A stretch of 64,000 nt of DNA from an uncultured Mycoplasmatota bacterium (GCA_900544605.1 UQVP01000003.1:4031-68030); one strand, 5' to 3'; numbered from the stretch's first letter, positions 1 through 64,000 are shown. Made by a program: numbers and translations. The notes: generated by a model not told the origin, from the sequence alone.

Positions 1-1963
1 CTATATTTCCATCATATATAACAACTCCATCACGAATTAATCTAGCTTTGGAATCTCTTTTAATAATACCATCTGTTACATATGAACCAGCAATTGTACC
101 TACTTTAGAGAATTTAAACAATTGTCTAACTTCAGCACTACCTAAGATTTGTTCTTCATATTCAGGATCTAACATACCTTTCATAGCAGCTTCCATTTCT
201 TCTACTGCTTTATAAATAATATCATATAATCTTATTTCTACACCTTGTTCAGTAGCGTAATCTTTTATATTATTACTTGGTCTTACGTTAAATCCTACAA
301 TAAGTGCATTTGATGCTTTCGCTAAAACAATATCACTTTCTGTTATAGCTCCAACACTGCTTCTTATTACTTTTACTTTGACGCCTTCTACTTCAATTTT
401 TTCCAAAGAATTTTTAACTGCTTCACTAGAACCATTTACATCAGCTTTAATGATAACATTAATTTCTTTAACACCTTCTTGAATTTTAGCAAATAAATCA
501 TCCAAAGATACAGCTGTTTTAGAAGCAGTTTCTCTTTTTCTTGCTTGATTTTTTCTTTCTTCAGCAATACTTCTAGCTTCTTTTTCTGATTCAAATGCCA
601 TAAATTTATCCCCTGCAACTGGGACTTCATTAATACCCGTAATTTCAACAGGTTGAGAAGGACCTGCTGCTATTATTTCTTCATTTAAATCATTTTTTAA
701 TGTTCTTATTTTTCCAAATGATGTACCAACTACAATTGGATCTCCTAAACGTAATGTACCATTTTGAACAAGTACGGTTACTACAGGTCCTAAGTGTTTA
801 TCAAGTCTTGATTCAATAACTGTTCCCATTGCATATCTATTTGGATTAGCACGATAATTTTGCATTTCTGCAACTAATAAGATATCTTCTAATAAATCAT
901 TAACACCTTCGCCTGTCTTAGCACTAATACGAGTGAATATTGTATCTCCACCCCATTCTTCTGGAGTAAGACCATATTCTGTAAGTTCTGTCATAACACG
1001 ATCTGGGTTAGCCCCTGGTTTATCAATTTTATTGATTGCAACAATAATTGGTACATTAGCAGCCTTAGCGTGGTCAATAACTTCTTTTGTTTGAGGCATA
1101 ACACCATCATCAGCTGCTACAATAATGATAATAATATCAGTAATACTAGCTCCTCTAGCGCGCATTTCTGTAAATGCAGCATGTCCTGGAGTATCAATAA
1201 ATGTTATTAATTTATCTTGACATTTTACTTGATAAGCACTAATAGCTTGTGTTATTCCACCTGCTTCACCTTCTGCTACAGAAGTTTTACGAATTGTATC
1301 AAGTAAAGTTGTTTTACCATGATCGACGTGTCCCATGATTGTAACAACTGGAGCACGTAATACTAAATCTTCTTCATTATCAACAACTTCATAATTCTCA
1401 AAATCAGTAACATCTTGAGTTTCTTCTCTTTTCAATTCTTTACCATATTCAAGAACTAAAATTTCTGCATTTTCAAAACTTATTGGTTGATTAATAGTAG
1501 CCATAACACCTAAATTAAATAATTTCTTTATTATTTCACTACTATTTATATTTAGACTACTAGCTAACTCTCCTATAGTCATATTTTCTTTGTATAAAAC
1601 AATTTTATCATCAACCGTATTTTTATTTGATTTTAATTTTTCTTTATTTTTATACATTTCTTTCTTTTGAAGAGATATATCTTTTTTAGGTTGTTTAGTA
1701 ATTTCTGATTTTTTCTTTAATTTTTGTTTTGAGATAGTATTATCAGTATCAATTTTTTTGTTTTCCACAATAAATTCATCTACTTCTTCTACCTCGTCAA
1801 TAACATCTTCGGTATTTGCGAAATAATTATCTAAAGTAGTAATATCTTCATCACTAAGCATATCATCTTCTACTCTAGCATCTATACTAAGTTCTTTACA
1901 TTTATTTAATACCTCTTCAACTGTTTTATTAATATCTTCAGCGTATTCTAATACACTCATCAT
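1..1963 (-). CDS. infB: Translation initiation factor IF-2; N-terminus is in the window, C-terminal end runs off the window start
   Basis: My own minus-strand translation from the ATG at 1963 (GAGGTG 5 nt upstream) gives [10 protein letters not shown].... G-domain motifs [20 protein letters not shown] and NKIDK were read directly. The gene is missing from the ORF track because it has no stop inside the window. Confidence 0.95.
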
Positions 1964-1978
1964 ATTAACACCTCTTTT

Positions 1979-2458
1979 CTATATTGTTAATACTAATTTC
2001 TTACCCTTTACTTCATATTTACGATATTTTATACCACATTCATCAAGCATCTTCTTAGAAGCAATATTTCCTTCTGTTCCTTCGTATTTATCACTTAAAT
2101 AAATAACTTCTTTTATTCCCGATTGAATAATTGCTTTAGCACATTCATTACAAGGAAACAAAGTTACATAAATACGACAATCTTTAACGGAACGTGGTGA
2201 ATTTAAAATAGCGTTTAGCTCTGAATGACAAACATATGCATATTTTGTATCAAGAAATTCTCCTTCTCTTTCCCAAGTCATACACTTATCATCATCGTAT
2301 CCACGAGGAGCTCCATTATAACCAGTTGATACTATTTTATCATCACTATCAACAATACAAGCCCCTACTTGACTAGATGGATCTTTACTTCTTTCTGCTG
2401 CAACCATAGCAACAGCCATAAAATATTGTTCCCAACTTATATAATCTTCTCTTTTCAT
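1979..2458 (-). CDS. dCMP (deoxycytidylate) deaminase, ComEB-like
   Basis: Cytidine/deoxycytidylate deaminase zinc motifs CHSELNA (HxE) and PCNECAK (PCxxC); 159 aa. Confidence 0.85.
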   Translation of the reverse strand: MKREDYISWEQYFMAVAMVAAERSKDPSSQVGACIVDSDDKIVSTGYNGAPRGYDDDKCMTWEREGEFLDTKYAYVCHSELNAILNSPRSVKDCRIYVTLFPCNECAKAIIQSGIKEVIYLSDKYEGTEGNIASKKMLDECGIKYRKYEVKGKKLVLTI

Positions 2459-2465
2459 GTTACAC

Positions 2466-2726
2466 CTACTTAACTAAATTTTTTAACTGTTCAAAAATAC
2501 TATTTGGTACTTCTACCTCTAATATTTTATTTAAACATTTATTTTTTTCAGCTTTTGCAAAAACAGCTATATCTTTTTTTAAATAAGCTCCATGTCCATT
2601 AGCTTTACCAGTAGTGTCAATAATAACTTCACCTTCTGGAGTTCTTACTACCCTTACAAGTTCTTGTTTTGGATATTTTTCTCTTGTTACAACACAAGTT
2701 CTCATTGGTATTTTCTTTGCTTTCAC
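2466..2726 (-). CDS. ylxR: YlxR/RnpM family RNA-binding protein (DUF448)
   Basis: Motif RTCVVTREKYPKQELVRVV; conserved position between nusA and infB. Confidence 0.85.
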   Translation of the reverse strand: MKAKKIPMRTCVVTREKYPKQELVRVVRTPEGEVIIDTTGKANGHGAYLKKDIAVFAKAEKNKCLNKILEVEVPNSIFEQLKNLVK

Positions 2727-2734
2727 GTTAACAC

Positions 2735-3910
2735 CTACTCTACAACGTTAATGCCCATTTCTTTAGCTTGTTCGTATGTTTTTACATCTATTTTATAATG
2801 AGTTAAACGAGATGCTAACTTAACATTTATACCTTTACGTCCAATTGCAAGTGATAAATTATCATTATCAACTACAACTAAAGCTTCTTGTTTTTTCTCA
2901 TCAGTTACAAATACATGTAAATTTTTAGCAGGACTTAACGCATTTTCAATAAACTTACTAACGTCTTTGTTGTATGGAACGATATCTATTTTTTCACCAT
3001 GTAATTCATTTAAAATATTAGCAATTCTTGAACCTCTTTCACCAATACATGAACCAACTGGGTCGATATTAGGATTCTCTGAATAAACAGCAATTTTAGT
3101 TCTATTACCAGCATCACGAGCAACACTGTATACTAAAATTAGTCCTTCATTTATTTCTGGAATCTCTAGTTCAAATAATCTTTTGATAAATCCATAATGA
3201 GTTCTTGAAAGTAAGATAAGTGGACCTTTAGAACCATTTTCTACTTTACTAACGTACACTTTAATACTAGAACCCATCTTGATAGTTTCTCCTGGAATAA
3301 TTTCACTCTTAGGTAATATTCCTTGTGTTCTTCCTAAGTTAATATAATAATTTCTAGCATCTTCCATTTCAACAATTCCTGAAATCATTTCATCTTGTTT
3401 ATCAGAAAATTCTTCAATAATAGTATTTCTTTCAGCTTCACGAATTTTTTGAACTACAACTTGTTTTGCTGTTGCAGCAGCAACTCTACCAAAATCTTTT
3501 GGTGTAACTTCTTCTTCAATTGTTTCCCCTACTTCAATATTAGGAACTATTTCACGAGCTTCAGTAAGTGGGATATGGATTCTTTCATCAAAAATGAATG
3601 GCTCTTTTTCTTCTACTTCTTCATCTGCATTTTCTTCGTTTTCTTCTTTATCTTTTGCTTCTTGTTCATTTAATAAATCCCATTCTTCTAACTCTTCATA
3701 GTTATCTGGAACAACAGTTTTAAATGAATAAACATGTACTTCACCGGTATCACCATTAACATCTACTCTAACATTAGATAGTGAGTGGTAATTCTTTTTG
3801 TAAGCAGAAGTAAGTGCTAGTTGCATAGCTTCAATAATTACATCTTTTGATATTCCTTTTTCTTTAACGATTAGATCAATCGCATTTTTAAATTCTTTAC
3901 TGTTCATCAT
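2735..3910 (-). CDS. nusA: Transcription termination/antitermination factor NusA
   Basis: Translation starts MMNSKEFKNAIDLIVKEKGI. It has an S1-like segment and KH repeats (GERGSRIANI, GRKGINVKLAS). The likely start is ATG 3910 behind an AGAGGAAG Shine-Dalgarno sequence, not the track start at 3940. Confidence 0.95.
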   Translation of the reverse strand: MMNSKEFKNAIDLIVKEKGISKDVIIEAMQLALTSAYKKNYHSLSNVRVDVNGDTGEVHVYSFKTVVPDNYEELEEWDLLNEQEAKDKEENEENADEEVEEKEPFIFDERIHIPLTEAREIVPNIEVGETIEEEVTPKDFGRVAAATAKQVVVQKIREAERNTIIEEFSDKQDEMISGIVEMEDARNYYINLGRTQGILPKSEIIPGETIKMGSSIKVYVSKVENGSKGPLILLSRTHYGFIKRLFELEIPEINEGLILVYSVARDAGNRTKIAVYSENPNIDPVGSCIGERGSRIANILNELHGEKIDIVPYNKDVSKFIENALSPAKNLHVFVTDEKKQEALVVVDNDNLSLAIGRKGINVKLASRLTHYKIDVKTYEQAKEMGINVVE

Positions 3911-4163
3911 ATTCACTTCCTCTTTCTTTAGAACATACATCTAAAATATAGTTTTCTTCAATTGGATCTTCTTTATCTAAGATTGGATTAATTAATTTAC
4001 ATACAGTTACACAATCATCAACAGTAATATAACCTTTTTTGTCAATGATAACGCGAAGAAACTTGGTACTTCCTTCTTTTACATATTCAACTGTATCCAA
4101 TTTATAACCATTTTCTTCGATTGTTTTTTTTATTAAATCTTCCACTTTTTTTATTAAATCCAT
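3897..4163 (-). CDS. rimP: Ribosome maturation factor RimP, short form (N-terminal domain only, 88 aa)
   Basis: MDLIKKVEDLIKKTIEENGYKLDTVEYVKEGSTKFLRVIID matches the RimP N-terminal domain. The ORF ends ...NYILDVCSKERGSEYDEQ* and overlaps the nusA start. The ATG at 4163 is preceded by GGGAGGT. Confidence 0.75.
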   Translation of the reverse strand: MDLIKKVEDLIKKTIEENGYKLDTVEYVKEGSTKFLRVIIDKKGYITVDDCVTVCKLINPILDKEDPIEENYILDVCSKERGSEYDEQ

Positions 4164-4185
4164 AAATACCTCCCATACTATATTA

Positions 4186-4208
4186 AAGAGTGGGTTTTGC
4201 CCACTCTT
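4186..4208 (-). promoter_or_regulatory. Stem-loop in the rimP-nusA-infB leader (possible attenuator)
   Basis: aagagtggg / cccactctt is a perfect 9-bp stem with a 5-nt loop, about 20 nt upstream of the rimP SD. On the minus strand it is followed by tttaatat. Confidence 0.35.
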
Positions 4209-4308
4209 CGTTGAATACGCATATATTATAACATACATTTTATATTTTTCACAATATATTTAATGAAAAAAATAAGAAATACATGATATAATATATTAAG
4301 GTGATAGA

Positions 4309-5214
4309 ATGAAAGAAAAAGATAAATTTTTATTAACATTTAGTTCGTTTATTTTATTTATAGTATTACTACTTGCAGAAAACTTTTTTTATTATACATT
4401 ATCAATAGATATTAACAATCTAGGTAATTTAAGAAAGATTGTAGATGGAGCTTATATTTTCACTTCACTTTGTATTGCAATTACTTTTTATTTAGTAAAT
4501 AAAAAAGCTAAAAACGTTGAAAAAAGACTTATCACTTTTGGAAAAGGCATGGCAGCTTTATTTACATATTTTACTTTAAGTGAGTTACAAACATTACCTT
4601 TAGTTTTATCTGGTGTAGATTATAATGTTATGCCCCTTGCTTTAAAAGTAATATATTTATTAAGTTTTGAAATTTTAATGGTTTCTGCTATAGGATTAAT
4701 ATTAAATAAAGAAATAAAAAAAGCTTTAACAGATATTAAAAAAAATCATCAAAAATATTTTAGTAAATACTTAAAATATTGGTTATATTCTTTAATTATA
4801 ATGGCTGGTTCAAATATCATTATTAGTTTTATAAATGGTGGTGGGGTTGCTGGCAACGAAGAAACAATAAGACAAATATTTACAAAAGCACCAATTTACA
4901 TGTTTATATCAGCTGTATTTATTGCCCCTGTCCTTGAGGAATTAACGTTCAGACAAGCTTTTAGGAATATTTTTTCTAACGATAAAGTATTCATTATTAT
5001 GTCAGGTTTAATATTCGGAGGATTACATGTTATTGGTAATGTAAACAGTCCAGTTGATTTATTATATTTAATACCTTATTGTACACCTGGATTTGTATTT
5101 GCTTATATTATGGCTAAAACTGATAACGTTTTTGTTTCAATGGGACTTCACTTCTTACACAATGGAGTTATGATATCTTTACAAATATTATTAATGGTAC
5201 TAGGTCAAATTTAG
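4309..5214 (+). CDS. CPBP family intramembrane glutamic endopeptidase (CAAX protease-like)
   Basis: Multiple TM segments; motifs PVLEELTFRQAF (EExxxR), GGLHV and HFLHN. Confidence 0.8.
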   Translation: MKEKDKFLLTFSSFILFIVLLLAENFFYYTLSIDINNLGNLRKIVDGAYIFTSLCIAITFYLVNKKAKNVEKRLITFGKGMAALFTYFTLSELQTLPLVLSGVDYNVMPLALKVIYLLSFEILMVSAIGLILNKEIKKALTDIKKNHQKYFSKYLKYWLYSLIIMAGSNIIISFINGGGVAGNEETIRQIFTKAPIYMFISAVFIAPVLEELTFRQAFRNIFSNDKVFIIMSGLIFGGLHVIGNVNSPVDLLYLIPYCTPGFVFAYIMAKTDNVFVSMGLHFLHNGVMISLQILLMVLGQI

Positions 5215-5261
5215 ACCTAGTATTTTTTTTTGAATTGTGCTAATATAAGTTTAGAATAGGA

Positions 5262-6140
5262 ATGACATTTATGAATGAAGAAAAGAAAAAGCATCCCATT
5301 ATAAAATTTATAATTATATTTATTTTAATAATTGCTGCTATATTATTATATAGTAGATTTATTGCAACAAAGGGGTTAGTAACCAAAGAATATAAAATAA
5401 CAAGTAGTAGTATTCAAGATAACTTCCATGGCTTTAAAATAGTACATATAAGTGATGTCCACTATGGAAGAACAACTGATAAAAAAGATTTAAACAATAT
5501 GGTTAAAGAAGTTAATTTATTAAAACCTGATATTGTTGTTCTCACTGGTGACTTGATTGATAGAGATACAAAATTAGATGATGATTTAAAAGGTGAAATA
5601 AGTGAAGCTTTAAGTTCAATAAATGCTAATGTAGGAAAATATGCGATAAGTGGCAATCATGATAGTAACTTTAGTGAATGGGAGAGTATTATTAACGATA
5701 GTGGGTTTAAAAATTTAAATGATACATATGAGCTTATATATAATGATGGATATACACCTATATTACTTGCCGGATTAAGTTCTAATTTAAATAACCAAGT
5801 TGATATTACTGAAAGATATAATAAAATTCTTGAATATTCAAATAATGAAAATATCAAAGAATTATACAAAATATTATTAATTCATGAACCAGATTATATA
5901 AATAATATAGATTATTCAAACTTCAATTTAATTTTAGCTGGGCATTCCCATAATGGGCAAGTAAGATTACCATTTATCGGTGGTATTATCTTACCTAATG
6001 GAGCAAAAAAATATTATAAAGAACATTATAAAATAAATAATACAGATTTATATATTTCAAGTGGTATAGGAACTTCAGGAATAAGTTTCAGGTTATTTAA
6101 TAAACCTTCTATCAATTTTTATCGTTTAACAAACAAATAA
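5262..6140 (+). CDS. Membrane-anchored metallophosphoesterase (YkuE-like)
   Basis: N-terminal TM segment; calcineurin-like motifs HISDVHYG, GDLID, GNHD and GHSHNGQ. Confidence 0.85.
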   Translation: MTFMNEEKKKHPIIKFIIIFILIIAAILLYSRFIATKGLVTKEYKITSSSIQDNFHGFKIVHISDVHYGRTTDKKDLNNMVKEVNLLKPDIVVLTGDLIDRDTKLDDDLKGEISEALSSINANVGKYAISGNHDSNFSEWESIINDSGFKNLNDTYELIYNDGYTPILLAGLSSNLNNQVDITERYNKILEYSNNENIKELYKILLIHEPDYINNIDYSNFNLILAGHSHNGQVRLPFIGGIILPNGAKKYYKEHYKINNTDLYISSGIGTSGISFRLFNKPSINFYRLTNK

Positions 6141-6168
6141 AGAGCTTGTGAAATTCACAAACTCTTTT

Positions 6169-6930
6169 TTAAAACAATGATATTAATAGTAACAACCCAA
6201 AACTAAATGTTATTAAAACTAATAATAATGTATCTACAAAAGCAGCTTTATGATCTATCTTTTTTGTTTTAGTAAAACCATTGTTTGTATAAGTACCAAT
6301 AGCTTCTTCTGTTTTTAATTTTTTATCTAAAGCATCTAATATATAAATTAACTCTTCACTTGTTCTATTTTTATCTTTAGCAATTTCTTTTAATTCATCA
6401 GAACTAAGATTGTATAACCATTCATAATTTAGTCCTTGAGAATTTTTAATTACTTTATTATCATCATTACTGATAGTTTTTTTAGGATTAAGTAATTGAA
6501 TGTCTAAATATTTCCTTACACGATCAGCAATTAATTCAAACGAGTCATAATTTAAATTACGATTATCAACAATAACTTCTTTAATGACAGAATCTGTATT
6601 AATAAATTCTTGTATATCTTTTATTTTAGACACCAATTCATTTCTTGAATTAATATTATCTCTTTCAACTTCTTTTTTTAGTATTTTAATAATTTCATTA
6701 ACAATAATATTGATTTGTAATCTTTTTAAATCCACATTAGGATGTTCTTCTAATTTAAAGCTACTTGGCGGTAAAGAAAGACGAATACCGTCTTCACCAT
6801 TATATTTTTCAACATACATAATATCATTTAAATTATCTGGATTAGACATAATTAAATATTCAAAACCATTCATTGGTATGGCATCTAAGATGTCATACTG
6901 TATATTATTATACTTTAATCTCTGTGCCAT
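6169..6930 (-). CDS. Hypothetical tail-anchored membrane protein
   Basis: Long ORF with a C-terminal hydrophobic segment (FVDTLLLVLITFSFGLLLLISLF). I recognise no family. Confidence 0.45.
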   Translation of the reverse strand: MAQRLKYNNIQYDILDAIPMNGFEYLIMSNPDNLNDIMYVEKYNGEDGIRLSLPPSSFKLEEHPNVDLKRLQINIIVNEIIKILKKEVERDNINSRNELVSKIKDIQEFINTDSVIKEVIVDNRNLNYDSFELIADRVRKYLDIQLLNPKKTISNDDNKVIKNSQGLNYEWLYNLSSDELKEIAKDKNRTSEELIYILDALDKKLKTEEAIGTYTNNGFTKTKKIDHKAAFVDTLLLVLITFSFGLLLLISLF

Positions 6931-6954
6931 ACTATCACCTATTATCATTATAGC

Positions 6955-6993
6955 AAAAAAGAAAAAAAAGAAAAGTGTTTTTTTACTTTTCTT
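6955..6993 (-). terminator. Intrinsic terminator after the pilin-like gene
   Basis: Stem aagaaaagt/acttttctt (6968-6976 and 6985-6993), followed on the minus strand by a long T-run. Confidence 0.6.
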
Positions 6994-7000
6994 GATTTTT

Positions 7001-8137
7001 TTAGCTTAAGTTTGATTTTGAGACAGTTATAACTGGGCGAATACCGGCTGGACCATTTGGGGAGGCCCACATAGATAGTGTAGAAAACTCTATTGATACC
7101 CAGTAAGCTTCATAATATGTATTAGCTGGTGTTGACGTCCAATAACCATGAAAAGCATCATTTATAGTTGAATAATCTGTAGGAATAGATTGATACACAG
7201 GTCCCATTACAAAATTAGGTAAAGATTCGGCAGATACATTTTCAATTTGTTCTTTTGATGGCAATGTAATTTGATTAAATAATAACTTTGTCCATGATGC
7301 TGTATTCGTTCTCAACGCAAATTCTGCTGTGATTGGCCCTAATTCATTTGTTGCACATATACCGCCTAATTGACAAGGACCGTTATCCTTTTTCATTGTA
7401 TCTGTCACTACACCACCAGCAGCTTTAAAATCTTCTGCCGATAACCATGATACAGAACCACTTATATTTTTATTTAATATTAGTGAGACTTTATCACCAT
7501 TTGTTTCTAATACATAAAACGTTAGGTTTTTGCTATCATCACTATCGCCCAAATTGCATATATATGTTACTCCATTATCATATTTACTTGTTGCTTCGGT
7601 CGACAATAACCCAATTTCTTCTTCTGAATATGATGATTCTAACAATGGATCAGCTTTAGCATTCCATATAAAACTTTTTACTTTTTTTTCAGCTACTTTG
7701 CATAATACACCATTATATGACTGCCTTGCTGTAGCTTTATCATCTACATAACCAACACTATAATCATCTACTGTCAATAATGTTTTTGGATGATATACTC
7801 CACCATTGGCTATTCTAACTGTTCCTGATGTTGGTTTATTTCCACTCATATCTATTGTGATTTTATCTTTATCATTTTCTCCACATCCTGATGCTGGACA
7901 TAAATTACCATCTGGTTGGATTTGATAATCTCCATTAGAAATCTTTGTTCCATCAATTTTTGATTCTGCCACTTTTTGTTCTACTGCTTTTACATAATTA
8001 TCAGCAGAACGTTCTGCTGCTCCCTTCTTTGCATTCTTAATTGTATTCATTACTATTGGTGTTGCAATAAGAGCGATGATTGCTAATACCACTATTACCG
8101 CTAATAACTCTATTAAAGTAAAGCCTTTTCTTTTCAT
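7001..8137 (-). CDS. Prepilin-type N-terminal cleavage/methylation domain protein with a large C-terminal globular domain
   Basis: The N-terminus MKRKGFTLIELLAVIVVLAIIALIATPIV is the classical G/FTLIE type IV prepilin signal. The 378-aa protein ends ...GYWTSTP...GIRPVITVSKS. Confidence 0.8.
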   Translation of the reverse strand: MKRKGFTLIELLAVIVVLAIIALIATPIVMNTIKNAKKGAAERSADNYVKAVEQKVAESKIDGTKISNGDYQIQPDGNLCPASGCGENDKDKITIDMSGNKPTSGTVRIANGGVYHPKTLLTVDDYSVGYVDDKATARQSYNGVLCKVAEKKVKSFIWNAKADPLLESSYSEEEIGLLSTEATSKYDNGVTYICNLGDSDDSKNLTFYVLETNGDKVSLILNKNISGSVSWLSAEDFKAAGGVVTDTMKKDNGPCQLGGICATNELGPITAEFALRTNTASWTKLLFNQITLPSKEQIENVSAESLPNFVMGPVYQSIPTDYSTINDAFHGYWTSTPANTYYEAYWVSIEFSTLSMWASPNGPAGIRPVITVSKSNLS

Positions 8138-8267
8138 ATTTCTTTCTACCTCCTATACTTTACACTTTAATTATACCCTATTTTATTTTGATTAAACATC
8201 TAGTCATTATACAACTTTTTATATATTTTTTTACTTATACATCAACTCCATTCTTATAAAGGACATA

Positions 8268-8321
8268 GCAAAAAACACAAAGAAATCTAGACTACAAATA
8301 AGTCTAGAAACTTTGTGTTTT
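8268..8321 (-). terminator. Long interrupted hairpin terminator downstream of the CofE-like gene
   Basis: aacacaaag...tctagact / agtctaga...ctttgtgtt, with a T-run on the minus strand. Confidence 0.55.
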
Positions 8322-8464
8322 CTTTATTATTCAATATTATAGTATGATTAAATACCCCCCAGGTTGGTGTTTCTGTTAAATTTTTAACAACAACTTTAAC
8401 CATACTGCCACTTTCCTTTACTATATTAATTTTACAATATTTTCATTTCTTTTTCAATATATTT

Positions 8465-9652
8465 TTAATCATTTGATAAGTTATCAAAATATCCTTGAAT
8501 AAACACTACAGGTGTTCCTTTATCTCCACTACCACTGGTAAGATCACATAATGAACCTATTAAATCAGTTAAACGGCGAGGAGTTGTTCCTTGGGATAAC
8601 ATATTACCTTTTAAATCAGAATCTTTCTTTTTTATTTCTTCTTTAATTGCTTCTTTTAATTCATCACCTTTTAAATTAGCAAATTTATTATCAGAAATGT
8701 ATTTTAATTTGATTTCGTTTGGTGTACCTTCTAGACCACTTGTATAGGCAGGAGATACAACAGGATCAGCAAGCTCCCAAATATGTCCAACAGGATCTTT
8801 AAATGCGCCATCGCCATAAACCATTACTTCTATATTTTTACCTGTTAATTCTTTTAATTTGTTTTGAATATCTAAAACTAATTTATCGCCTGTTTTTGGA
8901 AATAGTTTTACTCTTTCTTCTGTTGATTTATTTGAACCAAGCAATCCATAATTAGGGTTAAAGCCACTACCATTAACTGGTTCATTCATGATTTCATATA
9001 GCCCGTAAACAGTACTTGCGCCTGCTTCTTCTAACATTTTCTTTGTACGATATCTTGTATGAATATCACAACTTAAAACATCATTTGTATAGTTCAATAT
9101 TTCTTTTGGATTATTAGCAAAAACAAATTCTACATCACAGTTTTCACTCTCAATTAAATCTCTATAAAAATCAACCATGTTAATTCCTGTAAATGGATGA
9201 ATAAAAGTTCCAAAAGTTTCTTTATATTCATCTTCACTAATTACACTAGATAAATTATATTTACTATTATCTAAAGTTTCTTCATCTAAAATACTATTTC
9301 CGACTTCATCTGCTGGAAAACTCAATAACATTATTATTTTATCCATACCGCGAGCTATGCCTTTTAAAATCATTGAAAATCTATTACGACTTAAAATTGG
9401 ATAAACAACCCCAATATTTTTACTTGGAAATTTATTTTGAACATCAGTTGCAATATCATCTACTGTTACATAGTTTCCTTCACTAATTCCAACTACTGCT
9501 TCAGTAATTGCAACTATATCTTTATCTTTAAATTCAAATCCTTCACTTTCTTTTGCAGCCATTAATGAATTAACAACAATATTAGCTAAATCATCATTTT
9601 CTTTAATTATAGGTGTTCTAATACCTCTAACTGTTGTACCTACGTTTCTCAT
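8465..9652 (-). CDS. CofE-like (F420-0:gamma-glutamyl ligase family) protein
   Basis: The N-terminal pattern VRGIRTPIIKENDDLANIV...DKDIVAITEAVVGISEG resembles the CofE fold family. Function in a Firmicute is unclear. Confidence 0.5.
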   Translation of the reverse strand: MRNVGTTVRGIRTPIIKENDDLANIVVNSLMAAKESEGFEFKDKDIVAITEAVVGISEGNYVTVDDIATDVQNKFPSKNIGVVYPILSRNRFSMILKGIARGMDKIIMLLSFPADEVGNSILDEETLDNSKYNLSSVISEDEYKETFGTFIHPFTGINMVDFYRDLIESENCDVEFVFANNPKEILNYTNDVLSCDIHTRYRTKKMLEEAGASTVYGLYEIMNEPVNGSGFNPNYGLLGSNKSTEERVKLFPKTGDKLVLDIQNKLKELTGKNIEVMVYGDGAFKDPVGHIWELADPVVSPAYTSGLEGTPNEIKLKYISDNKFANLKGDELKEAIKEEIKKKDSDLKGNMLSQGTTPRRLTDLIGSLCDLTSGSGDKGTPVVFIQGYFDNLSND

Positions 9653-9721
9653 ATCATCCCTCCATCATCTACTATCTAATTATATCATGAGAAAATGGAT
9701 TAGTCTATAAAACCAATTCAT

Positions 9722-10411
9722 TTACAATTTATATATAATCTCTGATATGAATTTAGCAACATTTTTACTACTTTGTTCTAAAAATTCTTCATATGTTATA
9801 ACATTATCTCCGTTAGGTATATCTGAAATAGCTCTTAGTACTAAAAATGGTATATGACATAGATAACATACTTGGGCTATACTAGAGCCTTCCATCTCAA
9901 CACAGTAAGCATCAAATTTGTTTTTTATCTTAGTAGCCATATTTTTATCTGTACAAAATATATCTCCAGATGCAATAACACCATTATGGATAGTATATTT
10001 ATTTTCTCGTGCTACTTCGTTAGCAATTTTAATTAAATATTCATCACCATCTATAAATTTACCCACGTTTGGAATATAACCTTTTTCATGGTCAAATGCC
10101 GTTATATCAAAATCATGTTGAACTAATTTATTTCCAATCACAATATCACAAACACTTAAATTTTCATTTAATCCACCTGCTACACCAACATTTATAATAT
10201 AATCAACTTGCATGTTATCAATTAATATCTGGGTGCATCTAGCGGCATTTACTTTTCCAACTCCTGATTCACACAAAACACAATTAGTATTACCTATCGT
10301 GCATTCATAAAAATCTAATTCAAAAATTTTATATTCTTTTTCTACATTAACAATATCAAGAAGGGCCTCTAACTCTTCTTTCATTGCAAAAATAATTCCA
10401 ATCTTTTTCAT
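9722..10411 (-). CDS. mtnN: 5'-methylthioadenosine/S-adenosylhomocysteine nucleosidase
   Basis: MKKIGIIFAMKEELEAL..., VGVAGG and VEMEGSSIAQVC are typical Pfs/MtnN motifs. Confidence 0.9.
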   Translation of the reverse strand: MKKIGIIFAMKEELEALLDIVNVEKEYKIFELDFYECTIGNTNCVLCESGVGKVNAARCTQILIDNMQVDYIINVGVAGGLNENLSVCDIVIGNKLVQHDFDITAFDHEKGYIPNVGKFIDGDEYLIKIANEVARENKYTIHNGVIASGDIFCTDKNMATKIKNKFDAYCVEMEGSSIAQVCYLCHIPFLVLRAISDIPNGDNVITYEEFLEQSSKNVAKFISEIIYKL

Positions 10412-10421
10412 GTTGCCTCCT

Positions 10422-11060
10422 TTATAAACGTTTTACATAATGTATTCCTAATTTTTTATATAGTGTAGTTGATTTAGGTAAACCAAATAATTTAGTAAAT
10501 ATTAAGTTATAAAATTCATCTATAAGCGTTATTGAACATAGTGTAAAACTCATTATTAAAAATGTTTTTTTATTCATATGTTTCGCTAGATAGAAACAAA
10601 GTGGTACTACAGCATATATAAGAAATAAACTTGAAAGGCCAAAAAATAAGACACTTCTAAAGCAAATGAATCCTCCTATGTTACAAAAATTTAATATTTC
10701 AACATTATAATCCCAATACCTAGTCCCATCTAATAGTAAATAAATGCCTAAACCGGATATATATTCTAACAATCCACATGCAACTGCACTTATTAAGAAT
10801 ACTTTAAGTGGTTTTTCACGATATTTATATGTTAAAAAATATACTATCATGGCACCCGTTGCGTAAATATTTATCCAAGGTAAGAAGTTACCTCCACGCC
10901 AATAAAGTTGTTTCATACCACCATCAAAGAAGTAAAATATAACTTCATAAAAAAAGCCAAATGTACCTGCTATTACAATAATTAAACAAAATATACCGAG
11001 TAAAGTCATTTTATCAAATGAATGATCTTCTTTTAAATATTTACTATACATTTCTTTCAT
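10422..11060 (-). CDS. Polytopic membrane protein of the 'putative ABC-transporter type IV' (CmpB-like) family
   Basis: About 6 TM segments; RYWDYN...GGFICFRSVLFFG motif. The start is uncertain (M at 11060 or 11051). Confidence 0.55.
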   Translation of the reverse strand: MKEMYSKYLKEDHSFDKMTLLGIFCLIIVIAGTFGFFYEVIFYFFDGGMKQLYWRGGNFLPWINIYATGAMIVYFLTYKYREKPLKVFLISAVACGLLEYISGLGIYLLLDGTRYWDYNVEILNFCNIGGFICFRSVLFFGLSSLFLIYAVVPLCFYLAKHMNKKTFLIMSFTLCSITLIDEFYNLIFTKLFGLPKSTTLYKKLGIHYVKRL

Positions 11061-11099
11061 ACTACCAAACTCCACACTTCTACAATACATTCATTATAT

Positions 11100-11122
11100 C
11101 AAAAAGGCAGACTTTTGTCTGC
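11100..11122 (-). terminator. Intrinsic terminator after the XRE-family gene
   Basis: gcagac tttt gtctgc followed by ttttt on the minus strand. Confidence 0.55.
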
Positions 11123-11126
11123 ACTT

Positions 11127-11732
11127 TTATCCTAATACTTTTTTATTCCAACTTCTTTTATTACATTTAGGGCATTTCAAATATCTTGTTGTTCCATAGT
11201 GTATAGCAAAGTAAACAGATGAATATTTAGGTACATACTTGTGATGACACTTTTTACACTCATAATAGCCTGTTTCTGTTTCTATTTTTAAAGCAAATGA
11301 AACGCCTACAATTAAAATTAAGAATGATAAAATAAACAACATAGTTTTTACTATTACATTCATTTCTATAAATGATGCTACAAATATAAGAACAATAAAA
11401 GTTATGCTTGACATAAAGCCAATAACCATTTCATACATCATCATCTTTTTATTTTGTGCTTCTCTTTCTTTTGCCATTGCTAATAAATTAGCTTCTGATT
11501 TTTCATTATAATCTTTTTTATCCACTATCTCACCACTAAATAGATCATTAATAGAAATATTAAATATTTTGCATAATTCAGGAATAGTACCAATGTCAGG
11601 CATACATACACCAGTTTCCCATTTAGAAATTGCTCGATCAGTAAGATTTAATTTTTCTGCAAGTTCATATTGCGTTAGTTTATTTTCCTTCCTTAATTTG
11701 TTTATGAATTTTCCTATTTTAATTTGATCCAT
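11127..11732 (-). CDS. Membrane-tethered XRE-family HTH regulator with a C-terminal zinc ribbon
   Basis: HTH segment LTQYELAEKLNLTDRAISKWETG, two central TM segments, then CKKCHHKY...CPKCNKR. Confidence 0.75.
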   Translation of the reverse strand: MDQIKIGKFINKLRKENKLTQYELAEKLNLTDRAISKWETGVCMPDIGTIPELCKIFNISINDLFSGEIVDKKDYNEKSEANLLAMAKEREAQNKKMMMYEMVIGFMSSITFIVLIFVASFIEMNVIVKTMLFILSFLILIVGVSFALKIETETGYYECKKCHHKYVPKYSSVYFAIHYGTTRYLKCPKCNKRSWNKKVLG

Positions 11733-11958
11733 ATAGTTTCTCCTTTCTTAATTTAATATACAATAAATTACATTAAATTAACACGAACTAAAGGTTGAAT
11801 TTAGTTCTTAATATGTAGTCAGAATTTATCTTTATTAGTTCTTATTTTCTATTTTTTAAATTATAAATTTTATATTTGATTTAACATTTCATTTATATAT
11901 ATTTTCTATTTATCACATTACAAATACTACACTATTTTACTAATTACATACAATTTTA

Positions 11959-12798
11959 TTATATCATACAGTTTATTCTTTTCTTTAATTCTTTTATATA
12001 TAATTCTTCATTAATTTTATAAATATAGCTATATTTCTTACCAATATCTTTTATTGACATTCCGCTTATATAAACTTCTTTTTTATCTAATATTATATAT
12101 CTATCATGAAATGGGTTATTGCATATGAATACGACATTCTTGTATTGACTAGTATATTTTTTTATTAATATTTCGTCTAAATTTTTAGATAATATAATTA
12201 TTTTTCTATCAATATTTCTTAAAATATCAAACAATTCTTTATTAGCATAGTTATCCACAATAATTATATCTTCTTTTGCTTGATTTAATATATCAATAAA
12301 AATTGAATATGCATCATATATTTTTCCTTCATATATAATAGAATTTTGACGAGAAGACATTTTGTCAAATGAGTTTTCCAATTTTAGTATTCTTTCTTCA
12401 TGATTAAGAAGTATGTTACTTTTATTCTCATATGATATATATTTCCTCATATATACAAATGCACGTATTATCTTCACACTCATTTCACTAGCTACATCGG
12501 TTTTCAATACAGAAGCAAGCATAGCAACGCCTTCTTCAGTAAATACATGAGGATTAATTCTAGTCATTTTATTTGCGGTTCCAAATTGGAACCACAATTT
12601 TTCTGTTTCTTCATTTGTTAATTGAAAATAAAAATCATTTGGAAATCTGTTAATGTTCCTTTTTACTGCCTTATTAATATCTTTCGTTCCATTAGCACAC
12701 TCGTATAATTTTGCTAAATCAGAATCTAACATAACTTGTTTACCTCTTATTTCGTAAATCATATCTTCTATTCTTTCTTTTTCTATTATTTCATTCAT
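11959..12798 (-). CDS. ORF6N (KilA-N-like) DNA-binding domain protein with a PLD-like HDR C-terminal module
   Basis: IYEIRGKQVMLDSDLAKLYECANGTKDINKAVKRNINRFPNDFYFQLTNEE is the ORF6N signature. The C-terminus reads FHDRYIILDKKEVYISGMSIKDIGKK. The likely start is MNEIIEKE at 12798. Confidence 0.7.
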   Translation of the reverse strand: MNEIIEKERIEDMIYEIRGKQVMLDSDLAKLYECANGTKDINKAVKRNINRFPNDFYFQLTNEETEKLWFQFGTANKMTRINPHVFTEEGVAMLASVLKTDVASEMSVKIIRAFVYMRKYISYENKSNILLNHEERILKLENSFDKMSSRQNSIIYEGKIYDAYSIFIDILNQAKEDIIIVDNYANKELFDILRNIDRKIIILSKNLDEILIKKYTSQYKNVVFICNNPFHDRYIILDKKEVYISGMSIKDIGKKYSYIYKINEELYIKELKKRINCMI

Positions 12799-13025
12799 AT
12801 TTACTATTCCTTCTTTTATGGAATAAAAAAGATATACTTCTTTTATAAAAGTATATCTTCGCATGCATATAATCTTCATTGCCAAAAGATTATAAGCCCT
12901 AGTCGACCAAATTGTCATATTAATAATAGGCAACTTAATTAATACACTGTTATTATATCAAAAACATATTCAACATACAATAACAAATACTAATATTATA
13001 AAAATGCCATATTTATTTAGTTTAA

Positions 13026-14114
13026 CTAATACGATGTTTTTCGTTTTGATGCAGAAACTTTTTTTCTTACATCTAAAACACTTATATTAATATACATTTG
13101 ATAATTATCGGTATAAACATTATTTTTTATAAAGTTTACAGCCTTTTCGTATTCTTTGTCAGTAAAACAAACAATTAGATAAAAAGCATTAGTACACCCA
13201 CATGTTCTTATATATTCAATCAGTTGATTTTCATATCCTGATTTCCAATAAGGATTGCTTGCTTTTTTAACTTCTATCAATATTTTTTCATTTTCTACGT
13301 TATTTTTATATAATTTAAAGTCGATTTCCCCAGAAGCCACTAATGCTTCTCTAGTAATATCTACGCCTTTATTGTAAAAGTAAGCTTCCATTAAATTTTC
13401 CAAAATTATTTGAATTTTTGTTTCACTTATTGGTACACCTTTTTCCCAAAACAACTTAGAAAGACTACCATTTGTAATCGTTTTTTGAATAAAACTTAAT
13501 AGTTCAGATACTTCTCCTGTTAATGTTATGTTATGACTTTTATATTTGTTTTGTATGTCCATTGGTAACATATCAAAATAATAATCTAAATTTATTCCTA
13601 AATTTTTGGCTATAATTGGTAAATTATGTTTTCGTTCATTGTATAAATAATCTAAAAATTGAAAGTCTAAGTCTGTAAACAAAAAATCTGCATAACAATA
13701 AGGATCATAAAAGGAATCTTCTATTTCTTCTAAAGATATATCTTCTTCTTTTCCATATGCTTCATAATCAGCTTTACTGGCTTCATGAATCATTTTCTTA
13801 GTTTCTTCATCAAAAAATATGTCATTAAAGTTTTCTAGATCATCTTTTAATTCAGCTAGAGAATCCAAATAATTATTTAACATTAATTCATGAAAACATG
13901 ACATCTCATGTTCAAATACATCACCTGTCCACTCGTATAATTCAATCATTGTCTTTTCACATTTCGCATATTGTTCTCTACGTAAATATTTAGGCATAAT
14001 TTCCTCAATGACATCACCTATATCAATATCAGCTTTACTAAATATATCTCTCCATAAAAATCCATGTATTATTTTATTATATACTTCACTATGTTCAGTT
14101 GCAAAATATATCAT
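13026..14114 (-). CDS. Hypothetical protein with a C-terminal PD-(D/E)xK nuclease-like domain
   Basis: GEIDFKLY...(15 aa)...ILIEVKK...ENQLIEYI gives a D..ExK..QxxxY arrangement. The roughly 250-aa acidic helical N-terminal region is unrecognised. AGGAG lies upstream of the ATG at 14114. Confidence 0.5.
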   Translation of the reverse strand: MIYFATEHSEVYNKIIHGFLWRDIFSKADIDIGDVIEEIMPKYLRREQYAKCEKTMIELYEWTGDVFEHEMSCFHELMLNNYLDSLAELKDDLENFNDIFFDEETKKMIHEASKADYEAYGKEEDISLEEIEDSFYDPYCYADFLFTDLDFQFLDYLYNERKHNLPIIAKNLGINLDYYFDMLPMDIQNKYKSHNITLTGEVSELLSFIQKTITNGSLSKLFWEKGVPISETKIQIILENLMEAYFYNKGVDITREALVASGEIDFKLYKNNVENEKILIEVKKASNPYWKSGYENQLIEYIRTCGCTNAFYLIVCFTDKEYEKAVNFIKNNVYTDNYQMYINISVLDVRKKVSASKRKTSY

Positions 14115-14129
14115 AATATTTAACTCCTT

Positions 14130-15347
14130 CTATTTAAGTTTTAAAGCACAAACAGATTCCACATGTGCGGTATAAGGGAACATATCTACAGGAGTTAATT
14201 CTAATATATCATAATCATTGCTTAATAGTTTTAAATCGCGAGCTAGAGTCATTAAGTCACAAGATACATAGACAAGTTTTTTTGGTCTAATATTAAGTAT
14301 TTGAGCGAGTGCTAAAGAATCTAATCCAGCGCGTGGTGGATCTACGATGATAATATCAGGTTTATAATTATTTTTATTTAAAATTTTACCAACATCTCCA
14401 GCATAAAATTCTATATTATTAATATTATTTAATTTTTTATTTTCATTAGCATCTTTTATAGCCTCTTTATTTAGCTCAATACCTATCACCTTTTTTGCTT
14501 TTTCGCTTGCGACAATTCCTATTGTACCAGTACCACAATATAAATCTAAAACTGTGTCTTCTTTTTTTATATCTGCATAAGCAATTGCTTTATTATATAA
14601 TTTTTCAGCTTGCAAAGTATTTACTTGAAAGAAAGATGATGGTGATATATAAAAGTTTTTATTACATAAATTTTCAATTATCTTACCTTTTCCATATATT
14701 AATTCATCATTTATATAGATAGAATCAACTTTGTTTTTTAGTATATCAATAATTTTTTTATTATCTATATAATTGCTTGTTTTAAAAACAACCATGCTTT
14801 CTAAAGTATTTTTTGTAGCCCTTATAATCACTTGCTTAACATTAGTTAAATCAATATTATCTTTAATAGCTTTATAAATATCATTTATTTTGATATCTGA
14901 TATATAACATTTATCAACAGGTATTAAAGTATTTGTCTTTTCTTTAAAAAAGCCAATATCATTTTTTACTTGAAAAGTTGTCTTATTACGATAGTATAAA
15001 TTATTATCACATGCAACAATATTATTTATTTTAATTTTTATACCTAGATATTTGTTCATTATTTCTTCTACTTTATTTTGCTTATAGTCTAAACTATCTT
15101 GATAATTCATATTTAAAAATTGACATCCACCACATTCTTCAAAATAAGGACAAACAGGTTTTATTCTTTTATCACTAGCATTAATTATTTCTTTTATAGT
15201 ACCTTCATAATACTTTTTCTTTTCTAAAACAATATCTACATCTATAGTTTCGCGAGGAAGCGCATTAGGAATAAAAATTACCTTATCATTTATTTTTGCA
15301 ATTCCTCGTCCTTGATGATCTAATTTTGTTACTTCAACTTTATACAT
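14130..15347 (-). CDS. 23S rRNA (uracil-C5)-methyltransferase, RumA/RlmCD family
   Basis: N-terminal TRAM domain, Fe-S Cys cluster (CPYFEECGGCQ), SAM motif LDLYCGTGTIG, and DPPRAGL. Confidence 0.9.
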   Translation of the reverse strand: MYKVEVTKLDHQGRGIAKINDKVIFIPNALPRETIDVDIVLEKKKYYEGTIKEIINASDKRIKPVCPYFEECGGCQFLNMNYQDSLDYKQNKVEEIMNKYLGIKIKINNIVACDNNLYYRNKTTFQVKNDIGFFKEKTNTLIPVDKCYISDIKINDIYKAIKDNIDLTNVKQVIIRATKNTLESMVVFKTSNYIDNKKIIDILKNKVDSIYINDELIYGKGKIIENLCNKNFYISPSSFFQVNTLQAEKLYNKAIAYADIKKEDTVLDLYCGTGTIGIVASEKAKKVIGIELNKEAIKDANENKKLNNINNIEFYAGDVGKILNKNNYKPDIIIVDPPRAGLDSLALAQILNIRPKKLVYVSCDLMTLARDLKLLSNDYDILELTPVDMFPYTAHVESVCALKLK

Positions 15348-15424
15348 AAAATCACATCCAATTTAATTATAACACATATTTTATCTAAATTTTTCCATAA
15401 TAACATTAGCAAAGTAGGTGAATT

Positions 15425-16906
15425 ATGAAAAAAATTGATAAAAATATTAATGAAGTATTTGATTATATAAAAACTATAAATGGTAATAGCTGTGATATTA
15501 CAACAAGAACTATAAAAATTGGAACTAAAAAGGTTGGCTACATCTTTTTAGAAAGTGTTAGTAGCGATGACAAAATCAGTGATTTTCTAGTAAAAAGCTT
15601 AACTTTTGATATAAAAAAATCTAAATTTAATTTATTTGAAAAAATATTTTCCGAATTAGAAAATACAATAAGTAACAGTAAATTAAGCACTATAAATACA
15701 TATGAGGATTTATTTTATTATTTAGCTTCTGGATTTACAGCTATTTTGGTAGATGGCTATAGTGATTGTATTGTCGTTGAAACAAAAAACAAATTAGATA
15801 GAGGCGTTGTTGAGGCAACTACAGAAGCTATTGTTAGAGGACCAAAAGATAGTTTTACAGAAAACTATAGTACTAACATTGGATTAGTACGAAAAAGAAT
15901 TAAAGATCCTAATTTATGGTTTACGGAAATTAAGGTTGGCAAAAGAACTAAAACAAAGGTTTCTTTAGCATATCTAAATGACGTTGTTGACAAGAAAAAA
16001 ATAGATTTAATTCTTAACAAATTAAAAAAAATAGATATTGATGGAATTTTGGATAGCGGTTATCTAAGAGAATTTTTAACAAATAGTAACTTTGGTGATT
16101 TTCCTAAAGTAATTAGTTCAGAAAGACCAGATTTAGCTTGTTCATCTATTTTGGATGGGAAAATTGTTATTATGGTGGAAAACTCCCCTTTTGTTTTAAT
16201 AATACCTGGATTATTCGTAGATTTTTTTCACTCTGCTGAAGATAACTATCAATTACCTTTAAACGTATCAATAACCAGATTATTACGATTTGTAGGTTTT
16301 TTTATAACTATCCTAACACCTGCAATATATATTGCTTTAACAACATTTGATATTAAATTAATACCTAGTAAACTTTTAATTTCGCTCGCCACACAAAGAC
16401 AAGGTGTGCCCTTTCCTACTACTATTGAAGTATTAATTCTTTTAACTGCTTTTGAAATTTTAAGAGAATGTGATTTACGCATGCCAAAGCAAATGGGGGC
16501 ATCAGTAAGTATTGTAGGTGCTTTAATTTTAGGAGACGCGGCTGTTGCAGCAGGTATTGTTTCTCCTATTGCTGTTATTATTGTAGCACTTACCTCAATT
16601 GGTGGGCTGTTATTCAGTGATATAGATGTTATTAATTCAATTAGATTATGGAGAATTATTTTTATAATTGCAGCTACTACACTGGGACTAATTGGAGTTG
16701 TAGCAGCAGGTATTGTTTTAATAACTAGACTAGCCTCTATAGATGTTCTAGGCATCTCTTATTTATCTCCGTTTAGTCCTTTAAATAAAGAAGGATTAAA
16801 ATATGGAATTTTTAAATTTCCTAGTACTTTATTAAAAAAGAGACCTCTTTATCTAGAACCAAAAAATGAAATAAGATTAGGAGATAATAATAATGAAAAA
16901 AATTAA
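15425..16906 (+). CDS. Spore germination protein, GerA (A subunit) family
   Basis: Soluble N-terminal domain plus C-terminal TM bundle typical of GerAA; first gene of a three-gene operon. Confidence 0.9.
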   Translation: MKKIDKNINEVFDYIKTINGNSCDITTRTIKIGTKKVGYIFLESVSSDDKISDFLVKSLTFDIKKSKFNLFEKIFSELENTISNSKLSTINTYEDLFYYLASGFTAILVDGYSDCIVVETKNKLDRGVVEATTEAIVRGPKDSFTENYSTNIGLVRKRIKDPNLWFTEIKVGKRTKTKVSLAYLNDVVDKKKIDLILNKLKKIDIDGILDSGYLREFLTNSNFGDFPKVISSERPDLACSSILDGKIVIMVENSPFVLIIPGLFVDFFHSAEDNYQLPLNVSITRLLRFVGFFITILTPAIYIALTTFDIKLIPSKLLISLATQRQGVPFPTTIEVLILLTAFEILRECDLRMPKQMGASVSIVGALILGDAAVAAGIVSPIAVIIVALTSIGGLLFSDIDVINSIRLWRIIFIIAATTLGLIGVVAAGIVLITRLASIDVLGISYLSPFSPLNKEGLKYGIFKFPSTLLKKRPLYLEPKNEIRLGDNNNEKN

Positions 16907-18080
16907 AATGTTTTTATTTTTGTTTATAACGCTCCTATTAACAGGATGTGGTAATTATCGTGAACTTAACGATCTTGCTATAACAACCGGAATAGCTTTT
17001 GATATTAAAGATGACCAATATATCGTTAGCTATATGATTGCTAATTCTAATAAAGCAGAAACAGATTCAAAAAGTTCTGAAACTAAAATAACTGTTTACG
17101 AAGGAATAGGAAATACAATTAGTTCTGCTTATATGGATTTGAATAGTAAAAATCCTAAAATACCGTATATAAGTCACTTAGAAGTAGTAATAATTTCTGA
17201 AGATTTAGCAAAAAAAGGAATGTTAGAAGCTTTAGATTTCTTGATGAGAAATCCCGAATCAAGGAAAGAATTTTATATTGTTTTAAGCAAAAATGTTGAA
17301 GCTGGTACTTTATTAAAGACACTAGCACCACTTGAATCATTTCCTTCACAAAACATTGCCGAAATCATCAAATCAAATAAAGATGATCAATCAACTATTG
17401 TTATGCAAAAATATAGTGATGTTATAACTGATTTAATTGACGAAGGCGTAGAACCAATCATAAACGGAATTGAACTGGAAGGTAACAAAGACGAAGGTCA
17501 AAACCAAGAATCGTTAGAAAAAGCTACACCAAGCGCAACTATGAAAATTGATACAATAGGAATATTTAAAAAAGACAAATTACTTGGTTGGGCAAATCAT
17601 GATGAAACAGTAGGAATAAATATTATTAACAACAGTGCTGGATTTGTACTGCTTGAAACAAAATGTGATGATAAATATATGACTAGCACATTAAAAGATA
17701 TAAAAACAGAACCTATAATTACATTTGAAAATAATATTCCTAAAATTAAATTAAAAATTAAAGCCGATGGCGCTATACTTGAAATGCAATGTAAACGTAA
17801 TCTAGAAGAAAAAGAAGTAATGAAAGAATTAGAAAAAGAATTTAACGACAGACTAAAAAATATAATTTATGATACTATTAATTTAGTTCAACATGAATAT
17901 AAATCTGATATATTCGGGTTCGGAAATTATATATATAAAAATAATTTAAAAAAGTGGAATATGATAAAAAATAAATGGGACGATGAAATATTTTCTAGTA
18001 TAACATTTGATGTAGATGTCAATATTAGTTTAAACAATAAAGGTTCACTAGAACAATCTCTAAAAGAGGTGGTAAAATGA
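16893..18080 (+). CDS. Spore germination lipoprotein, Ger(x)C family
   Basis: Lipobox LLLTGCG; typical GerAC length; overlaps the A gene by 14 nt. Confidence 0.85.
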   Translation: MKKIKMFLFLFITLLLTGCGNYRELNDLAITTGIAFDIKDDQYIVSYMIANSNKAETDSKSSETKITVYEGIGNTISSAYMDLNSKNPKIPYISHLEVVIISEDLAKKGMLEALDFLMRNPESRKEFYIVLSKNVEAGTLLKTLAPLESFPSQNIAEIIKSNKDDQSTIVMQKYSDVITDLIDEGVEPIINGIELEGNKDEGQNQESLEKATPSATMKIDTIGIFKKDKLLGWANHDETVGINIINNSAGFVLLETKCDDKYMTSTLKDIKTEPIITFENNIPKIKLKIKADGAILEMQCKRNLEEKEVMKELEKEFNDRLKNIIYDTINLVQHEYKSDIFGFGNYIYKNNLKKWNMIKNKWDDEIFSSITFDVDVNISLNNKGSLEQSLKEVVK

Positions 18081-19168
18081 ATAAAAAAATAACCGTATTA
18101 GAAATGTGTAGTCTTACTTGGCAATTGATGTTATCTTCAGGTATAGGAATTGCTGCTTATGTTGCATTTTTTAGTGTCAAACAGGACGCTTGGATATCTA
18201 TTATCGTATCTGGTATTATTGGATTAGTTCCTTTGTCAATTTATCTTTATTTAATGAATTATAAAAAGGAGTTAAATTTCTTTTCCTTAAATGAATATTT
18301 ATTTGGAAAAACATTAGGAAAAATAATTAACACTATCATTGTACTCGTTGTGGCTTTATGTGTTATAATCTATTTTTTCAATCTAACAAATTTTATCAGT
18401 TCACAATATTTAAATAGAACTAACAATATCCTTATAATTGTAGTTTTACTAGTACCTGTTGTATATCTTCTACTACAAGATTTAAAAGTTATAGGACGAA
18501 CGACATTCATATTATTTCTTTTTTCACTTGTGCTTTTATTCTTCTCTATAGTTGGATTATTAGGGCAAATAGATTTAAATAATATTAAACCTATTATGGA
18601 AAATAATTTTAGTAACATTTTTATTACTGCTAGCAAGTTAATTTGTTATATGGTATTTCAATTGATATTGTTGTTAAGCATTCCAAAAAACGAAATTTCA
18701 AATAATAAAAATTTTAATAAATCAATATTAAAAACCTATATTTTTGTTTATATAATTATGACAATACTATTTTTTATCATAATAAGTGTATTAGGAAGCA
18801 ATTTAGCGTTAATATATCAATATCCAGAATTTCATGTATTAAAAAGAATATCCATTGGTGGTTTTATAGAAAGAGTTGAAAGTACATTATCATTACGTTG
18901 GATATTTTACATGTTTACTATTGTTGTTTTTGGTTTATACTTTATAAAAAATTATATAAGTGTTACCTTTAATATTCAAAATGAAACAAAAATAAAAATT
19001 ATAATGTCTTTTATATCTTTAATAATTTTAATGTTTTCTAACTGGATATTCAAAAATAATACTGAAGGCAATTATGTACTTTTGAATGAGTTACCAATTA
19101 TACTTTATTTAACTATATTTTTAACCATTATTGCTATGTTAATTAAAGCAAAAACCAAGAAAAATTGA
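18077..19168 (+). CDS. Spore germination protein, GerAB (amino-acid permease-like) family
   Basis: About 10 TM segments; 4-nt overlap with the C gene. The operon order is A-C-B. Confidence 0.85.
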   Translation: MNKKITVLEMCSLTWQLMLSSGIGIAAYVAFFSVKQDAWISIIVSGIIGLVPLSIYLYLMNYKKELNFFSLNEYLFGKTLGKIINTIIVLVVALCVIIYFFNLTNFISSQYLNRTNNILIIVVLLVPVVYLLLQDLKVIGRTTFILFLFSLVLLFFSIVGLLGQIDLNNIKPIMENNFSNIFITASKLICYMVFQLILLLSIPKNEISNNKNFNKSILKTYIFVYIIMTILFFIIISVLGSNLALIYQYPEFHVLKRISIGGFIERVESTLSLRWIFYMFTIVVFGLYFIKNYISVTFNIQNETKIKIIMSFISLIILMFSNWIFKNNTEGNYVLLNELPIILYLTIFLTIIAMLIKAKTKKN

Positions 19169-19184
19169 TATTCTTGGTTTTTGT

Positions 19185-19943
19185 TTATTTTATATTGTGA
19201 AGTAAGAAAAGGACACCAGTAATGACAATAACAAGAGATATAAATACTAAAATTGAAATTAAAATATTATTTTTTTTCAAAGATGTTTTTATATCGCTTA
19301 ACTCTTCAAAGTCCTTGTTACCAAAACTCATACTTGAAGTAAAAAATGATTTATCTAAATCTGCAGTATTATCATCAGTATTTGTATTTTTTATAAATTC
19401 ATCAACAGGTTTTATATTCATCTGCGTTTTACCATCCGATTTTAAATCTTCTAACATATCTAAGCTTAAATCTTTATCACCCATTTTATTTAGAACACTT
19501 GTATTTGTTATTGTGTTTATTAAGTCTTTTAGAGATTTATCATCTTCTTCATTAATATCTTTTATATTAATATCCTTTAAAATATTATACTGTGTATTTC
19601 TTAATGATCTATTTTTATTATCATCATTATATTCATCTTTAGCTTTACTTAACGCTATCTTAATATCGTAATCTTTTTCAGGCTCATTACGTTCTTCATA
19701 GCTTCTTTGTGGATAACGTGTTTCTTTTAATTTTAAATTATCTTCTTTTATTTCTTGATGTTCTTCTAACATTTTTTTTATTTTCTCTAAATCTATTTCA
19801 CTTCCCTTTTCAATTGTTGTGACACTTTCAACATTCGAATAAGGAACATTGTCGTATAGTTTGTCATATAAGCTATTATTTCTTGATGTTCTACTATTAC
19901 GGTTTTGATTATTACTGTAATATTTTTCCATTCTACTAGGCAT
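19185..19943 (-). CDS. Hypothetical Asn/Lys/Asp-rich tail-anchored protein
   Basis: ATG at 19943 sits 6 nt behind GAGGTG. There is a single C-terminal TM (ILISILVFISLVIVITGVLFLL). No family recognised. Confidence 0.45.
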   Translation of the reverse strand: MPSRMEKYYSNNQNRNSRTSRNNSLYDKLYDNVPYSNVESVTTIEKGSEIDLEKIKKMLEEHQEIKEDNLKLKETRYPQRSYEERNEPEKDYDIKIALSKAKDEYNDDNKNRSLRNTQYNILKDINIKDINEEDDKSLKDLINTITNTSVLNKMGDKDLSLDMLEDLKSDGKTQMNIKPVDEFIKNTNTDDNTADLDKSFFTSSMSFGNKDFEELSDIKTSLKKNNILISILVFISLVIVITGVLFLLHNIK

Positions 19944-20048
19944 TATTATCACCTCTGACTATATAAATAATATCATATTTTTTTATTTTTTTAAACCTTT
20001 ACTTGAATATTTATGTCATTTTATTTATAATATTAAAGGAGGTTTATT

Positions 20049-20246
20049 ATGAAAGAAGCTAATGTAAAAGATATTTGTATTTGTTGTGGAGCTTGTACAG
20101 CTATTTCTGAACTATTTGAAATAGGTGATAAAGGAATTGCTGAGGCTAAAGAAAACCCTATTCCTGAAGAATTACTTGATAGCGCTATTGAAGCTTCAGA
20201 ATGTTGTCCTGTTGGAGCTATTGAAATTAAAGACAAAAAAAATTAA
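20049..20246 (+). CDS. Small single-cluster ferredoxin
   Basis: CICCGAC (CxxCxxC) plus a distal CCP motif; 65 aa; AAGGAGG upstream. Confidence 0.8.
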   Translation: MKEANVKDICICCGACTAISELFEIGDKGIAEAKENPIPEELLDSAIEASECCPVGAIEIKDKKN

Positions 20247-20253
20247 GATATTC

Positions 20254-20973
20254 TTAATTTTTTTTTGCTTCATTATATAATTTTTTTACTTCTTTTATAT
20301 TTAAATAACGATATTCACCAGATTTTAACCCTTTTAGATTAAGAAAAGATATTTTTTCTCTTTTTAATTTTATTACTTCATGATTAATAGCAGCAAACAT
20401 GTTCTTTACTTGATGATTTTTTCCTTCATGAATAGTTATTTCAACAATAGAAGTATCTGTTTTTTTATCATAACTAATGATTCTAGCACCAGCTTTTGAT
20501 GTTTTATAGTTATCTATTTTTATTCCTGTTCTCAATGCAAGAATATCACTTTTATTGACAAGACCTTTTACTTTAGCAATATAAGTTTTATCAACATGGT
20601 TTTTAGGATGGGTAAGTAAATTAGCTAACTCTCCATCATTAGTTAAGATTAAAGCACCTGTTGTATCATAATCAAGTCTTCCAATGGGATACAATCTTTT
20701 ATCTGTCTCAATAAGGTCTAAAACAGTTTTTCTTTTATATTCATCATTTGTTGTTGTAACAACACCACGTGGCTTATTTAATAAAATATATTCTTTATCT
20801 TCTTGGTTCAAATTTTTACCATTAACTTCAATTGTATCTGCATAGCTAACTTTAGTTCCCAATTCTCTTACTATTTGACCATTGACAACTACCTTACCTT
20901 GTTTTATTAATTCTTCCGCTTTTCTTCTTGAACAAATACCAGATGAAGCAATAACTTTTTGCAAACGTTCCAT
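20254..20973 (-). CDS. Pseudouridine synthase, RsuA/RluB family
   Basis: S4 domain MERLQKVIASSGICSRRKAEELI; catalytic motif GRLDYDTTGALILTNDG. Confidence 0.9.
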   Translation of the reverse strand: MERLQKVIASSGICSRRKAEELIKQGKVVVNGQIVRELGTKVSYADTIEVNGKNLNQEDKEYILLNKPRGVVTTTNDEYKRKTVLDLIETDKRLYPIGRLDYDTTGALILTNDGELANLLTHPKNHVDKTYIAKVKGLVNKSDILALRTGIKIDNYKTSKAGARIISYDKKTDTSIVEITIHEGKNHQVKNMFAAINHEVIKLKREKISFLNLKGLKSGEYRYLNIKEVKKLYNEAKKN

Positions 20974-21018
20974 AAAATCACCTGGATAAATTATACCCCA
21001 GAATAATAATATTTGCAA

Positions 21019-21537
21019 CTAAAAAAAGAGCTTAACAACTATAATGCTAGAAATGATTCCTATAATATCTGCAAATAATCCTACCCAAAGAGAATATCTT
21101 ATTTTTTTTATTCCTACACTACCAAAATAAAGTGAAATAATGTAAAAGGTTGTATCTGTTGATCCTTGTATAATAGAGCTTATTCTTCCAATCATACTGT
21201 CTGGCCCTGAAGACATTAAAATATTGTTTAAAATAGCAAGAGAAGAACTTCCTGAAATTGGTCGCATCAAAGCTATGGGAATTATTTCAATAGGAACTTT
21301 AATAAAATTAAAAATAGGTTTTAAAATAGTAAATATAACATTTATGAAACCACTATTTATAAAAATATTTACACCTAGAATCATGGCAAGTATAGAAGGA
21401 AAAATATTAATAACAATTTCAAAACTACTTTTTGCCCCTTTCAAAAATGAGTCATAAACATTAATATGTTTTTTTATGCCGTAAAGCAAGATAATAAAAA
21501 TTATAAATGGTACTACTAACGATGATATCTTAGCCAT
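21019..21537 (-). CDS. spmB: Spore maturation protein B
   Basis: Nucleoside-recognition/Gate-type membrane protein directly downstream of spmA and dacB, as in Bacillus. Confidence 0.8.
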   Translation of the reverse strand: MAKISSLVVPFIIFIILLYGIKKHINVYDSFLKGAKSSFEIVINIFPSILAMILGVNIFINSGFINVIFTILKPIFNFIKVPIEIIPIALMRPISGSSSLAILNNILMSSGPDSMIGRISSIIQGSTDTTFYIISLYFGSVGIKKIRYSLWVGLFADIIGIISSIIVVKLFF

Positions 21538-22117
21538 TATTTTTATTTCTCCTTGCTAAAATCCTATCTAAAATTAAACCACACATAGTAGAAAAAAATG
21601 TTGCTATAAAACAAGGAACCAATATTTCTGTAGGATTAGTACTACCGTGCATTATTCTCATTGATATTACTGTTGTTGGAATAATTGTTAGACCACTTGT
21701 ATTTAATACTAAAAACGTAATCATACTTCTACTTGCTGTATCTTTTTTTTTATTCAGATCTTGTAGTGATTTCATTGCTTTTAACCCAAACGGTGTAGCT
21801 GCATTACCAAGACCAAACATATTTGCAATCATATTAGATGCAATGAATCCTAATGACTCGTGCTCCTTTGGAATATCAGGAAACAATTTACCTAATATAG
21901 GTGAAATAAATGCTGAAAACTTTTTCAAAAAACCCGAATCTTTTGCTATTTCCATAATTCCCAACCATATAGCCATAATGGGAAGCAATTTTATAACCAT
22001 ATCAATACTATTTTTTGCACTTGATAAAATTTCAATATTAATAACATCAACTTTGCCAACAATTATACTATATATTATTCCTAAAATAATTAATGCTGAC
22101 CAGACTATGTTTACCAT
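21530..22117 (-). CDS. spmA: Spore maturation protein A
   Basis: Membrane protein in dacB-spmA-spmB synteny, with overlapping stops and starts. Confidence 0.8.
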   Translation of the reverse strand: MVNIVWSALIILGIIYSIIVGKVDVINIEILSSAKNSIDMVIKLLPIMAIWLGIMEIAKDSGFLKKFSAFISPILGKLFPDIPKEHESLGFIASNMIANMFGLGNAATPFGLKAMKSLQDLNKKKDTASRSMITFLVLNTSGLTIIPTTVISMRIMHGSTNPTEILVPCFIATFFSTMCGLILDRILARRNKNNG

Positions 22118-23208
22118 AAGCTTTTAATCCAATCCGTAATTTTATTGAAAAAACCGTTTTTTATTCTTTTATTATCTTTTTCTACATTTATATATATTGG
22201 TTCTCTTTTTATTTCTTCATTATTAACGTAAACGATAGCTTCTCCAATTTTATTATTATTCTCATAATCTTTAAGTTTTTGAATTTCATATTTTATTTTA
22301 ATAGAATTGGTTTCATCAGCAGAAAAAGGATATGAAATATCTTCATTTATATACAATTCATAATTGTTATAATAATTTTCTTCTGGTATAGATATTTTAC
22401 CTTTTTTTAATAATATATAATTTTGGTAATTATTGAATGCTTCTTCGAACAAGTTTTTATGATCAGCAAAATCATTTCCATCGTTTAAAGTTACAGAAAC
22501 TAAATTAAGATTATCTTTGCTGGCTGTTGTAACTAAGGTCCTTTTAGCAATTTCGGTAAAACCCGTTTTACCACCTGTACAATATTTATATGACAGTAAT
22601 AGTTTATTTTTGTTCGTCCAATCATAATAATTCATATTGGTAGCTACTTTATGCCTCTTAGTTTCTACTATTTCTCGATACTTTTCATTATGCATAGCAT
22701 AACTTGTAAGTATTGCCATATCATAAGCTGTAGAATAATTACCTTTTTCTTCATCTAAACCACTTGGGTTATTAAATTCACTGTTTAACATGCCTAATTC
22801 TTTTGCCTTATCATTCATAAGTGTTACAAAATCACTAACACTTCCACCCACATACTTAGCAATAGCTAGGGCAGCGTCATTTCCACTTCTTAACATTAAT
22901 CCATATAAAAGATCTTCAAGTTTTATATTTTCTTGCTGCTTTATATATATTCCGGAGCCATAAGCATCTTCAATTTCTTCACCGATCGTAACAATATCAT
23001 CTAGTTTTCCCGATTCTATTGTCAGTATTGCTGTCATTATTTTAGAAATTGATGCTATACTTCGTTTTGTATGTATATTTTTAGCATATATTATTCTTTT
23101 ACTATCTATGTCCATTAAAATAGCTGAAGTTGCACTACTGTCATAAGCTTTAATGTTTAATGGTAAAACGGCTAAAATAGTAAAAAATATACATATTATT
23201 TTTTTCAT
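22111..23208 (-). CDS. dacB: D-alanyl-D-alanine carboxypeptidase (sporulation-type PBP5*, peptidase S11)
   Basis: Signal peptide; SISKIMT (SxxK), RSGND (SxN) and GKTGFT (KTG) motifs. Confidence 0.9.
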   Translation of the reverse strand: MKKIICIFFTILAVLPLNIKAYDSSATSAILMDIDSKRIIYAKNIHTKRSIASISKIMTAILTIESGKLDDIVTIGEEIEDAYGSGIYIKQQENIKLEDLLYGLMLRSGNDAALAIAKYVGGSVSDFVTLMNDKAKELGMLNSEFNNPSGLDEEKGNYSTAYDMAILTSYAMHNEKYREIVETKRHKVATNMNYYDWTNKNKLLLSYKYCTGGKTGFTEIAKRTLVTTASKDNLNLVSVTLNDGNDFADHKNLFEEAFNNYQNYILLKKGKISIPEENYYNNYELYINEDISYPFSADETNSIKIKYEIQKLKDYENNNKIGEAIVYVNNEEIKREPIYINVEKDNKRIKNGFFNKITDWIKSLW

Positions 23209-23253
23209 AACATCACCTAAATTAATATATGAAAAAAAGGACTAGTTTATGTC

Positions 23254-23793
23254 CTATTTTTCATATATGCCAAGAATTTTATCCTCTGTTTCACTATCTA
23301 TCCCATCAATTTTCCATTTCTTATCAATTTTAGTTAAATTAATATCAAAGGTATATCTTACCTTTTTTTTTGCTACTTTTAATCTTGATATAAGGTAATT
23401 AATATACTTGCCTTCATCGTAATTTCCATCTTCATTTTTAAATTCTTCAATATGGTTATTTTTATAGTTTTCTGTTTCTTTAATTATTTTTCCTAAATCT
23501 AAAACAATTATCTCCACTGTAACAACCGCTTTATCACCATCTATAGTTTCATCTTTTATTTTATATGTCATATTTCTATATTGTTTTTTAATTATTTCTT
23601 GATATTCTTTACCCGTGGTTTCATCAAATCTTTTATCATTGTCAATTACATTATTCAAATCGTTTAATACTTGACTATCTAAAGTTTGATACTTATAAAA
23701 AAAACTTTCTACTTGTTTGGTAGGTGTATTACTGATATTAGCACACCCAGATAATAAAAATAAGTACATTATTACATATATTAACTTTTTCAT
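23254..23793 (-). CDS. Hypothetical lipoprotein
   Basis: Lipobox LFLLSGCAN; 179 aa. Confidence 0.55.
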   Translation of the reverse strand: MKKLIYVIMYLFLLSGCANISNTPTKQVESFFYKYQTLDSQVLNDLNNVIDNDKRFDETTGKEYQEIIKKQYRNMTYKIKDETIDGDKAVVTVEIIVLDLGKIIKETENYKNNHIEEFKNEDGNYDEGKYINYLISRLKVAKKKVRYTFDINLTKIDKKWKIDGIDSETEDKILGIYEK

Positions 23794-23865
23794 TTTCTCC
23801 TCCCAGTTATATTATCATCTATTATAATAAATTTTATACTTTTTTAATTTATATATCAAAATATA

Positions 23866-23894
23866 TTGACATTTTAGTAATTTTTATGTTATAT
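23866..23894 (+). promoter_or_regulatory. Sigma-A-type promoter of tRNA-Ala
   Basis: TTGACA, 17 nt, TTATAT, ending about 20 nt before the tRNA 5' end. Confidence 0.55.
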
Positions 23895-23915
23895 TGTATA
23901 AGCAGATGGCAATTT

Positions 23916-23992
23916 GGGGGATTAGCTCAGTTGGCTAGAGCACTTGCCTTGCACGCAAGGGGTCAAGGGTTCGAATCCCTTATCCTCCACCA
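23916..23992 (+). tRNA. tRNA-Ala (anticodon UGC), CCA encoded
   Basis: Cloverleaf folded by hand: GGGGGAT acceptor with the G3:U70 Ala identity pair, anticodon loop CTTGCAC, T-loop TTCGAAT. Confidence 0.9.
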
Positions 23993-24003
23993 TTATTGTT
24001 AAT

Positions 24004-24031
24004 AAAACTCAGAAATATCTGAGTTTTTTTG
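24004..24031 (+). terminator. Intrinsic terminator after tRNA-Ala
   Basis: aactcag / ctgagtt stem followed by ttttttt. Confidence 0.7.
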
Positions 24032-24109
24032 TAATATTTTAATTTTTTTTTGCTAGTAAGAAGGAAATCGAAACTTTATGTTGTATATTATGAATAGAGG
24101 TGATTATAT

Positions 24110-24856
24110 ATGCAAGAAACTTTGCAATTAATAAAAGATAAATTTCAATTAATTAAGGATAAAGGATGGATAGAATCAAAAAGAAAAGGTAATACTGGTG
24201 TAGGTTACACTTTAGAAAGATTATTTGAAATCGAAGAAAATAATTTTGAAATACCTGACTTTATTATTTTTGAATTAAAAACTCATCTTTCTTACCCAGA
24301 ATCATACATAACACTATTTAATGCAACCCCTGATGGAGATTATTTATTTGAAATTGAACATTTAAAGGAAAAATATGGATACCCTGATAAAACCTTTAAA
24401 CAATATAAAGTTTTAAATTGTGATTTATTTTCCAAGCAAATTAATAATTTAGGACGTAGCTTTAAGCAAACAATAAAATTTGATTATAACGAAAATAAAA
24501 TTAGATTACATATAATGGATAATAATCTTCAATTAATTGATAAAGAAGTAAGTTGGTCCATTGAGCTTTTAAAAGAAAAATTTGAACGAAAGTTGAAATA
24601 TTTAGCTTTTGTTAGTGCCGATAAAAAGTTTTTTAATGGTAAAGTTTACTACAAATATAATAAAATTACTTTTTACAAATCATATTCTTTTGGTAAATTT
24701 ATAGAATTACTTGAAAAAGGTAAAATAAGAATATCATTAAAAATTGGAGTATTTAAATCAGGAAAAAATATAGGAAAAACACATGATCATGGGACAAGTT
24801 TTTCAATTTTAGAAAAAGACTTATGTTTATTATACGAAGAAATATCAGAAACATAA
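24110..24856 (+). CDS. MvaI/BcnI-family type II restriction endonuclease (solitary)
   Basis: GNTGVGYTLERLFEIEENNFEIPDFIIFELKTH and the C-terminal KTHDHGTSFSI match, from my memory of BcnI, the DDGVVGQILERQFGVQENN...GEFELKG and GPHDRGPHLRI blocks. Confidence 0.65.
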   Translation: MQETLQLIKDKFQLIKDKGWIESKRKGNTGVGYTLERLFEIEENNFEIPDFIIFELKTHLSYPESYITLFNATPDGDYLFEIEHLKEKYGYPDKTFKQYKVLNCDLFSKQINNLGRSFKQTIKFDYNENKIRLHIMDNNLQLIDKEVSWSIELLKEKFERKLKYLAFVSADKKFFNGKVYYKYNKITFYKSYSFGKFIELLEKGKIRISLKIGVFKSGKNIGKTHDHGTSFSILEKDLCLLYEEISET

Positions 24857-24892
24857 TTTTTTAGATCAATGTGATAACCAAGGGGATAGGTA

Positions 24893-24920
24893 TAAAAAAA
24901 ACTATCAATAAATGATAGTA
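24893..24920 (-). terminator. Intrinsic terminator of the 12-tRNA operon
   Basis: ctatca / tgatag stem followed by an 8-T run on the minus strand, directly after tRNA-Pro. Confidence 0.65.
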
Positions 24921-24930
24921 ATAACTTAAA

Positions 24931-25007
24931 TGGTCGGGAAAACAGGATTTGAACCTGCAACCCCTTGGTCCCAAACCAAGTGCTCTACCAAGTTGAGCCA
25001 TTTCCCG
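24931..25007 (-). tRNA. tRNA-Pro (UGG)
   Basis: Hand-folded cloverleaf; anticodon loop TTTGGGA; CCA encoded. Confidence 0.9.
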
Positions 25008-25012
25008 ATATA

Positions 25013-25089
25013 TGGTGCGCTCGAAGGGATTCGAACCCCTGACCTTTTGGTTCGTAGCCAAACACTCTATCCAGCTGAGCTACGAGCGC
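25013..25089 (-). tRNA. tRNA-Arg (ACG)
   Basis: Anticodon loop CTACGAA; GCGCTCG acceptor; CCA encoded. Confidence 0.9.
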
Positions 25090-25115
25090 AAATAAGGTTT
25101 ATAGTTTAAACAAAA

Positions 25116-25191
25116 TGGTGGCTCCGACTGGAATCGAACCAGTGACACAAGGATTTTCAGTCCTTTGCTCTACCGACTGAGCTACGAAGCC
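25116..25191 (-). tRNA. tRNA-Phe (GAA)
   Basis: Anticodon loop CTGAAAA; CCA encoded. Confidence 0.9.
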
Positions 25192-25198
25192 AAATTAA

Positions 25199-25274
25199 TG
25201 GCGGTTCCGACGAGAATCGAACTCGCGATCTTCTGCGTGACAGGCAGACGTGATAACCGCTACACCACGGAACC
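25199..25274 (-). tRNA. tRNA-Asp (GUC)
   Basis: Anticodon loop CTGTCAC; discriminator G; CCA encoded. Confidence 0.9.
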
Positions 25275-25277
25275 AAA

Positions 25278-25354
<77 letters not shown>

Positions 25355-25367
25355 ATAATAAATAAAG

Positions 25368-25460
25368 TGGCGGAGAAAGAGGGATTCGAACCCCCGCGCC
25401 GTTGCCGACCTCCTGGTTTTCAAGACCAGTCCCTTCAACCGGACTTGGGTATTTCTCCGC
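25368..25460 (-). tRNA. tRNA-Ser (UGA), long variable arm
   Basis: Anticodon loop CTTGAAA; 93 nt; CCA encoded. Confidence 0.9.
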
Positions 25461-25502
25461 ATAAGTTTAATAAAGTTATAAATACAACTTTATATACAAA
25501 AA

Positions 25503-25591
25503 TGGTGCCTAAGGCCGGACTTGAACCGGCATGAAGTATGACCTTCGCAGGATTTTAAGTCCTGTGCGTCTACCAATTCCGCCACTCAGGC
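25503..25591 (-). tRNA. tRNA-Leu (UAA), long variable arm
   Basis: Anticodon loop CTTAAAA; 89 nt; CCA encoded. Confidence 0.9.
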
Positions 25592-25600
25592 AACAAAAGA

Positions 25601-25676
25601 TGGTGTCCCGTACAGAATTCGAATCTGTGACCCTTTGATTAAAAGTCAAATGCTCTACCAGCTGAGCTAACGGGAC
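25601..25676 (-). tRNA. tRNA-Lys (UUU)
   Basis: Anticodon loop CTTTTAA; CCA encoded. Confidence 0.9.
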
Positions 25677-25691
25677 ATAATATATTAAAAA

Positions 25692-25766
25692 TGGCTGCCT
25701 CGGCTAGATTCGAACTAGCGCATGCCACAGTCAAAGTGTGGTGCCTTACCGCTTGGCTACGAGGCA
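25692..25766 (-). tRNA. tRNA-Gln (UUG)
   Basis: Anticodon loop CTTTGAC; CCA encoded. Confidence 0.88.
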
Positions 25767-25786
25767 ATACTAACCAAACCAAAAAG

Positions 25787-25870
25787 TGGTGGAGGGAGAT
25801 GGATTTGAACCATCGAACCCGAAAGAACAGATTTACAGTCTGCCGCGTTTGACCACTTCGCTACCCCTCC
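25787..25870 (-). tRNA. tRNA-Tyr (GUA), long variable arm
   Basis: Anticodon loop CTGTAAA; 84 nt; CCA encoded. Confidence 0.88.
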
Positions 25871-25875
25871 AAAAG

Positions 25876-25951
<76 letters not shown>

Positions 25952-25954
25952 AAA

Positions 25955-26031
25955 TGGTGGGCGATATAGGACTCGAACCTATGACCCCCTGCTTGTAAGG
26001 CAGGTGCTCTAACCAACTGAGCTAATCGCCC
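25955..26031 (-). tRNA. tRNA-Val (UAC)
   Basis: Anticodon loop CTTACAA; CCA encoded; first gene of the operon. Confidence 0.9.
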
Positions 26032-26052
26032 AATTTCCTTGGACGTAATTAA

Positions 26053-26081
26053 ATATAACATATAAACTACTTAATTGTCAA
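26053..26081 (-). promoter_or_regulatory. Sigma-A-type promoter of the 12-tRNA operon
   Basis: Minus strand reads TTGACA, 17 nt, TTATAT. The -35 element overlaps the stop of the S1-domain gene. This is the same architecture as the tRNA-Ala promoter. Confidence 0.55.
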
Positions 26082-26448
26082 TAGAATTTGCATTTTTTTT
26101 CATTTTATTTATATTTTCTTTAATCCAAATTGGTAATTTATACTCTAAAGTAGTAAACCCGTGTTGTGTTTCAACTATTTTCTTTTTTTTCTTTTTTACA
26201 CTAATTTTATAATTTATATTTTTAATGCTCAATTTTAAATGATTTAATTTATCGTCAACATCCAAAATTTCAACATATATATCTTGCCCAACATTTACAT
26301 AATCATGAATATTTTTAACAAAGCCATTAGATATTTCAGAAATATGAATTAAGCCACTGTAATATTCATCAAGTGTTACAAAAATTCCATAAGATTCGAT
26401 TCCACTTACTGTAGCTTTAACAATTTTTCCTTTCTTATACTTAGTCAT
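26071..26448 (-). CDS. S1 domain RNA-binding protein (YabR/GSP13-like)
   Basis: KKGKIVKATVSGIESYGIFVTLDEYYSGLIHISEIS is an S1 OB-fold. It has a Lys-rich C-terminal tail. Confidence 0.8.
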   Translation of the reverse strand: MTKYKKGKIVKATVSGIESYGIFVTLDEYYSGLIHISEISNGFVKNIHDYVNVGQDIYVEILDVDDKLNHLKLSIKNINYKISVKKKKKKIVETQHGFTTLEYKLPIWIKENINKMKKNANSIDN

Positions 26449-26505
26449 TTTGATACACCTCTTTGTCAATTATAACATGAACTAAGTATAAAGTCCAAAT
26501 TTTTA

Positions 26506-26534
26506 TTTACAATGATTTAACTTTAGTATATAAT
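26506..26534 (+). promoter_or_regulatory. Candidate sigma-A promoter of the Nfu-type gene
   Basis: TTTACA, 17 nt, TATAAT. Confidence 0.45.
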
Positions 26535-26551
26535 AACTAAAGGTGATTCAA

Positions 26552-26782
26552 ATGGAACAAGACGAAATGAAAATTAGAAATATAATTGAAAAATTAAGGC
26601 CTTATCTTATTAGTGATGGGGGTAATATTGATTTTATTAAATACGAAAATAATATCGTGTATATTAAAATGAATGGTGCTTGTGCAAATTGTAGCATGCT
26701 TGATTTTACTTTAAAAGAGGGAATTGAAGCAGCAATTAAAGAGGAAGTTCCTAATGTGAAAGAAATAATAAATGTAGAATAG
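26552..26782 (+). CDS. NifU C-terminal domain (Nfu-type) Fe-S assembly protein
   Basis: LRPYLISDGGNIDFIKYENNIVYIKMNGACANCSM (CxxC). ATG 26552 lies 5 nt after AGGTGA. Confidence 0.8.
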   Translation: MEQDEMKIRNIIEKLRPYLISDGGNIDFIKYENNIVYIKMNGACANCSMLDFTLKEGIEAAIKEEVPNVKEIINVE

Positions 26783-26794
26783 CTCTACATTTTT

Positions 26795-27700
26795 TTATAC
26801 TTTTATTATCCATTCTATTTCTGGAATTTTATAATATTTATTCATTTCTACCAATAAATTTTTTAAAAAAACAATATAGCTGCTTATTTTTAAAAGAATA
26901 TTATTAAGAGCTTTCTTATCACTTTTTGAAATAAATATATTTTCACATATATCAAAATAATAAGTTGGAAATAAAAGTCTACTATATAAAAGGATTGATT
27001 GTTCGTTTGTTAATTGTACTTTTCCCATATCATTAATAGCATCTGTTACAGTATAATTATCATAAAAATATTTACTTTTTATATACTCGGCAGTATCTCT
27101 AACTTTGCTATCAATAATAAAATTTAATGGGTTATATATTTCCTCTACATCAGATGTACATTTTATTCTTCGATGACAAATAGCTAGATTATCCCTATAA
27201 TCTCTTACTTCATTTAACAGTGATATACTATTTTCTGCCAAACCGATAAAAAAGTTAAAACTTTCCATAATTTCAGGATATTTTTTTCCTATTTGACTAA
27301 CTTGATATTCTAAATAATCTATTTTAGCTGTCCACATATTATACCATTCATTGTTAACAAGTTTTTCTAATTTTAAATTATCTATAGGTATATCAGAAAA
27401 AAGCTTTAGCTCATCAAATGTTATTTTATTTCCTTTTCTATAAATTTTTAAAAGAATATAAGGAACATTATTAATATAAGTTAGAATTAGATTATTATTA
27501 TTTAATATTATTTCGTGACATGGAAAATTTAGATTAAGAAGATATATATTTAATTGGTATAAATAATCAATTTTATCTAAATCATCTTTATATTCAGTCA
27601 TAATATATTCTTGGTTATCAATATAACATCTATATTGTTTGTTTACTTGATGTATTGAAGTGGGAACTAAATTATAATAATAACTTAACACATTTTTCAT
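26795..27700 (-). CDS. CotS/YutH-like (kinase-fold) putative spore coat protein
   Basis: Size and patterning are weakly reminiscent of CotS-family proteins, but the catalytic block is degenerate (ICHRR...NFIIDSK). Neighbours are coat genes. Confidence 0.35.
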   Translation of the reverse strand: MKNVLSYYYNLVPTSIHQVNKQYRCYIDNQEYIMTEYKDDLDKIDYLYQLNIYLLNLNFPCHEIILNNNNLILTYINNVPYILLKIYRKGNKITFDELKLFSDIPIDNLKLEKLVNNEWYNMWTAKIDYLEYQVSQIGKKYPEIMESFNFFIGLAENSISLLNEVRDYRDNLAICHRRIKCTSDVEEIYNPLNFIIDSKVRDTAEYIKSKYFYDNYTVTDAINDMGKVQLTNEQSILLYSRLLFPTYYFDICENIFISKSDKKALNNILLKISSYIVFLKNLLVEMNKYYKIPEIEWIIKV

Positions 27701-27770
27701 GATTCCACCTCATTAAATTATATTCAAACCAACTTTTTTTATTAAAAACAAAAAACATCCAAAACGGATG

Positions 27771-28529
27771 CTATTTTAAAACTTCTTTTAAATCATTAAT
27801 TAAATTCTGATATTTTTCTAATTGTTCTGTTAATTCCTTGTTTTTTGCAACTTCATTTTCATATAAATCTTTATAATTATCTTGTGTTGATACCGAAGCT
27901 ACACCATTATTTATAGGCTCAACATCACCATTATAATATATATTTGAATCTATGCTAGGATTACTTATAGTTTTCTCATCTGAAACATTATTCAAAGGTG
28001 TGTTATTATCTACTGCATTTATCTCATTAATCTGTGGTTTTATAATAGAATTATTTACTGGTGTTGTATTTTGAGATAAAAATTTATCATTTTTTTCAGT
28101 TGTTACATCTGTTATAGTATCTTCGATTTTAGGTTCCACTTGAGTTGTATCATTTTCATTATTTTGAATACTTTTATTTGCACTTAAAAGTTGTAATAAA
28201 GAATCATTTAATTTAAATACTTTTTGATTTTCAATTTTAATTTGTGAGATATTAGCTTCATTTAAATCATTAACTCCTACTGGAATGCCATCTTTATTTC
28301 TTTTAATGATATCTTTAATTGTATCTTTTACCAAATTCCACTCTACATCATCATCAATGGTAACTCCCAATCCATTTACAATTTTAGAAATATATAATTT
28401 AACATAACCTCCATCATCTATTTCATTTAAAGAAAATACTAAATAATCAAAGTTATTTAATCTAAAATATCTAATGACAGTTATATTAATAGATTCACCA
28501 TTAGATTTTTGTACAACTATTCCATTCAT
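27771..28529 (-). CDS. Hypothetical protein (DUF1292-like N-terminus, Asn/Thr-rich middle, coiled-coil end)
   Basis: MNGIVVQKSNGESINITVIRYFRLNNFDYLVFSLNEIDDGGYVKLY. The start is probably at 28529. Confidence 0.4.
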   Translation of the reverse strand: MNGIVVQKSNGESINITVIRYFRLNNFDYLVFSLNEIDDGGYVKLYISKIVNGLGVTIDDDVEWNLVKDTIKDIIKRNKDGIPVGVNDLNEANISQIKIENQKVFKLNDSLLQLLSANKSIQNNENDTTQVEPKIEDTITDVTTEKNDKFLSQNTTPVNNSIIKPQINEINAVDNNTPLNNVSDEKTISNPSIDSNIYYNGDVEPINNGVASVSTQDNYKDLYENEVAKNKELTEQLEKYQNLINDLKEVLK

Positions 28530-28676
28530 ATTGATCCTCCTTTTTATTCTAAATATAATTATACTCAAATTTATTATTTTTTTCAACATAAATTTTGGAA
28601 TTTAGGTATTTAATTCACACCATTTGAATTATTTAGAATATGTTATATTAGAAAATCAAATGAAGGGGTGGATTAT

Positions 28677-29117
28677 ATGTGTAATAATGAAACAAATGAC
28701 TGCAAATGCATTTCTGAAATTTTAACTGTCATAGCTATACTTCAAAAAAATGCAATCTGTCCAGAATCTTGTTTGGATACTTGTGACAGAGGATTTTTAG
28801 GATGTTCAGTTACAACTGCAGGATGCAATACGCGTCCAATTATGTTATATACTTGTTGTGGTAATGGTACTCCATGGAGAATGCCTATAACTAAAGAGGA
28901 TGTTGTTTGTGGCGAAGAGGATGTTGTTTGTTCTAATGTATTTAGAGTAGAAAAAATCGATGGATGTTGTGCTACATTTAGAGTTTTAGCAACTAATCCT
29001 GACGTTGCAGCTAGAGCAACAGTTCCATATATTTCAACAAATACATTCTTTACAATGAACTTAAACTGTGTTTGTTGTTTAAGATGTTTACAAGATACTT
29101 ATGTAGACGTAATCTAA
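28677..29117 (+). CDS. CotY/CotZ/ExsY-family cysteine-rich spore crust/exosporium protein
   Basis: FRVEKIDGCCATFRVL and NLNCVCCLRCL parallel B. subtilis CotZ FRVERVHGSCATLSLL and DLDCFCAINCL (from memory). About 20 Cys. ATG 28677 follows GAAGGGGTGG. Confidence 0.75.
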   Translation: MCNNETNDCKCISEILTVIAILQKNAICPESCLDTCDRGFLGCSVTTAGCNTRPIMLYTCCGNGTPWRMPITKEDVVCGEEDVVCSNVFRVEKIDGCCATFRVLATNPDVAARATVPYISTNTFFTMNLNCVCCLRCLQDTYVDVI

Positions 29118-29142
29118 AAAGGCTTAAACAAAGCCTTTTTTA

Positions 29143-29460
29143 TTATGAAAAATTTATATCTTGAATATCAGCAATAGGAATTAATTCATTATCTATAGTA
29201 ATCAAATAGCCATTATTATGACCAATTATTTTAACTTTTTTACTACCGTTTTTTAATTTTAAATCTACTTCTGCCTTATAAACATACCTTTCAGAGTTAA
29301 AAATATCATTTATTTTTTGATAAATATTTTTATTGTCAAAATTATCTTTTTGAGCATTACTCTCAATTTTGTCAGAGTTTCCAGAATAATAGATTTTTTC
29401 ATTATTCAAAATATTTTTATCAATCCTATTTGCAAAAACTTTTGGTAATTTTTTATTCAT
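29143..29460 (-). CDS. Hypothetical small protein
   Basis: ORF of 105 aa; no family recognised. Confidence 0.35.
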   Translation of the reverse strand: MNKKLPKVFANRIDKNILNNEKIYYSGNSDKIESNAQKDNFDNKNIYQKINDIFNSERYVYKAEVDLKLKNGSKKVKIIGHNNGYLITIDNELIPIADIQDINFS

Positions 29461-29498
29461 ATGTTCACCTCAATTAATTTTATGCAAATAATATTTTG

Positions 29499-30308
29499 CT
29501 ATTCTGGCAATTTTATTGTAATCACATACCCCAAAATAAAAGTAATAAATGCTAATAATATTTCACTTATAGAATACCTTCTATTTAAAGTTTGTATAAA
29601 CATAAGAAATACAGACGCTAATGAAAATCCCATTATCGCATAATATGTATTTATTCGATATTTTTTAAATAAATAATTTATTAATTTTGATATAAAAATC
29701 ACACCTATAATAAGTCCAAATAAAAATGGTATTATTACTGCAAGATTTTTCAAAATTAAAGAAAAATTAAAAAGATTAGAAAAAACATTCATTATTTCAT
29801 TATATGTTCCAATTACCATTAACAACGCTGTCCCACTTATTCCAGGAACTATAGTAGATATTGCTTCTGATATCCCACTAATAAAGTATGTAAATATGTT
29901 GTTGGTATTATTTCCTGTAAATTTAACCATTGAAAGTAATATTATCGAAAAAAAAGCAAACAACAAATATATAATTTTTTTTAAATCTAATTCTTTATAA
30001 ATATTATTGAAAATTGGTTTTATTCCACCTATAATCATTCCTATAAAGCAAAACATTGTAACTAAATAATGTTTATCTAAAAAATATATTATTAACTTAC
30101 TTCCAAAAACCATTGCTACTAATATTCCTAAACCAACGAAAAAAACAAACTTTATATTGCAAAACAACTTTTGCTTCAAATTACTTAAAATCTCTAATCC
30201 TTTTTCATAAATTCCCATTGAAGCTGCTAGTACTGCGCCACTTACACCAGGTATTACTTTTCCAATTCCGATTATTATACCTTTTAAGAAATTAACAAGA
30301 TTTTCGAT
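29499..30308 (-). CDS. DUF368 family membrane protein (polyprenyl-phosphate transporter-like), N-terminally extended relative to the ORF track
   Basis: In-frame upstream codons encode IENLVNFLKGIIIGIGKVIPGVSGAVLAAS before the track's MGIYEKG. A second PGISGTALLMVIGTY repeat lies further in. GGAGG lies 7 nt before ATC 30308. Confidence 0.75.
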   Translation of the reverse strand: MENLVNFLKGIIIGIGKVIPGVSGAVLAASMGIYEKGLEILSNLKQKLFCNIKFVFFVGLGILVAMVFGSKLIIYFLDKHYLVTMFCFIGMIIGGIKPIFNNIYKELDLKKIIYLLFAFFSIILLSMVKFTGNNTNNIFTYFISGISEAISTIVPGISGTALLMVIGTYNEIMNVFSNLFNFSLILKNLAVIIPFLFGLIIGVIFISKLINYLFKKYRINTYYAIMGFSLASVFLMFIQTLNRRYSISEILLAFITFILGYVITIKLPE

Positions 30309-30341
30309 ATTATTACCTCCTTATACAAAAAAAGAATGAAA

Positions 30342-31352
30342 CTAATTATAATAATCTATTTTCATACTTTTCTTAATTTTTTTCATCATTTCTTTTGCTA
30401 TTTTTTGAGCATTTTTTGTTCCTTCTAAAAGAATTTTATCTACTTCTTCAGGGTTATTCTCATAATAAGCTCTTTTTTCTTTAATTGGTTTTAAAAATTC
30501 ATTCATGCTGCTGATCAATTCTTTTTTGCATTGAACACATCCTCTAGCGCCTTTTTTACACTCTGAGCAAACATTAGATACATTACTTTTATTAACTAAT
30601 TTATGATAGTAATAAACCATGCATATATCTGGATTAGCAGGATCGTCTTTTTTTAATTTTGTAGGATCAGTAACAGCGTTCATAATTTTTTTTCTTATTT
30701 CTTCTTCAGAATCTGATAAATTAATAGCATTTCCTAAGCTTTTACCCATTTTTTCATTCCCATCTAAACCTTTAATACGTTTGTTCTCACTTAATAAAGG
30801 CTCTGGTTCTTTTAATGTTTCTCCATAAATTGAATTAAATTTTCGTACTATTTCTCTAGTTTGTTCAATCAATGGAAGTTGATCTTCACCTACTGGTATA
30901 CATTCGCCATCAAATATAGTTATATCTGCAGCTTGACTTACTGGATACCCTACAAAACCATATGTAACACTTTCGCCATTATTACCAAACAATGCTTTTT
31001 TTTGTGCTATTTCGGTTTTTACTGTAGGATTACGATATAATCTAGCCATAGTTACTAAATTTGAATAGTATATTGTTAACTCAGCTATTTCAGGAATCAT
31101 AGATTGAAGAAATATAGTTGTCTTATTTGGGTCAATTCCAGCTGATAACAAATCTATTGTCAATTCTCTAACATTATTTTTCATCTTTTCTGGTTGATGG
31201 AAATTATCAGTCAACGCTTGTACATCTGCTATCTCAATTTTAGTATTATAATCGTCTTGTAATTTTACCCAATTTTGTACAGCCCCAAAATAGTGTCCAA
31301 GGTGTAACTTCCCCGTTGGTCTAATTCCTGTTAAAATGTTTTTCTTTTCCAT
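30342..31352 (-). CDS. trpS: Tryptophan--tRNA ligase
   Basis: HIGH-type motif TGKLHLGHYFG and KMSKS-type motif KMGKSLGN; Cys-rich insertion CSECKKGARGCVQC. Confidence 0.93.
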   Translation of the reverse strand: MEKKNILTGIRPTGKLHLGHYFGAVQNWVKLQDDYNTKIEIADVQALTDNFHQPEKMKNNVRELTIDLLSAGIDPNKTTIFLQSMIPEIAELTIYYSNLVTMARLYRNPTVKTEIAQKKALFGNNGESVTYGFVGYPVSQAADITIFDGECIPVGEDQLPLIEQTREIVRKFNSIYGETLKEPEPLLSENKRIKGLDGNEKMGKSLGNAINLSDSEEEIRKKIMNAVTDPTKLKKDDPANPDICMVYYYHKLVNKSNVSNVCSECKKGARGCVQCKKELISSMNEFLKPIKEKRAYYENNPEEVDKILLEGTKNAQKIAKEMMKKIKKSMKIDYYN

Positions 31353-31362
31353 TTTTTCACCT

Positions 31363-32523
31363 CTAACTTTCAATTGCTACCAAATAAACAGCTACCAATG
31401 TTTCTTTTTTAGCAATATAATAAAGTGTACTTATTTCTTTATAAGAAGCTTTGTTCTTTAATAAATTGTATATATATTTTACAATAAATTTGGAATCGAG
31501 TAAACTCTTAATTTGTTTATTTTTAACTTTATTTAAAAATAAGTCACTATTTAATTCTTCTTGATTTTTTATTTTTTTCTTCAAAATTCCATTATAAAAG
31601 TTTAAAAAATATATTTTACTTTCATCTAGTTCAAATATTTTACCAGCCATCTCCAATACATCTAATACTTTTTTTGAATCATTTATATTTATTAATTTAA
31701 GAGTATCTTTATATTTTTTTTCAATATTCTTAATAAAAAAGTCATATACTTTTAAACTAAAAGTAAATTTATTTCCTCTAAGTTTTTGAAAAGTTTTCAT
31801 TGTATCATTATATCCGAAATTTATATTTTTTTGAGCTAACGATTCATTAAAATCCAAAAATGAACCAACATTATTTCTAGGAGATATCTCCACAATTTCT
31901 TTACTTGCATTTTTTACTTTTCTTTTAATTCCTAAGGCTTTTAAATCTACCGCTATTATCTTATCAGCACCCAAATCAATAGCTAAATTAACAGGCATAT
32001 TATCAAAATACCCACCATCTATATATTTTTCATCTTTTATCTGTTTCATCTTAAAAGCAGGATAACACGCAGCAGATGCAATTATATAATCTTTTATTGT
32101 TTCTTTTTTTAATTTATTTTTTGTTAACAATTCCGGTTTTAATTTAGAAAAATTATATACTACTATGCCATAATCAATTGGTGAGGAATAAAATTTCTTT
32201 TCATCAAACACTTCGTTTAATGTTTTTTCTAAATTGATAGGATTACTACCGCCTTTTTTTACAAATTCATTTATATAATTAGCGTAGATATTTTTATTAA
32301 CTTTATAAAAACCTTTTTCAAATATTTTTTCATAAGTAATATGCTGCCAAAATTTTAGAGCTGTTTTGTAGTCTTTTTGAACCATCATAACACCATTCAA
32401 AGCACCAACAGAGGTACCAGTTACAATATCATAGTTTATATTTAATTTTCGTAGTGCCTTCCAAACGCCAATTTGGTAAGCTCCTTTAGCTCCTCCACCA
32501 GATAATACAATTGCTGTTTTCAT
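31363..32523 (-). CDS. Patatin-like phospholipase
   Basis: GGGAKGAYQIG oxyanion motif, GTSVGALNG (GxSxG) and a DGG block. Confidence 0.85.
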   Translation of the reverse strand: MKTAIVLSGGGAKGAYQIGVWKALRKLNINYDIVTGTSVGALNGVMMVQKDYKTALKFWQHITYEKIFEKGFYKVNKNIYANYINEFVKKGGSNPINLEKTLNEVFDEKKFYSSPIDYGIVVYNFSKLKPELLTKNKLKKETIKDYIIASAACYPAFKMKQIKDEKYIDGGYFDNMPVNLAIDLGADKIIAVDLKALGIKRKVKNASKEIVEISPRNNVGSFLDFNESLAQKNINFGYNDTMKTFQKLRGNKFTFSLKVYDFFIKNIEKKYKDTLKLININDSKKVLDVLEMAGKIFELDESKIYFLNFYNGILKKKIKNQEELNSDLFLNKVKNKQIKSLLDSKFIVKYIYNLLKNKASYKEISTLYYIAKKETLVAVYLVAIES

Positions 32524-32537
32524 ACTTTATCACCACT

Positions 32538-33803
32538 TTAATAATTATTATATACACCAAAAATTAAGCTGTCATTATAATTTAATTCATTATAACATAC
32601 GAGATTTCTGTTTCCAATATTATCACTATAATAATTTATACAACCATTTTTAATATAATATACATATTCTTTGTTGTAAACAATTCGATTTATATCGTCA
32701 GTATTAAATAAATACATCTTTTGCGTATCATTTTGAATATTTGTTCTATAAGCTTCAAAACCATTTATATTTTTCTTATATAAATAATAATATCCACTAT
32801 CTATTCCTACTTTATCTTGTTTAGCATAAGTAGAAGTTTCAGAATTTTTATTATTAAACACTAGCGTTTGATTTACAGCATTAATAGCAGGAATTCTATC
32901 CCAACTACCATCTGTCAACATTTTTATACCTGTTTTTTCGTTTCCAACTTCAATTATTTTTCCTGTCTTAATATTTATTTCATATTGTGTTTTATAAGTT
33001 TTATCAAAAAAATATATTGAATTGTTTTCTATTCCCTGTATATAGCCATCAAAAGATACTTCCTTGCCAATTTTTAATTCTTTAACTTTTGAATTGGTAA
33101 TATCCACTACATAAAAGGTATCAAAACGATAATCTTTATTATAGTCAGCAACTACGTAATATTTTTTAAAAAATATACTCAAAGGTCTCTTATAAACGTC
33201 TTTAGTAAATAAATCAACCTCTTTTAATTTTCCACCAGTAGCATAGTTAATTAAATAAACTCCTTTATAGTTTGCTAAACCATAATATGTCTCTTTTAAA
33301 ACATTACCTTCATATATTTTTAATAAATCTTTATCTATTGTGTTAGAATTATCAAAAAAATTTGAAGCATTGTATCCTTTTTCTTGCAAATTTAAAATAA
33401 AATTATCTAAATCTTTATCTTTACCACTAATGTTATGATAATTATATAATATGTCATTATTTTTACAAATAACATCACTGATAATTTTATTATCTTCAAA
33501 AATTGGGAATATACAACTATACATATTGTCACCATAATAATATATATTTTTTATAATTTCGTTTGATTTTTTAAAGTCAGCAGTTGTTTGGTAATAAAAA
33601 ATATCATTATCATAATTAATTTCAAAATAGTAGCTTTTTATATCATTTTTTTTATTAGAAAAAGTTTCTTTAACAAGAAAGTTTTTTTCTTCTGTTTTTA
33701 CTGAATATTCTGCTTGATGACCGCTTCCAAAAAAACTATACCCGATTTGAATACCAAAATATAACATAAATAAAATTACTAATATCATAAATATTTTTTT
33801 CAT
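32538..33803 (-). CDS. Hypothetical membrane-anchored protein with a Tyr/Asn-rich beta-rich ectodomain
   Basis: ATG 33803 follows AGGTGA; N-terminal TM; repeated YY-containing strands suggest a propeller-like fold. Confidence 0.4.
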   Translation of the reverse strand: MKKIFMILVILFMLYFGIQIGYSFFGSGHQAEYSVKTEEKNFLVKETFSNKKNDIKSYYFEINYDNDIFYYQTTADFKKSNEIIKNIYYYGDNMYSCIFPIFEDNKIISDVICKNNDILYNYHNISGKDKDLDNFILNLQEKGYNASNFFDNSNTIDKDLLKIYEGNVLKETYYGLANYKGVYLINYATGGKLKEVDLFTKDVYKRPLSIFFKKYYVVADYNKDYRFDTFYVVDITNSKVKELKIGKEVSFDGYIQGIENNSIYFFDKTYKTQYEINIKTGKIIEVGNEKTGIKMLTDGSWDRIPAINAVNQTLVFNNKNSETSTYAKQDKVGIDSGYYYLYKKNINGFEAYRTNIQNDTQKMYLFNTDDINRIVYNKEYVYYIKNGCINYYSDNIGNRNLVCYNELNYNDSLIFGVYNNY

Positions 33804-33922
33804 TGTATCACCTACTATGATTATATAAGAATTTCTTTGTTTTTTCAATATAATAAAGAAAAAGAGATAGAAATCTCTTTTAAAATTTTACATAATCAAT
33901 AAAATATTATTAAGCATTTATT

Positions 33923-34360
33923 TTATTCACTTTTTTGATAATCTTTTTTAGCTTCCATCATATAACTTGTGATAGCTGTCTCTATTTCTGGAAGAGCTTC
34001 TCTTTGAATATTAGAAAACTTAACAAATTCCTTAATTGTATCTATATATATTTTTCCCCAAATAAGTCCCATTTTAACAGTTAAATCATTAAACATATCT
34101 GGAGTAATAGATTTAAAGAAATAACCAAACAAAACCCTTTTTTGTGCTATTATGATACGTTTATTTGTTAACGCTACTACAGCAGTAGTAGTAATATCAA
34201 ATGGATTGTCATTTTTTTGTGCAGCAAATGAGTAAATTATCTCTTCATCCGGATTTAAATGCATACGAGCAATTTTTGAATGTTGTTTAAGTCTCCATGA
34301 TATCGTCATTGGATACTTTCTTTTAAACTCTTTTACTTTACCATAAACATCTTGATTCAT
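33923..34360 (-). CDS. Bacterial PH-domain-like protein
   Basis: EEIIYSFAAQKN...VVALTNKRIIIAQKR pattern. The ATG at 34360 lies directly after the stop of the upstream gene. Confidence 0.4.
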   Translation of the reverse strand: MNQDVYGKVKEFKRKYPMTISWRLKQHSKIARMHLNPDEEIIYSFAAQKNDNPFDITTTAVVALTNKRIIIAQKRVLFGYFFKSITPDMFNDLTVKMGLIWGKIYIDTIKEFVKFSNIQREALPEIETAITSYMMEAKKDYQKSE

Positions 34361-34361
34361 A

Positions 34362-35171
34362 CTACTCACCAATTATTCCTTGATCTTTTAAAAACTTCAC
34401 ATAATTATTTTCAGATAAATAACCGTTACTAGTTGCAACAACTTCTTTATCTTTTACAATCATCATCAAAGGAGTGCCCCATTCTTCACTTTGTAAATAA
34501 GTAAGTGAAGAATTAAATTCATTCATTAATTCAGTACCATTTTCTGCAGCTTTTATTTCTGTCATATTTAAATAATTAATTTTTACACCATATTTAGTTG
34601 CAATACTTAATAATGCTGGTTTAGCCATCATACAGTGACTACAACTTGTTTGTCCTACTACAATAACCTCTGGTGTTTGACTATTAATTAAAGTTCTATA
34701 TTCGTCCATTCCTATATAATTAAGCGATAACTTAGCATCTTCAGGAGCAAAACCATATTTTTGTAAAAAAGCTAATAGTTCTTTTTCATCAACATATCCA
34801 GCAATTTCATCAACGATATTTCCATTTTCTGTAAGTGTTAAATGTGGTGTTCCAAAATTTTCTGCATTTATATTTAGTTTATCTAAAATTTTAGTCAAAG
34901 TATTTTTTGTTACTTTATTTGTATTTATATATGTATAATCAAAGCTATATTGTTCTTTCATATAATCTAAAAGTGGTATAAACATTTGACAATATGGACA
35001 ATTATCTTTACCAATAACAATAATTTGTTTTGAATCTTTAGCAACAATCTCATCTAAATTTTCTAACACTTTTTTGCTTTTTAAATCTGTCGCAAAATTA
35101 ACTCCTAATATTAATGCTACTACAGTAACAACTATTCCTAGCAATATGTATATTTTCTTTTGTTCGTTCAT
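34362..35171 (-). CDS. Membrane-anchored tandem thioredoxin-fold protein
   Basis: N-terminal TM plus two Trx-like halves with CPYC and CSHC active sites. Confidence 0.7.
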   Translation of the reverse strand: MNEQKKIYILLGIVVTVVALILGVNFATDLKSKKVLENLDEIVAKDSKQIIVIGKDNCPYCQMFIPLLDYMKEQYSFDYTYINTNKVTKNTLTKILDKLNINAENFGTPHLTLTENGNIVDEIAGYVDEKELLAFLQKYGFAPEDAKLSLNYIGMDEYRTLINSQTPEVIVVGQTSCSHCMMAKPALLSIATKYGVKINYLNMTEIKAAENGTELMNEFNSSLTYLQSEEWGTPLMMIVKDKEVVATSNGYLSENNYVKFLKDQGIIGE

Positions 35172-35225
35172 AATTACCTCCATTAACATCTATATTATAC
35201 TATATTTTCATAGATTTAGATATAC

Positions 35226-35963
35226 TTAATCAATAAATATGCCACCTTTTTCGTGATATTTTTCTAAAAATTTACTATATAAATTATCACATTTATCTTT
35301 AGCCATAGGTTCAATATTTTTAAATGGTATCTCTCTTTTTAATTTTTCATACTTTGACTCACCAAGTTTATGATAAGGAAGAAAGTCAATTCTTTCAATA
35401 TTTTTTATTTTAAGTAAAGTATTAGCTAGTGAATCAATATATTTATCATTATCCATAATTCCAGGAACAATTACTTGTCTTATCCAAACTTTCTTATTAA
35501 GTTTATTTAATGTTTCAATAAATTTTAGACTATCACTCATATCATGACCAGTTATATAAAGATATCCCTCATCTTTAACATGCTTAATGTCTAATAATAC
35601 CAAATCTACATATGAAAGAATTTCTTCGTAATCAGCATTTCCCACACCACTAGTGTCAAGTGCGATGTGAATATTTTCGTGTTTTAATATTTTAAAACAT
35701 TCAATTAAAAATTCTTTTTGTAATAGTGGTTCTCCACCTGAAAAAGTAACTCCACCATTATTTCTTTTAAAATATGGTTTATTTCTTATTATTTTTTCAC
35801 ATAGTTCAGAAGGTGTAATATTTAAGTCACCCATTTTCTGCATTTCAGGATTATGACAATATTTACATCTTAACTTACAACCATTTAAAAATACCACCGT
35901 TCTAATTCCTGGACCATCAGCAAGTCCCATTGTTTCTATTGAAGCTACACTACCTCTAACCAT
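35226..35963 (-). CDS. pflA: Pyruvate formate-lyase activating enzyme (radical SAM)
   Basis: CKLRCKYCHNPE (CxxxCxxC); directly downstream of pflB. Confidence 0.93.
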   Translation of the reverse strand: MVRGSVASIETMGLADGPGIRTVVFLNGCKLRCKYCHNPEMQKMGDLNITPSELCEKIIRNKPYFKRNNGGVTFSGGEPLLQKEFLIECFKILKHENIHIALDTSGVGNADYEEILSYVDLVLLDIKHVKDEGYLYITGHDMSDSLKFIETLNKLNKKVWIRQVIVPGIMDNDKYIDSLANTLLKIKNIERIDFLPYHKLGESKYEKLKREIPFKNIEPMAKDKCDNLYSKFLEKYHEKGGIFID

Positions 35964-35965
35964 TT

Positions 35966-38197
35966 TTACATCCTTTCATGGAATGTTCTAGAAATTACTT
36001 CTTCTTGTTGTTTTCTCGTTAAGCGATTAAATCTAACACTATATCCAGATACTCTAATTGTAAGTAATGGATATTTATCAGGGTTTTCCATAGCATCAAT
36101 TAATGTCTCTCTAGTTAAAACATTTACATTTAAATGATGAGCACCTTTTTCAAAGTATCCATCCATAAGTCCGACTAAATTTTCTATTTGTGTCTCTAAA
36201 TTTTCACCTAATACACTAGGAATAATTGAAAATGTATTAGAAATACCATCTTTACAGCAATTTTTATAATCTAATTTAGCAACACTGTTTAAGGAAGCTA
36301 TTGCTCCATTCATATCTCTACCGTGCATTGGATTAGCTCCAGGAGCGAAAGGAATACCTGCTAATCTTCCATCTGGTGTTGCTCCTGTTTTACTGCCATA
36401 AACAACATTGGAAGTGATTGTTAAAACAGACAATGTTACTTCAGCATCACGATAAGTTTTATGTTTTTCTAATTCATCGTGCATTTTCTTCAAAATTTGT
36501 TTGGCAATATCATCAACTCTATCATCATCATTTCCATATTTAGGGTAGTCACCTTCAATCTCAAAACCAATTGTAATACCATTTTTATTTCGTGCTGGTC
36601 GTACTTTAGCATATTTTATAGCTGATAAACTATCGCACGCAACAGAAAGTCCTGCAACACCATATGCCATATAGCGGTGAACATCAGTATCATGAAGGGC
36701 CATCTGTCCTGCTTCATATGCATATTTATCATGCATGTAATGAATTATATTCATGGCATCTGAATATATTTTTGCTACTTTTTCTATCACTTTAAAATAG
36801 CTATTCTTAACTTTTTCATAATCAAGTACTTCATCTTCATTTTTTTCTATGCCCTCTATAACTAAGTCGCCTTTTACTTCATCTATACCGCCATTAATTG
36901 AATATAACAAACTTTTGGCAAGATTACATCTAGCTCCAAAGAACTGCATATCTTTACCCAATCTCATAGCAGAAACACAACATGCAATAGCATAATCATC
37001 ACCATATATAGGTCTCATTAAATCATCTGATTCATATTGAACAGCATCAGTATTGATACTTATTTTAGCACAGTATTTTTTCCATGGCTCTGGTAAATTC
37101 AAACTCCATAATACTGTCATATTAGGTTCTGGTGCTGGATCTAAATTTTCTAACGTATGTAAAATACGATATGATGTTTTAGTAACCATATTTTTACCAT
37201 CTTCACTAATTCCACCTAAAGAACATGTAACCCAAGTAGGATCACCTGAGAATAATTCATCATATTCTGGGGTTCTTAAATGTCTAACTAATCTAAGCTT
37301 AATAACAAATTGATCAATTAGTTCTTGAATTTCACTTTCTGTAATGGTACCATCTTTTAAATCTCTTTCAAAATAAATATCTAAAAAAGCATCAACTCGA
37401 CCTAAACTCATAGCTGCACCATTATTTTCTTTAACTGCTGCTAAATAGCCAAAATATGTCCATTGAACGGCTTCAAAAGAATTAGTAGCAGGTTTAGATA
37501 TATCATAGCCATATCTTAAAGCCATCTTTTTTATTTCATCTAAAGCACAGTATTGCATAGATATCTCTTCACGAGTACGAATTAAATTTTCATTCATTTC
37601 TCCTAAATAAGTATTATCCAATTCATATTTTTTTTGTTCCATTAAATAATCTATACCATATAACGCAATACGACGATAATCGCCAATTATTCTTCCACGT
37701 CCATATGCATCCGGAAGACCAGTTAATAGGCCAACATGACGTGCTTTTCTAATTTCATTAGTATAAGCATCAAATACTCCTTGATTATGCGTTTTTCTAA
37801 ATTCATTAAAGTATTTATCTACTTCTGGATTTAGCTTATAACCATATGAATCAAGTTCTTGATATACCATTCTGATACCACCATATGGATTAACCATTCT
37901 TTTTAAAGGCTTATCAGTTTGCAATCCAAATATAACTTCATTTTCTTTGTCAATATATCCCGGGTTAAAACTATTTATACCAGACATATTATCGACATCT
38001 ATATCTAAAACTTTTTTCTTTAATTCTTCTTTAAGTAATTCTTCACATTTATTCCAAACACGCGTTGTTTTTTCTGTTTTTCCTGTTAAGAATGATTCAT
38101 CTTTATCATAAGGAGTATAATTACTTTGAATAAAATCTCTAACATCTATTTTATTACACCAGTTACCTTCTTTAAAATTTCTCCATTCATTTTTCAT
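35966..38197 (-). CDS. pflB: Formate C-acetyltransferase (pyruvate formate-lyase)
   Basis: Glycyl-radical motif RVSGYSVRF; active-site IACCVS; 743 aa. Confidence 0.96.
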
Positions 38198-38267
38198 CTA
38201 ACCACCAACTTTCTTACTTTTTAAGTATAACACAAAATAAATAGATAAATATATTTTTTTTATACTT

Positions 38268-39140
38268 TTATTGCTTAACTAATAGGCAGTAAGCCACTCC
38301 TTTTGGAGCAAGTATTTTATTGCTTGAGTTTAAGGTATTATAATCGTAAAAAAATGTATCATTTATATCTTGATAATTTAAATGTTCGTATATCAGCATA
38401 TTAGAAGCTTGCACTATAGCTTCAATATCTTTATAACTATATTTGGATTTCATTTCTTCACCAGCTTCTTTAGCAAGTGCCTGATTAATTATTTCTTTTT
38501 TTGTTTCAATATTACTAGGATAATCAAATACGATTACACTACCAGCAGGTATATTTTTAGAAAGAATACTTATAGTTTGTTTAAATATTTCTTTATCTAA
38601 ATAGTAACTCAAACCAAGTAAAGAACAAAAAGTCTTTTTATTTTTATCAAAACTAGATTTTAATAGATTTTCTATCCAATTACTATTAAAATCACAACTT
38701 ATACAATTAATATTTTTTGTATTTATATTAGCATTCTTTACTCTTTTTGCTTTATCTTCTATTATTTCTTTTTTGTCAAGTTCTTACACACTAACTTTGT
38801 CACTAATTTTATACCCTGATGTATCATATCCACTTCCTAATATTAAATACTGCTTTAAACCTAATCTAATTTCATTTAATAGGTGCTTTTCATTAAATAT
38901 AGGACGCGCTAAAACTGAAGGCGCTAAAATATTATTAACAACCCACTTTAAAGAATCATCCCCATCATAATTAGGATTAAAAATTTTAATTCCCTCCATC
39001 ATATTTTTTGAAATATTTTCTATTTCTGATTTTGTTAAAATTGCATGCGCTAAAGTATCATTATATATTTTAATATTACTATTTACAGTATGATAATACC
39101 TTGCAAAACAACTAACTAATGCTGTCATATTATTTTTCAT
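38268..39140 (-). pseudogene. Class I SAM-dependent O-methyltransferase (TIGR00027-like) interrupted by one in-frame TAA
   Basis: Track ORFs 38784..39140 and 38268..38612 are in the same frame. The stretch between them is open and reads ...LILGSGYDTSGYKISDKVSV*ELDKKEIIEDKAKR...CDFNSNWIENL...LLGLSYYLDKE. The stop is at 38784-38786. Confidence 0.7.
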
Positions 39141-39234
39141 TTTTATCCCTCTAGATATTTAATACACCAATATTTAACTGATTACAAGTCTTGAAAAATA
39201 AGCGTTTTTATGGTAATATGGATATAGAAAAAAG

Positions 39235-39272
39235 AAAGAAATAGGAAAAATCATGCCTATTTCTTTTTGTTT
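39235..39272. terminator. Orphan strong hairpin with U-tracts on both strands
   Basis: aaagaaatagg / cctatttcttt is an 11-bp stem with a 10-nt loop. It is flanked by an A-run upstream and ttgtttc downstream. Confidence 0.4.
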
Positions 39273-39345
39273 CTAGTTAAAATAAATTTTCATTAAAACA
39301 TTGCCCTCATATTATATACTATAAAATTTAGATTAGAGGTGATTT

Positions 39346-40251
39346 ATGGATTTTGAAAATAAAATTAAAAGAATTGAAGAGAATCAAAAAATAAAAAATA
39401 GATTAAGTGAACTTGGTATATATCCAGCAACTGTTCAAGAAGTAGTTGGTCCAACGGGCCCACAAGGTGAAATTGGTCCTACAGGTCCTAAAGGCGATAA
39501 AGGCGAACAAGGAGCTGGATTATCAATAGAAGGATCTTTTGATACATTAGATGAATTAAAACAAGCTCATCCTACAGGAAATATTGGAGACTGTTATATA
39601 GTTCAAGGTATTTTATATATTTGGGATGAAGAAAAAAATGATTGGGTTAGTATTGGAAACATTAAAGGACCAAAGGGTGACACTGGGGAAAAAGGTGAAC
39701 AAGGAATTCAAGGACCTATAGGTCCACAGGGCGAAAAAGGAGAGCAAGGTGAAATTGGTCCAACTGGACCTCAAGGCGAAATTGGTCCTACAGGCCCCAA
39801 AGGCGATATTGGACCTCAGGGGCCTGCTAGTCCAACAGGATATGATGCAATAGCATTTGCAAGTCTTATGGATACTAAAAAAGCTGGAACTGTTTTATTA
39901 GGTAATACAAGAATTATGCCCGGAAATAACAGTTATTTAGCCATAGAAAATGGTACTGATATAGTAGTAAAAAGAACTAGGGTATTTGAAATTGTACTGT
40001 GCGGAAGAATTTCAGGTGTTACTCAAAATACAGGGGCTTCATTCTCACTTGTTAATACTGAAACAAATGATGTAATTAGTGATTTAGTATTTGTTTTAGA
40101 AGCAGGAAATACTCCAGATATGGATTTTTCGGAAATGACTGTTGTAGATATTTATAGCCCAGCTAGACTACAAGTTAAAACAACAATTAACGGTAGTGAT
40201 GAAATAAGTTTTTCAGAAATGAATGTATTATTAAAAAGTTACAGCGTATAA
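39346..40251 (+). CDS. Collagen-like triple-helix repeat protein with a C-terminal globular domain (BclA-like exosporium or surface fibre)
   Basis: Two G-X-Y runs (nt 39448-39519 and 39667-39828) are separated by a 49-aa non-collagen insert. A roughly 140-aa C-terminal domain follows. Confidence 0.85.
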   Translation: MDFENKIKRIEENQKIKNRLSELGIYPATVQEVVGPTGPQGEIGPTGPKGDKGEQGAGLSIEGSFDTLDELKQAHPTGNIGDCYIVQGILYIWDEEKNDWVSIGNIKGPKGDTGEKGEQGIQGPIGPQGEKGEQGEIGPTGPQGEIGPTGPKGDIGPQGPASPTGYDAIAFASLMDTKKAGTVLLGNTRIMPGNNSYLAIENGTDIVVKRTRVFEIVLCGRISGVTQNTGASFSLVNTETNDVISDLVFVLEAGNTPDMDFSEMTVVDIYSPARLQVKTTINGSDEISFSEMNVLLKSYSV

Positions 40252-40253
40252 AA

Positions 40254-40300
40254 AAAGTCATTATTGATGTAATATTACAAACATCAATAAATGGCTTTTT
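40254..40300. terminator. Bidirectional hairpin between the convergent collagen-like and acyltransferase genes
   Basis: gtcattattgatgt ... acatcaataaatggc imperfect stem, flanked by an A-run and a T-run. Confidence 0.55.
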
Positions 40301-42547
40301 TTACATTAATTTATCCTTTAAGAAATCATTTAAAGCTTGATTTCCTTTATCTGTCAAATGTTTTTTATCAGATAATAAATAATCTTCATTATTTTTTACT
40401 TCACTATAAAAATCTAAAATAGTAACATTATCTGAATTATTAACTAAATTACTTAAATCAGAATTTATAGCAACAATATATATCTTATGATTTTCACATA
40501 ATTTTATTAGTTCTTGATAATCAGTTGTACTCAAATTAATACTATTATCAAAAGCAAAAACAACATTATACGATAAGGATTTTTCTTCTATGGCTTTTAT
40601 TAGTTCATTTTTTATCATTTCGAAGTTAAAATCTTTATTAATAACAAATTGAGCTTCTGAAAAATTAGTGTGAATATAATCATATGCATTTAACAATACA
40701 CTATTTCCATAAAAAGTTATTTTATTTTTTAATTCTTCTTCGTGTTTCTTTATAATTTCTGCCTTTTTAACATTATATTCAGCTAAATAAGTTTGATAGA
40801 TAGCACTATAAACAACCTGTGTATATGCCTTTCTTCCACTTCCTGTCAAATGAATTCCATCAGCGTAAAAATATTCTTCATGACCTCTTGATAATTTATT
40901 CCAATCTATAACATGTAAATTAGAATATTTAGAAGAAAAAGATAATAAGTTCTTATTGAATTCTTGATTATTTGTCGTATTTAACCAAAATACTTCTTTC
41001 CCCTTACATAATTCCATAATTTCTTTTTTACAACCTAAAGAACAATCTCCATTAGCACCTAAATTTATAACGATAGGTTCACCTAAAGCGTTTTTATTAA
41101 TAAGTTCCTCTAGTATTCCACTAGCTTTCCATAAACTCCTTGATACTTTAGCATCAACATAACTATTTGGGAAAGTTGCATGTAAATTATCTATAGCTCC
41201 AAGCATAACAGAATCACCTATTGCCACCACTGGTAAATTGCTAACAATATCTTTGATTTGATTTTCGCCAGCTTCCAAATTATCTAAAACTTTATCCCAT
41301 TTTTCTTGTTCTTCCTTTACTAACGTATTATAATCTTCTTGATTTTGTTCCATCTTTTTAGCATTTTCCGATAATTGTTTTTCTAGCTCTTCCATTTCAG
41401 CAGTATGATCTTCTGTTACAATATATTGATAAACACCAAACAAGGAAGCAGCGGATATAACAATTAATACAAAATAGCGTAGACCTTTATATTTTTTATT
41501 TTTTATATTAGTCGCAAAATGAAGAACGTAAGATAACAAGAAAGTTATAACAACAATTAATACAGTTTTAATTGTTGTATTTATAGCGACATTTTGCAAG
41601 AAAAATATAACAGGATATTGAATTAAATATATTTCATAACTAACTTCTGATAATGATTTAACAATTTTATCTTTTTTGCTTAATATATTTTGTTCGTTTG
41701 AAACACTATAATCAATTAAGCGGCAAGTAATTAAAGTAACTAAAATCATAATGCTTGAAAAATATAATGACTTTGAATCAGTAAAAATAAACAAACCCGC
41801 TAATACTAACAAATAAAAATATATTCCTAATTTTGAAAAATCTTTTTCTTTCATTCTATCAGTAAGTACCGGACCATAATAATTATGTATGAATCCAAGT
41901 GTTAAACCAAAGAAAAGAGAAAAAACTCTAGTAAAAGTACTATAATAAGTTATCATCATATTTTCTGAAACACTTGCCTTAACAAAGTAAAATCCACTAA
42001 TAATTGATATTAAACATGTTATAATACATGGAATAATTTTATTTGTTTTATCGCCAATTTTCTTTAAAATTCCATATAAAATTGGAAATACTAAATCAAA
42101 TTGCATCAATATTGAAATATACCATAGATGCATAAATGGAGAATTATTATGACTAGCAAAATAGTCCATATTAGCTCCTAATTGCCAAAAATTATTATAT
42201 CCAAACAAAACCGAATTCGTTTCTGGTTTCAAATTAAACCAACCTATATTTGGTAAAAAAGAAGTAATTAAAATCGTTATAAATACTACAAAAAATAATG
42301 GAACGTATAGTTTTTTAATTCTTTTGGTATAGTATTTTTTTAAAGAAAATTTTCCATCATTAAATGCAGATACACATGACAAATAACCACTTAAAACAAA
42401 GAAGATACAAACAGCTAAATATCCACCTTTTAAAATTCCTAAATGGTATAAAAATATTGATATACAAGAAAATAATCTTATTATATCTAAATATTTAAAA
42501 TATTTTTTATTATTTTTTTTCTTCTTTGTTTTTTTGTTACGTCCCAT
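40301..42547 (-). CDS. OatA-like acyltransferase-3 membrane domain fused to SGNH/GDSL hydrolase domain(s)
   Basis: About 10 N-terminal TM segments of acyltransferase_3 type, a coiled-coil linker, then VVAIGDSVMLGA...ADGIHLT (GDS and DxxH motifs). A second degenerate unit reads YGNSVLL...DKKHLTDKG. Confidence 0.8.
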   Translation of the reverse strand: MGRNKKTKKKKNNKKYFKYLDIIRLFSCISIFLYHLGILKGGYLAVCIFFVLSGYLSCVSAFNDGKFSLKKYYTKRIKKLYVPLFFVVFITILITSFLPNIGWFNLKPETNSVLFGYNNFWQLGANMDYFASHNNSPFMHLWYISILMQFDLVFPILYGILKKIGDKTNKIIPCIITCLISIISGFYFVKASVSENMMITYYSTFTRVFSLFFGLTLGFIHNYYGPVLTDRMKEKDFSKLGIYFYLLVLAGLFIFTDSKSLYFSSIMILVTLITCRLIDYSVSNEQNILSKKDKIVKSLSEVSYEIYLIQYPVIFFLQNVAINTTIKTVLIVVITFLLSYVLHFATNIKNKKYKGLRYFVLIVISAASLFGVYQYIVTEDHTAEMEELEKQLSENAKKMEQNQEDYNTLVKEEQEKWDKVLDNLEAGENQIKDIVSNLPVVAIGDSVMLGAIDNLHATFPNSYVDAKVSRSLWKASGILEELINKNALGEPIVINLGANGDCSLGCKKEIMELCKGKEVFWLNTTNNQEFNKNLLSFSSKYSNLHVIDWNKLSRGHEEYFYADGIHLTGSGRKAYTQVVYSAIYQTYLAEYNVKKAEIIKKHEEELKNKITFYGNSVLLNAYDYIHTNFSEAQFVINKDFNFEMIKNELIKAIEEKSLSYNVVFAFDNSINLSTTDYQELIKLCENHKIYIVAINSDLSNLVNNSDNVTILDFYSEVKNNEDYLLSDKKHLTDKGNQALNDFLKDKLM

Positions 42548-42670
42548 AATACACCTCTAAAATTATTATTACATTCAATAGTTTTATTATAACATTTATA
42601 GTTATAAACTTAAACAATAACTCTTAATTTTTTTAATTTTATGGCAAAAATATGTCTATTTTTTCAACAT

Positions 42671-42700
42671 AAAACTTGTTTCATAGTTGAAACAAGTTTT
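42671..42700 (-). terminator. Terminator after the HTH/P-loop/CYTH gene
   Basis: aaaacttgtttca / tgaaacaagtttt is a 13-bp perfect stem with a 4-nt loop. Confidence 0.6.
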
Positions 42701-42706
42701 TAACAT

Positions 42707-44008
42707 TTATTTATTGTTTGCTATAGAAGAATTTTTATATTGTGGATCATTTGTTACCTCTTTTATAACTTTAATTTTTTTAGGAATTTCAAATGTATCA
42801 TTCTCATCATTAAGTTCTATTTCTAAAATGGCTTTATCATGCCAAAAAGGATAAATATCAAGTTCAAAGCACTTATTTTTATTGATTAAACAATATCTAG
42901 TTTTCCTAATTGGTTTTTTATTTGTATCTGCTTCTAATAACAAATCTAAATACTCATCTTTTGTTAATCTTTTTTCTATTTCAATTCTTTTAATATCACT
43001 TACAATCTTTTTTGTTGTCTTGAAGTAAACAAAGCTACCATTACAACCTCTTTGCCTTATTCTAATCTCTTCATTATTATCAGATTTTAAATAAGTTTGA
43101 ATAATTTCTACTTTTTGACAATTTTCCTGTTTTTCAAGCCATTTAATATCTGGATATTCAATTAAGAACTTTCTTTCTATTTCTAAAGGTTCTGGTTCTC
43201 CCAAAAAGGCAGAAATTTCTTTTATTAGTTTATACATTTTTTGATCAAAGTCTGTTGAATTATCAATAATACGTAAGTGTGAATGTCCTGTCCATGCTTT
43301 TATTATCTTATCATCACTAATTCTAGCTTCTTCCAATGTTTCATATCTAGCACTATTATTTTCTTTAGTATAAAATTGTTCTGCTCCTTTTGCCGCTGTA
43401 ACTAGATGAAAGATGGCATCATAATTATCTCTTAATTCAATTTCACTAGAATTAACACTATTAACTATGTTTTGAAAATCCAAATCACTAACAAATGCTT
43501 TGCCATCCATAGCTCCACGGTCACATACTATTAGTATTTTATCATTGTCCATAGATTTGGCTGCTTCTAAAAATAATTCTTCTTTTTTCAATTGAAAATT
43601 TAATAATATTCTTTGAAACTCTTTTACTGTAGCGCATGTCCAAGGACTTATGCCACTAGTTATTAATTCTGTTGCTGTTTCTGGAACAAACAGTACTCTA
43701 TATCCTTTCTTTATAAAATAATTTTGTATTCGACTCATACCTGTTGTCTTACCAGCACATGGACCACCAGTAATAACAATTTTTGTTATTTTTTTATTTA
43801 TATTTTCCTTTTTTAACATATCGTCAATGGAAATGTTAAATAATGAACTTAGCTTTTTTAATATTTCAAAATTAGGATATGCTTTGCCATTTTCCCATTT
43901 TGACACAGCTTTTCCAGTTACTCCAACCTTATTGGCCAATTCATTCTGCGTTAAATTTAATTTTGTTCTATATTTAAATATTAGGTTACCAAATTCATAA
44001 TTATTCAC
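42707..44008 (-). CDS. Three-domain protein: XRE-type HTH + P-loop NTPase (NadR/AAA_28-like) + CYTH (triphosphate tunnel metalloenzyme) domain
   Basis: LTQNELANKVGVTGKAVSKWENG (HTH); ITGGPCAGKTTG (Walker A); LEIERKFLI (CYTH ExExK signature). GTG start at 44008 lies 5 nt after GAGGTG. Confidence 0.8.
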   Translation of the reverse strand: MNNYEFGNLIFKYRTKLNLTQNELANKVGVTGKAVSKWENGKAYPNFEILKKLSSLFNISIDDMLKKENINKKITKIVITGGPCAGKTTGMSRIQNYFIKKGYRVLFVPETATELITSGISPWTCATVKEFQRILLNFQLKKEELFLEAAKSMDNDKILIVCDRGAMDGKAFVSDLDFQNIVNSVNSSEIELRDNYDAIFHLVTAAKGAEQFYTKENNSARYETLEEARISDDKIIKAWTGHSHLRIIDNSTDFDQKMYKLIKEISAFLGEPEPLEIERKFLIEYPDIKWLEKQENCQKVEIIQTYLKSDNNEEIRIRQRGCNGSFVYFKTTKKIVSDIKRIEIEKRLTKDEYLDLLLEADTNKKPIRKTRYCLINKNKCFELDIYPFWHDKAILEIELNDENDTFEIPKKIKVIKEVTNDPQYKNSSIANNK

Positions 44009-44076
44009 AGAATCACCTCACACTTTAATTATATTAAAACTAGTATAACTATTCAATAATAATCTGGAGAATTTTA
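43972..44076 (-). repeat. Copy 1 of a ~100-nt diverged direct repeat (promoter + SD + first codons of the HTH/P-loop/CYTH gene)
   Basis: Aligned by eye with 45675-45772. The shared core is ...attattRaatagttataYtaRttttaatataattaaaRtgtgaggtgat.... Confidence 0.7.
44028..44056 (-). promoter_or_regulatory. Candidate promoter of the HTH/P-loop/CYTH gene
   Basis: Minus strand reads TTGAAT, 17 nt, TATAAT, and implies a very short leader. Confidence 0.45.
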
Positions 44077-44129
44077 GTAGAAATTACAAAAAAAGCAGTA
44101 ATAACAAAAGTCATTTCTGCTTATATATT

Positions 44130-45608
44130 TTAATTTGCTTGTCTTTTTTTATAAATAAATACTGAAGCTCCAACAAATCCCATAATTGATAAAATACTTG
44201 TTGCTAGATAAAGCACAATATTATCACTAGTTTTAGGATTTTCAATATTTTCATTAGAAGTTGCAACTATACCATATTGACTTAAATGTGATGTTTCAAA
44301 AACTATATATCCATCTTCTATTGTTGCTGGTATAGTTTCTTTTATTTCATCATTAAGAATATAAACAACTTTATAATTGTTATATCCTTTTAAATCTTCT
44401 GGTAAAGCAATTCTTATTTTCATTTTAATACCATTAACTTGAACTGCTTGATTATTTTTTAATATATTTATATCTATTAAATATTTAACATTTTTGTCTG
44501 CTAACTCTTTTTTTACTTCAATCTTTTTAATATCTAATACATAATCATTGTCAATTTCCTCTTCAAAAACAATACTTGCTTTTATATCTCCATCACTTTT
44601 GATTTCTTTCACAGTTTCACCAGTATCAACATTTTTAGTCCAAGTGGCATATAAAGTTACATTTTGATAGTATTCAGCACCAAAGCTATTTTTTATCAAA
44701 GTATCTTTTTCTACATCTCCTTTATCATCTTTATCCCATCTTCTCCAATATATATAAGTGTAATTTTTACCACTTCCATCTTTTTTAGAATTCCATCCAT
44801 TAAATGTATAGCCTTTTCTTTCAGGTATGTATGGCAAAAGTGACATACTTGTTCCAGAATCACCACCGCCTGTATAATCATATTTTTTAGATAATTCACC
44901 AGAAATAGTTCCACCGTTAGCATCTAATACTAATACTCTATCATCTCCAACAAAAGTATTTTTTGTATATGTTGCAGTTAAATTAATTACAGCAGTTTTT
45001 GTAAAATAGCTTAAATCAATAGAAGTAACAAACTTTCCATTTAAATCCCAGCCTATAAAGGTATAGCCTTTTCTTACTGGAGTATATTTTGTTAAATCAA
45101 TTGTCTTGAACTCTGATGATTTACTTACTAATAACAATTTTCCTTGACCATTTATCATTCCTGCAAACGCATCAAGTGTTACATAATAATTGTCACCTTC
45201 TTCTAACGCTTTACCCTCAAATTTTGCCTCAAGTCTTAAACCATTACTGTAATTAACTTCTTCACCATTTGATTTATAAAACGAACCATTACTAGTAAAA
45301 TCTGCTAGTGCTAAATCTTCATTTGCTTCTGTCTTGTTGTTGTCTACCCAATGTGAAAACTCATTTTTTCCATTGAACGGAATAATTCCTTTTGTCAACT
45401 CAGATAACTTAACTGTTGTTTCGCCTGCATCAACATCAAATCTTATAAGTTTGGCATACTCTCCATCAATACTTTCATTTTCCTCATAAACAGTTAACAC
45501 TAAAGAATATTTTCCATTCTCACTAATAGTTGCAGCATTTACAGAAGTTATTCCTAAAACCCCCATTACTGCAATTAACATTACAAACAACATCTTTTTT
45601 AATCTCAT
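44130..45608 (-). CDS. Cell-surface protein with Listeria-Bacteroides-type (Flg_new) repeats and a C-terminal sorting-signal-like anchor
   Basis: Signal peptide; KGYTFIGWD and KGYTFNGWNSKKDGSG repeat signatures. The C-terminus has NPKTSD, a hydrophobic stretch, then KKRQAN. Confidence 0.75.
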   Translation of the reverse strand: MRLKKMLFVMLIAVMGVLGITSVNAATISENGKYSLVLTVYEENESIDGEYAKLIRFDVDAGETTVKLSELTKGIIPFNGKNEFSHWVDNNKTEANEDLALADFTSNGSFYKSNGEEVNYSNGLRLEAKFEGKALEEGDNYYVTLDAFAGMINGQGKLLLVSKSSEFKTIDLTKYTPVRKGYTFIGWDLNGKFVTSIDLSYFTKTAVINLTATYTKNTFVGDDRVLVLDANGGTISGELSKKYDYTGGGDSGTSMSLLPYIPERKGYTFNGWNSKKDGSGKNYTYIYWRRWDKDDKGDVEKDTLIKNSFGAEYYQNVTLYATWTKNVDTGETVKEIKSDGDIKASIVFEEEIDNDYVLDIKKIEVKKELADKNVKYLIDINILKNNQAVQVNGIKMKIRIALPEDLKGYNNYKVVYILNDEIKETIPATIEDGYIVFETSHLSQYGIVATSNENIENPKTSDNIVLYLATSILSIMGFVGASVFIYKKRQAN

Positions 45609-45674
45609 AATTTTCTCCTCATATATTTTTCAAAATTTGTATTGAAAATAATAAACTTACGTCTATAAATAATT

Positions 45675-45772
45675 ATATATTAAATTAGCAAATTCCTAAT
45701 TATTCTCATATCACCTCACATTTTAATTATATTAAAATTAATATAACTATTAATAATAAACTGTAAAATTTT
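45675..45772 (-). repeat. Copy 2 of the ~100-nt repeat (relic promoter/SD plus a decayed 9-codon start of an HTH-type gene)
   Basis: Reads ...tataattaaaatgtgaggtgatATGagaataattaggaatttgctaatttaa, compared with copy 1 ...gaggtgattctGTGaataattatgaatttggtaacctaata. Confidence 0.7.
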
Positions 45773-45787
45773 ATTCTGCTTCTTAGA

Positions 45788-46213
45788 TTAAACTCTTTTA
45801 CCAGATATTATATAAATACCTGGATAAGTTCTTTTTAAATCTTCGGTTGCAGGTTCTAAAGGAGAACCTCCTGATGTGCAAAAAGTAACAATCTTTTTAT
45901 TTGTTAAATCAATTTTATCTAAGAATGTTTTTATAACATTTGGTGCAACTCCCCACCAGATTGGAAATAATATATAAAGAGTATCATAATTATTTATATC
46001 TACCTTAATATCCTCTATTTCTGGTCTATAATTTAAGTCTTTTATTTCTATACTTGATCTACTATTTGGATTATTCCAATTTAAATCTTCATCTGTATAT
46101 ATTTGTTTAGGAATAATTTCTAATATATCTGATTGTAATTGTGTTGCTAAAGCTTGCGCAGCTCTTTTTGTAACCCCACTCGCGCTAAAATATACTATTA
46201 ATGTTTTATTCAT
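45788..46213 (-). CDS. Flavodoxin family protein
   Basis: MNKTLIVYFSASGVTKRAA N-terminal FMN-binding loop; 141 aa. Confidence 0.75.
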   Translation of the reverse strand: MNKTLIVYFSASGVTKRAAQALATQLQSDILEIIPKQIYTDEDLNWNNPNSRSSIEIKDLNYRPEIEDIKVDINNYDTLYILFPIWWGVAPNVIKTFLDKIDLTNKKIVTFCTSGGSPLEPATEDLKRTYPGIYIISGKRV

Positions 46214-46222
46214 AATAATCTC

Positions 46223-46750
46223 CTATCTATTTTTTGGAATAGTAAATTTATTCATATCATTTTTTTCAAGTTCTAAAAGTTTTATTTTGTTCTGTATTCC
46301 ACCACCATAACCAGTTAAATTACCATTTGCCCCAATTACTCGATGACAAGGAATAATCAAACATATGGGATTCCATCCGACTGCTCCACCAACTGCTTGT
46401 GCAGGCATTTTTTCGATTCCATTTTTCTTAGCAATTTCTTTAGCTATATCGTTATAACTAATCAATTTACCATAAGGTATTTCAGTCATAATATCTATGA
46501 CCTGTTTTCGAAATGGTGTTAAGTTATTGATTTTATATTTAGGTATAAATTGAGGTTTCTCTCCGCTAAAATAAATATCTAACCACTTTCTAGTTTCATC
46601 AAATATTGGTAAATTATTTTCTTTAAAATCACTAGGATGTTTTAAAGCGTCTTTACTTTCTTCAAACCAAAGTCCTGTTAAAAATGTTCCATCACTACTC
46701 ATTATTATATTTGAATAACCATTTGGAGTTTCATACTTTTGTATAAACAT
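46223..46750 (-). CDS. ogt: Methylated-DNA--protein-cysteine methyltransferase
   Basis: Active-site motif IPCHRVIGANG. Confidence 0.88.
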   Translation of the reverse strand: MFIQKYETPNGYSNIIMSSDGTFLTGLWFEESKDALKHPSDFKENNLPIFDETRKWLDIYFSGEKPQFIPKYKINNLTPFRKQVIDIMTEIPYGKLISYNDIAKEIAKKNGIEKMPAQAVGGAVGWNPICLIIPCHRVIGANGNLTGYGGGIQNKIKLLELEKNDMNKFTIPKNR

Positions 46751-46765
46751 TATTATGTTCCCAAT

Positions 46766-47131
46766 CTAGTAAAATAAACTTATTATTTTTGGTACAAAAA
46801 TTAACAATCCTACTATAGCAGATCCTATAGCAAATACTAAAACTCCTCCCGCAGCTATATCTTTTGATTTTTTTGCCTTTTCATTTATACCTGGGCTTGC
46901 TAAATCAACAACAAGTTCTATAGCAGTATTAAAAAGTTCTCCACCAATAACAAGGGCAAACCAACCAATACAAATCATCCATTCCCAAAGTTTTAACTTA
47001 AGTAAAAAACCACTTAAAATTACAATTAGCATAACACTAACGTGAATTTTCATATTGCGTTCTGTCTTAAAAGCACTAAAAATACCACTAAAAGCGTATT
47101 TAAAGCTATTAATTAATTTTTTATTTTTCAT
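46766..47131 (-). CDS. dgkA: Diacylglycerol/undecaprenol kinase
   Basis: Three TM segments; GELFNTAIELVVD motif. Confidence 0.85.
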   Translation of the reverse strand: MKNKKLINSFKYAFSGIFSAFKTERNMKIHVSVMLIVILSGFLLKLKLWEWMICIGWFALVIGGELFNTAIELVVDLASPGINEKAKKSKDIAAGGVLVFAIGSAIVGLLIFVPKIISLFY

Positions 47132-47151
47132 TTACATCACCATTTTACTTA

Positions 47152-48249
47152 TTATTTTTCTATATATCCATTTGTTTTTTCAGTATACATTTCATCTGTT
47201 ACTGATTTATATCTTTCACCATCATATTCATCAGTAAACCCATTGTAAGCTTTGTAGATATCTCCCGTTTCAGTATCATAAACTCTTTCATATCCTAATG
47301 TCGCATCACTTTGCTTTTGACTCATAATATCATAAGTTTTATTTCTGTTTTCCCAAGCACTCATGTATGAATCAAACGATTTTTGAATCTGAGCACTTAA
47401 TTCTAAAGCTTGCTTAGTTTGAGCATTTCCATCATCAATTGTTTTTTGTACATATGAATCGTTAAATTTAATAGAATTTATGGATTCTAATAATAAATCT
47501 TTATAATCAATAAATTTATTTTCACTTGAAGTAATTGTCATAATATCATAAACCATATAGTATCCAGAATCTATCCCATTACTATATTGGTTACCAAAGT
47601 TTACGATAGACGCTAAAAACATTCCTTCACCTTGTTTGTTGTTTTCACCAGTGAATGTTGCTCTTAATACTTTGCTATCTAGAGATACACTTTTCATTGA
47701 TGCAACACTTTCTTGTTCTTCTAATTTTGTAAAATTAGTATATGTAGGAAATTTAAAATTAGAAAGAGTTGGTTCAATATCATTCATATATTTCGCTATT
47801 TCATTAAATTTTTGATAAAATCTTTCTGTTGTTGGTGTATCTAATACTATTGCATCAGCAAATAAACGATATTGACTTCCTGCTAATTTATAATATTCAG
47901 TCCATTGCTTTTTAGCAGCATCACTTTTTAATAGTGGTTGCATTTTTAACATTAAGAATAAACCATTATTTGTATCGCTTGGATCATATACCTTAATAGC
48001 ATAATACATTCCCGTTCCTGTAGCTTCAACTTGCCATCCCTTAGGTTTTTTCATACTTAAAGCATCATTAGCATAGTCTTCTAATTCTAAACTATTTACT
48101 TCATTTGCAACTATTTTAACAGAACTATCTTTATTTATAGTAGTACTACTAGTATTACTTTTACCAGCAAAATTAAATACTACCATTAAAACAATAGCCA
48201 CAAAAATCAAGCCAATTGCTATAATCAAATTTTTATCTTTTTTCATCAC
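47152..48249 (-). CDS. Hypothetical membrane-anchored extracytoplasmic protein
   Basis: N-terminal TM anchor; no family recognised. Confidence 0.4.
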   Translation of the reverse strand: MMKKDKNLIIAIGLIFVAIVLMVVFNFAGKSNTSSTTINKDSSVKIVANEVNSLELEDYANDALSMKKPKGWQVEATGTGMYYAIKVYDPSDTNNGLFLMLKMQPLLKSDAAKKQWTEYYKLAGSQYRLFADAIVLDTPTTERFYQKFNEIAKYMNDIEPTLSNFKFPTYTNFTKLEEQESVASMKSVSLDSKVLRATFTGENNKQGEGMFLASIVNFGNQYSNGIDSGYYMVYDIMTITSSENKFIDYKDLLLESINSIKFNDSYVQKTIDDGNAQTKQALELSAQIQKSFDSYMSAWENRNKTYDIMSQKQSDATLGYERVYDTETGDIYKAYNGFTDEYDGERYKSVTDEMYTEKTNGYIEK

Positions 48250-48429
48250 ACATCTCCTATCTATATAAATATTATATCATTTATTTATAATTTGTTGTAC
48301 TACATTTTAATAGAGTAAATACTACATTTTTTTGCATACTAAAAGCAGTAATAATATAATTGTTACTGCCTTAATTTATTAATAAATAACCCGTATTTAT
48401 CTATTTTTTTTGATTTAACTATCTTTCTT

Positions 48430-48963
48430 CTAATTTTTTCTATTTAGTTCTAATACTTTATATTGTCCAATAATTCTATTATTTTCCCAACCAATACAAT
48501 CATATATAGGTTTATCTACTTGCTCAACCCTGCAACATCCATTTGAACAGGTATCACAACTTTTTGGAAGTAACGATCTTATATATAGTCTTTCTTCTGG
48601 TGTTAATTTTTCTCCAACCATTTTATAAAATTCATCAGGTTTTTCTATAATATCATCTATTATAGATTTTAAATTTGTTTGTTCTTGATAATATTCGTCT
48701 TCCATTTCTGGGGCATTGATTTCTAGATATTTTCTTAAAATATCATCTTTTGATAACATTAATGGTTCCCTTGTTTTATATATCATTGTTACAAGTGTAC
48801 TGTAATAATCACTTAATTTTTCAACTGTATAATTATTTTTTAAACTAATTTTTCTAGATGTAAGAATTTCTCTATATTCTTGTTTTGTTGGAATGAATTC
48901 ACATATAAATTTTATTTCATCAACTTCTACAACAAATAAATTAAAAACACTGTATTTTTTCAT
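48430..48963 (-). CDS. Hypothetical protein with a C-terminal Cys cluster
   Basis: ORF of 177 aa containing CDTCSNGCC...C. No family recognised. Confidence 0.4.
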   Translation of the reverse strand: MKKYSVFNLFVVEVDEIKFICEFIPTKQEYREILTSRKISLKNNYTVEKLSDYYSTLVTMIYKTREPLMLSKDDILRKYLEINAPEMEDEYYQEQTNLKSIIDDIIEKPDEFYKMVGEKLTPEERLYIRSLLPKSCDTCSNGCCRVEQVDKPIYDCIGWENNRIIGQYKVLELNRKN

Positions 48964-49055
48964 AAAACCCTCCTATAGTCATTATATCATATATTGAAGT
49001 ACAAATTGTATGTATGTTTTTGTTTTTATATTTAAATTTTTTACTTTATATGATA

Positions 49056-49085
49056 ATAAAAATCTCAAAGTATAACGCTTTGAGA
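49056..49085 (-). terminator. Intrinsic terminator directly after the most distal SEC-C tail remnant
   Basis: tctcaaag / ctttgaga stem with a 7-nt loop, followed by tttttatt on the minus strand. Confidence 0.7.
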
Positions 49086-49096
49086 AATTTTAATTA

Positions 49097-49147
49097 TTAT
49101 TTACCACAACACTGTTTATATTTACGTCCTGATCCGCAAGGTAAAAA
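49097..49147 (-). repeat. Orphan SEC-C motif coding remnant (copy 4)
   Basis: Minus strand reads FLPCGSGRKYKQCCGK*. The frame is closed by TAG 34 codons upstream of the stop and contains no start codon. Confidence 0.65.
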
Positions 49148-49588
49148 TTTAAAACAACCAAGTAATTTTTTTCTTTTAAATTGGTATTTTTTTGTACTTA
49201 ACTACTCTCGGTTACACTTCGCTTCACTAGCAGAACATATCTAAAAACATATCTAAGATTATTTATTTTTTAATGATATCTATAACATTCAATAAAAATA
49301 CCTAATAATCCTCTGTTTAAATCATCAATTATTGCTTTTTAACCTTTTTTATATTAAAAAATGCTTGTAAAATTAAGTCCAAAATTTTAACAAATTTATT
49401 TCATAACCTTTTTTCTTTACCTCATCTTCTATTTTTTTGTAAATATTAGATTTCATATTTTTTATTCTCCTTTTCTATTTTTTATTTAATTTAAATTTAC
49501 TTCATATCTAACTACTTTTATATCAATTTCTTTCCATAAAAAAATGTTAGCATATTTAACTATGTCAACATTTTTAAACAAACAATAT

Positions 49589-50443
49589 TTAAACTCCAAC
49601 TAGTTCTTGTTCTAATAATTCAATAATTAAATTAATAGAATCCATAATATCATCATAATCAACATTTTCTACATAAGATTTTTTATTTTTGTAGGTTTTA
49701 AAATTTTGTTTCAGTTTATCACTTTTTTTAATTAAATCAAAAGTTTTTACAATTTTTTCTACGTCATAATTTGTTTCTCTTCTTTTAAAAGTATTCTTTA
49801 TTGCTTTTACTAAAGCATCTTTATTTAATTCATCATAGAATCTAGTTAAAAGTATATATAAATCATAAAAATCTTTTGCTCTTGTATTCATAATATTATC
49901 AGTTATAAAAGTTTCAAATTTTTCCGCAATTATAGTTTCTTTATTAAAAGCCATAATATTAATATAAGAATCGTCAAACATACATTTATACTTAAATTCT
50001 AATTCTCTTGGTGTAATTGGATCTCCTACTGTAATATCAATTGATAGTGGTACTTGTAGATGTTCTTTAAATCCTATTAAACTAACTTTTAATCCACCAT
50101 ATTTATCTATCAGTCTTATTTCTTTTGTATTTTTAATTTTAAAATTAACATCATCTTCACAATCAATAGAAATTATTTCATTAATAATATTTTCTAATTC
50201 TTTTGTATCCAAAGGTAAACCTTTTATCATTGTGTCCATATCTTGAGTAGTTCTACGTTCATCTCCAAATATTGCAGATAGTAAAAGTCCGCCCTTTAGA
50301 ATAAAGTTATTTTTATACTTGCTTTTTGATATACGATATAATAATCTTTCAAAAAAATACATTTGCATTATATCTTGAGGCTCTAAATTATTTTTATGTG
50401 CTTTAGTTTTAATTTTTATTTTTAAATTTTCTGCATCTAACAC
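49589..50443 (-). CDS. AbiEii/AbiGii-family nucleotidyltransferase toxin
   Basis: The N-terminal helix region ...QMYFFERLLYRISKSKYKNNFILKGGLLL is typical of AbiEii. The GTG start overlaps the AbiEi stop (TAGTG). Confidence 0.8.
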   Translation of the reverse strand: MLDAENLKIKIKTKAHKNNLEPQDIMQMYFFERLLYRISKSKYKNNFILKGGLLLSAIFGDERRTTQDMDTMIKGLPLDTKELENIINEIISIDCEDDVNFKIKNTKEIRLIDKYGGLKVSLIGFKEHLQVPLSIDITVGDPITPRELEFKYKCMFDDSYINIMAFNKETIIAEKFETFITDNIMNTRAKDFYDLYILLTRFYDELNKDALVKAIKNTFKRRETNYDVEKIVKTFDLIKKSDKLKQNFKTYKNKKSYVENVDYDDIMDSINLIIELLEQELVGV

Positions 50444-51036
50444 TACATTAACACCTCCAAATACTTATTTATATCATCTTCGACATTAAACTTTTTAGCA
50501 TATTCCATAAGTTTTGGTAAATCTCTTTCTTTTTTATTATTTAAATACTCAGTAATAGCATATTTTATAGTTTCAATATCTTGATTATCTTTATCTCTTA
50601 ATAAATCACATATACATCTTTCTGCATTATAACAAAGAATATTTTGTCCTTGTGGACTTTTAATAGTCATCTTTCCTATTTCAAATATTTCATTTTTTAC
50701 ATAATGTAATTTAACATTATCATATTTTTTTAAACTTCCATTATATCCTCTATTTACTGTAATATGATATGTGCTTGGTACAGTTTCACATAAATTTAAA
50801 AAATATAAAGCAGTTTCATGCGAAAATACAGCATTATTTCCATAAGTTAAATTAAAATATTCATCACCCCAAGTAGAAGGTAATACATATAAACCATTTT
50901 TTACTCTTTCTAATTGTCCTTTATTAACAAGTCTAGTTAAAAACACTCTGTTAATATCATTTTCAACTATTTCCTTAGTTGTAATAACTCCATTGTTATC
51001 TTCTATAAGTTTTAAAATTTGTTCTTCTTTATTCAT
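50443..51036 (-). CDS. AbiEi-family antitoxin / transcriptional regulator
   Basis: Winged-helix N-terminus NNGVITTKEIVENDINRVFLTRLVNKGQLERVKNGLYVL; paired with AbiEii. Confidence 0.78.
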   Translation of the reverse strand: MNKEEQILKLIEDNNGVITTKEIVENDINRVFLTRLVNKGQLERVKNGLYVLPSTWGDEYFNLTYGNNAVFSHETALYFLNLCETVPSTYHITVNRGYNGSLKKYDNVKLHYVKNEIFEIGKMTIKSPQGQNILCYNAERCICDLLRDKDNQDIETIKYAITEYLNNKKERDLPKLMEYAKKFNVEDDINKYLEVLM

Positions 51037-51260
51037 AAATATCAGTTCCTTTCTACATACAATTATAGCATATATGTATGTTATTTGGAACACATATATA
51101 TTATTTTCTTTAAATTTTACAATTCTATTTGTCAAAATAAAAATGTTATCACGTTTCCTATGATAACATTCCTTATTTTTCAATGATTTTAACAGTTTTT
51201 TAAATTTTTATGAGCATAAATTTTTAAAAGTTCAAAAAGCCTTTTAAGACTTATTTTATA

Positions 51261-51311
51261 CTACTTTCCGCAACATTGCTTATATTTTTTACCCGAACCA
51301 CAAGTTCGTCC
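51261..51311 (-). repeat. Orphan SEC-C motif coding remnant (copy 3)
   Basis: Minus strand reads GRTCGSGKKYKQCCGK*. There is an in-frame TGA 31 codons upstream and no start codon. Confidence 0.65.
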
Positions 51312-51514
51312 TTTTTCAGTATATATGATACTATAAAATATATATAGTATTATAGGTTTTTCAAGGTTTAAAAGGTCTGAACATTATTGGTATAAATGTT
51401 ACATATAGTATTATTTTTACCATACATTTTTTAGTCTGTGAGCACAAAATGTGCACATTGTTCCCATCACATATTAAAAAATGTATAACATCATATATGA
51501 TATTACTAATTATT

Positions 51515-52099
51515 TCAAATTTTTCCAACGTTATGTGTTTTATCTATTTTTTTATCTAATTTTTTGTAAGTTGATTTAAAATTTAGTAAAGTTTCCATTG
51601 CACTTATAACTGCTGAGGATTCAAATATATCTCTCCTATAATACCCAGTTGTTAGGTATCCAGTTATTCCATTATTTTTTTTATTACTACTATTACCAAG
51701 AATACTTTCAATAACTTTATTCAAAGATTTTCCATCTTTAACATAATTAAACATTCTTTCAGTAATTTGAAGACCACTTGATTTTCCTATAAATTCATTA
51801 CCATTTTGGTCTAATATTGATGCATAAGTAACAATAAAATATGTATTATCTATCTGTTCATATCCACCCTCAATACTAATTAGTAAATCAAATGAAATAT
51901 CATTTTCCATGCAATAATTATATAAACCATGATTTCTATTTTTTGCACCTATTAAAGTTTCATCATTAATAGGTTTAGAACTTACTAAAGAATTAACATT
52001 AACAGGGACAATAGAAATATCATCAAATCCTAATTCATTCATTGCAATTAAAATTGACCTTTTTTTAGAAACATTCGTAGAGCCTAAAACTATTTTCAT
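51515..52099 (-). CDS. DUF84 / YjjX-type inosine-xanthosine triphosphatase (NTPase I-T family)
   Basis: MKIVLGSTNVSKKRSI..., IGAKNRN, ISIEGG and NGITGYLTTGYYRRDIFESSAVISAM parallel E. coli YjjX blocks (from memory). Confidence 0.78.
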   Translation of the reverse strand: MKIVLGSTNVSKKRSILIAMNELGFDDISIVPVNVNSLVSSKPINDETLIGAKNRNHGLYNYCMENDISFDLLISIEGGYEQIDNTYFIVTYASILDQNGNEFIGKSSGLQITERMFNYVKDGKSLNKVIESILGNSSNKKNNGITGYLTTGYYRRDIFESSAVISAMETLLNFKSTYKKLDKKIDKTHNVGKI

Positions 52100-52131
52100 A
52101 TTTTCACCATCCTATTTTTTTATAAAACAAA

Positions 52132-52170
52132 CTATTTACTACAACGTTGTTTAGGATTCTTGCCAAACTC
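52132..52170 (-). repeat. Degenerate SEC-C tail remnant (copy 2)
   Basis: Minus strand reads EFGKNPKQRCSK*, compared with secA GSGKKYKQCCGK*. About two thirds of the nucleotides match over 33 nt by eye. Confidence 0.35.
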
Positions 52171-52235
52171 AAAGATTACTTTTTTCCAGTACATATAACA
52201 CTATGTAGCATAGTATTATATATTTTTCATTTATG

Positions 52236-52272
52236 AGAACAAAATGTGCACAAATTGGATTATGTGCACATT
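52236..52272 (-). terminator. secA intrinsic terminator
   Basis: aatgtgcaca / tgtgcacatt is a perfect 10-bp stem with a 10-nt loop, followed by ttttgtt on the minus strand. Confidence 0.7.
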
Positions 52273-52323
52273 TTTTTGCCTTTTTTTGACTATTGAGAAA
52301 CTCACAAACCCTTATAAAACGAG

Positions 52324-54813
52324 CTATTTACCACAGCATTGTTTGTATTTTTTTCCACTGCCACATGGGCACAATTGATTGCGACCGATTTTGTTAACCT
52401 TTTTAGGTTGACTTTTCTTTTCTTTGTTAGTATCTCTAACAGCTTCACCTTTGCTTACTTGTTTTCTTTCAACATTTTGTCTGATTTCAGCTTTAATTAA
52501 ATAGAAAGTAATTTCTTTATCAATTAAATCAAGGAAGTTTTCAAATAATTCGTATCCTTCATTTGTATAAGCACGCAATGGATTTTCTTGAGCATAACTT
52601 CTTAAATGAATTCCCTCTCTTAATAATGACATAGTATTAATATGTTCCATCCAATGTGTATCTATAATTCTTAAAGATATAGCTTTTTCAAATTCTTGAA
52701 TTATTTCTTTTGGTACATCTTTAATTTTAGCTTCATACTCTTTTACTAAATGACTATAAATGTAATCTGAAATTTCATCTGGATTTTTATCACTAATATC
52801 TTTTACATCAATTTTCTTTTTAACTAATTCATTTACTACTTCTAATATTTCACTAAGATCGTTTTCTGTTAAATTATCACTTTCTTGTAAATGATCAAAT
52901 ACTAAAGCATACACAAAATTGTGGAAACTTTCTAATATATCATCGTGGATATCTTTTTTGTCAAGAATATTATTCCTTTTTTCATAAACAATTTCTCTTT
53001 GTTGATTTATAACATCATCATATTGAAGTAATGTTTTTCTTATATCATAGTTATTTCCTTCAATTCTTTTTTGAGCAGATTCAACTGATTTTGATAACAT
53101 TCCATTTCGAATTGATACATCACCATCAAAACCAACACTTTGAAGTAATGTTTTTGCACGATCAGTACCGAATCTAACCATTAAATCATCTTCAAAAGAT
53201 ACACAGAATTGTGAGAATCCAGGATCTCCTTGACGTCCAGAACGACCACGTAGCTGATTGTCGATTCTTCTAGATTCATGTCTTTCTGTTCCAATAACAC
53301 ATAATCCACCTAAAGCCTTAACTTCATCTGATAGTTTAATATCAGTACCACGTCCAGCCATGTTAGTAGCAATTGTAACAGATCCTTTTTCACCAGCTTT
53401 AGCAATAATTTCTGCTTCACGAGCATGGTTTTTAGCATTTAACACTTCGTGTTTAATTCCTTCTTTTTTTAACATAGAACTAATTAATTCACTAGTTTCT
53501 ACCGCCACAGTACCAACTAAAATTGGTTGACCTTTAGCATGTCTTTCTTTTATTTCTTTAACTATAGCTTTATATTTACCTGCTTTAGTTGGGAATATTA
53601 AATCAGAATAATCTTCTCTTATAACCGGTTTATTAGTAGGAATTTGAATAACATACATATTATATATGTCTCTAAATTCTTCTTCTTCAGTTTTAGCAGT
53701 ACCTGTCATACCAGCAAGTTTTTTATACATTCTAAATAAATTTTGGAAAGTAATAGTTGCTAAAGTCTTTGTTTCTTGTTGAATCTCTACACCTTCCTTA
53801 GCTTCAATAGCTTGATGAAGACCATCAGAATAATTTCTTCCTTGCATTAATCTTCCAGTAAATGGATCAACTATAACAACTTTGCCATCTTGAACTACGT
53901 AATCAAAATCTCTTTTCATAGCATAATTAGCACGTAAAGCTTGATTTATAAAGTGTACTAATGATGTATGTTTAATATCATAAAGGTTATCAATACCAAA
54001 AGCTTTTTCAGCACGTTCTACACCTTTGTCATCTAAAGTAACGCTTTTTGTTTTTTCATCGTATAAATAACCATCATTTTCTTTTAATGATTTAGCAAAA
54101 TGATCTGTTTCTTTATATAAATTTAATGATTGCATACTTCCACCTGAAATAATAAGTGGAGTTCTAGCTTCATCGATTAATACTGAGTCAACTTCATCAA
54201 CAATAGCGAAGTTAAATGGTCTAGCAACTCTATCTTCTGCTTTTACAACCATATTATCTCTTAGATAATCAAAACCAATCTCATTATTAGTTGAATATAA
54301 AATATCACAATTGTATGCTTCCTTCTTCTCTGATGGAGTTAAATCACGGTAATTAACGCCAACAGTTAAGCCAAGGAATCTATAGATACTTCCCATCCAT
54401 TCAGCATCACGTCCTGCTAAGTATTCATTAACAGTAATAATGTGAACACCTTCACCGCTTAAAGCATTTAAGTATGCAGGCATAGTAGAAGTTAATGTTT
54501 TACCTTCTCCTGTTTTCATTTCGGCTATATTTCCATAATGAATAGCAAAACCACCAATAACTTGAACTTTATATGGTTTTTCTCCAATAACACGGAAAGC
54601 CGCTTCTCTAGCAACAGCAAAAGCTTCAATTTTAATATCTTCTAAAGTTTCTCCATTTTTTAATCTATTTTTAAATTCATCAGTTTTCCCTTTTAATTCT
54701 TCATCACTTAATTTGCTCATTTCTTCATCTAAAGCAAGAACTTCTTCTGATAAAGCAGTAAAACGTTCTAATTCTTTGTATTCATGATCAAATAATTTTT
54801 TTAAAAATTTCAT
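52324..54813 (-). CDS. secA: Preprotein translocase ATPase SecA
   Basis: MKFLKKLFDHEYKELERF start; Walker A MKTGEGKTL; DEVDSVLIDEARTPLIISG; C-terminal SEC-C zinc motif CPCGSGKKYKQCCGK. Confidence 0.97.
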   Translation of the reverse strand: MKFLKKLFDHEYKELERFTALSEEVLALDEEMSKLSDEELKGKTDEFKNRLKNGETLEDIKIEAFAVAREAAFRVIGEKPYKVQVIGGFAIHYGNIAEMKTGEGKTLTSTMPAYLNALSGEGVHIITVNEYLAGRDAEWMGSIYRFLGLTVGVNYRDLTPSEKKEAYNCDILYSTNNEIGFDYLRDNMVVKAEDRVARPFNFAIVDEVDSVLIDEARTPLIISGGSMQSLNLYKETDHFAKSLKENDGYLYDEKTKSVTLDDKGVERAEKAFGIDNLYDIKHTSLVHFINQALRANYAMKRDFDYVVQDGKVVIVDPFTGRLMQGRNYSDGLHQAIEAKEGVEIQQETKTLATITFQNLFRMYKKLAGMTGTAKTEEEEFRDIYNMYVIQIPTNKPVIREDYSDLIFPTKAGKYKAIVKEIKERHAKGQPILVGTVAVETSELISSMLKKEGIKHEVLNAKNHAREAEIIAKAGEKGSVTIATNMAGRGTDIKLSDEVKALGGLCVIGTERHESRRIDNQLRGRSGRQGDPGFSQFCVSFEDDLMVRFGTDRAKTLLQSVGFDGDVSIRNGMLSKSVESAQKRIEGNNYDIRKTLLQYDDVINQQREIVYEKRNNILDKKDIHDDILESFHNFVYALVFDHLQESDNLTENDLSEILEVVNELVKKKIDVKDISDKNPDEISDYIYSHLVKEYEAKIKDVPKEIIQEFEKAISLRIIDTHWMEHINTMSLLREGIHLRSYAQENPLRAYTNEGYELFENFLDLIDKEITFYLIKAEIRQNVERKQVSKGEAVRDTNKEKKSQPKKVNKIGRNQLCPCGSGKKYKQCCGK

Positions 54814-54895
54814 GTGCTCAATCCTTTCTTGTATATACATATCTATTTTATCAAAAATTAAAAAAAAATAATAGTTTTTTCTATTATTTCCTTAA

Positions 54896-55135
54896 TTATT
54901 CTTCAACTTTTAGGTTTCCTCCGTACCTAGTATCATAATCATCTAACATATCATAAAATGCACTGTCATCAATTTTAGAAATATTTTTTCTATCTATAAC
55001 AACATTATTAATTCCGTATTGATTAATTACGTGATACATTTTTCTTTTTAATTTGCTTATATTTTTCGAATTATAAATTCCACTCATACTAATAAATAAA
55101 GTATCATCACTATACACCATTTCCATTTGGTCCAT
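54896..55135 (-). CDS. Hypothetical small protein (possibly STAS-like)
   Basis: ORF of 79 aa upstream of secA, with only a weak resemblance to anti-sigma antagonist folds. Confidence 0.3.
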   Translation of the reverse strand: MDQMEMVYSDDTLFISMSGIYNSKNISKLKRKMYHVINQYGINNVVIDRKNISKIDDSAFYDMLDDYDTRYGGNLKVEE

Positions 55136-55275
55136 AAAATCATCTCCTCTACTACTATAACACCAATTTTTTTTAATTAATGTTATTCGACAAAACTAGA
55201 AAAAATTAGTGCCTTCTAATAAAGTATATAAACAGAAATAAAATATATGTGTTATAATTAAAAAGAGGTGTAGTT

Positions 55276-56607
55276 ATGAAAAAAGTATGTGCTATCGCAA
55301 TGGGAAAAATACTAATTTTTTTAGGTAAAATTGTAAAAAGAGGTTCTGTTTTGCCAGGGAATATTGCAACAAAAATTGATAAAAATATATTACATAAATT
55401 CAAAATGCCTAAAACAGTAATTGCTGTTACAGGAAGTTCTGGTAAAGGTAGTATTACAAATATGCTTGCAACAACTTATAGAAAGATGGGTTACACAGTT
55501 TGCCATAATAGTTCTGGATCTAACTTAAATCTTGGAATACTTACAACTTTAATAGAAAATAGTTCTTTATCAGGAAAAATTAAAAGTGATGTTGTTATTG
55601 TCGAAGTTGATGAAAGATATACTAAATATGTTTTCCCAGCCATTAAACCTCAAACTGTTGTAATAACAAATATTACTAGAGATCAACCACCAAGACAAGG
55701 AAATTTTGATATGGTTTTTAAAGAAATTAAAAAAGCTATAACACCTAATATGCATTTAATTTTAAATGCTGATGATCCTTATTTACAAAAATTTGTTATT
55801 GGTGAAAAAAATAAAGTTACTTATTATGGAATTGAAAAAAATAAATATAGTACAAATAAGTCTAAATTTGAAAACTTAAACTTAACTTATTGTCCAAAAT
55901 GTAATCATAAATTAACATATGATTTTTATCATTTTGAAAATATTGGTGGTTATAGATGTGAAAACTGTGACTTTGTTCATCCTAACAATGATATTAGTGT
56001 AACAAAAATAAATTATGAAAATAATAATATTGTTTTAAATGACAAGACAGTTTTAAATATTCCTTTCGGGATGTTATTTGCTATATATAATGTTTTAGCA
56101 GCATATACCACTTTAATTTCATTGAACAATAATAAAGAAGATGTTGTTAACCGTTTAAATGAATCAGTAGAAAAAGCTAAACACTTTAATTCATTTGAAG
56201 AAAACAATCGTGTTGTTTATACTTTAAATAACAAAAATGAAAATAGTACTACCTTTAATCAATCATTATTATTTATTGACCGTGATAAAAATCCTAAAAC
56301 GATAGTCATCGGATGGAAAGAAATAAGTAGAAGATATAATTTTAATGATTTATCTTGGCTATATGATATTAATTTTGAACTTTTAAGTAAACATAAAATA
56401 GAAAAAGTAGTTTGCATCGGACCAGAACAATATGATATTGCGGTACGATTAAAACTAGCTGGAATTGATACCAAAAAAATAGTATGTTTTGAAAATGTTG
56501 AAGATGCCACATATTATCTTAAAAAGAAAACGAAAGAAAACATATATGCTATATTAAACTTTGATTTGATTGATCCTTTTACCAACAATATGAAGGAGGA
56601 TTTATAA
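55276..56607 (+). CDS. murT: Lipid II isoglutaminyl synthase subunit MurT (Mur ligase family)
   Basis: N-terminus KRGSVLPGNIATKIDKNIL; VTGSSGKGSITNML ATP loop; Cys4 ribbon CPKCNHKL...CENCDF; followed by gatD. Confidence 0.85.
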   Translation: MKKVCAIAMGKILIFLGKIVKRGSVLPGNIATKIDKNILHKFKMPKTVIAVTGSSGKGSITNMLATTYRKMGYTVCHNSSGSNLNLGILTTLIENSSLSGKIKSDVVIVEVDERYTKYVFPAIKPQTVVITNITRDQPPRQGNFDMVFKEIKKAITPNMHLILNADDPYLQKFVIGEKNKVTYYGIEKNKYSTNKSKFENLNLTYCPKCNHKLTYDFYHFENIGGYRCENCDFVHPNNDISVTKINYENNNIVLNDKTVLNIPFGMLFAIYNVLAAYTTLISLNNNKEDVVNRLNESVEKAKHFNSFEENNRVVYTLNNKNENSTTFNQSLLFIDRDKNPKTIVIGWKEISRRYNFNDLSWLYDINFELLSKHKIEKVVCIGPEQYDIAVRLKLAGIDTKKIVCFENVEDATYYLKKKTKENIYAILNFDLIDPFTNNMKEDL

Positions 56608-57329
56608 TGATTAGAATTGCACATTTATATTATGATTTAATGAATTTATATGGTGATAACGGAAATATCAAAGCCATTAAGTATCAACTAGAGAATCAAG
56701 GTATAAAAACGATTGTTGATTTTTTAACAATTGGCGATAATATTGATTTTGATAAATATTATTTAATATATTTAGGACCTGGAACATACGATAATCAAAA
56801 AATAATTCTTAAAGATTTAATGAAATATCAAAAAAATATAAAAAGATTTATTGATGAAGATAAATTTGTTATTGCTACCGGAAACGCGTTAGAATTATTT
56901 GGGAAAATTATAAAACCATTAAATGGTAAAAATATTAAAGCTTTAAATATATTTGATTTTGAAAGCGAAGAAACTGAATTAAGACTTGTTGGAGAGACTG
57001 TAGCAACATGTAATAGATTAAAAAAAGAAGTAATTGGATTTCAAAATCAAAATTCTATTATAACTAAGTTAAAAAATCCTTGGTTTGAATTAAGTAAAGG
57101 TATTGGTTCGAATGTTAATTCAAATATTGAAGGAATTAACTACAAAAACTTTTATGGAACATATATGATTGGACCTATTTTAGTAAGAAATTCAGAACTA
57201 TTAGAGTTAATATGTAAAAAACTAATACTGCAAAAAAATAAAGATTTTAAATTTAAAAGTTTTAATGTAACACTTGAAAATAAAGCTTATAATGAATATA
57301 TAAAAAATTATCTAACAAAAAAAGTATGA
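56607..57329 (+). CDS. gatD: Lipid II isoglutaminyl synthase glutaminase subunit GatD (CobQ/CobB-type GATase)
   Basis: MIRIAHLYYDLMNLYGDNGNIKAI start; TAATG overlap with murT; ends with a TGA stop. Confidence 0.82.
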   Translation: MIRIAHLYYDLMNLYGDNGNIKAIKYQLENQGIKTIVDFLTIGDNIDFDKYYLIYLGPGTYDNQKIILKDLMKYQKNIKRFIDEDKFVIATGNALELFGKIIKPLNGKNIKALNIFDFESEETELRLVGETVATCNRLKKEVIGFQNQNSIITKLKNPWFELSKGIGSNVNSNIEGINYKNFYGTYMIGPILVRNSELLELICKKLILQKNKDFKFKSFNVTLENKAYNEYIKNYLTKKV

Positions 57330-57341
57330 TCACTCATACTT

Positions 57342-57875
57342 TTATTTTGTATCTATAATACCATAATTTCCATCTTTTCTCTTATATAAGATAGAAACAC
57401 ATTCAGAATCTGTATTTTTAAATACAAAGAATTCATGTCCTAATAAATCCATTTGTAATAAGGCTTCTTCTTCATTCATTGGTTTCATTTCAATTGCTTT
57501 TCTTTTTACAATCTTTTCATCTTTTTCTTCATCTTTATTAACTTCAAATTCATAATTGAAATCAATAAAGTTATTTTTTTCTTTACGTTTTTTTAGTTTA
57601 GTTTTATTTTTTCTGATTTGTCTTTCAATTTTATCAGAAACTAAATCTATTGCTGCATATAAATCATCATGTGATTCTTCTCCACGTAGTATTATTTTAT
57701 TTACTGGTATAGTAACTTCAATAATTTGTTCTTTACCTCTAACCTTAACAACAATACTAGCAGAAACATCACTTGGAGATTCTAAATATTTATCTAACCT
57801 TCCAATCTTTTCTTCAATGTAACTTTTAATTGCTGGTGTTACATCCACATTTTTTCCTCGAATATTAAATTTCAT
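57342..57875 (-). CDS. hpf: Ribosome hibernation promoting factor (long form)
   Basis: S30AE/YfiA N-terminal domain MKFNIRGKNVDVTPAIKSYIEEKIGRLDKY plus the C-terminal dimerisation domain. Confidence 0.9.
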   Translation of the reverse strand: MKFNIRGKNVDVTPAIKSYIEEKIGRLDKYLESPSDVSASIVVKVRGKEQIIEVTIPVNKIILRGEESHDDLYAAIDLVSDKIERQIRKNKTKLKKRKEKNNFIDFNYEFEVNKDEEKDEKIVKRKAIEMKPMNEEEALLQMDLLGHEFFVFKNTDSECVSILYKRKDGNYGIIDTK

Positions 57876-57942
57876 ATTCTCATCCTCCCATTTATATTAT
57901 ACCACAACATCTCTTTTTTTCATAGAAAGAAAACAGCTTTGT

Positions 57943-58158
57943 TTACACTAAAGCTGTTTTAATTTCTACTACATTTTTTGCTTGAAGACCTTTATCAGTT
58001 CTTACTAGTTCAAACTCAACGTATTGACCTTCAACAAGTGTTTTATAGCCTTCAGATAAAATAGAAGAATAGTGAACAAAAATATCTTCGCCACCTTCAT
58101 TGTGTTCAATAAAACCATAGCCTTTATCGTTATTAAACCATTTTACTTTACCACGCAT
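57943..58158 (-). CDS. Cold-shock protein (CspA family)
   Basis: [17 protein letters not shown] (RNP1) and DIFVHYS (RNP2). Confidence 0.95.
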
Positions 58159-58327
58159 ATTTAAATCTCCCTTCTATTTACTGCTACAATATAAATATAC
58201 CGTGAATATGAGCTATTTTCAACAAATTTAGGACGACTTAATTCGACAAAATTTGCATTATATTACTAGTATGTTTTAGGCAGAACAATTAAAATTGTAA
58301 TACTTTTTATATTTATATAATTATATT

Positions 58328-58364
58328 TGTCTTAAACCGCCATTTTTGTGTCTAAAACTATAAT
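58328..58364 (+). promoter_or_regulatory. Candidate LytTR (AgrA-like) binding direct repeats abutting a -10 box, upstream of agrB
   Basis: TGTCTTAAAC (58328-58337) and TGTCTAAAAC (58349-58358) are 21 nt apart start to start, followed immediately by TATAAT (58359-58364). Confidence 0.45.
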
Positions 58365-58480
58365 ATTTGCAATTTTTTTGTCTTTTTATACATATAATTC
58401 TTCAAAACTTGCATCTAAAACAAATTTTCAATTTAACAATAATTTTTTTGATAAACTATAAACGTAGTAGGAGAAAAAAT

Positions 58481-59080
58481 ATGAAGAATTATATTATAAA
58501 TAATACGATGAATTATATTTTAAAATATAATAACTATGATAAAATCAAACAAGAAGAATTAAAATATGGCCTGGTTGCTATATATTTATTAGTTACTAAA
58601 TTAATAATTATTTTAATACTCGCTTTCTTATTAGGGATATTAAAAGAAGTTATATTATTTACCATCATATATATTCCAATTAGAGCTGTATCATTTGGAT
58701 TGCATGCTACAAAAAGTTGGATATGTTTAATTGTTTCAACATTGTTATTTGTTGGTCTGCCTTTTGTATCTAAATATTTGTTAATGCCAACATATATAAA
58801 ATTAATTATAGGAATTATCTCTATCTTACTAATGTTTAAAAACAGTCCTGCTGATACACATAAAAGACCAATAATTAATGAAAATAGAAGATTATTTTTC
58901 AAATATTTTTCAGTAATTATAGCAATTATATACACAACATTATCCATATTTATAAATAATAATTTTATATCAAATAGCTTATTATTAACACTAATTATTC
59001 AATGTTTTATAACAAGTCCTTTAGTTTATAAATTATTTAAATTGCCATATAACAATTATAAAAACTTTAAATTTGATTAA
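58481..59080 (+). CDS. agrB: AgrB-family autoinducing-peptide processing membrane protease
   Basis: Multi-TM protein. AVSFGLHATKSWIC places His and Cys 7 residues apart, as in the AgrB catalytic pair. ATG 58481 follows AGGAG; the track start at 58367 is too far upstream. Confidence 0.85.
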   Translation: MKNYIINNTMNYILKYNNYDKIKQEELKYGLVAIYLLVTKLIIILILAFLLGILKEVILFTIIYIPIRAVSFGLHATKSWICLIVSTLLFVGLPFVSKYLLMPTYIKLIIGIISILLMFKNSPADTHKRPIINENRRLFFKYFSVIIAIIYTTLSIFINNNFISNSLLLTLIIQCFITSPLVYKLFKLPYNNYKNFKFD

Positions 59081-59120
59081 ATCTATAAAGGTTTAAAATA
59101 AAAAGAAAGGAGGGCTTTAA

Positions 59121-59240
59121 ATGAAATTATTTGCATCTATTTTAGCTGCTTTAGGTTTTGGTGCTGCTGGAGCAGGAAGTCAAGCTTGCTTTGGTTGGAT
59201 AATTGATGAACCTGAATGTCCAAAAAGTTTAATTAAATAA
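59121..59240 (+). CDS. agrD: AgrD-type autoinducing peptide precursor (39 aa, not in ORF track)
   Basis: AAGGAGG lies 8 nt upstream. The peptide is MKLFASILAALGFGAAGAGSQACFGWIIDEPECPKSLIK: an amphipathic leader, a Cys-containing core and a DEPExPK recognition tail. Confidence 0.75.
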   Translation: MKLFASILAALGFGAAGAGSQACFGWIIDEPECPKSLIK

Positions 59241-59247
59241 ATAAAAT

Positions 59248-59278
59248 AAAAATACTAGCTCGTTAACCTAGTATTTTT
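59248..59278. terminator. Bidirectional terminator between convergent agrBD and agrCA-like genes
   Basis: aaaaatactag / ctagtattttt is an 11-bp stem with a 9-nt loop. Confidence 0.6.
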
Positions 59279-60587
59279 ATTTTACTTTAATTTCTAATAA
59301 TTGTGTGAAAATGTCATTTTCAACACTTGTCAAATTAGTTAATTTACTATTTTTATCCACTATTTCTTTAACCAGGGCTAATCCATATCCATGTCCTTCA
59401 GATTTAGTTGTATATCCTTTTTCATATATCTTTTCTATATTTATTGATCCTTTAAAATTATTAGAAATTTTTATACAGAGTTTATCTTCATCTGTAAACA
59501 ATTCAATAAAGATTCTTTTGTCTTCTTTATTTTTAACTTCTTCTATCGCATTATCTAAGAAAACTCCTGTAATACGACATACATCAAACATTAAAGATTC
59601 CCCAAGTTCAATAAGATCAACAGTTCGAACTTTTCTATCAACAATCAAATTGAAGTCAATTTTCTCATCTTTCATAACCAATAACTTACTATATATAACC
59701 GCCCTTAATCCGCCAGCTGGTATTTTGTTAGTATCAAACATTAATTTTTCATCATCTTTTATTTTATTATCAATTATCTTATCAATATATTCTGGAATAT
59801 CTTTTTCTTTTTTTATAATCATGTTTCTAATCATTAGTAATTGATTTTTATTTTCATGATTGGATACCCTATAGACATCTAAAATTTCCTCATATTCTTT
59901 CAAACTGTTTAATGTATTATTATATTTATCATTAATTTTAGAATAATTTGTTTCGGCAATTAAATATTTATAATATATAAAAATATAAATTACTGAAATA
60001 GCAATATTACCAATTATTATACTTAATAGTGGATAATGATAGTAAACAGATAAAAAATTAAAGTTGATTGTTATTATGGTTGCTAATATAATTATCACAA
60101 AAGAATTAATCTTTATTTCTGTTATTGATGAAACTATTTTATTATAAAGATTTTGAATAATTTTAATGTTGCAAGCCATAATAGCAATTATTGATATAAA
60201 AGTATTGGCTATTAATTTTCCAACCAAGTTTGAAACAATAAAATTACTATCTATTTTTAATACAACCACTGCCAAAATTGCAAAAATTAATTCTGATATC
60301 ATCATTGTTAATTGAGAAAAAATCGAAGTTATAAAACTAATTCTATAATTACACTTAAATAAAAAATAACAAAATATAGTCATTATAACTACTATTACTA
60401 ATACTCTAAAAATTGTATTAATAAAAAGAAAATTTACTAACATCAATAAAGCAAATATAATTTGAACTGCATAATACTTATAACTTTTAAAATTTATCTT
60501 TTTATTTAATAACCTTGACCAAATAAAAATATAAGCAAAAGAATTAATCAGCGCTCCAATAATGTTATTAATACTAAAAATTTCCAT
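59277..60587 (-). CDS. agrC: AgrC-like membrane sensor histidine kinase (GHKL, HATPase_c_5 type)
   Basis: 6-7 N-terminal TM helices. The C-terminus carries SEGHGYGLALVKEIV (G2 box). The start is ATG 60587 or GTG 60599. Confidence 0.78.
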   Translation of the reverse strand: MEIFSINNIIGALINSFAYIFIWSRLLNKKINFKSYKYYAVQIIFALLMLVNFLFINTIFRVLVIVVIMTIFCYFLFKCNYRISFITSIFSQLTMMISELIFAILAVVVLKIDSNFIVSNLVGKLIANTFISIIAIMACNIKIIQNLYNKIVSSITEIKINSFVIIILATIITINFNFLSVYYHYPLLSIIIGNIAISVIYIFIYYKYLIAETNYSKINDKYNNTLNSLKEYEEILDVYRVSNHENKNQLLMIRNMIIKKEKDIPEYIDKIIDNKIKDDEKLMFDTNKIPAGGLRAVIYSKLLVMKDEKIDFNLIVDRKVRTVDLIELGESLMFDVCRITGVFLDNAIEEVKNKEDKRIFIELFTDEDKLCIKISNNFKGSINIEKIYEKGYTTKSEGHGYGLALVKEIVDKNSKLTNLTSVENDIFTQLLEIKVK

Positions 60588-60588
60588 A

Positions 60589-61296
60589 CTACTTCTCACT
60601 TACTCCTTTTCTATATTTTTCTGATAATAATCTTACAACTGTACCATTATCAAATAATATCGTTTTTCTAATTTTATCTATCTTAGCTACTCTTTCTTTA
60701 TTTACTAAACAAGCTCTATGTGTTTGTATAAATCTATTATCAAGTAATTTTTTAATGCTAGATAAAGGTTTATAAGTTTTAATTTCCGCGTAGTCAGTTT
60801 TTATAATACATTTTCTTTCAACACTATCTCTAGTAATATATAAAATATCATTCATAGCAATAGTATATAAAACGCCTCTCTCTTCAAATCTAATAATATT
60901 TTTACGTTTTAAAACTTCCAACGATTTTTTGATAGAAGTTATTAATCTTTCCTCATAATTATCAAATTTGTTTAAAAAAGACAAAAACATTATTTCATTT
61001 TTTAGTAATGTTAATCCCAATTCTTCATGACTCGTTATAAAAATAATCACACTATCTACGTCTTTTTTTCTTATAATACGTGCTACATCAATACCTGATC
61101 TTGATGGTGTTTCAATATCTAAAATATATACTTTAAAAGATAAGGGTTCTTTTACAATTTTCATAAATTCGTCATCTAAATCATTAAACAAATGGGTTCT
61201 ATATTCCGTTTTATTTTTCATCATAAATGAATCAATTATATTTTTAATATCCGTTATTATCCTTTCATTGTCGTCACATATAATAAAGTTAATCAT
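60589..61296 (-). CDS. agrA: LytTR-family response regulator (AgrA-like)
   Basis: Receiver domain (ICDDN...ILDIETP) plus the LytTR DNA-binding domain (ILYITRD...FIQTHRACLVN). Confidence 0.88.
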   Translation of the reverse strand: MINFIICDDNERIITDIKNIIDSFMMKNKTEYRTHLFNDLDDEFMKIVKEPLSFKVYILDIETPSRSGIDVARIIRKKDVDSVIIFITSHEELGLTLLKNEIMFLSFLNKFDNYEERLITSIKKSLEVLKRKNIIRFEERGVLYTIAMNDILYITRDSVERKCIIKTDYAEIKTYKPLSSIKKLLDNRFIQTHRACLVNKERVAKIDKIRKTILFDNGTVVRLLSEKYRKGVSEK

Positions 61297-61380
61297 TTTA
61301 TCATCTCTTTTTGTTCACGTTTAGCAAACCAGCTACTTTAAATGTTACCATATTTTACCAATTATTGCAACTAAAAAAGG

Positions 61381-63999
61381 CTATACTCCGCCTTTAATCC
61401 CTTTTGTTCTTAAATAAATTTTTCTAAACCAATCCACAGGTATTACTGAAAAAGCTAATAAAATCATAAATTGAAATTCTTTAAAATTTAAACCTACTGT
61501 TCTAAAAAGATTTCCACCATAATAAATTAAAAGAATTTGCACTAACACAATAAATGATATAACAGCAATAAATGGTTTATTTTTATAAAGATGTGCGAAT
61601 AAATTTAAACGATGTGTACGAGCATTGAAGCAGTTAAATATTCCAATAAAAATAAAGAGACCAAAAAAAGCACTCATCAAATATTTATTATTATCACCAT
61701 CTCTAAAAATTGCTGAAATAATAGGAAGTTTTAAAAATAATATACAAAGTAATGATGAATAAGCTCCCGTAAAAATTATCTCATGCCACATATATTTATT
61801 AATTATCGGTTCATTTTTATCTTTTGGATATTCATCCATATATTCCTTTAATGGTGGTTCAAATGAAAAAGCCAGACCTGCAAATGTATCCATAACCATA
61901 TTTATCCACAACATTTGTATAACTGTAACAGGAGTCTCGATACCAATAAATGGCCCTATAATTGATAAACTAACTGCGCAAATATTTACCGTTAATTGAA
62001 AAATAATAAATTTTCTAATACTTTTAAAAATAGTACGTCCAAATAAAATAGCTTGTGATATAGAATATAAGTTATCATCTAAAATAATAATATCACTAGC
62101 TTCTTTGGCAACTTCTGTTCCACTTCCCATTGAAAATCCTACATCTGCCCTTTTCAAAGCTGGAGCATCATTAACTCCATCTCCAGTCATACCAACAACA
62201 AGATCTTTTTCTTGAGATATTTTTATTAATCTACTTTTATCTTGTGGAAGTGATCTAGCAACAATTCTTAAATTTGGTAGTATTTGTTTTAATTCCTCAT
62301 CATTAAGTTTATTTAACTCTTCGCTTGTTAATATAATATCTGATGAGTTTTTGATAATTCCAACTTCTTTTCCTATCGCATAAGCAGTATCTTTATTATC
62401 TCCTGTAATCATTACAGTTTGAATATGAGCTTTATCAATAAGTTTTAATCCTTCAATAGCCTCTTTTCTAACATCATCTTTTATAAGTGCGAAACCAACT
62501 AGAGTTAAATTTCTTAATTCTTTTGTTTTAGATGTAGCAAAAGCTATAATTCTAGCTCCTTTACTTGTTTCCTCTTTTAATTTTAATTCTATACTTTTAG
62601 TATTTAATAATCTTTTAATCTCTCCGTTATTATCATAATAATATGTACAACTAGATAATATTTTTTCTGGCGCTCCTTTTATTAACGCTAATTTACCTCT
62701 ATCATCAATTAGAGATAATGAATATTTATTCTTACTATCAAATGGAACAGTATCAATAATTTTAATATTAGAATTCTTATCATATTCAATAAATTTTAAA
62801 ATAGCACGGTCAGTTATATTTCCTCCAACAATAGTTTTGTTATCACTAGTATAAGTACTAGCGTTATTATATATAATTGACTTTTTAATAATAGAGTAAT
62901 ATTTACTATACTTTTTTAACTCACTTTCTTTATGATATTTTTTAAAATCATTTCCCATAAAATATAGCATTTCCATTTTACCTTTAGTCAGTGTCCCAGT
63001 TTTATCAGTAAACAATATATTTAAACTCCCAGCCGTTTCTATACCGGTCATCTTTCTTACCATTACATTACTTTTTAACATTTTTTTCATATTTGAAGAA
63101 AGAACTAATGTTATCATCATAGGAAGTCCTTCTGGAACAGCAACTACTATTATTGTTACACTTAGTGTTAAAGCATATAAAATGTAGCCTGTCATTAATG
63201 GAAAATTAGTTGCTGTTTCTTTAATTAAATTAATATCAAAATTATTTCTAATTACTATCATCGAAAATAGATATGATAAACTAACTAGGAATGCTCCTAC
63301 ATAACCAATTTTACTTATAATTCCAGCAAGATGTCTTAATCTTATTTTAAGAGGACTATCAGGAGTAGATTCTTGTAATTCTTGTGCTATTTTACCATAG
63401 AAAGTATTGTCACCTACTTTGGTAATTTTCATAATCCCTGATTTCCCATATATTACTGTACCTCTAAATACCATATTTTTTTCACTAACTATTTGATTAG
63501 ATTTTAATGCTTCTTTTCTTATTTCTCTTGTTTCACCATTAAGAGATGATTCATCAACTAAAAGGTCACCATCAATTAGTATTCCATCTGCTGGAACTTT
63601 ATCTCCAGCTTCAAGTAAAACCATATCACCTACTACCACATCATCTATAGTTATTTCTTTTATTTTCCCATTTCTTCTAACCCTACACTTAATTTTTGAT
63701 GCATCCTCTTGAAGTTTTTCAAATGCTTTTTCACTTCCATATTCTGATATAGTGGAAATAAAAGACGCTAAAAATATAGCGATGACTATACCTACTGTTT
63801 CATACCAATCAAAATCTTTAATTAAAAAAACAAGTTTTATACCAAGCGCTATAATTAAAATTCTTATTATGGGATCTCCCAATGACTGTATAAACATCTC
63901 TAAAAAGGTATTTTTTTTCTTATTAGTTATAATATTACTTCCATTTTTTTCTCTTGATTCTAATACTTCTTCTTCGCTTAGTCCATTATTTATATTCAT
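61381..63999 (-). CDS. P-type Ca2+-transporting ATPase (P2A/P2B type)
   Basis: DKTGTLT phosphorylation site, MITGDNKDTA, GDGVNDAPALKRADVG, PEGLP in M4; 872 aa. Confidence 0.9.
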   Translation of the reverse strand: MNINNGLSEEEVLESREKNGSNIITNKKKNTFLEMFIQSLGDPIIRILIIALGIKLVFLIKDFDWYETVGIVIAIFLASFISTISEYGSEKAFEKLQEDASKIKCRVRRNGKIKEITIDDVVVGDMVLLEAGDKVPADGILIDGDLLVDESSLNGETREIRKEALKSNQIVSEKNMVFRGTVIYGKSGIMKITKVGDNTFYGKIAQELQESTPDSPLKIRLRHLAGIISKIGYVGAFLVSLSYLFSMIVIRNNFDINLIKETATNFPLMTGYILYALTLSVTIIVVAVPEGLPMMITLVLSSNMKKMLKSNVMVRKMTGIETAGSLNILFTDKTGTLTKGKMEMLYFMGNDFKKYHKESELKKYSKYYSIIKKSIIYNNASTYTSDNKTIVGGNITDRAILKFIEYDKNSNIKIIDTVPFDSKNKYSLSLIDDRGKLALIKGAPEKILSSCTYYYDNNGEIKRLLNTKSIELKLKEETSKGARIIAFATSKTKELRNLTLVGFALIKDDVRKEAIEGLKLIDKAHIQTVMITGDNKDTAYAIGKEVGIIKNSSDIILTSEELNKLNDEELKQILPNLRIVARSLPQDKSRLIKISQEKDLVVGMTGDGVNDAPALKRADVGFSMGSGTEVAKEASDIIILDDNLYSISQAILFGRTIFKSIRKFIIFQLTVNICAVSLSIIGPFIGIETPVTVIQMLWINMVMDTFAGLAFSFEPPLKEYMDEYPKDKNEPIINKYMWHEIIFTGAYSSLLCILFLKLPIISAIFRDGDNNKYLMSAFFGLFIFIGIFNCFNARTHRLNLFAHLYKNKPFIAVISFIVLVQILLIYYGGNLFRTVGLNFKEFQFMILLAFSVIPVDWFRKIYLRTKGIKGGV

Positions 64000-64000
64000 A

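What the first reader, a model, noticed from the sequence alone, without database searches (positions are those of the whole stretch)
49056..52330. Four copies of the SecA SEC-C tail in 3.3 kb: islands apparently stacked at the secA 3' end
The real secA ends ...NQLCPCGSGKKYKQCCGK* (stop at 52324-52326). Three more stretches lie downstream in the same orientation and encode the same zinc-motif tail. None has a start codon, and each has an in-frame stop shortly upstream. They are 52132-52170 (EFGKNPKQRCSK*, degenerate), 51261-51311 (GRTCGSGKKYKQCCGK*) and 49097-49147 (FLPCGSGRKYKQCCGK*). The copies differ from each other largely at synonymous positions, so they are not a recent local DNA duplication. 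They look like 3' ends of different origin. The most distal copy is followed by a clean intrinsic terminator (49056-49085), as expected for the ancestral secA end. Cargo genes lie between the copies: a DUF84 NTPase, and AbiEi/AbiEii plus about 350 nt of gene-less DNA. Copies 2 and 3 are each preceded by a related module (tgtgcacattttgtKctca ... aataatactat ... tatatRtactgRaaaaa). This is the footprint expected from serial site-specific integration into the 3' end of a gene. Each incoming element supplies a replacement 3' end and displaces the previous one. No recombinase is present, so the array is either decayed or mobilised in trans. I am not aware of secA being a described integration hotspot.
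Basis: partly seen in the sequence, partly recalled or inferred. Interest (0 to 1): 0.7.

Follow-up and report, generated by a model that had tools for sequence, protein, structure and literature searches.

The report
Mobile-element landing site at secA's end
The 3' end of the essential secA gene in this gut bacterium carries the stacked remains of at least three mobile elements, each of which brought its own replacement for the last 13 codons of secA; the mechanism is ordinary, but the target site is widely used and I found no description of it.

Summary
secA (52324-54840, minus strand) is followed by three same-strand orphan copies of its zinc-finger tail, at 52132-52173 (decayed), 51261-51302 and 49097-49138. 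They differ from secA almost only at synonymous sites.

Among 80 related species, 35 have a tyrosine integrase and/or orphan tails just downstream of secA, and none have tails upstream. The closest relative (L011) has an intact integrase 227 nt after the secA stop. One 4.6-kb element is about 100% identical in five different contexts. Its junctions place the crossover at TGYGG, the Cys-Gly codons of CGSG. The element supplies GSGKKYKQCCGK*, the downstream arm and, in most cases, the integrase.

The window's array has no integrase. It consists of:
- an internally deleted element;
- an NTPase islet with matching arm sites (TGTGCACA);
- an AbiEi/AbiEii islet with a different, old right arm.

Predicted phages of higher-GC hosts carry the same tail in attP. 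I found no published description of secA as an attB.

This is a new member of a known kind: integration into a gene's 3' end with tandem accretion. A side finding is that one integrase lineage at this site is always split at a poly-A run yet is evidently mobile.

The parts
52324..54840 (-). secA. The last 13 codons plus stop (52324-52365) are the currently functional, element-supplied SEC-C tail. The core TGTGG is at 52361-52365.
   Evidence: ORF and Pfam SecA domains. Against L011, divergence jumps to 5 mismatches within 12 nt right after TGTGGC, versus 7 in the preceding 300 nt.
52239..52323 (-). Left arm (P') of the most recent element (E1). It contains the post-stop motif TTTTATAAGGGTTTGTGAG, an A-rich stretch and two TGTGCACA putative arm-type sites (52263-52270 and 52245-52252).
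   Evidence: 89% identical over 91 nt to the left arm of L049, which continues into an integrase. 72% identical to the L011 left arm.
52174..52238 (-). Right arm (P) remnant of E1 (ATAATACTAT ... TATATGTACTGGAAAAA), fused directly to the left arm. This marks an internal deletion of the element body.
   Evidence: Aligns with the module before copy 3. Homologous to right arms of L087, L048, L078 and L020.
52132..52173 (-). Orphan tail copy 2. It is decayed and its core is mutated (TTTGG instead of TGTGG).
   Evidence: 38/54 identity to the secA tail plus post-stop sequence, above every one of 2000 simulations. HMM score only 8 bits.
51515..52099 (-). Cargo gene: NTPase_I-T (DUF84), 194 aa.
   Evidence: Pfam E=2.3e-31.
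51312..51460 (-). Right arm (P) of the TGTGCACA-type element, with TGTGCACATTTTGT at 51444-51457 and ATAATACTAT repeats. It ends ...ACTGAAAAAGGACGAAC just before the core.
   Evidence: Repeat families D5, D11 and D18. 76% identical over 123 nt to L020:21570-21692, and similar to the right arms of L048 and L078.
51261..51302 (-). Orphan tail copy 3, of the GGTTCGGG...GGAAAGTAG variant, with an intact TGTGG core at 51298-51302.
   Evidence: HMM E=2e-11. This tail variant travels with the xATAAAATAAG left arm in L048, L080, L038, L087, L017 and the active element of L190-L194.
51037..51260 (-). Left arm remnant of E3, of the split-integrase element type (TATAAAATAAG...TTTAAAAAT).
   Evidence: Sequence comparison. 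80% identical over 69 nt to the L074 left arm.
49589..51036 (-). Cargo: AbiEi (50443-51036) and AbiEii (49589-50443), a toxin-antitoxin / abortive-infection pair.
   Evidence: Pfam. L039 has the same pair (73-77% aa identity) directly after secA, followed by an integrase fragment.
49139..49588 (-). Gene-less DNA. Its distal ~150 nt are a right arm, with two TTAGATATG sites (49236-49256) and phased AGTG/AGTA repeats.
   Evidence: Conserved block TTTTAGATAYGTTTTTAGATAYGTTCT shared by seven loci. Paired sites occur in both arms of integrase-less islets in L038, L044 and L087. The arm is homologous in L186/L187. blastx finds no integrase remnant.
49097..49138 (-). Orphan tail copy 4, the oldest recognisable one, with core TGCGG at 49134-49138.
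   Evidence: HMM E=3e-09. TGCGG is also the attB-side core in L194.
49056..49085 (-). Intrinsic terminator following copy 4.
   Evidence: Terminator scan: stem of 8-9 pairs followed by TTTTTATTAT.
48430..48963 (-). 177-aa gene with no Pfam family, the first gene beyond the array.
   Evidence: Homologues (63% identity) also sit just after an orphan tail in L183, L186 and L187. L182 shares 97.8% identity from 49025 downward but has a different gene upstream.

Best explanation
The region is a decayed tandem array of integrative elements at an attB inside the last codons of secA.

**How the elements integrate.** A family of lambda/Tn916-type tyrosine integrases (catalytic, SAM-like and arm-binding domains) recombines the element's attP with the secA sequence CC(A/T)-TGYGG. 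The crossover lies in or next to TGYGG, the codons for Cys-Gly of the zinc motif CxCGSG. The element's P' arm carries a replacement for everything to the right of the crossover:
- the codons GSGKKYKQCCGK and the stop;
- a palindrome CCCTTAT-N3-ATAAGGG or a terminator;
- repeated arm-type sites;
- in most cases the integrase gene itself.

secA therefore stays intact, with two zinc ligands encoded by the host and two by the element. The old tail is displaced to the far end of the element. Repeated integration into the secA-proximal site stacks elements, so the oldest lies farthest from secA.

**What happened in this window (inferred).** Three such events are still visible:
- E1 (52132-52323) is an L049/L011-type element reduced by internal deletion to a left arm fused to a right arm.
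- E2 (51261-52131) keeps an NTPase gene and a right arm with the same TGTGCACA sites.
- E3 (49097-51260) keeps AbiEi/AbiEii, a left arm of the split-integrase type and an old right arm with TTAGATAYG sites.

All three integrase genes have been lost.

**Shown versus inferred.**
- Shown: the repeats, their synonymous divergence, homology of the arms to integrase-bearing elements, and the crossover position in a mobile relative.
- Inferred: the order of events, the role of the repeated motifs as arm-type sites, and the present immobility of the array.
For: - **Repeats and divergence.**
- **Closest relative.** L011 matches the window up to 52222, about 100 nt past the secA stop. secA itself is 95.5% identical. 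Beyond the breakpoint L011 carries an intact 439-aa integrase followed by a second ORF that I read, without testing, as a replication protein. The integrase has Pfam Phage_integrase, Phage_int_SAM_3 and Arm-DNA-bind_4.
- **Frequency.** Of 80 species-representative secA loci, 24 have a homologous integrase downstream and 15 have orphan tails. Together with L039 this makes 35 occupied loci. Every significant orphan tail is downstream of secA and on its strand.
- **Assembly breaks.** Six contigs are cut inside the secA 3' end. Four of them (L027, L036, L073, L079) end within the CCNTGTGG sequence, two exactly at ...TGTGG.
- **Crossover at nucleotide resolution.** A 4.6-kb element is about 100% identical in L190-L194 while its flanks differ. 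Its left junction reads host ...TG(T/C)GG | element TTCGGG.... Its right junction reads element ...ACNTGTGG | a variable old tail.
- **Arm-type sites.** Left arms share one architecture. The repeated 8-10-mers differ between integrase subgroups: TTGTGTGCA, TGTGCACA, TGTCCAC, TTGACCAC and others.
- **Window arms match relatives.** Matches to L049, L020, L048, L078, L087, L074, L186 and others.
- **attP in phages.** Predicted phage genomes carry an orphan tail next to int, flanked by phage genes on both sides (L099, L114, L123). Prophages abut real secA in L095 and L098.
Against: - No integrase, excisionase or other mobility gene lies in the array or anywhere in the 64-kb window. The mechanism is therefore inferred from relatives, not from the window itself.
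- No empty site, and no excision or attP junction, was found for this species.
- The arrangement is fixed in all roughly 20 contigs at about 99% identity.
- E2 does not have a clean element structure: the NTPase gene sits between the post-stop motif and the TGTGCACA sites.
- E3 combines a left arm and a right arm of different types, so deletions or recombination between elements must be invoked.
- Copy 2 is only marginally detectable by the HMM.
Confidence: 0.9

Rival explanations
1. The array is not dead. One or more integrase-less segments are cis-mobilisable cassettes (CIME-like) that an integrase encoded elsewhere in the genome, or on an incoming element, still excises and moves. The leading candidates are the 1.06-kb unit from the secA core to the copy 3 core, and E3.
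For: - Cores are intact at secA, copy 3 and copy 4.
- The secA-proximal left arm and the pre-copy-3 right arm carry the same TGTGCACA sites.
- In L038, L044, L087, L082 and L075, islets of 1.4-2.9 kb without an integrase keep conserved TTAGATAYG right arms around different cargo; L038, L044 and L087 have the paired sites in both arms.
- Arrays of such islets are common.
Against: - No cognate integrase is in the window.
- The arrangement is invariant in all same-species contigs.
- The copy 2 core is mutated.
- E3's two arms are of different types.
- No identical integrase-less cassette was seen in two different contexts.
Confidence: 0.25
2. The copies arose by local duplication of the secA 3' end (replication slippage or unequal crossing-over), with no mobile elements involved.
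For: The copies are direct repeats on one strand within 3.3 kb.
Against: - The copies differ from secA at 11 of 39 coding positions yet keep the peptide. They therefore evolved under selection as functional ends of secA, not as local duplicates.
- Each copy is flanked by arms homologous to those of integrase-bearing elements in other genera.
- The same pattern, with integrases present, recurs in 35 of 80 species.
Confidence: 0.02
3. The orphan tails are the 3' remnants of independent small SEC-C-domain genes (YchJ/UPF0225-like) that decayed in place.
For: Small proteins with SEC-C motifs exist in bacteria (own knowledge).
Against: - Homology to secA begins exactly at the TGYGG core in every copy.
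- The DNA upstream of each copy is non-coding arm DNA with in-frame stops.
- In relatives no orphan tail ends an intact gene.
- All orphan tails lie downstream of secA on its strand.
Confidence: 0.02

Closest known systems
Lambdoid phage 21 / e14 integration into the 3' end of icd in E. coli (own knowledge)
   Same: A tyrosine integrase recombines inside the 3' coding end of a housekeeping gene. The element carries a replacement 3' end that differs mostly at synonymous sites, and the displaced end remains as a pseudo-3' end at the far junction.
   Different: The target here is the secA SEC-C tail, and only 13 codons are replaced. The hosts are low-GC gut Bacilli and other Firmicutes. Several elements are stacked and most are decayed.
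ICESt1/ICESt3 and CIMEs at the fda 3' end in Streptococcus thermophilus: accretion-mobilisation (own knowledge; ICE/IME surveys PMC4701971 and PMC5357655 list target genes and contain no occurrence of 'secA')
   Same: There is tandem accretion of elements at one att site in a gene's 3' end. Integrase-less, att-flanked remnants (CIMEs) sit next to, or derive from, autonomous elements.
   Different: The integrase clade and the target gene are different. Trans-mobilisation is not demonstrated here. The elements here span IME-like, ICE-like and phage types.
Genomic islands and prophages in the 3' ends of tRNA/tmRNA genes, with tandem arrays (own knowledge; TIGER/Islander papers)
   Same: A highly conserved short target gives a broad host range. 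The element restores the gene's 3' end. Orphan 3' fragments mark old junctions, and the sites are hotspots with several islands.
   Different: The target is a protein-coding zinc-finger motif, not an RNA gene. The crossover lies in Cys-Gly codons.
AbiE (AbiEi/AbiEii) type IV toxin-antitoxin / abortive-infection system
   Same: The cargo of E3 is an adjacent AbiEi_4 and AbiEii pair. By my own knowledge this is typical defence or addiction cargo of mobile elements.
   Different: It is cargo only and plays no part in the integration mechanism.
IS3/IS911 and dnaX programmed -1 frameshifting at A-rich slippery sites (own knowledge). This applies to the side finding only.
   Same: The split-integrase lineage has the heptamer A_AAA_AAA followed by a 0-frame stop three codons later, with the catalytic domain in the -1 frame.
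   Different: The gene is a tyrosine integrase, not a transposase. A7 variants need +1, so transcriptional slippage or phase variation is equally possible. Nothing has been tested experimentally.

Membership tests
Tyrosine-integrase integrative element targeting a gene 3' end | Encodes a tyrosine recombinase (Phage_integrase catalytic domain) | tested here: not met
   No hit in the 64-kb window by tblastn or by blastx of the gene-less stretches. The feature is met in relatives at the same site. The window therefore holds remnants, not autonomous members.
Tyrosine-integrase integrative element targeting a gene 3' end | Flanked by direct repeats that contain the recombination core (attL/attR) | tested here: met
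   Four tails share the core TGYGG. The core was defined from an identical element in five contexts.
Tyrosine-integrase integrative element targeting a gene 3' end | The target gene's reading frame is restored by element DNA | tested here: met
   secA is intact with a complete CxCx8CC tail. Against L011, divergence steps up right after TGTGGC.
Tyrosine-integrase integrative element targeting a gene 3' end | Arms with repeated integrase arm-type sites on both sides of the core | tested here: inconclusive
   Repeated 8-10-mers are present and differ between integrase subgroups. TGTGCACA and TTAGATAYG occur in the window's arms. Binding was not tested.
Tyrosine-integrase integrative element targeting a gene 3' end | Evidence of mobility: the same element in different sites or hosts, or empty sites or excision products | tested here: inconclusive
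   Met for a relative: a 4.6-kb element is identical in five contexts. Not met for the window's own segments.
CIME (cis-mobilisable element) / tandem accretion | att-flanked segment lacking recombination and transfer genes, at an att site used by autonomous elements | tested here: met
   E1-E3 have att copies and arms but no integrase. Autonomous elements use the same site in L011, L019, L030, L053 and L070.
CIME (cis-mobilisable element) / tandem accretion | Excision or transfer when an integrase is supplied in trans | not testable with these tools
   This needs junction reads or an experiment.
Prophage | Phage structural, lysis or replication genes inside the att-flanked segment | tested here: not met
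   The window's cargo is only an NTPase and AbiEi/AbiEii. Phage members of the clade exist elsewhere.
Small SEC-C-domain protein genes | Intact ORF with a start codon that ends in the SEC-C motif | tested here: not met
   In-frame stops lie 22-40 codons upstream. Copies 3 and 4 have no start codon, and copy 2 has only a 20-codon ORF.
AbiE toxin-antitoxin system | Adjacent AbiEi antitoxin and AbiEii nucleotidyltransferase genes | tested here: met
   PF13338 (E=1.5e-08) and PF08843 (E=9.7e-37). The two genes overlap by one base.

The most novel reading that the evidence does not exclude
The secA tail serves as a gene-capture platform. Short integrase-less cassettes with conserved P and P' arms (the TGTGCACA and TTAGATAYG types) and interchangeable cargo of one to three genes would be inserted, stacked and exchanged in trans by arm-binding tyrosine integrases. 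One integrase lineage at the site is expressed only through a programmed frameshift or transcriptional slippage at a poly-A run. This would be an integron-like accretion system built on a lambda-type integrase. The window's array would be a working part of it rather than debris.
Probability: 0.2. Interest if true: 0.75.

Novelty: new member of a known kind. Interest (0 to 1): 0.5.

Why it matters
- **A new integration target.** It adds a widely used target to the short list of protein-coding attB sites. That target is the invariant zinc-finger tail of the essential translocase SecA. Because the tail is so conserved, it can serve as a landing pad across hosts, from RF39-like gut Bacilli to higher-GC Firmicutes phage hosts.
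- **A chimeric SecA.** In many gut bacteria the C-terminal metal-binding motif of SecA is encoded partly by the host and partly by a mobile element.
- **A marker for genome analysis.** The site flags defence and accessory islets. It explains why many MAG contigs break at or just after the secA 3' end. It also gives a simple sequence signature, orphan CGSGKKYKxCCGK* tails, for delimiting islands in uncultured genomes.
- **A candidate for recoding.** The always-split but evidently mobile integrase lineage found at the site is a candidate for recoding-controlled integration.

Tried and rejected
- **Rfam.** A scan of the whole window found only tRNAs and nothing in the array.
- **Integrase remnants in the window.** blastx of the gene-less stretches against the integrases gave only chance-level hits.
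- **Strain-level empty site.** Exact-protein look-ups of the 177-aa and 364-aa neighbours returned only colinear contigs at about 99% identity. The exact SecA sequence is not on record.
- **Metagenome scans.** A secA-specific 29-mer gave 0 hits. The predicted attP junction of the 4.6-kb element gave 0 hits in JGI metagenomes and in IMG/VR. The element is known only from ENA/Logan assemblies, which cannot be pattern-searched.
- **Single-protein IMG/VR scan.** It found only distant integrases. The alignment-based scan worked.
- **GenBank phages.** The best integrase identities are 34-38%. The two closest phages tested have no SEC-C tail near int. A short-peptide tblastn gave nothing, probably because of low-complexity filtering.
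- **Literature.** Six searches found no description of secA as an integration site, and none of a frameshifted tyrosine integrase. Spot checks of hits were irrelevant.
- **secA-prfB synteny as the ancestral frame.** Rejected. prfB lies within 10 kb downstream only in L085.
- **Crossover at the post-stop palindrome.** Rejected. Tail variants travel with the left arm, and element identity starts right after TGYGG.

Full report
**What is there.** The window has 26.6% G+C. It comes from an uncultured gut member of the Bacilli. The nearest species representatives are MAGs labelled Bacilli, Tenericutes, Candidatus Coprosoma or Pelethosoma. From my own knowledge I read these as RF39-like.

secA lies on the minus strand at 52324-54840 and ends ...CPCGSGKKYKQCCGK*. 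The repeat finder returns a single four-member direct-repeat family at 52324-52365, 52132-52173, 51261-51302 and 49097-49138. A six-frame scan of all 64 kb finds the tail motif nowhere else.

Copies 3 and 4 are highly significant with a 45-nt tail HMM (E=2e-11 and 3e-09). Copy 2 is decayed and scores 8 bits. Even so, it matches the secA tail plus the 12 nt after the stop at 38 of 54 positions, above every one of 2000 simulations.

Relative to secA, copies 3 and 4 each differ at 11 of 39 coding nucleotides, with 0 and 1 amino-acid changes. Each was therefore once a selected, functional secA end.

One correction is needed: copy 2's short open stretch does contain an ATG.

**Relatives show the recombinase.** A scan of one genome per species with SecA gave 80 loci. 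L011 is the closest. Its secA is 95.5% identical, and it stays colinear with the window until about 100 nt past the stop, at window 52222. It then diverges into an intact 439-aa integrase that starts 227 nt after the stop, followed by a further ORF that I read, without testing, as a replication protein. The integrase has Phage_integrase, Phage_int_SAM_3 and Arm-DNA-bind_4 domains.

tblastn finds homologous integrases or fragments downstream of secA in 24 loci. In most they start 185-253 nt after the secA stop; in others they start after an orphan tail or after an extra gene. The HMM finds orphan tails in 15 loci. All are downstream of secA and on its strand, and none lies in the 10 kb upstream.

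Counting L039, 35 of 80 species are visibly occupied. Some of the loci scored as having neither feature hold decayed arms, for example L020. The gene hpf upstream of secA is conserved in nearly all loci, while the downstream side is hypervariable.

Sixteen contigs stop at or within 300 nt of the secA end. Four of them (L027, L036, L073, L079) end within the CCNTGTGG sequence, two exactly at ...TGTGG. That is where an assembly graph would branch at a repeated or polymorphic junction.

**Crossover at nucleotide resolution.** The N-terminal integrase ORF P0061 lies on a 4.6-kb element. The element carries a 451-aa ORF, the integrase in two ORFs, a 340-aa ORF and Fic.

This element is about 100% identical in L190-L194, but its flanks differ. 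It follows the secA of three different hosts. In two loci it follows the orphan tail behind another element's 423-aa integrase.

At the left junction the host-specific sequence runs to ...CC(A/T)TG(T/C)GG. The element-identical sequence begins at TTCGGGAAAAAAGTATAAACAATGCTGTGGAAAGTAA gataaaataaggg. At the right junction the element-identical sequence ends ...CCACTAC(T/A)TGTGG, and a different old tail follows in each context.

The common core is therefore TGYGG, the Cys-Gly codons of CGSG. In L194 the polymorphic third base (TGC at attL, TGT at attR) stays with its left flank.

Two further observations agree. The GGTTCGGG...GGAAAGTAG tail variant always travels with the xATAAAATAAG left arm, whatever lies to its left. 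Between the window and L011, mismatches jump to 5 within 12 nt immediately after TGTGGC.

The element thus supplies the last 12 codons, the stop and the downstream sequence. The SecA zinc motif is chimeric: two Cys codons come from the host side of the crossover and two from the element.

**Arms.** The left arms between the stop and int share one plan:
- a palindrome CCCTTAT-N3-ATAAGGG, or a terminator hairpin that contains it;
- an A-rich stretch;
- two or three direct copies of an 8-10-mer, plus inverted copies;
- a second TTATAAATAAAGGG;
- a hairpin with a T run, then the ribosome-binding site and int.

The 8-10-mer differs between integrase subgroups:
- TTGTGTGCA in L011, L030 and L087;
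- TGTGCACA in L047, L049 and the window;
- TGTCCAC in L041, L053 and L070;
- other sequences in L019, L054, L063 and L085.

This is the behaviour expected of arm-type sites. That role is my inference.

Right arms fall into classes:
- ATAAATACT/ATAATACT repeats ending AC(A/T)TGTGG;
- CCCAAAAGC/AGTGC phased repeats;
- a TTTAAAAGGAAAAAATTAC type.

The last two share an invariant TTTAGATAYGTTTTTAGATAYGTTCT block.

**Reading the window.**
- *E1 (52132-52323).* Directly after the secA stop, 91 nt are 89% identical to the left arm of L049, which continues into an integrase. After the second TGTGCACA site the window switches to a right arm and then the decayed copy 2. E1 is therefore an element that has lost its whole interior.
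- *E2 (51261-52131).* It holds the NTPase gene and a right arm that begins with the same TGTGCACATTTTGT. This arm is homologous to the right arms of L020, L048, L078 and L087.
- *E3 (49097-51260).* It starts with the tail and left-arm type of the split-integrase elements. It carries AbiEi/AbiEii and ends in a TTAGATATG-type right arm. In L039 the same AbiE pair (73-77% aa identity) directly follows secA and is followed by an integrase fragment. E3 therefore looks like such an element after loss of its integrase.

The right arm and tail before the 177-aa gene are homologous in L186/L187, whose 177-aa homologue is only 63% identical. The distal junction is therefore old.

In L183 the homologue of the 177-aa gene is itself flanked by decayed tails. 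Copy 4 is thus the oldest recognisable end, not provably the ancestral one.

The cores at secA, copy 3 and copy 4 are intact. The core of copy 2 is mutated.

**Population level.** About 20 contigs at roughly 99% identity are colinear with the window. No empty site or alternative junction was found.

Variation appears one step further out. L011 carries an integrase-bearing element in place of the array. L182 is 97.8% identical from 49025 downward but has an 810-aa TPR/R3H gene upstream of the 177-aa gene.

**Breadth.** The elements at this site are of several kinds. By my reading of the ORF sequences, which was not checked against any family library:
- L011, L019 and L030 look IME- or PICI-like, with int, a replication-type protein, an HTH regulator and a PemK-like toxin.
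- L053 and L070 look ICE-like, with int, ParA/ParB-like proteins and a 923-aa surface protein.

An IMG/VR scan with an integrase alignment gave 80 viral loci from hosts with 26-51% G+C. In 18 of them a SEC-C tail lies 0.15-0.7 kb beyond the end of int, on the opposite strand. L095 and L098 include real secA sequence. In L099, L114 and L123 the orphan tail lies between int and genes that read as tail-fibre or late genes, with cI-like and replication-type genes on the other side of int (ORF reading, not family-tested). I take that to be an attP.

No GenBank phage has an integrase closer than 38% identity. The nearest two have no tail near int.

**Known or new.** The mechanism is textbook, by my own knowledge. 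Examples are phage 21/e14 in icd, ICESt3 and CIMEs at fda, and islands in tRNA 3' ends. Tandem accretion with integrase-less remnants is also known.

Six full-text searches found no paper describing secA as an integration site. The large Streptococcus ICE/IME surveys contain no occurrence of 'secA'. Automated island catalogues may hold such cases without having described them.

I therefore file this as a new member of a known kind.

**Side finding.** Integrases of the L080 type are split at one position, an A7 or A8 run, in every locus seen. All 120 best database clusters of the N-terminal ORF are 161-199 aa long except one of 280 aa, and none has a catalytic domain. They come from hundreds of assemblies.

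The 4.6-kb element that is identical in five contexts carries A8. The split gene must therefore be functional.

The site reads A_AAA_AAA, with a 0-frame stop three codons on and the catalytic domain in the -1 frame. A7 variants need +1 instead. Ribosomal frameshifting, transcriptional slippage and phase variation all remain possible.

I found no description of this for tyrosine integrases.

Noticed in passing
L080:14170-14195; L048:14165-14190; L056:21375-21400; L034, L074, L188-L194 (~8498): One integrase lineage at the secA site is always split into a 170-aa arm/core-binding ORF and a ~220-aa catalytic ORF at an A7/A8 run (A_AAA_AAA, with a stop three codons later). All 120 best database clusters of the N-terminal ORF lack a catalytic domain and are 161-199 aa long except one of 280 aa. 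Yet a 4.6-kb element carrying this split gene is identical in five contexts. This points to a programmed frameshift, transcriptional slippage or phase variation.
   Followed up: partly
L038:12508-14974; L044:12508-15296; L087:14088-16339; L082:12502-15386; L075; L067: Integrase-less islets of 1.4-2.9 kb in different species keep conserved right arms with paired TTAGATAYG sites and phased AGTGC repeats. L038, L044 and L087 have the paired sites in both arms. The cargo differs between them (TetR plus methyltransferase, a kinase-like gene, a 635-aa ORF and others). They look like cassettes kept mobilisable in trans.
   Followed up: partly
L027, L036, L073, L079 (3' contig ends); L029, L045, L052: MAG contigs from independent assemblies end within the CCNTGTGG core of secA, or about 30 nt after the stop inside the repeated arm sites. 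This att site appears to be a recurrent cause of assembly breaks in these genomes.
   Followed up: partly
L183:9600-10700; window 48430-48963: The 177-aa gene family with no Pfam match lies just after an orphan tail in the window, L183, L186 and L187. In L183 it is flanked on both sides by decayed tails with similar right arms, so it may itself be old cargo.
   Followed up: partly
L182:1-2620 versus window 49025: A near relative (97.8% identity across the 177-aa and 364-aa genes) has an 810-aa TPR/R3H gene directly upstream of the 177-aa gene, in place of the terminator, copy 4 and the AbiE islet. The breakpoint is about 30 nt beyond the terminator.
   Followed up: partly
L191 and L193:4809-6422: A second, unsplit 423-aa integrase with an HTH_17 (excisionase-like) gene upstream lies at the right-hand end of a larger element. 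It is followed by an orphan tail and then the 4.6-kb element. These are tandem arrays that mix elements whose int lies at opposite ends.
   Followed up: no
window 24931-26031 and 23916-23992: A cluster of 12 tRNA genes on the minus strand, plus one tRNA-Ala on the plus strand. This is ordinary and unrelated to the array.
   Followed up: no
window 51361-51528 (minus strand): A 55-codon ORF runs through the TGTGCACA right arm. It is probably spurious.
   Followed up: no
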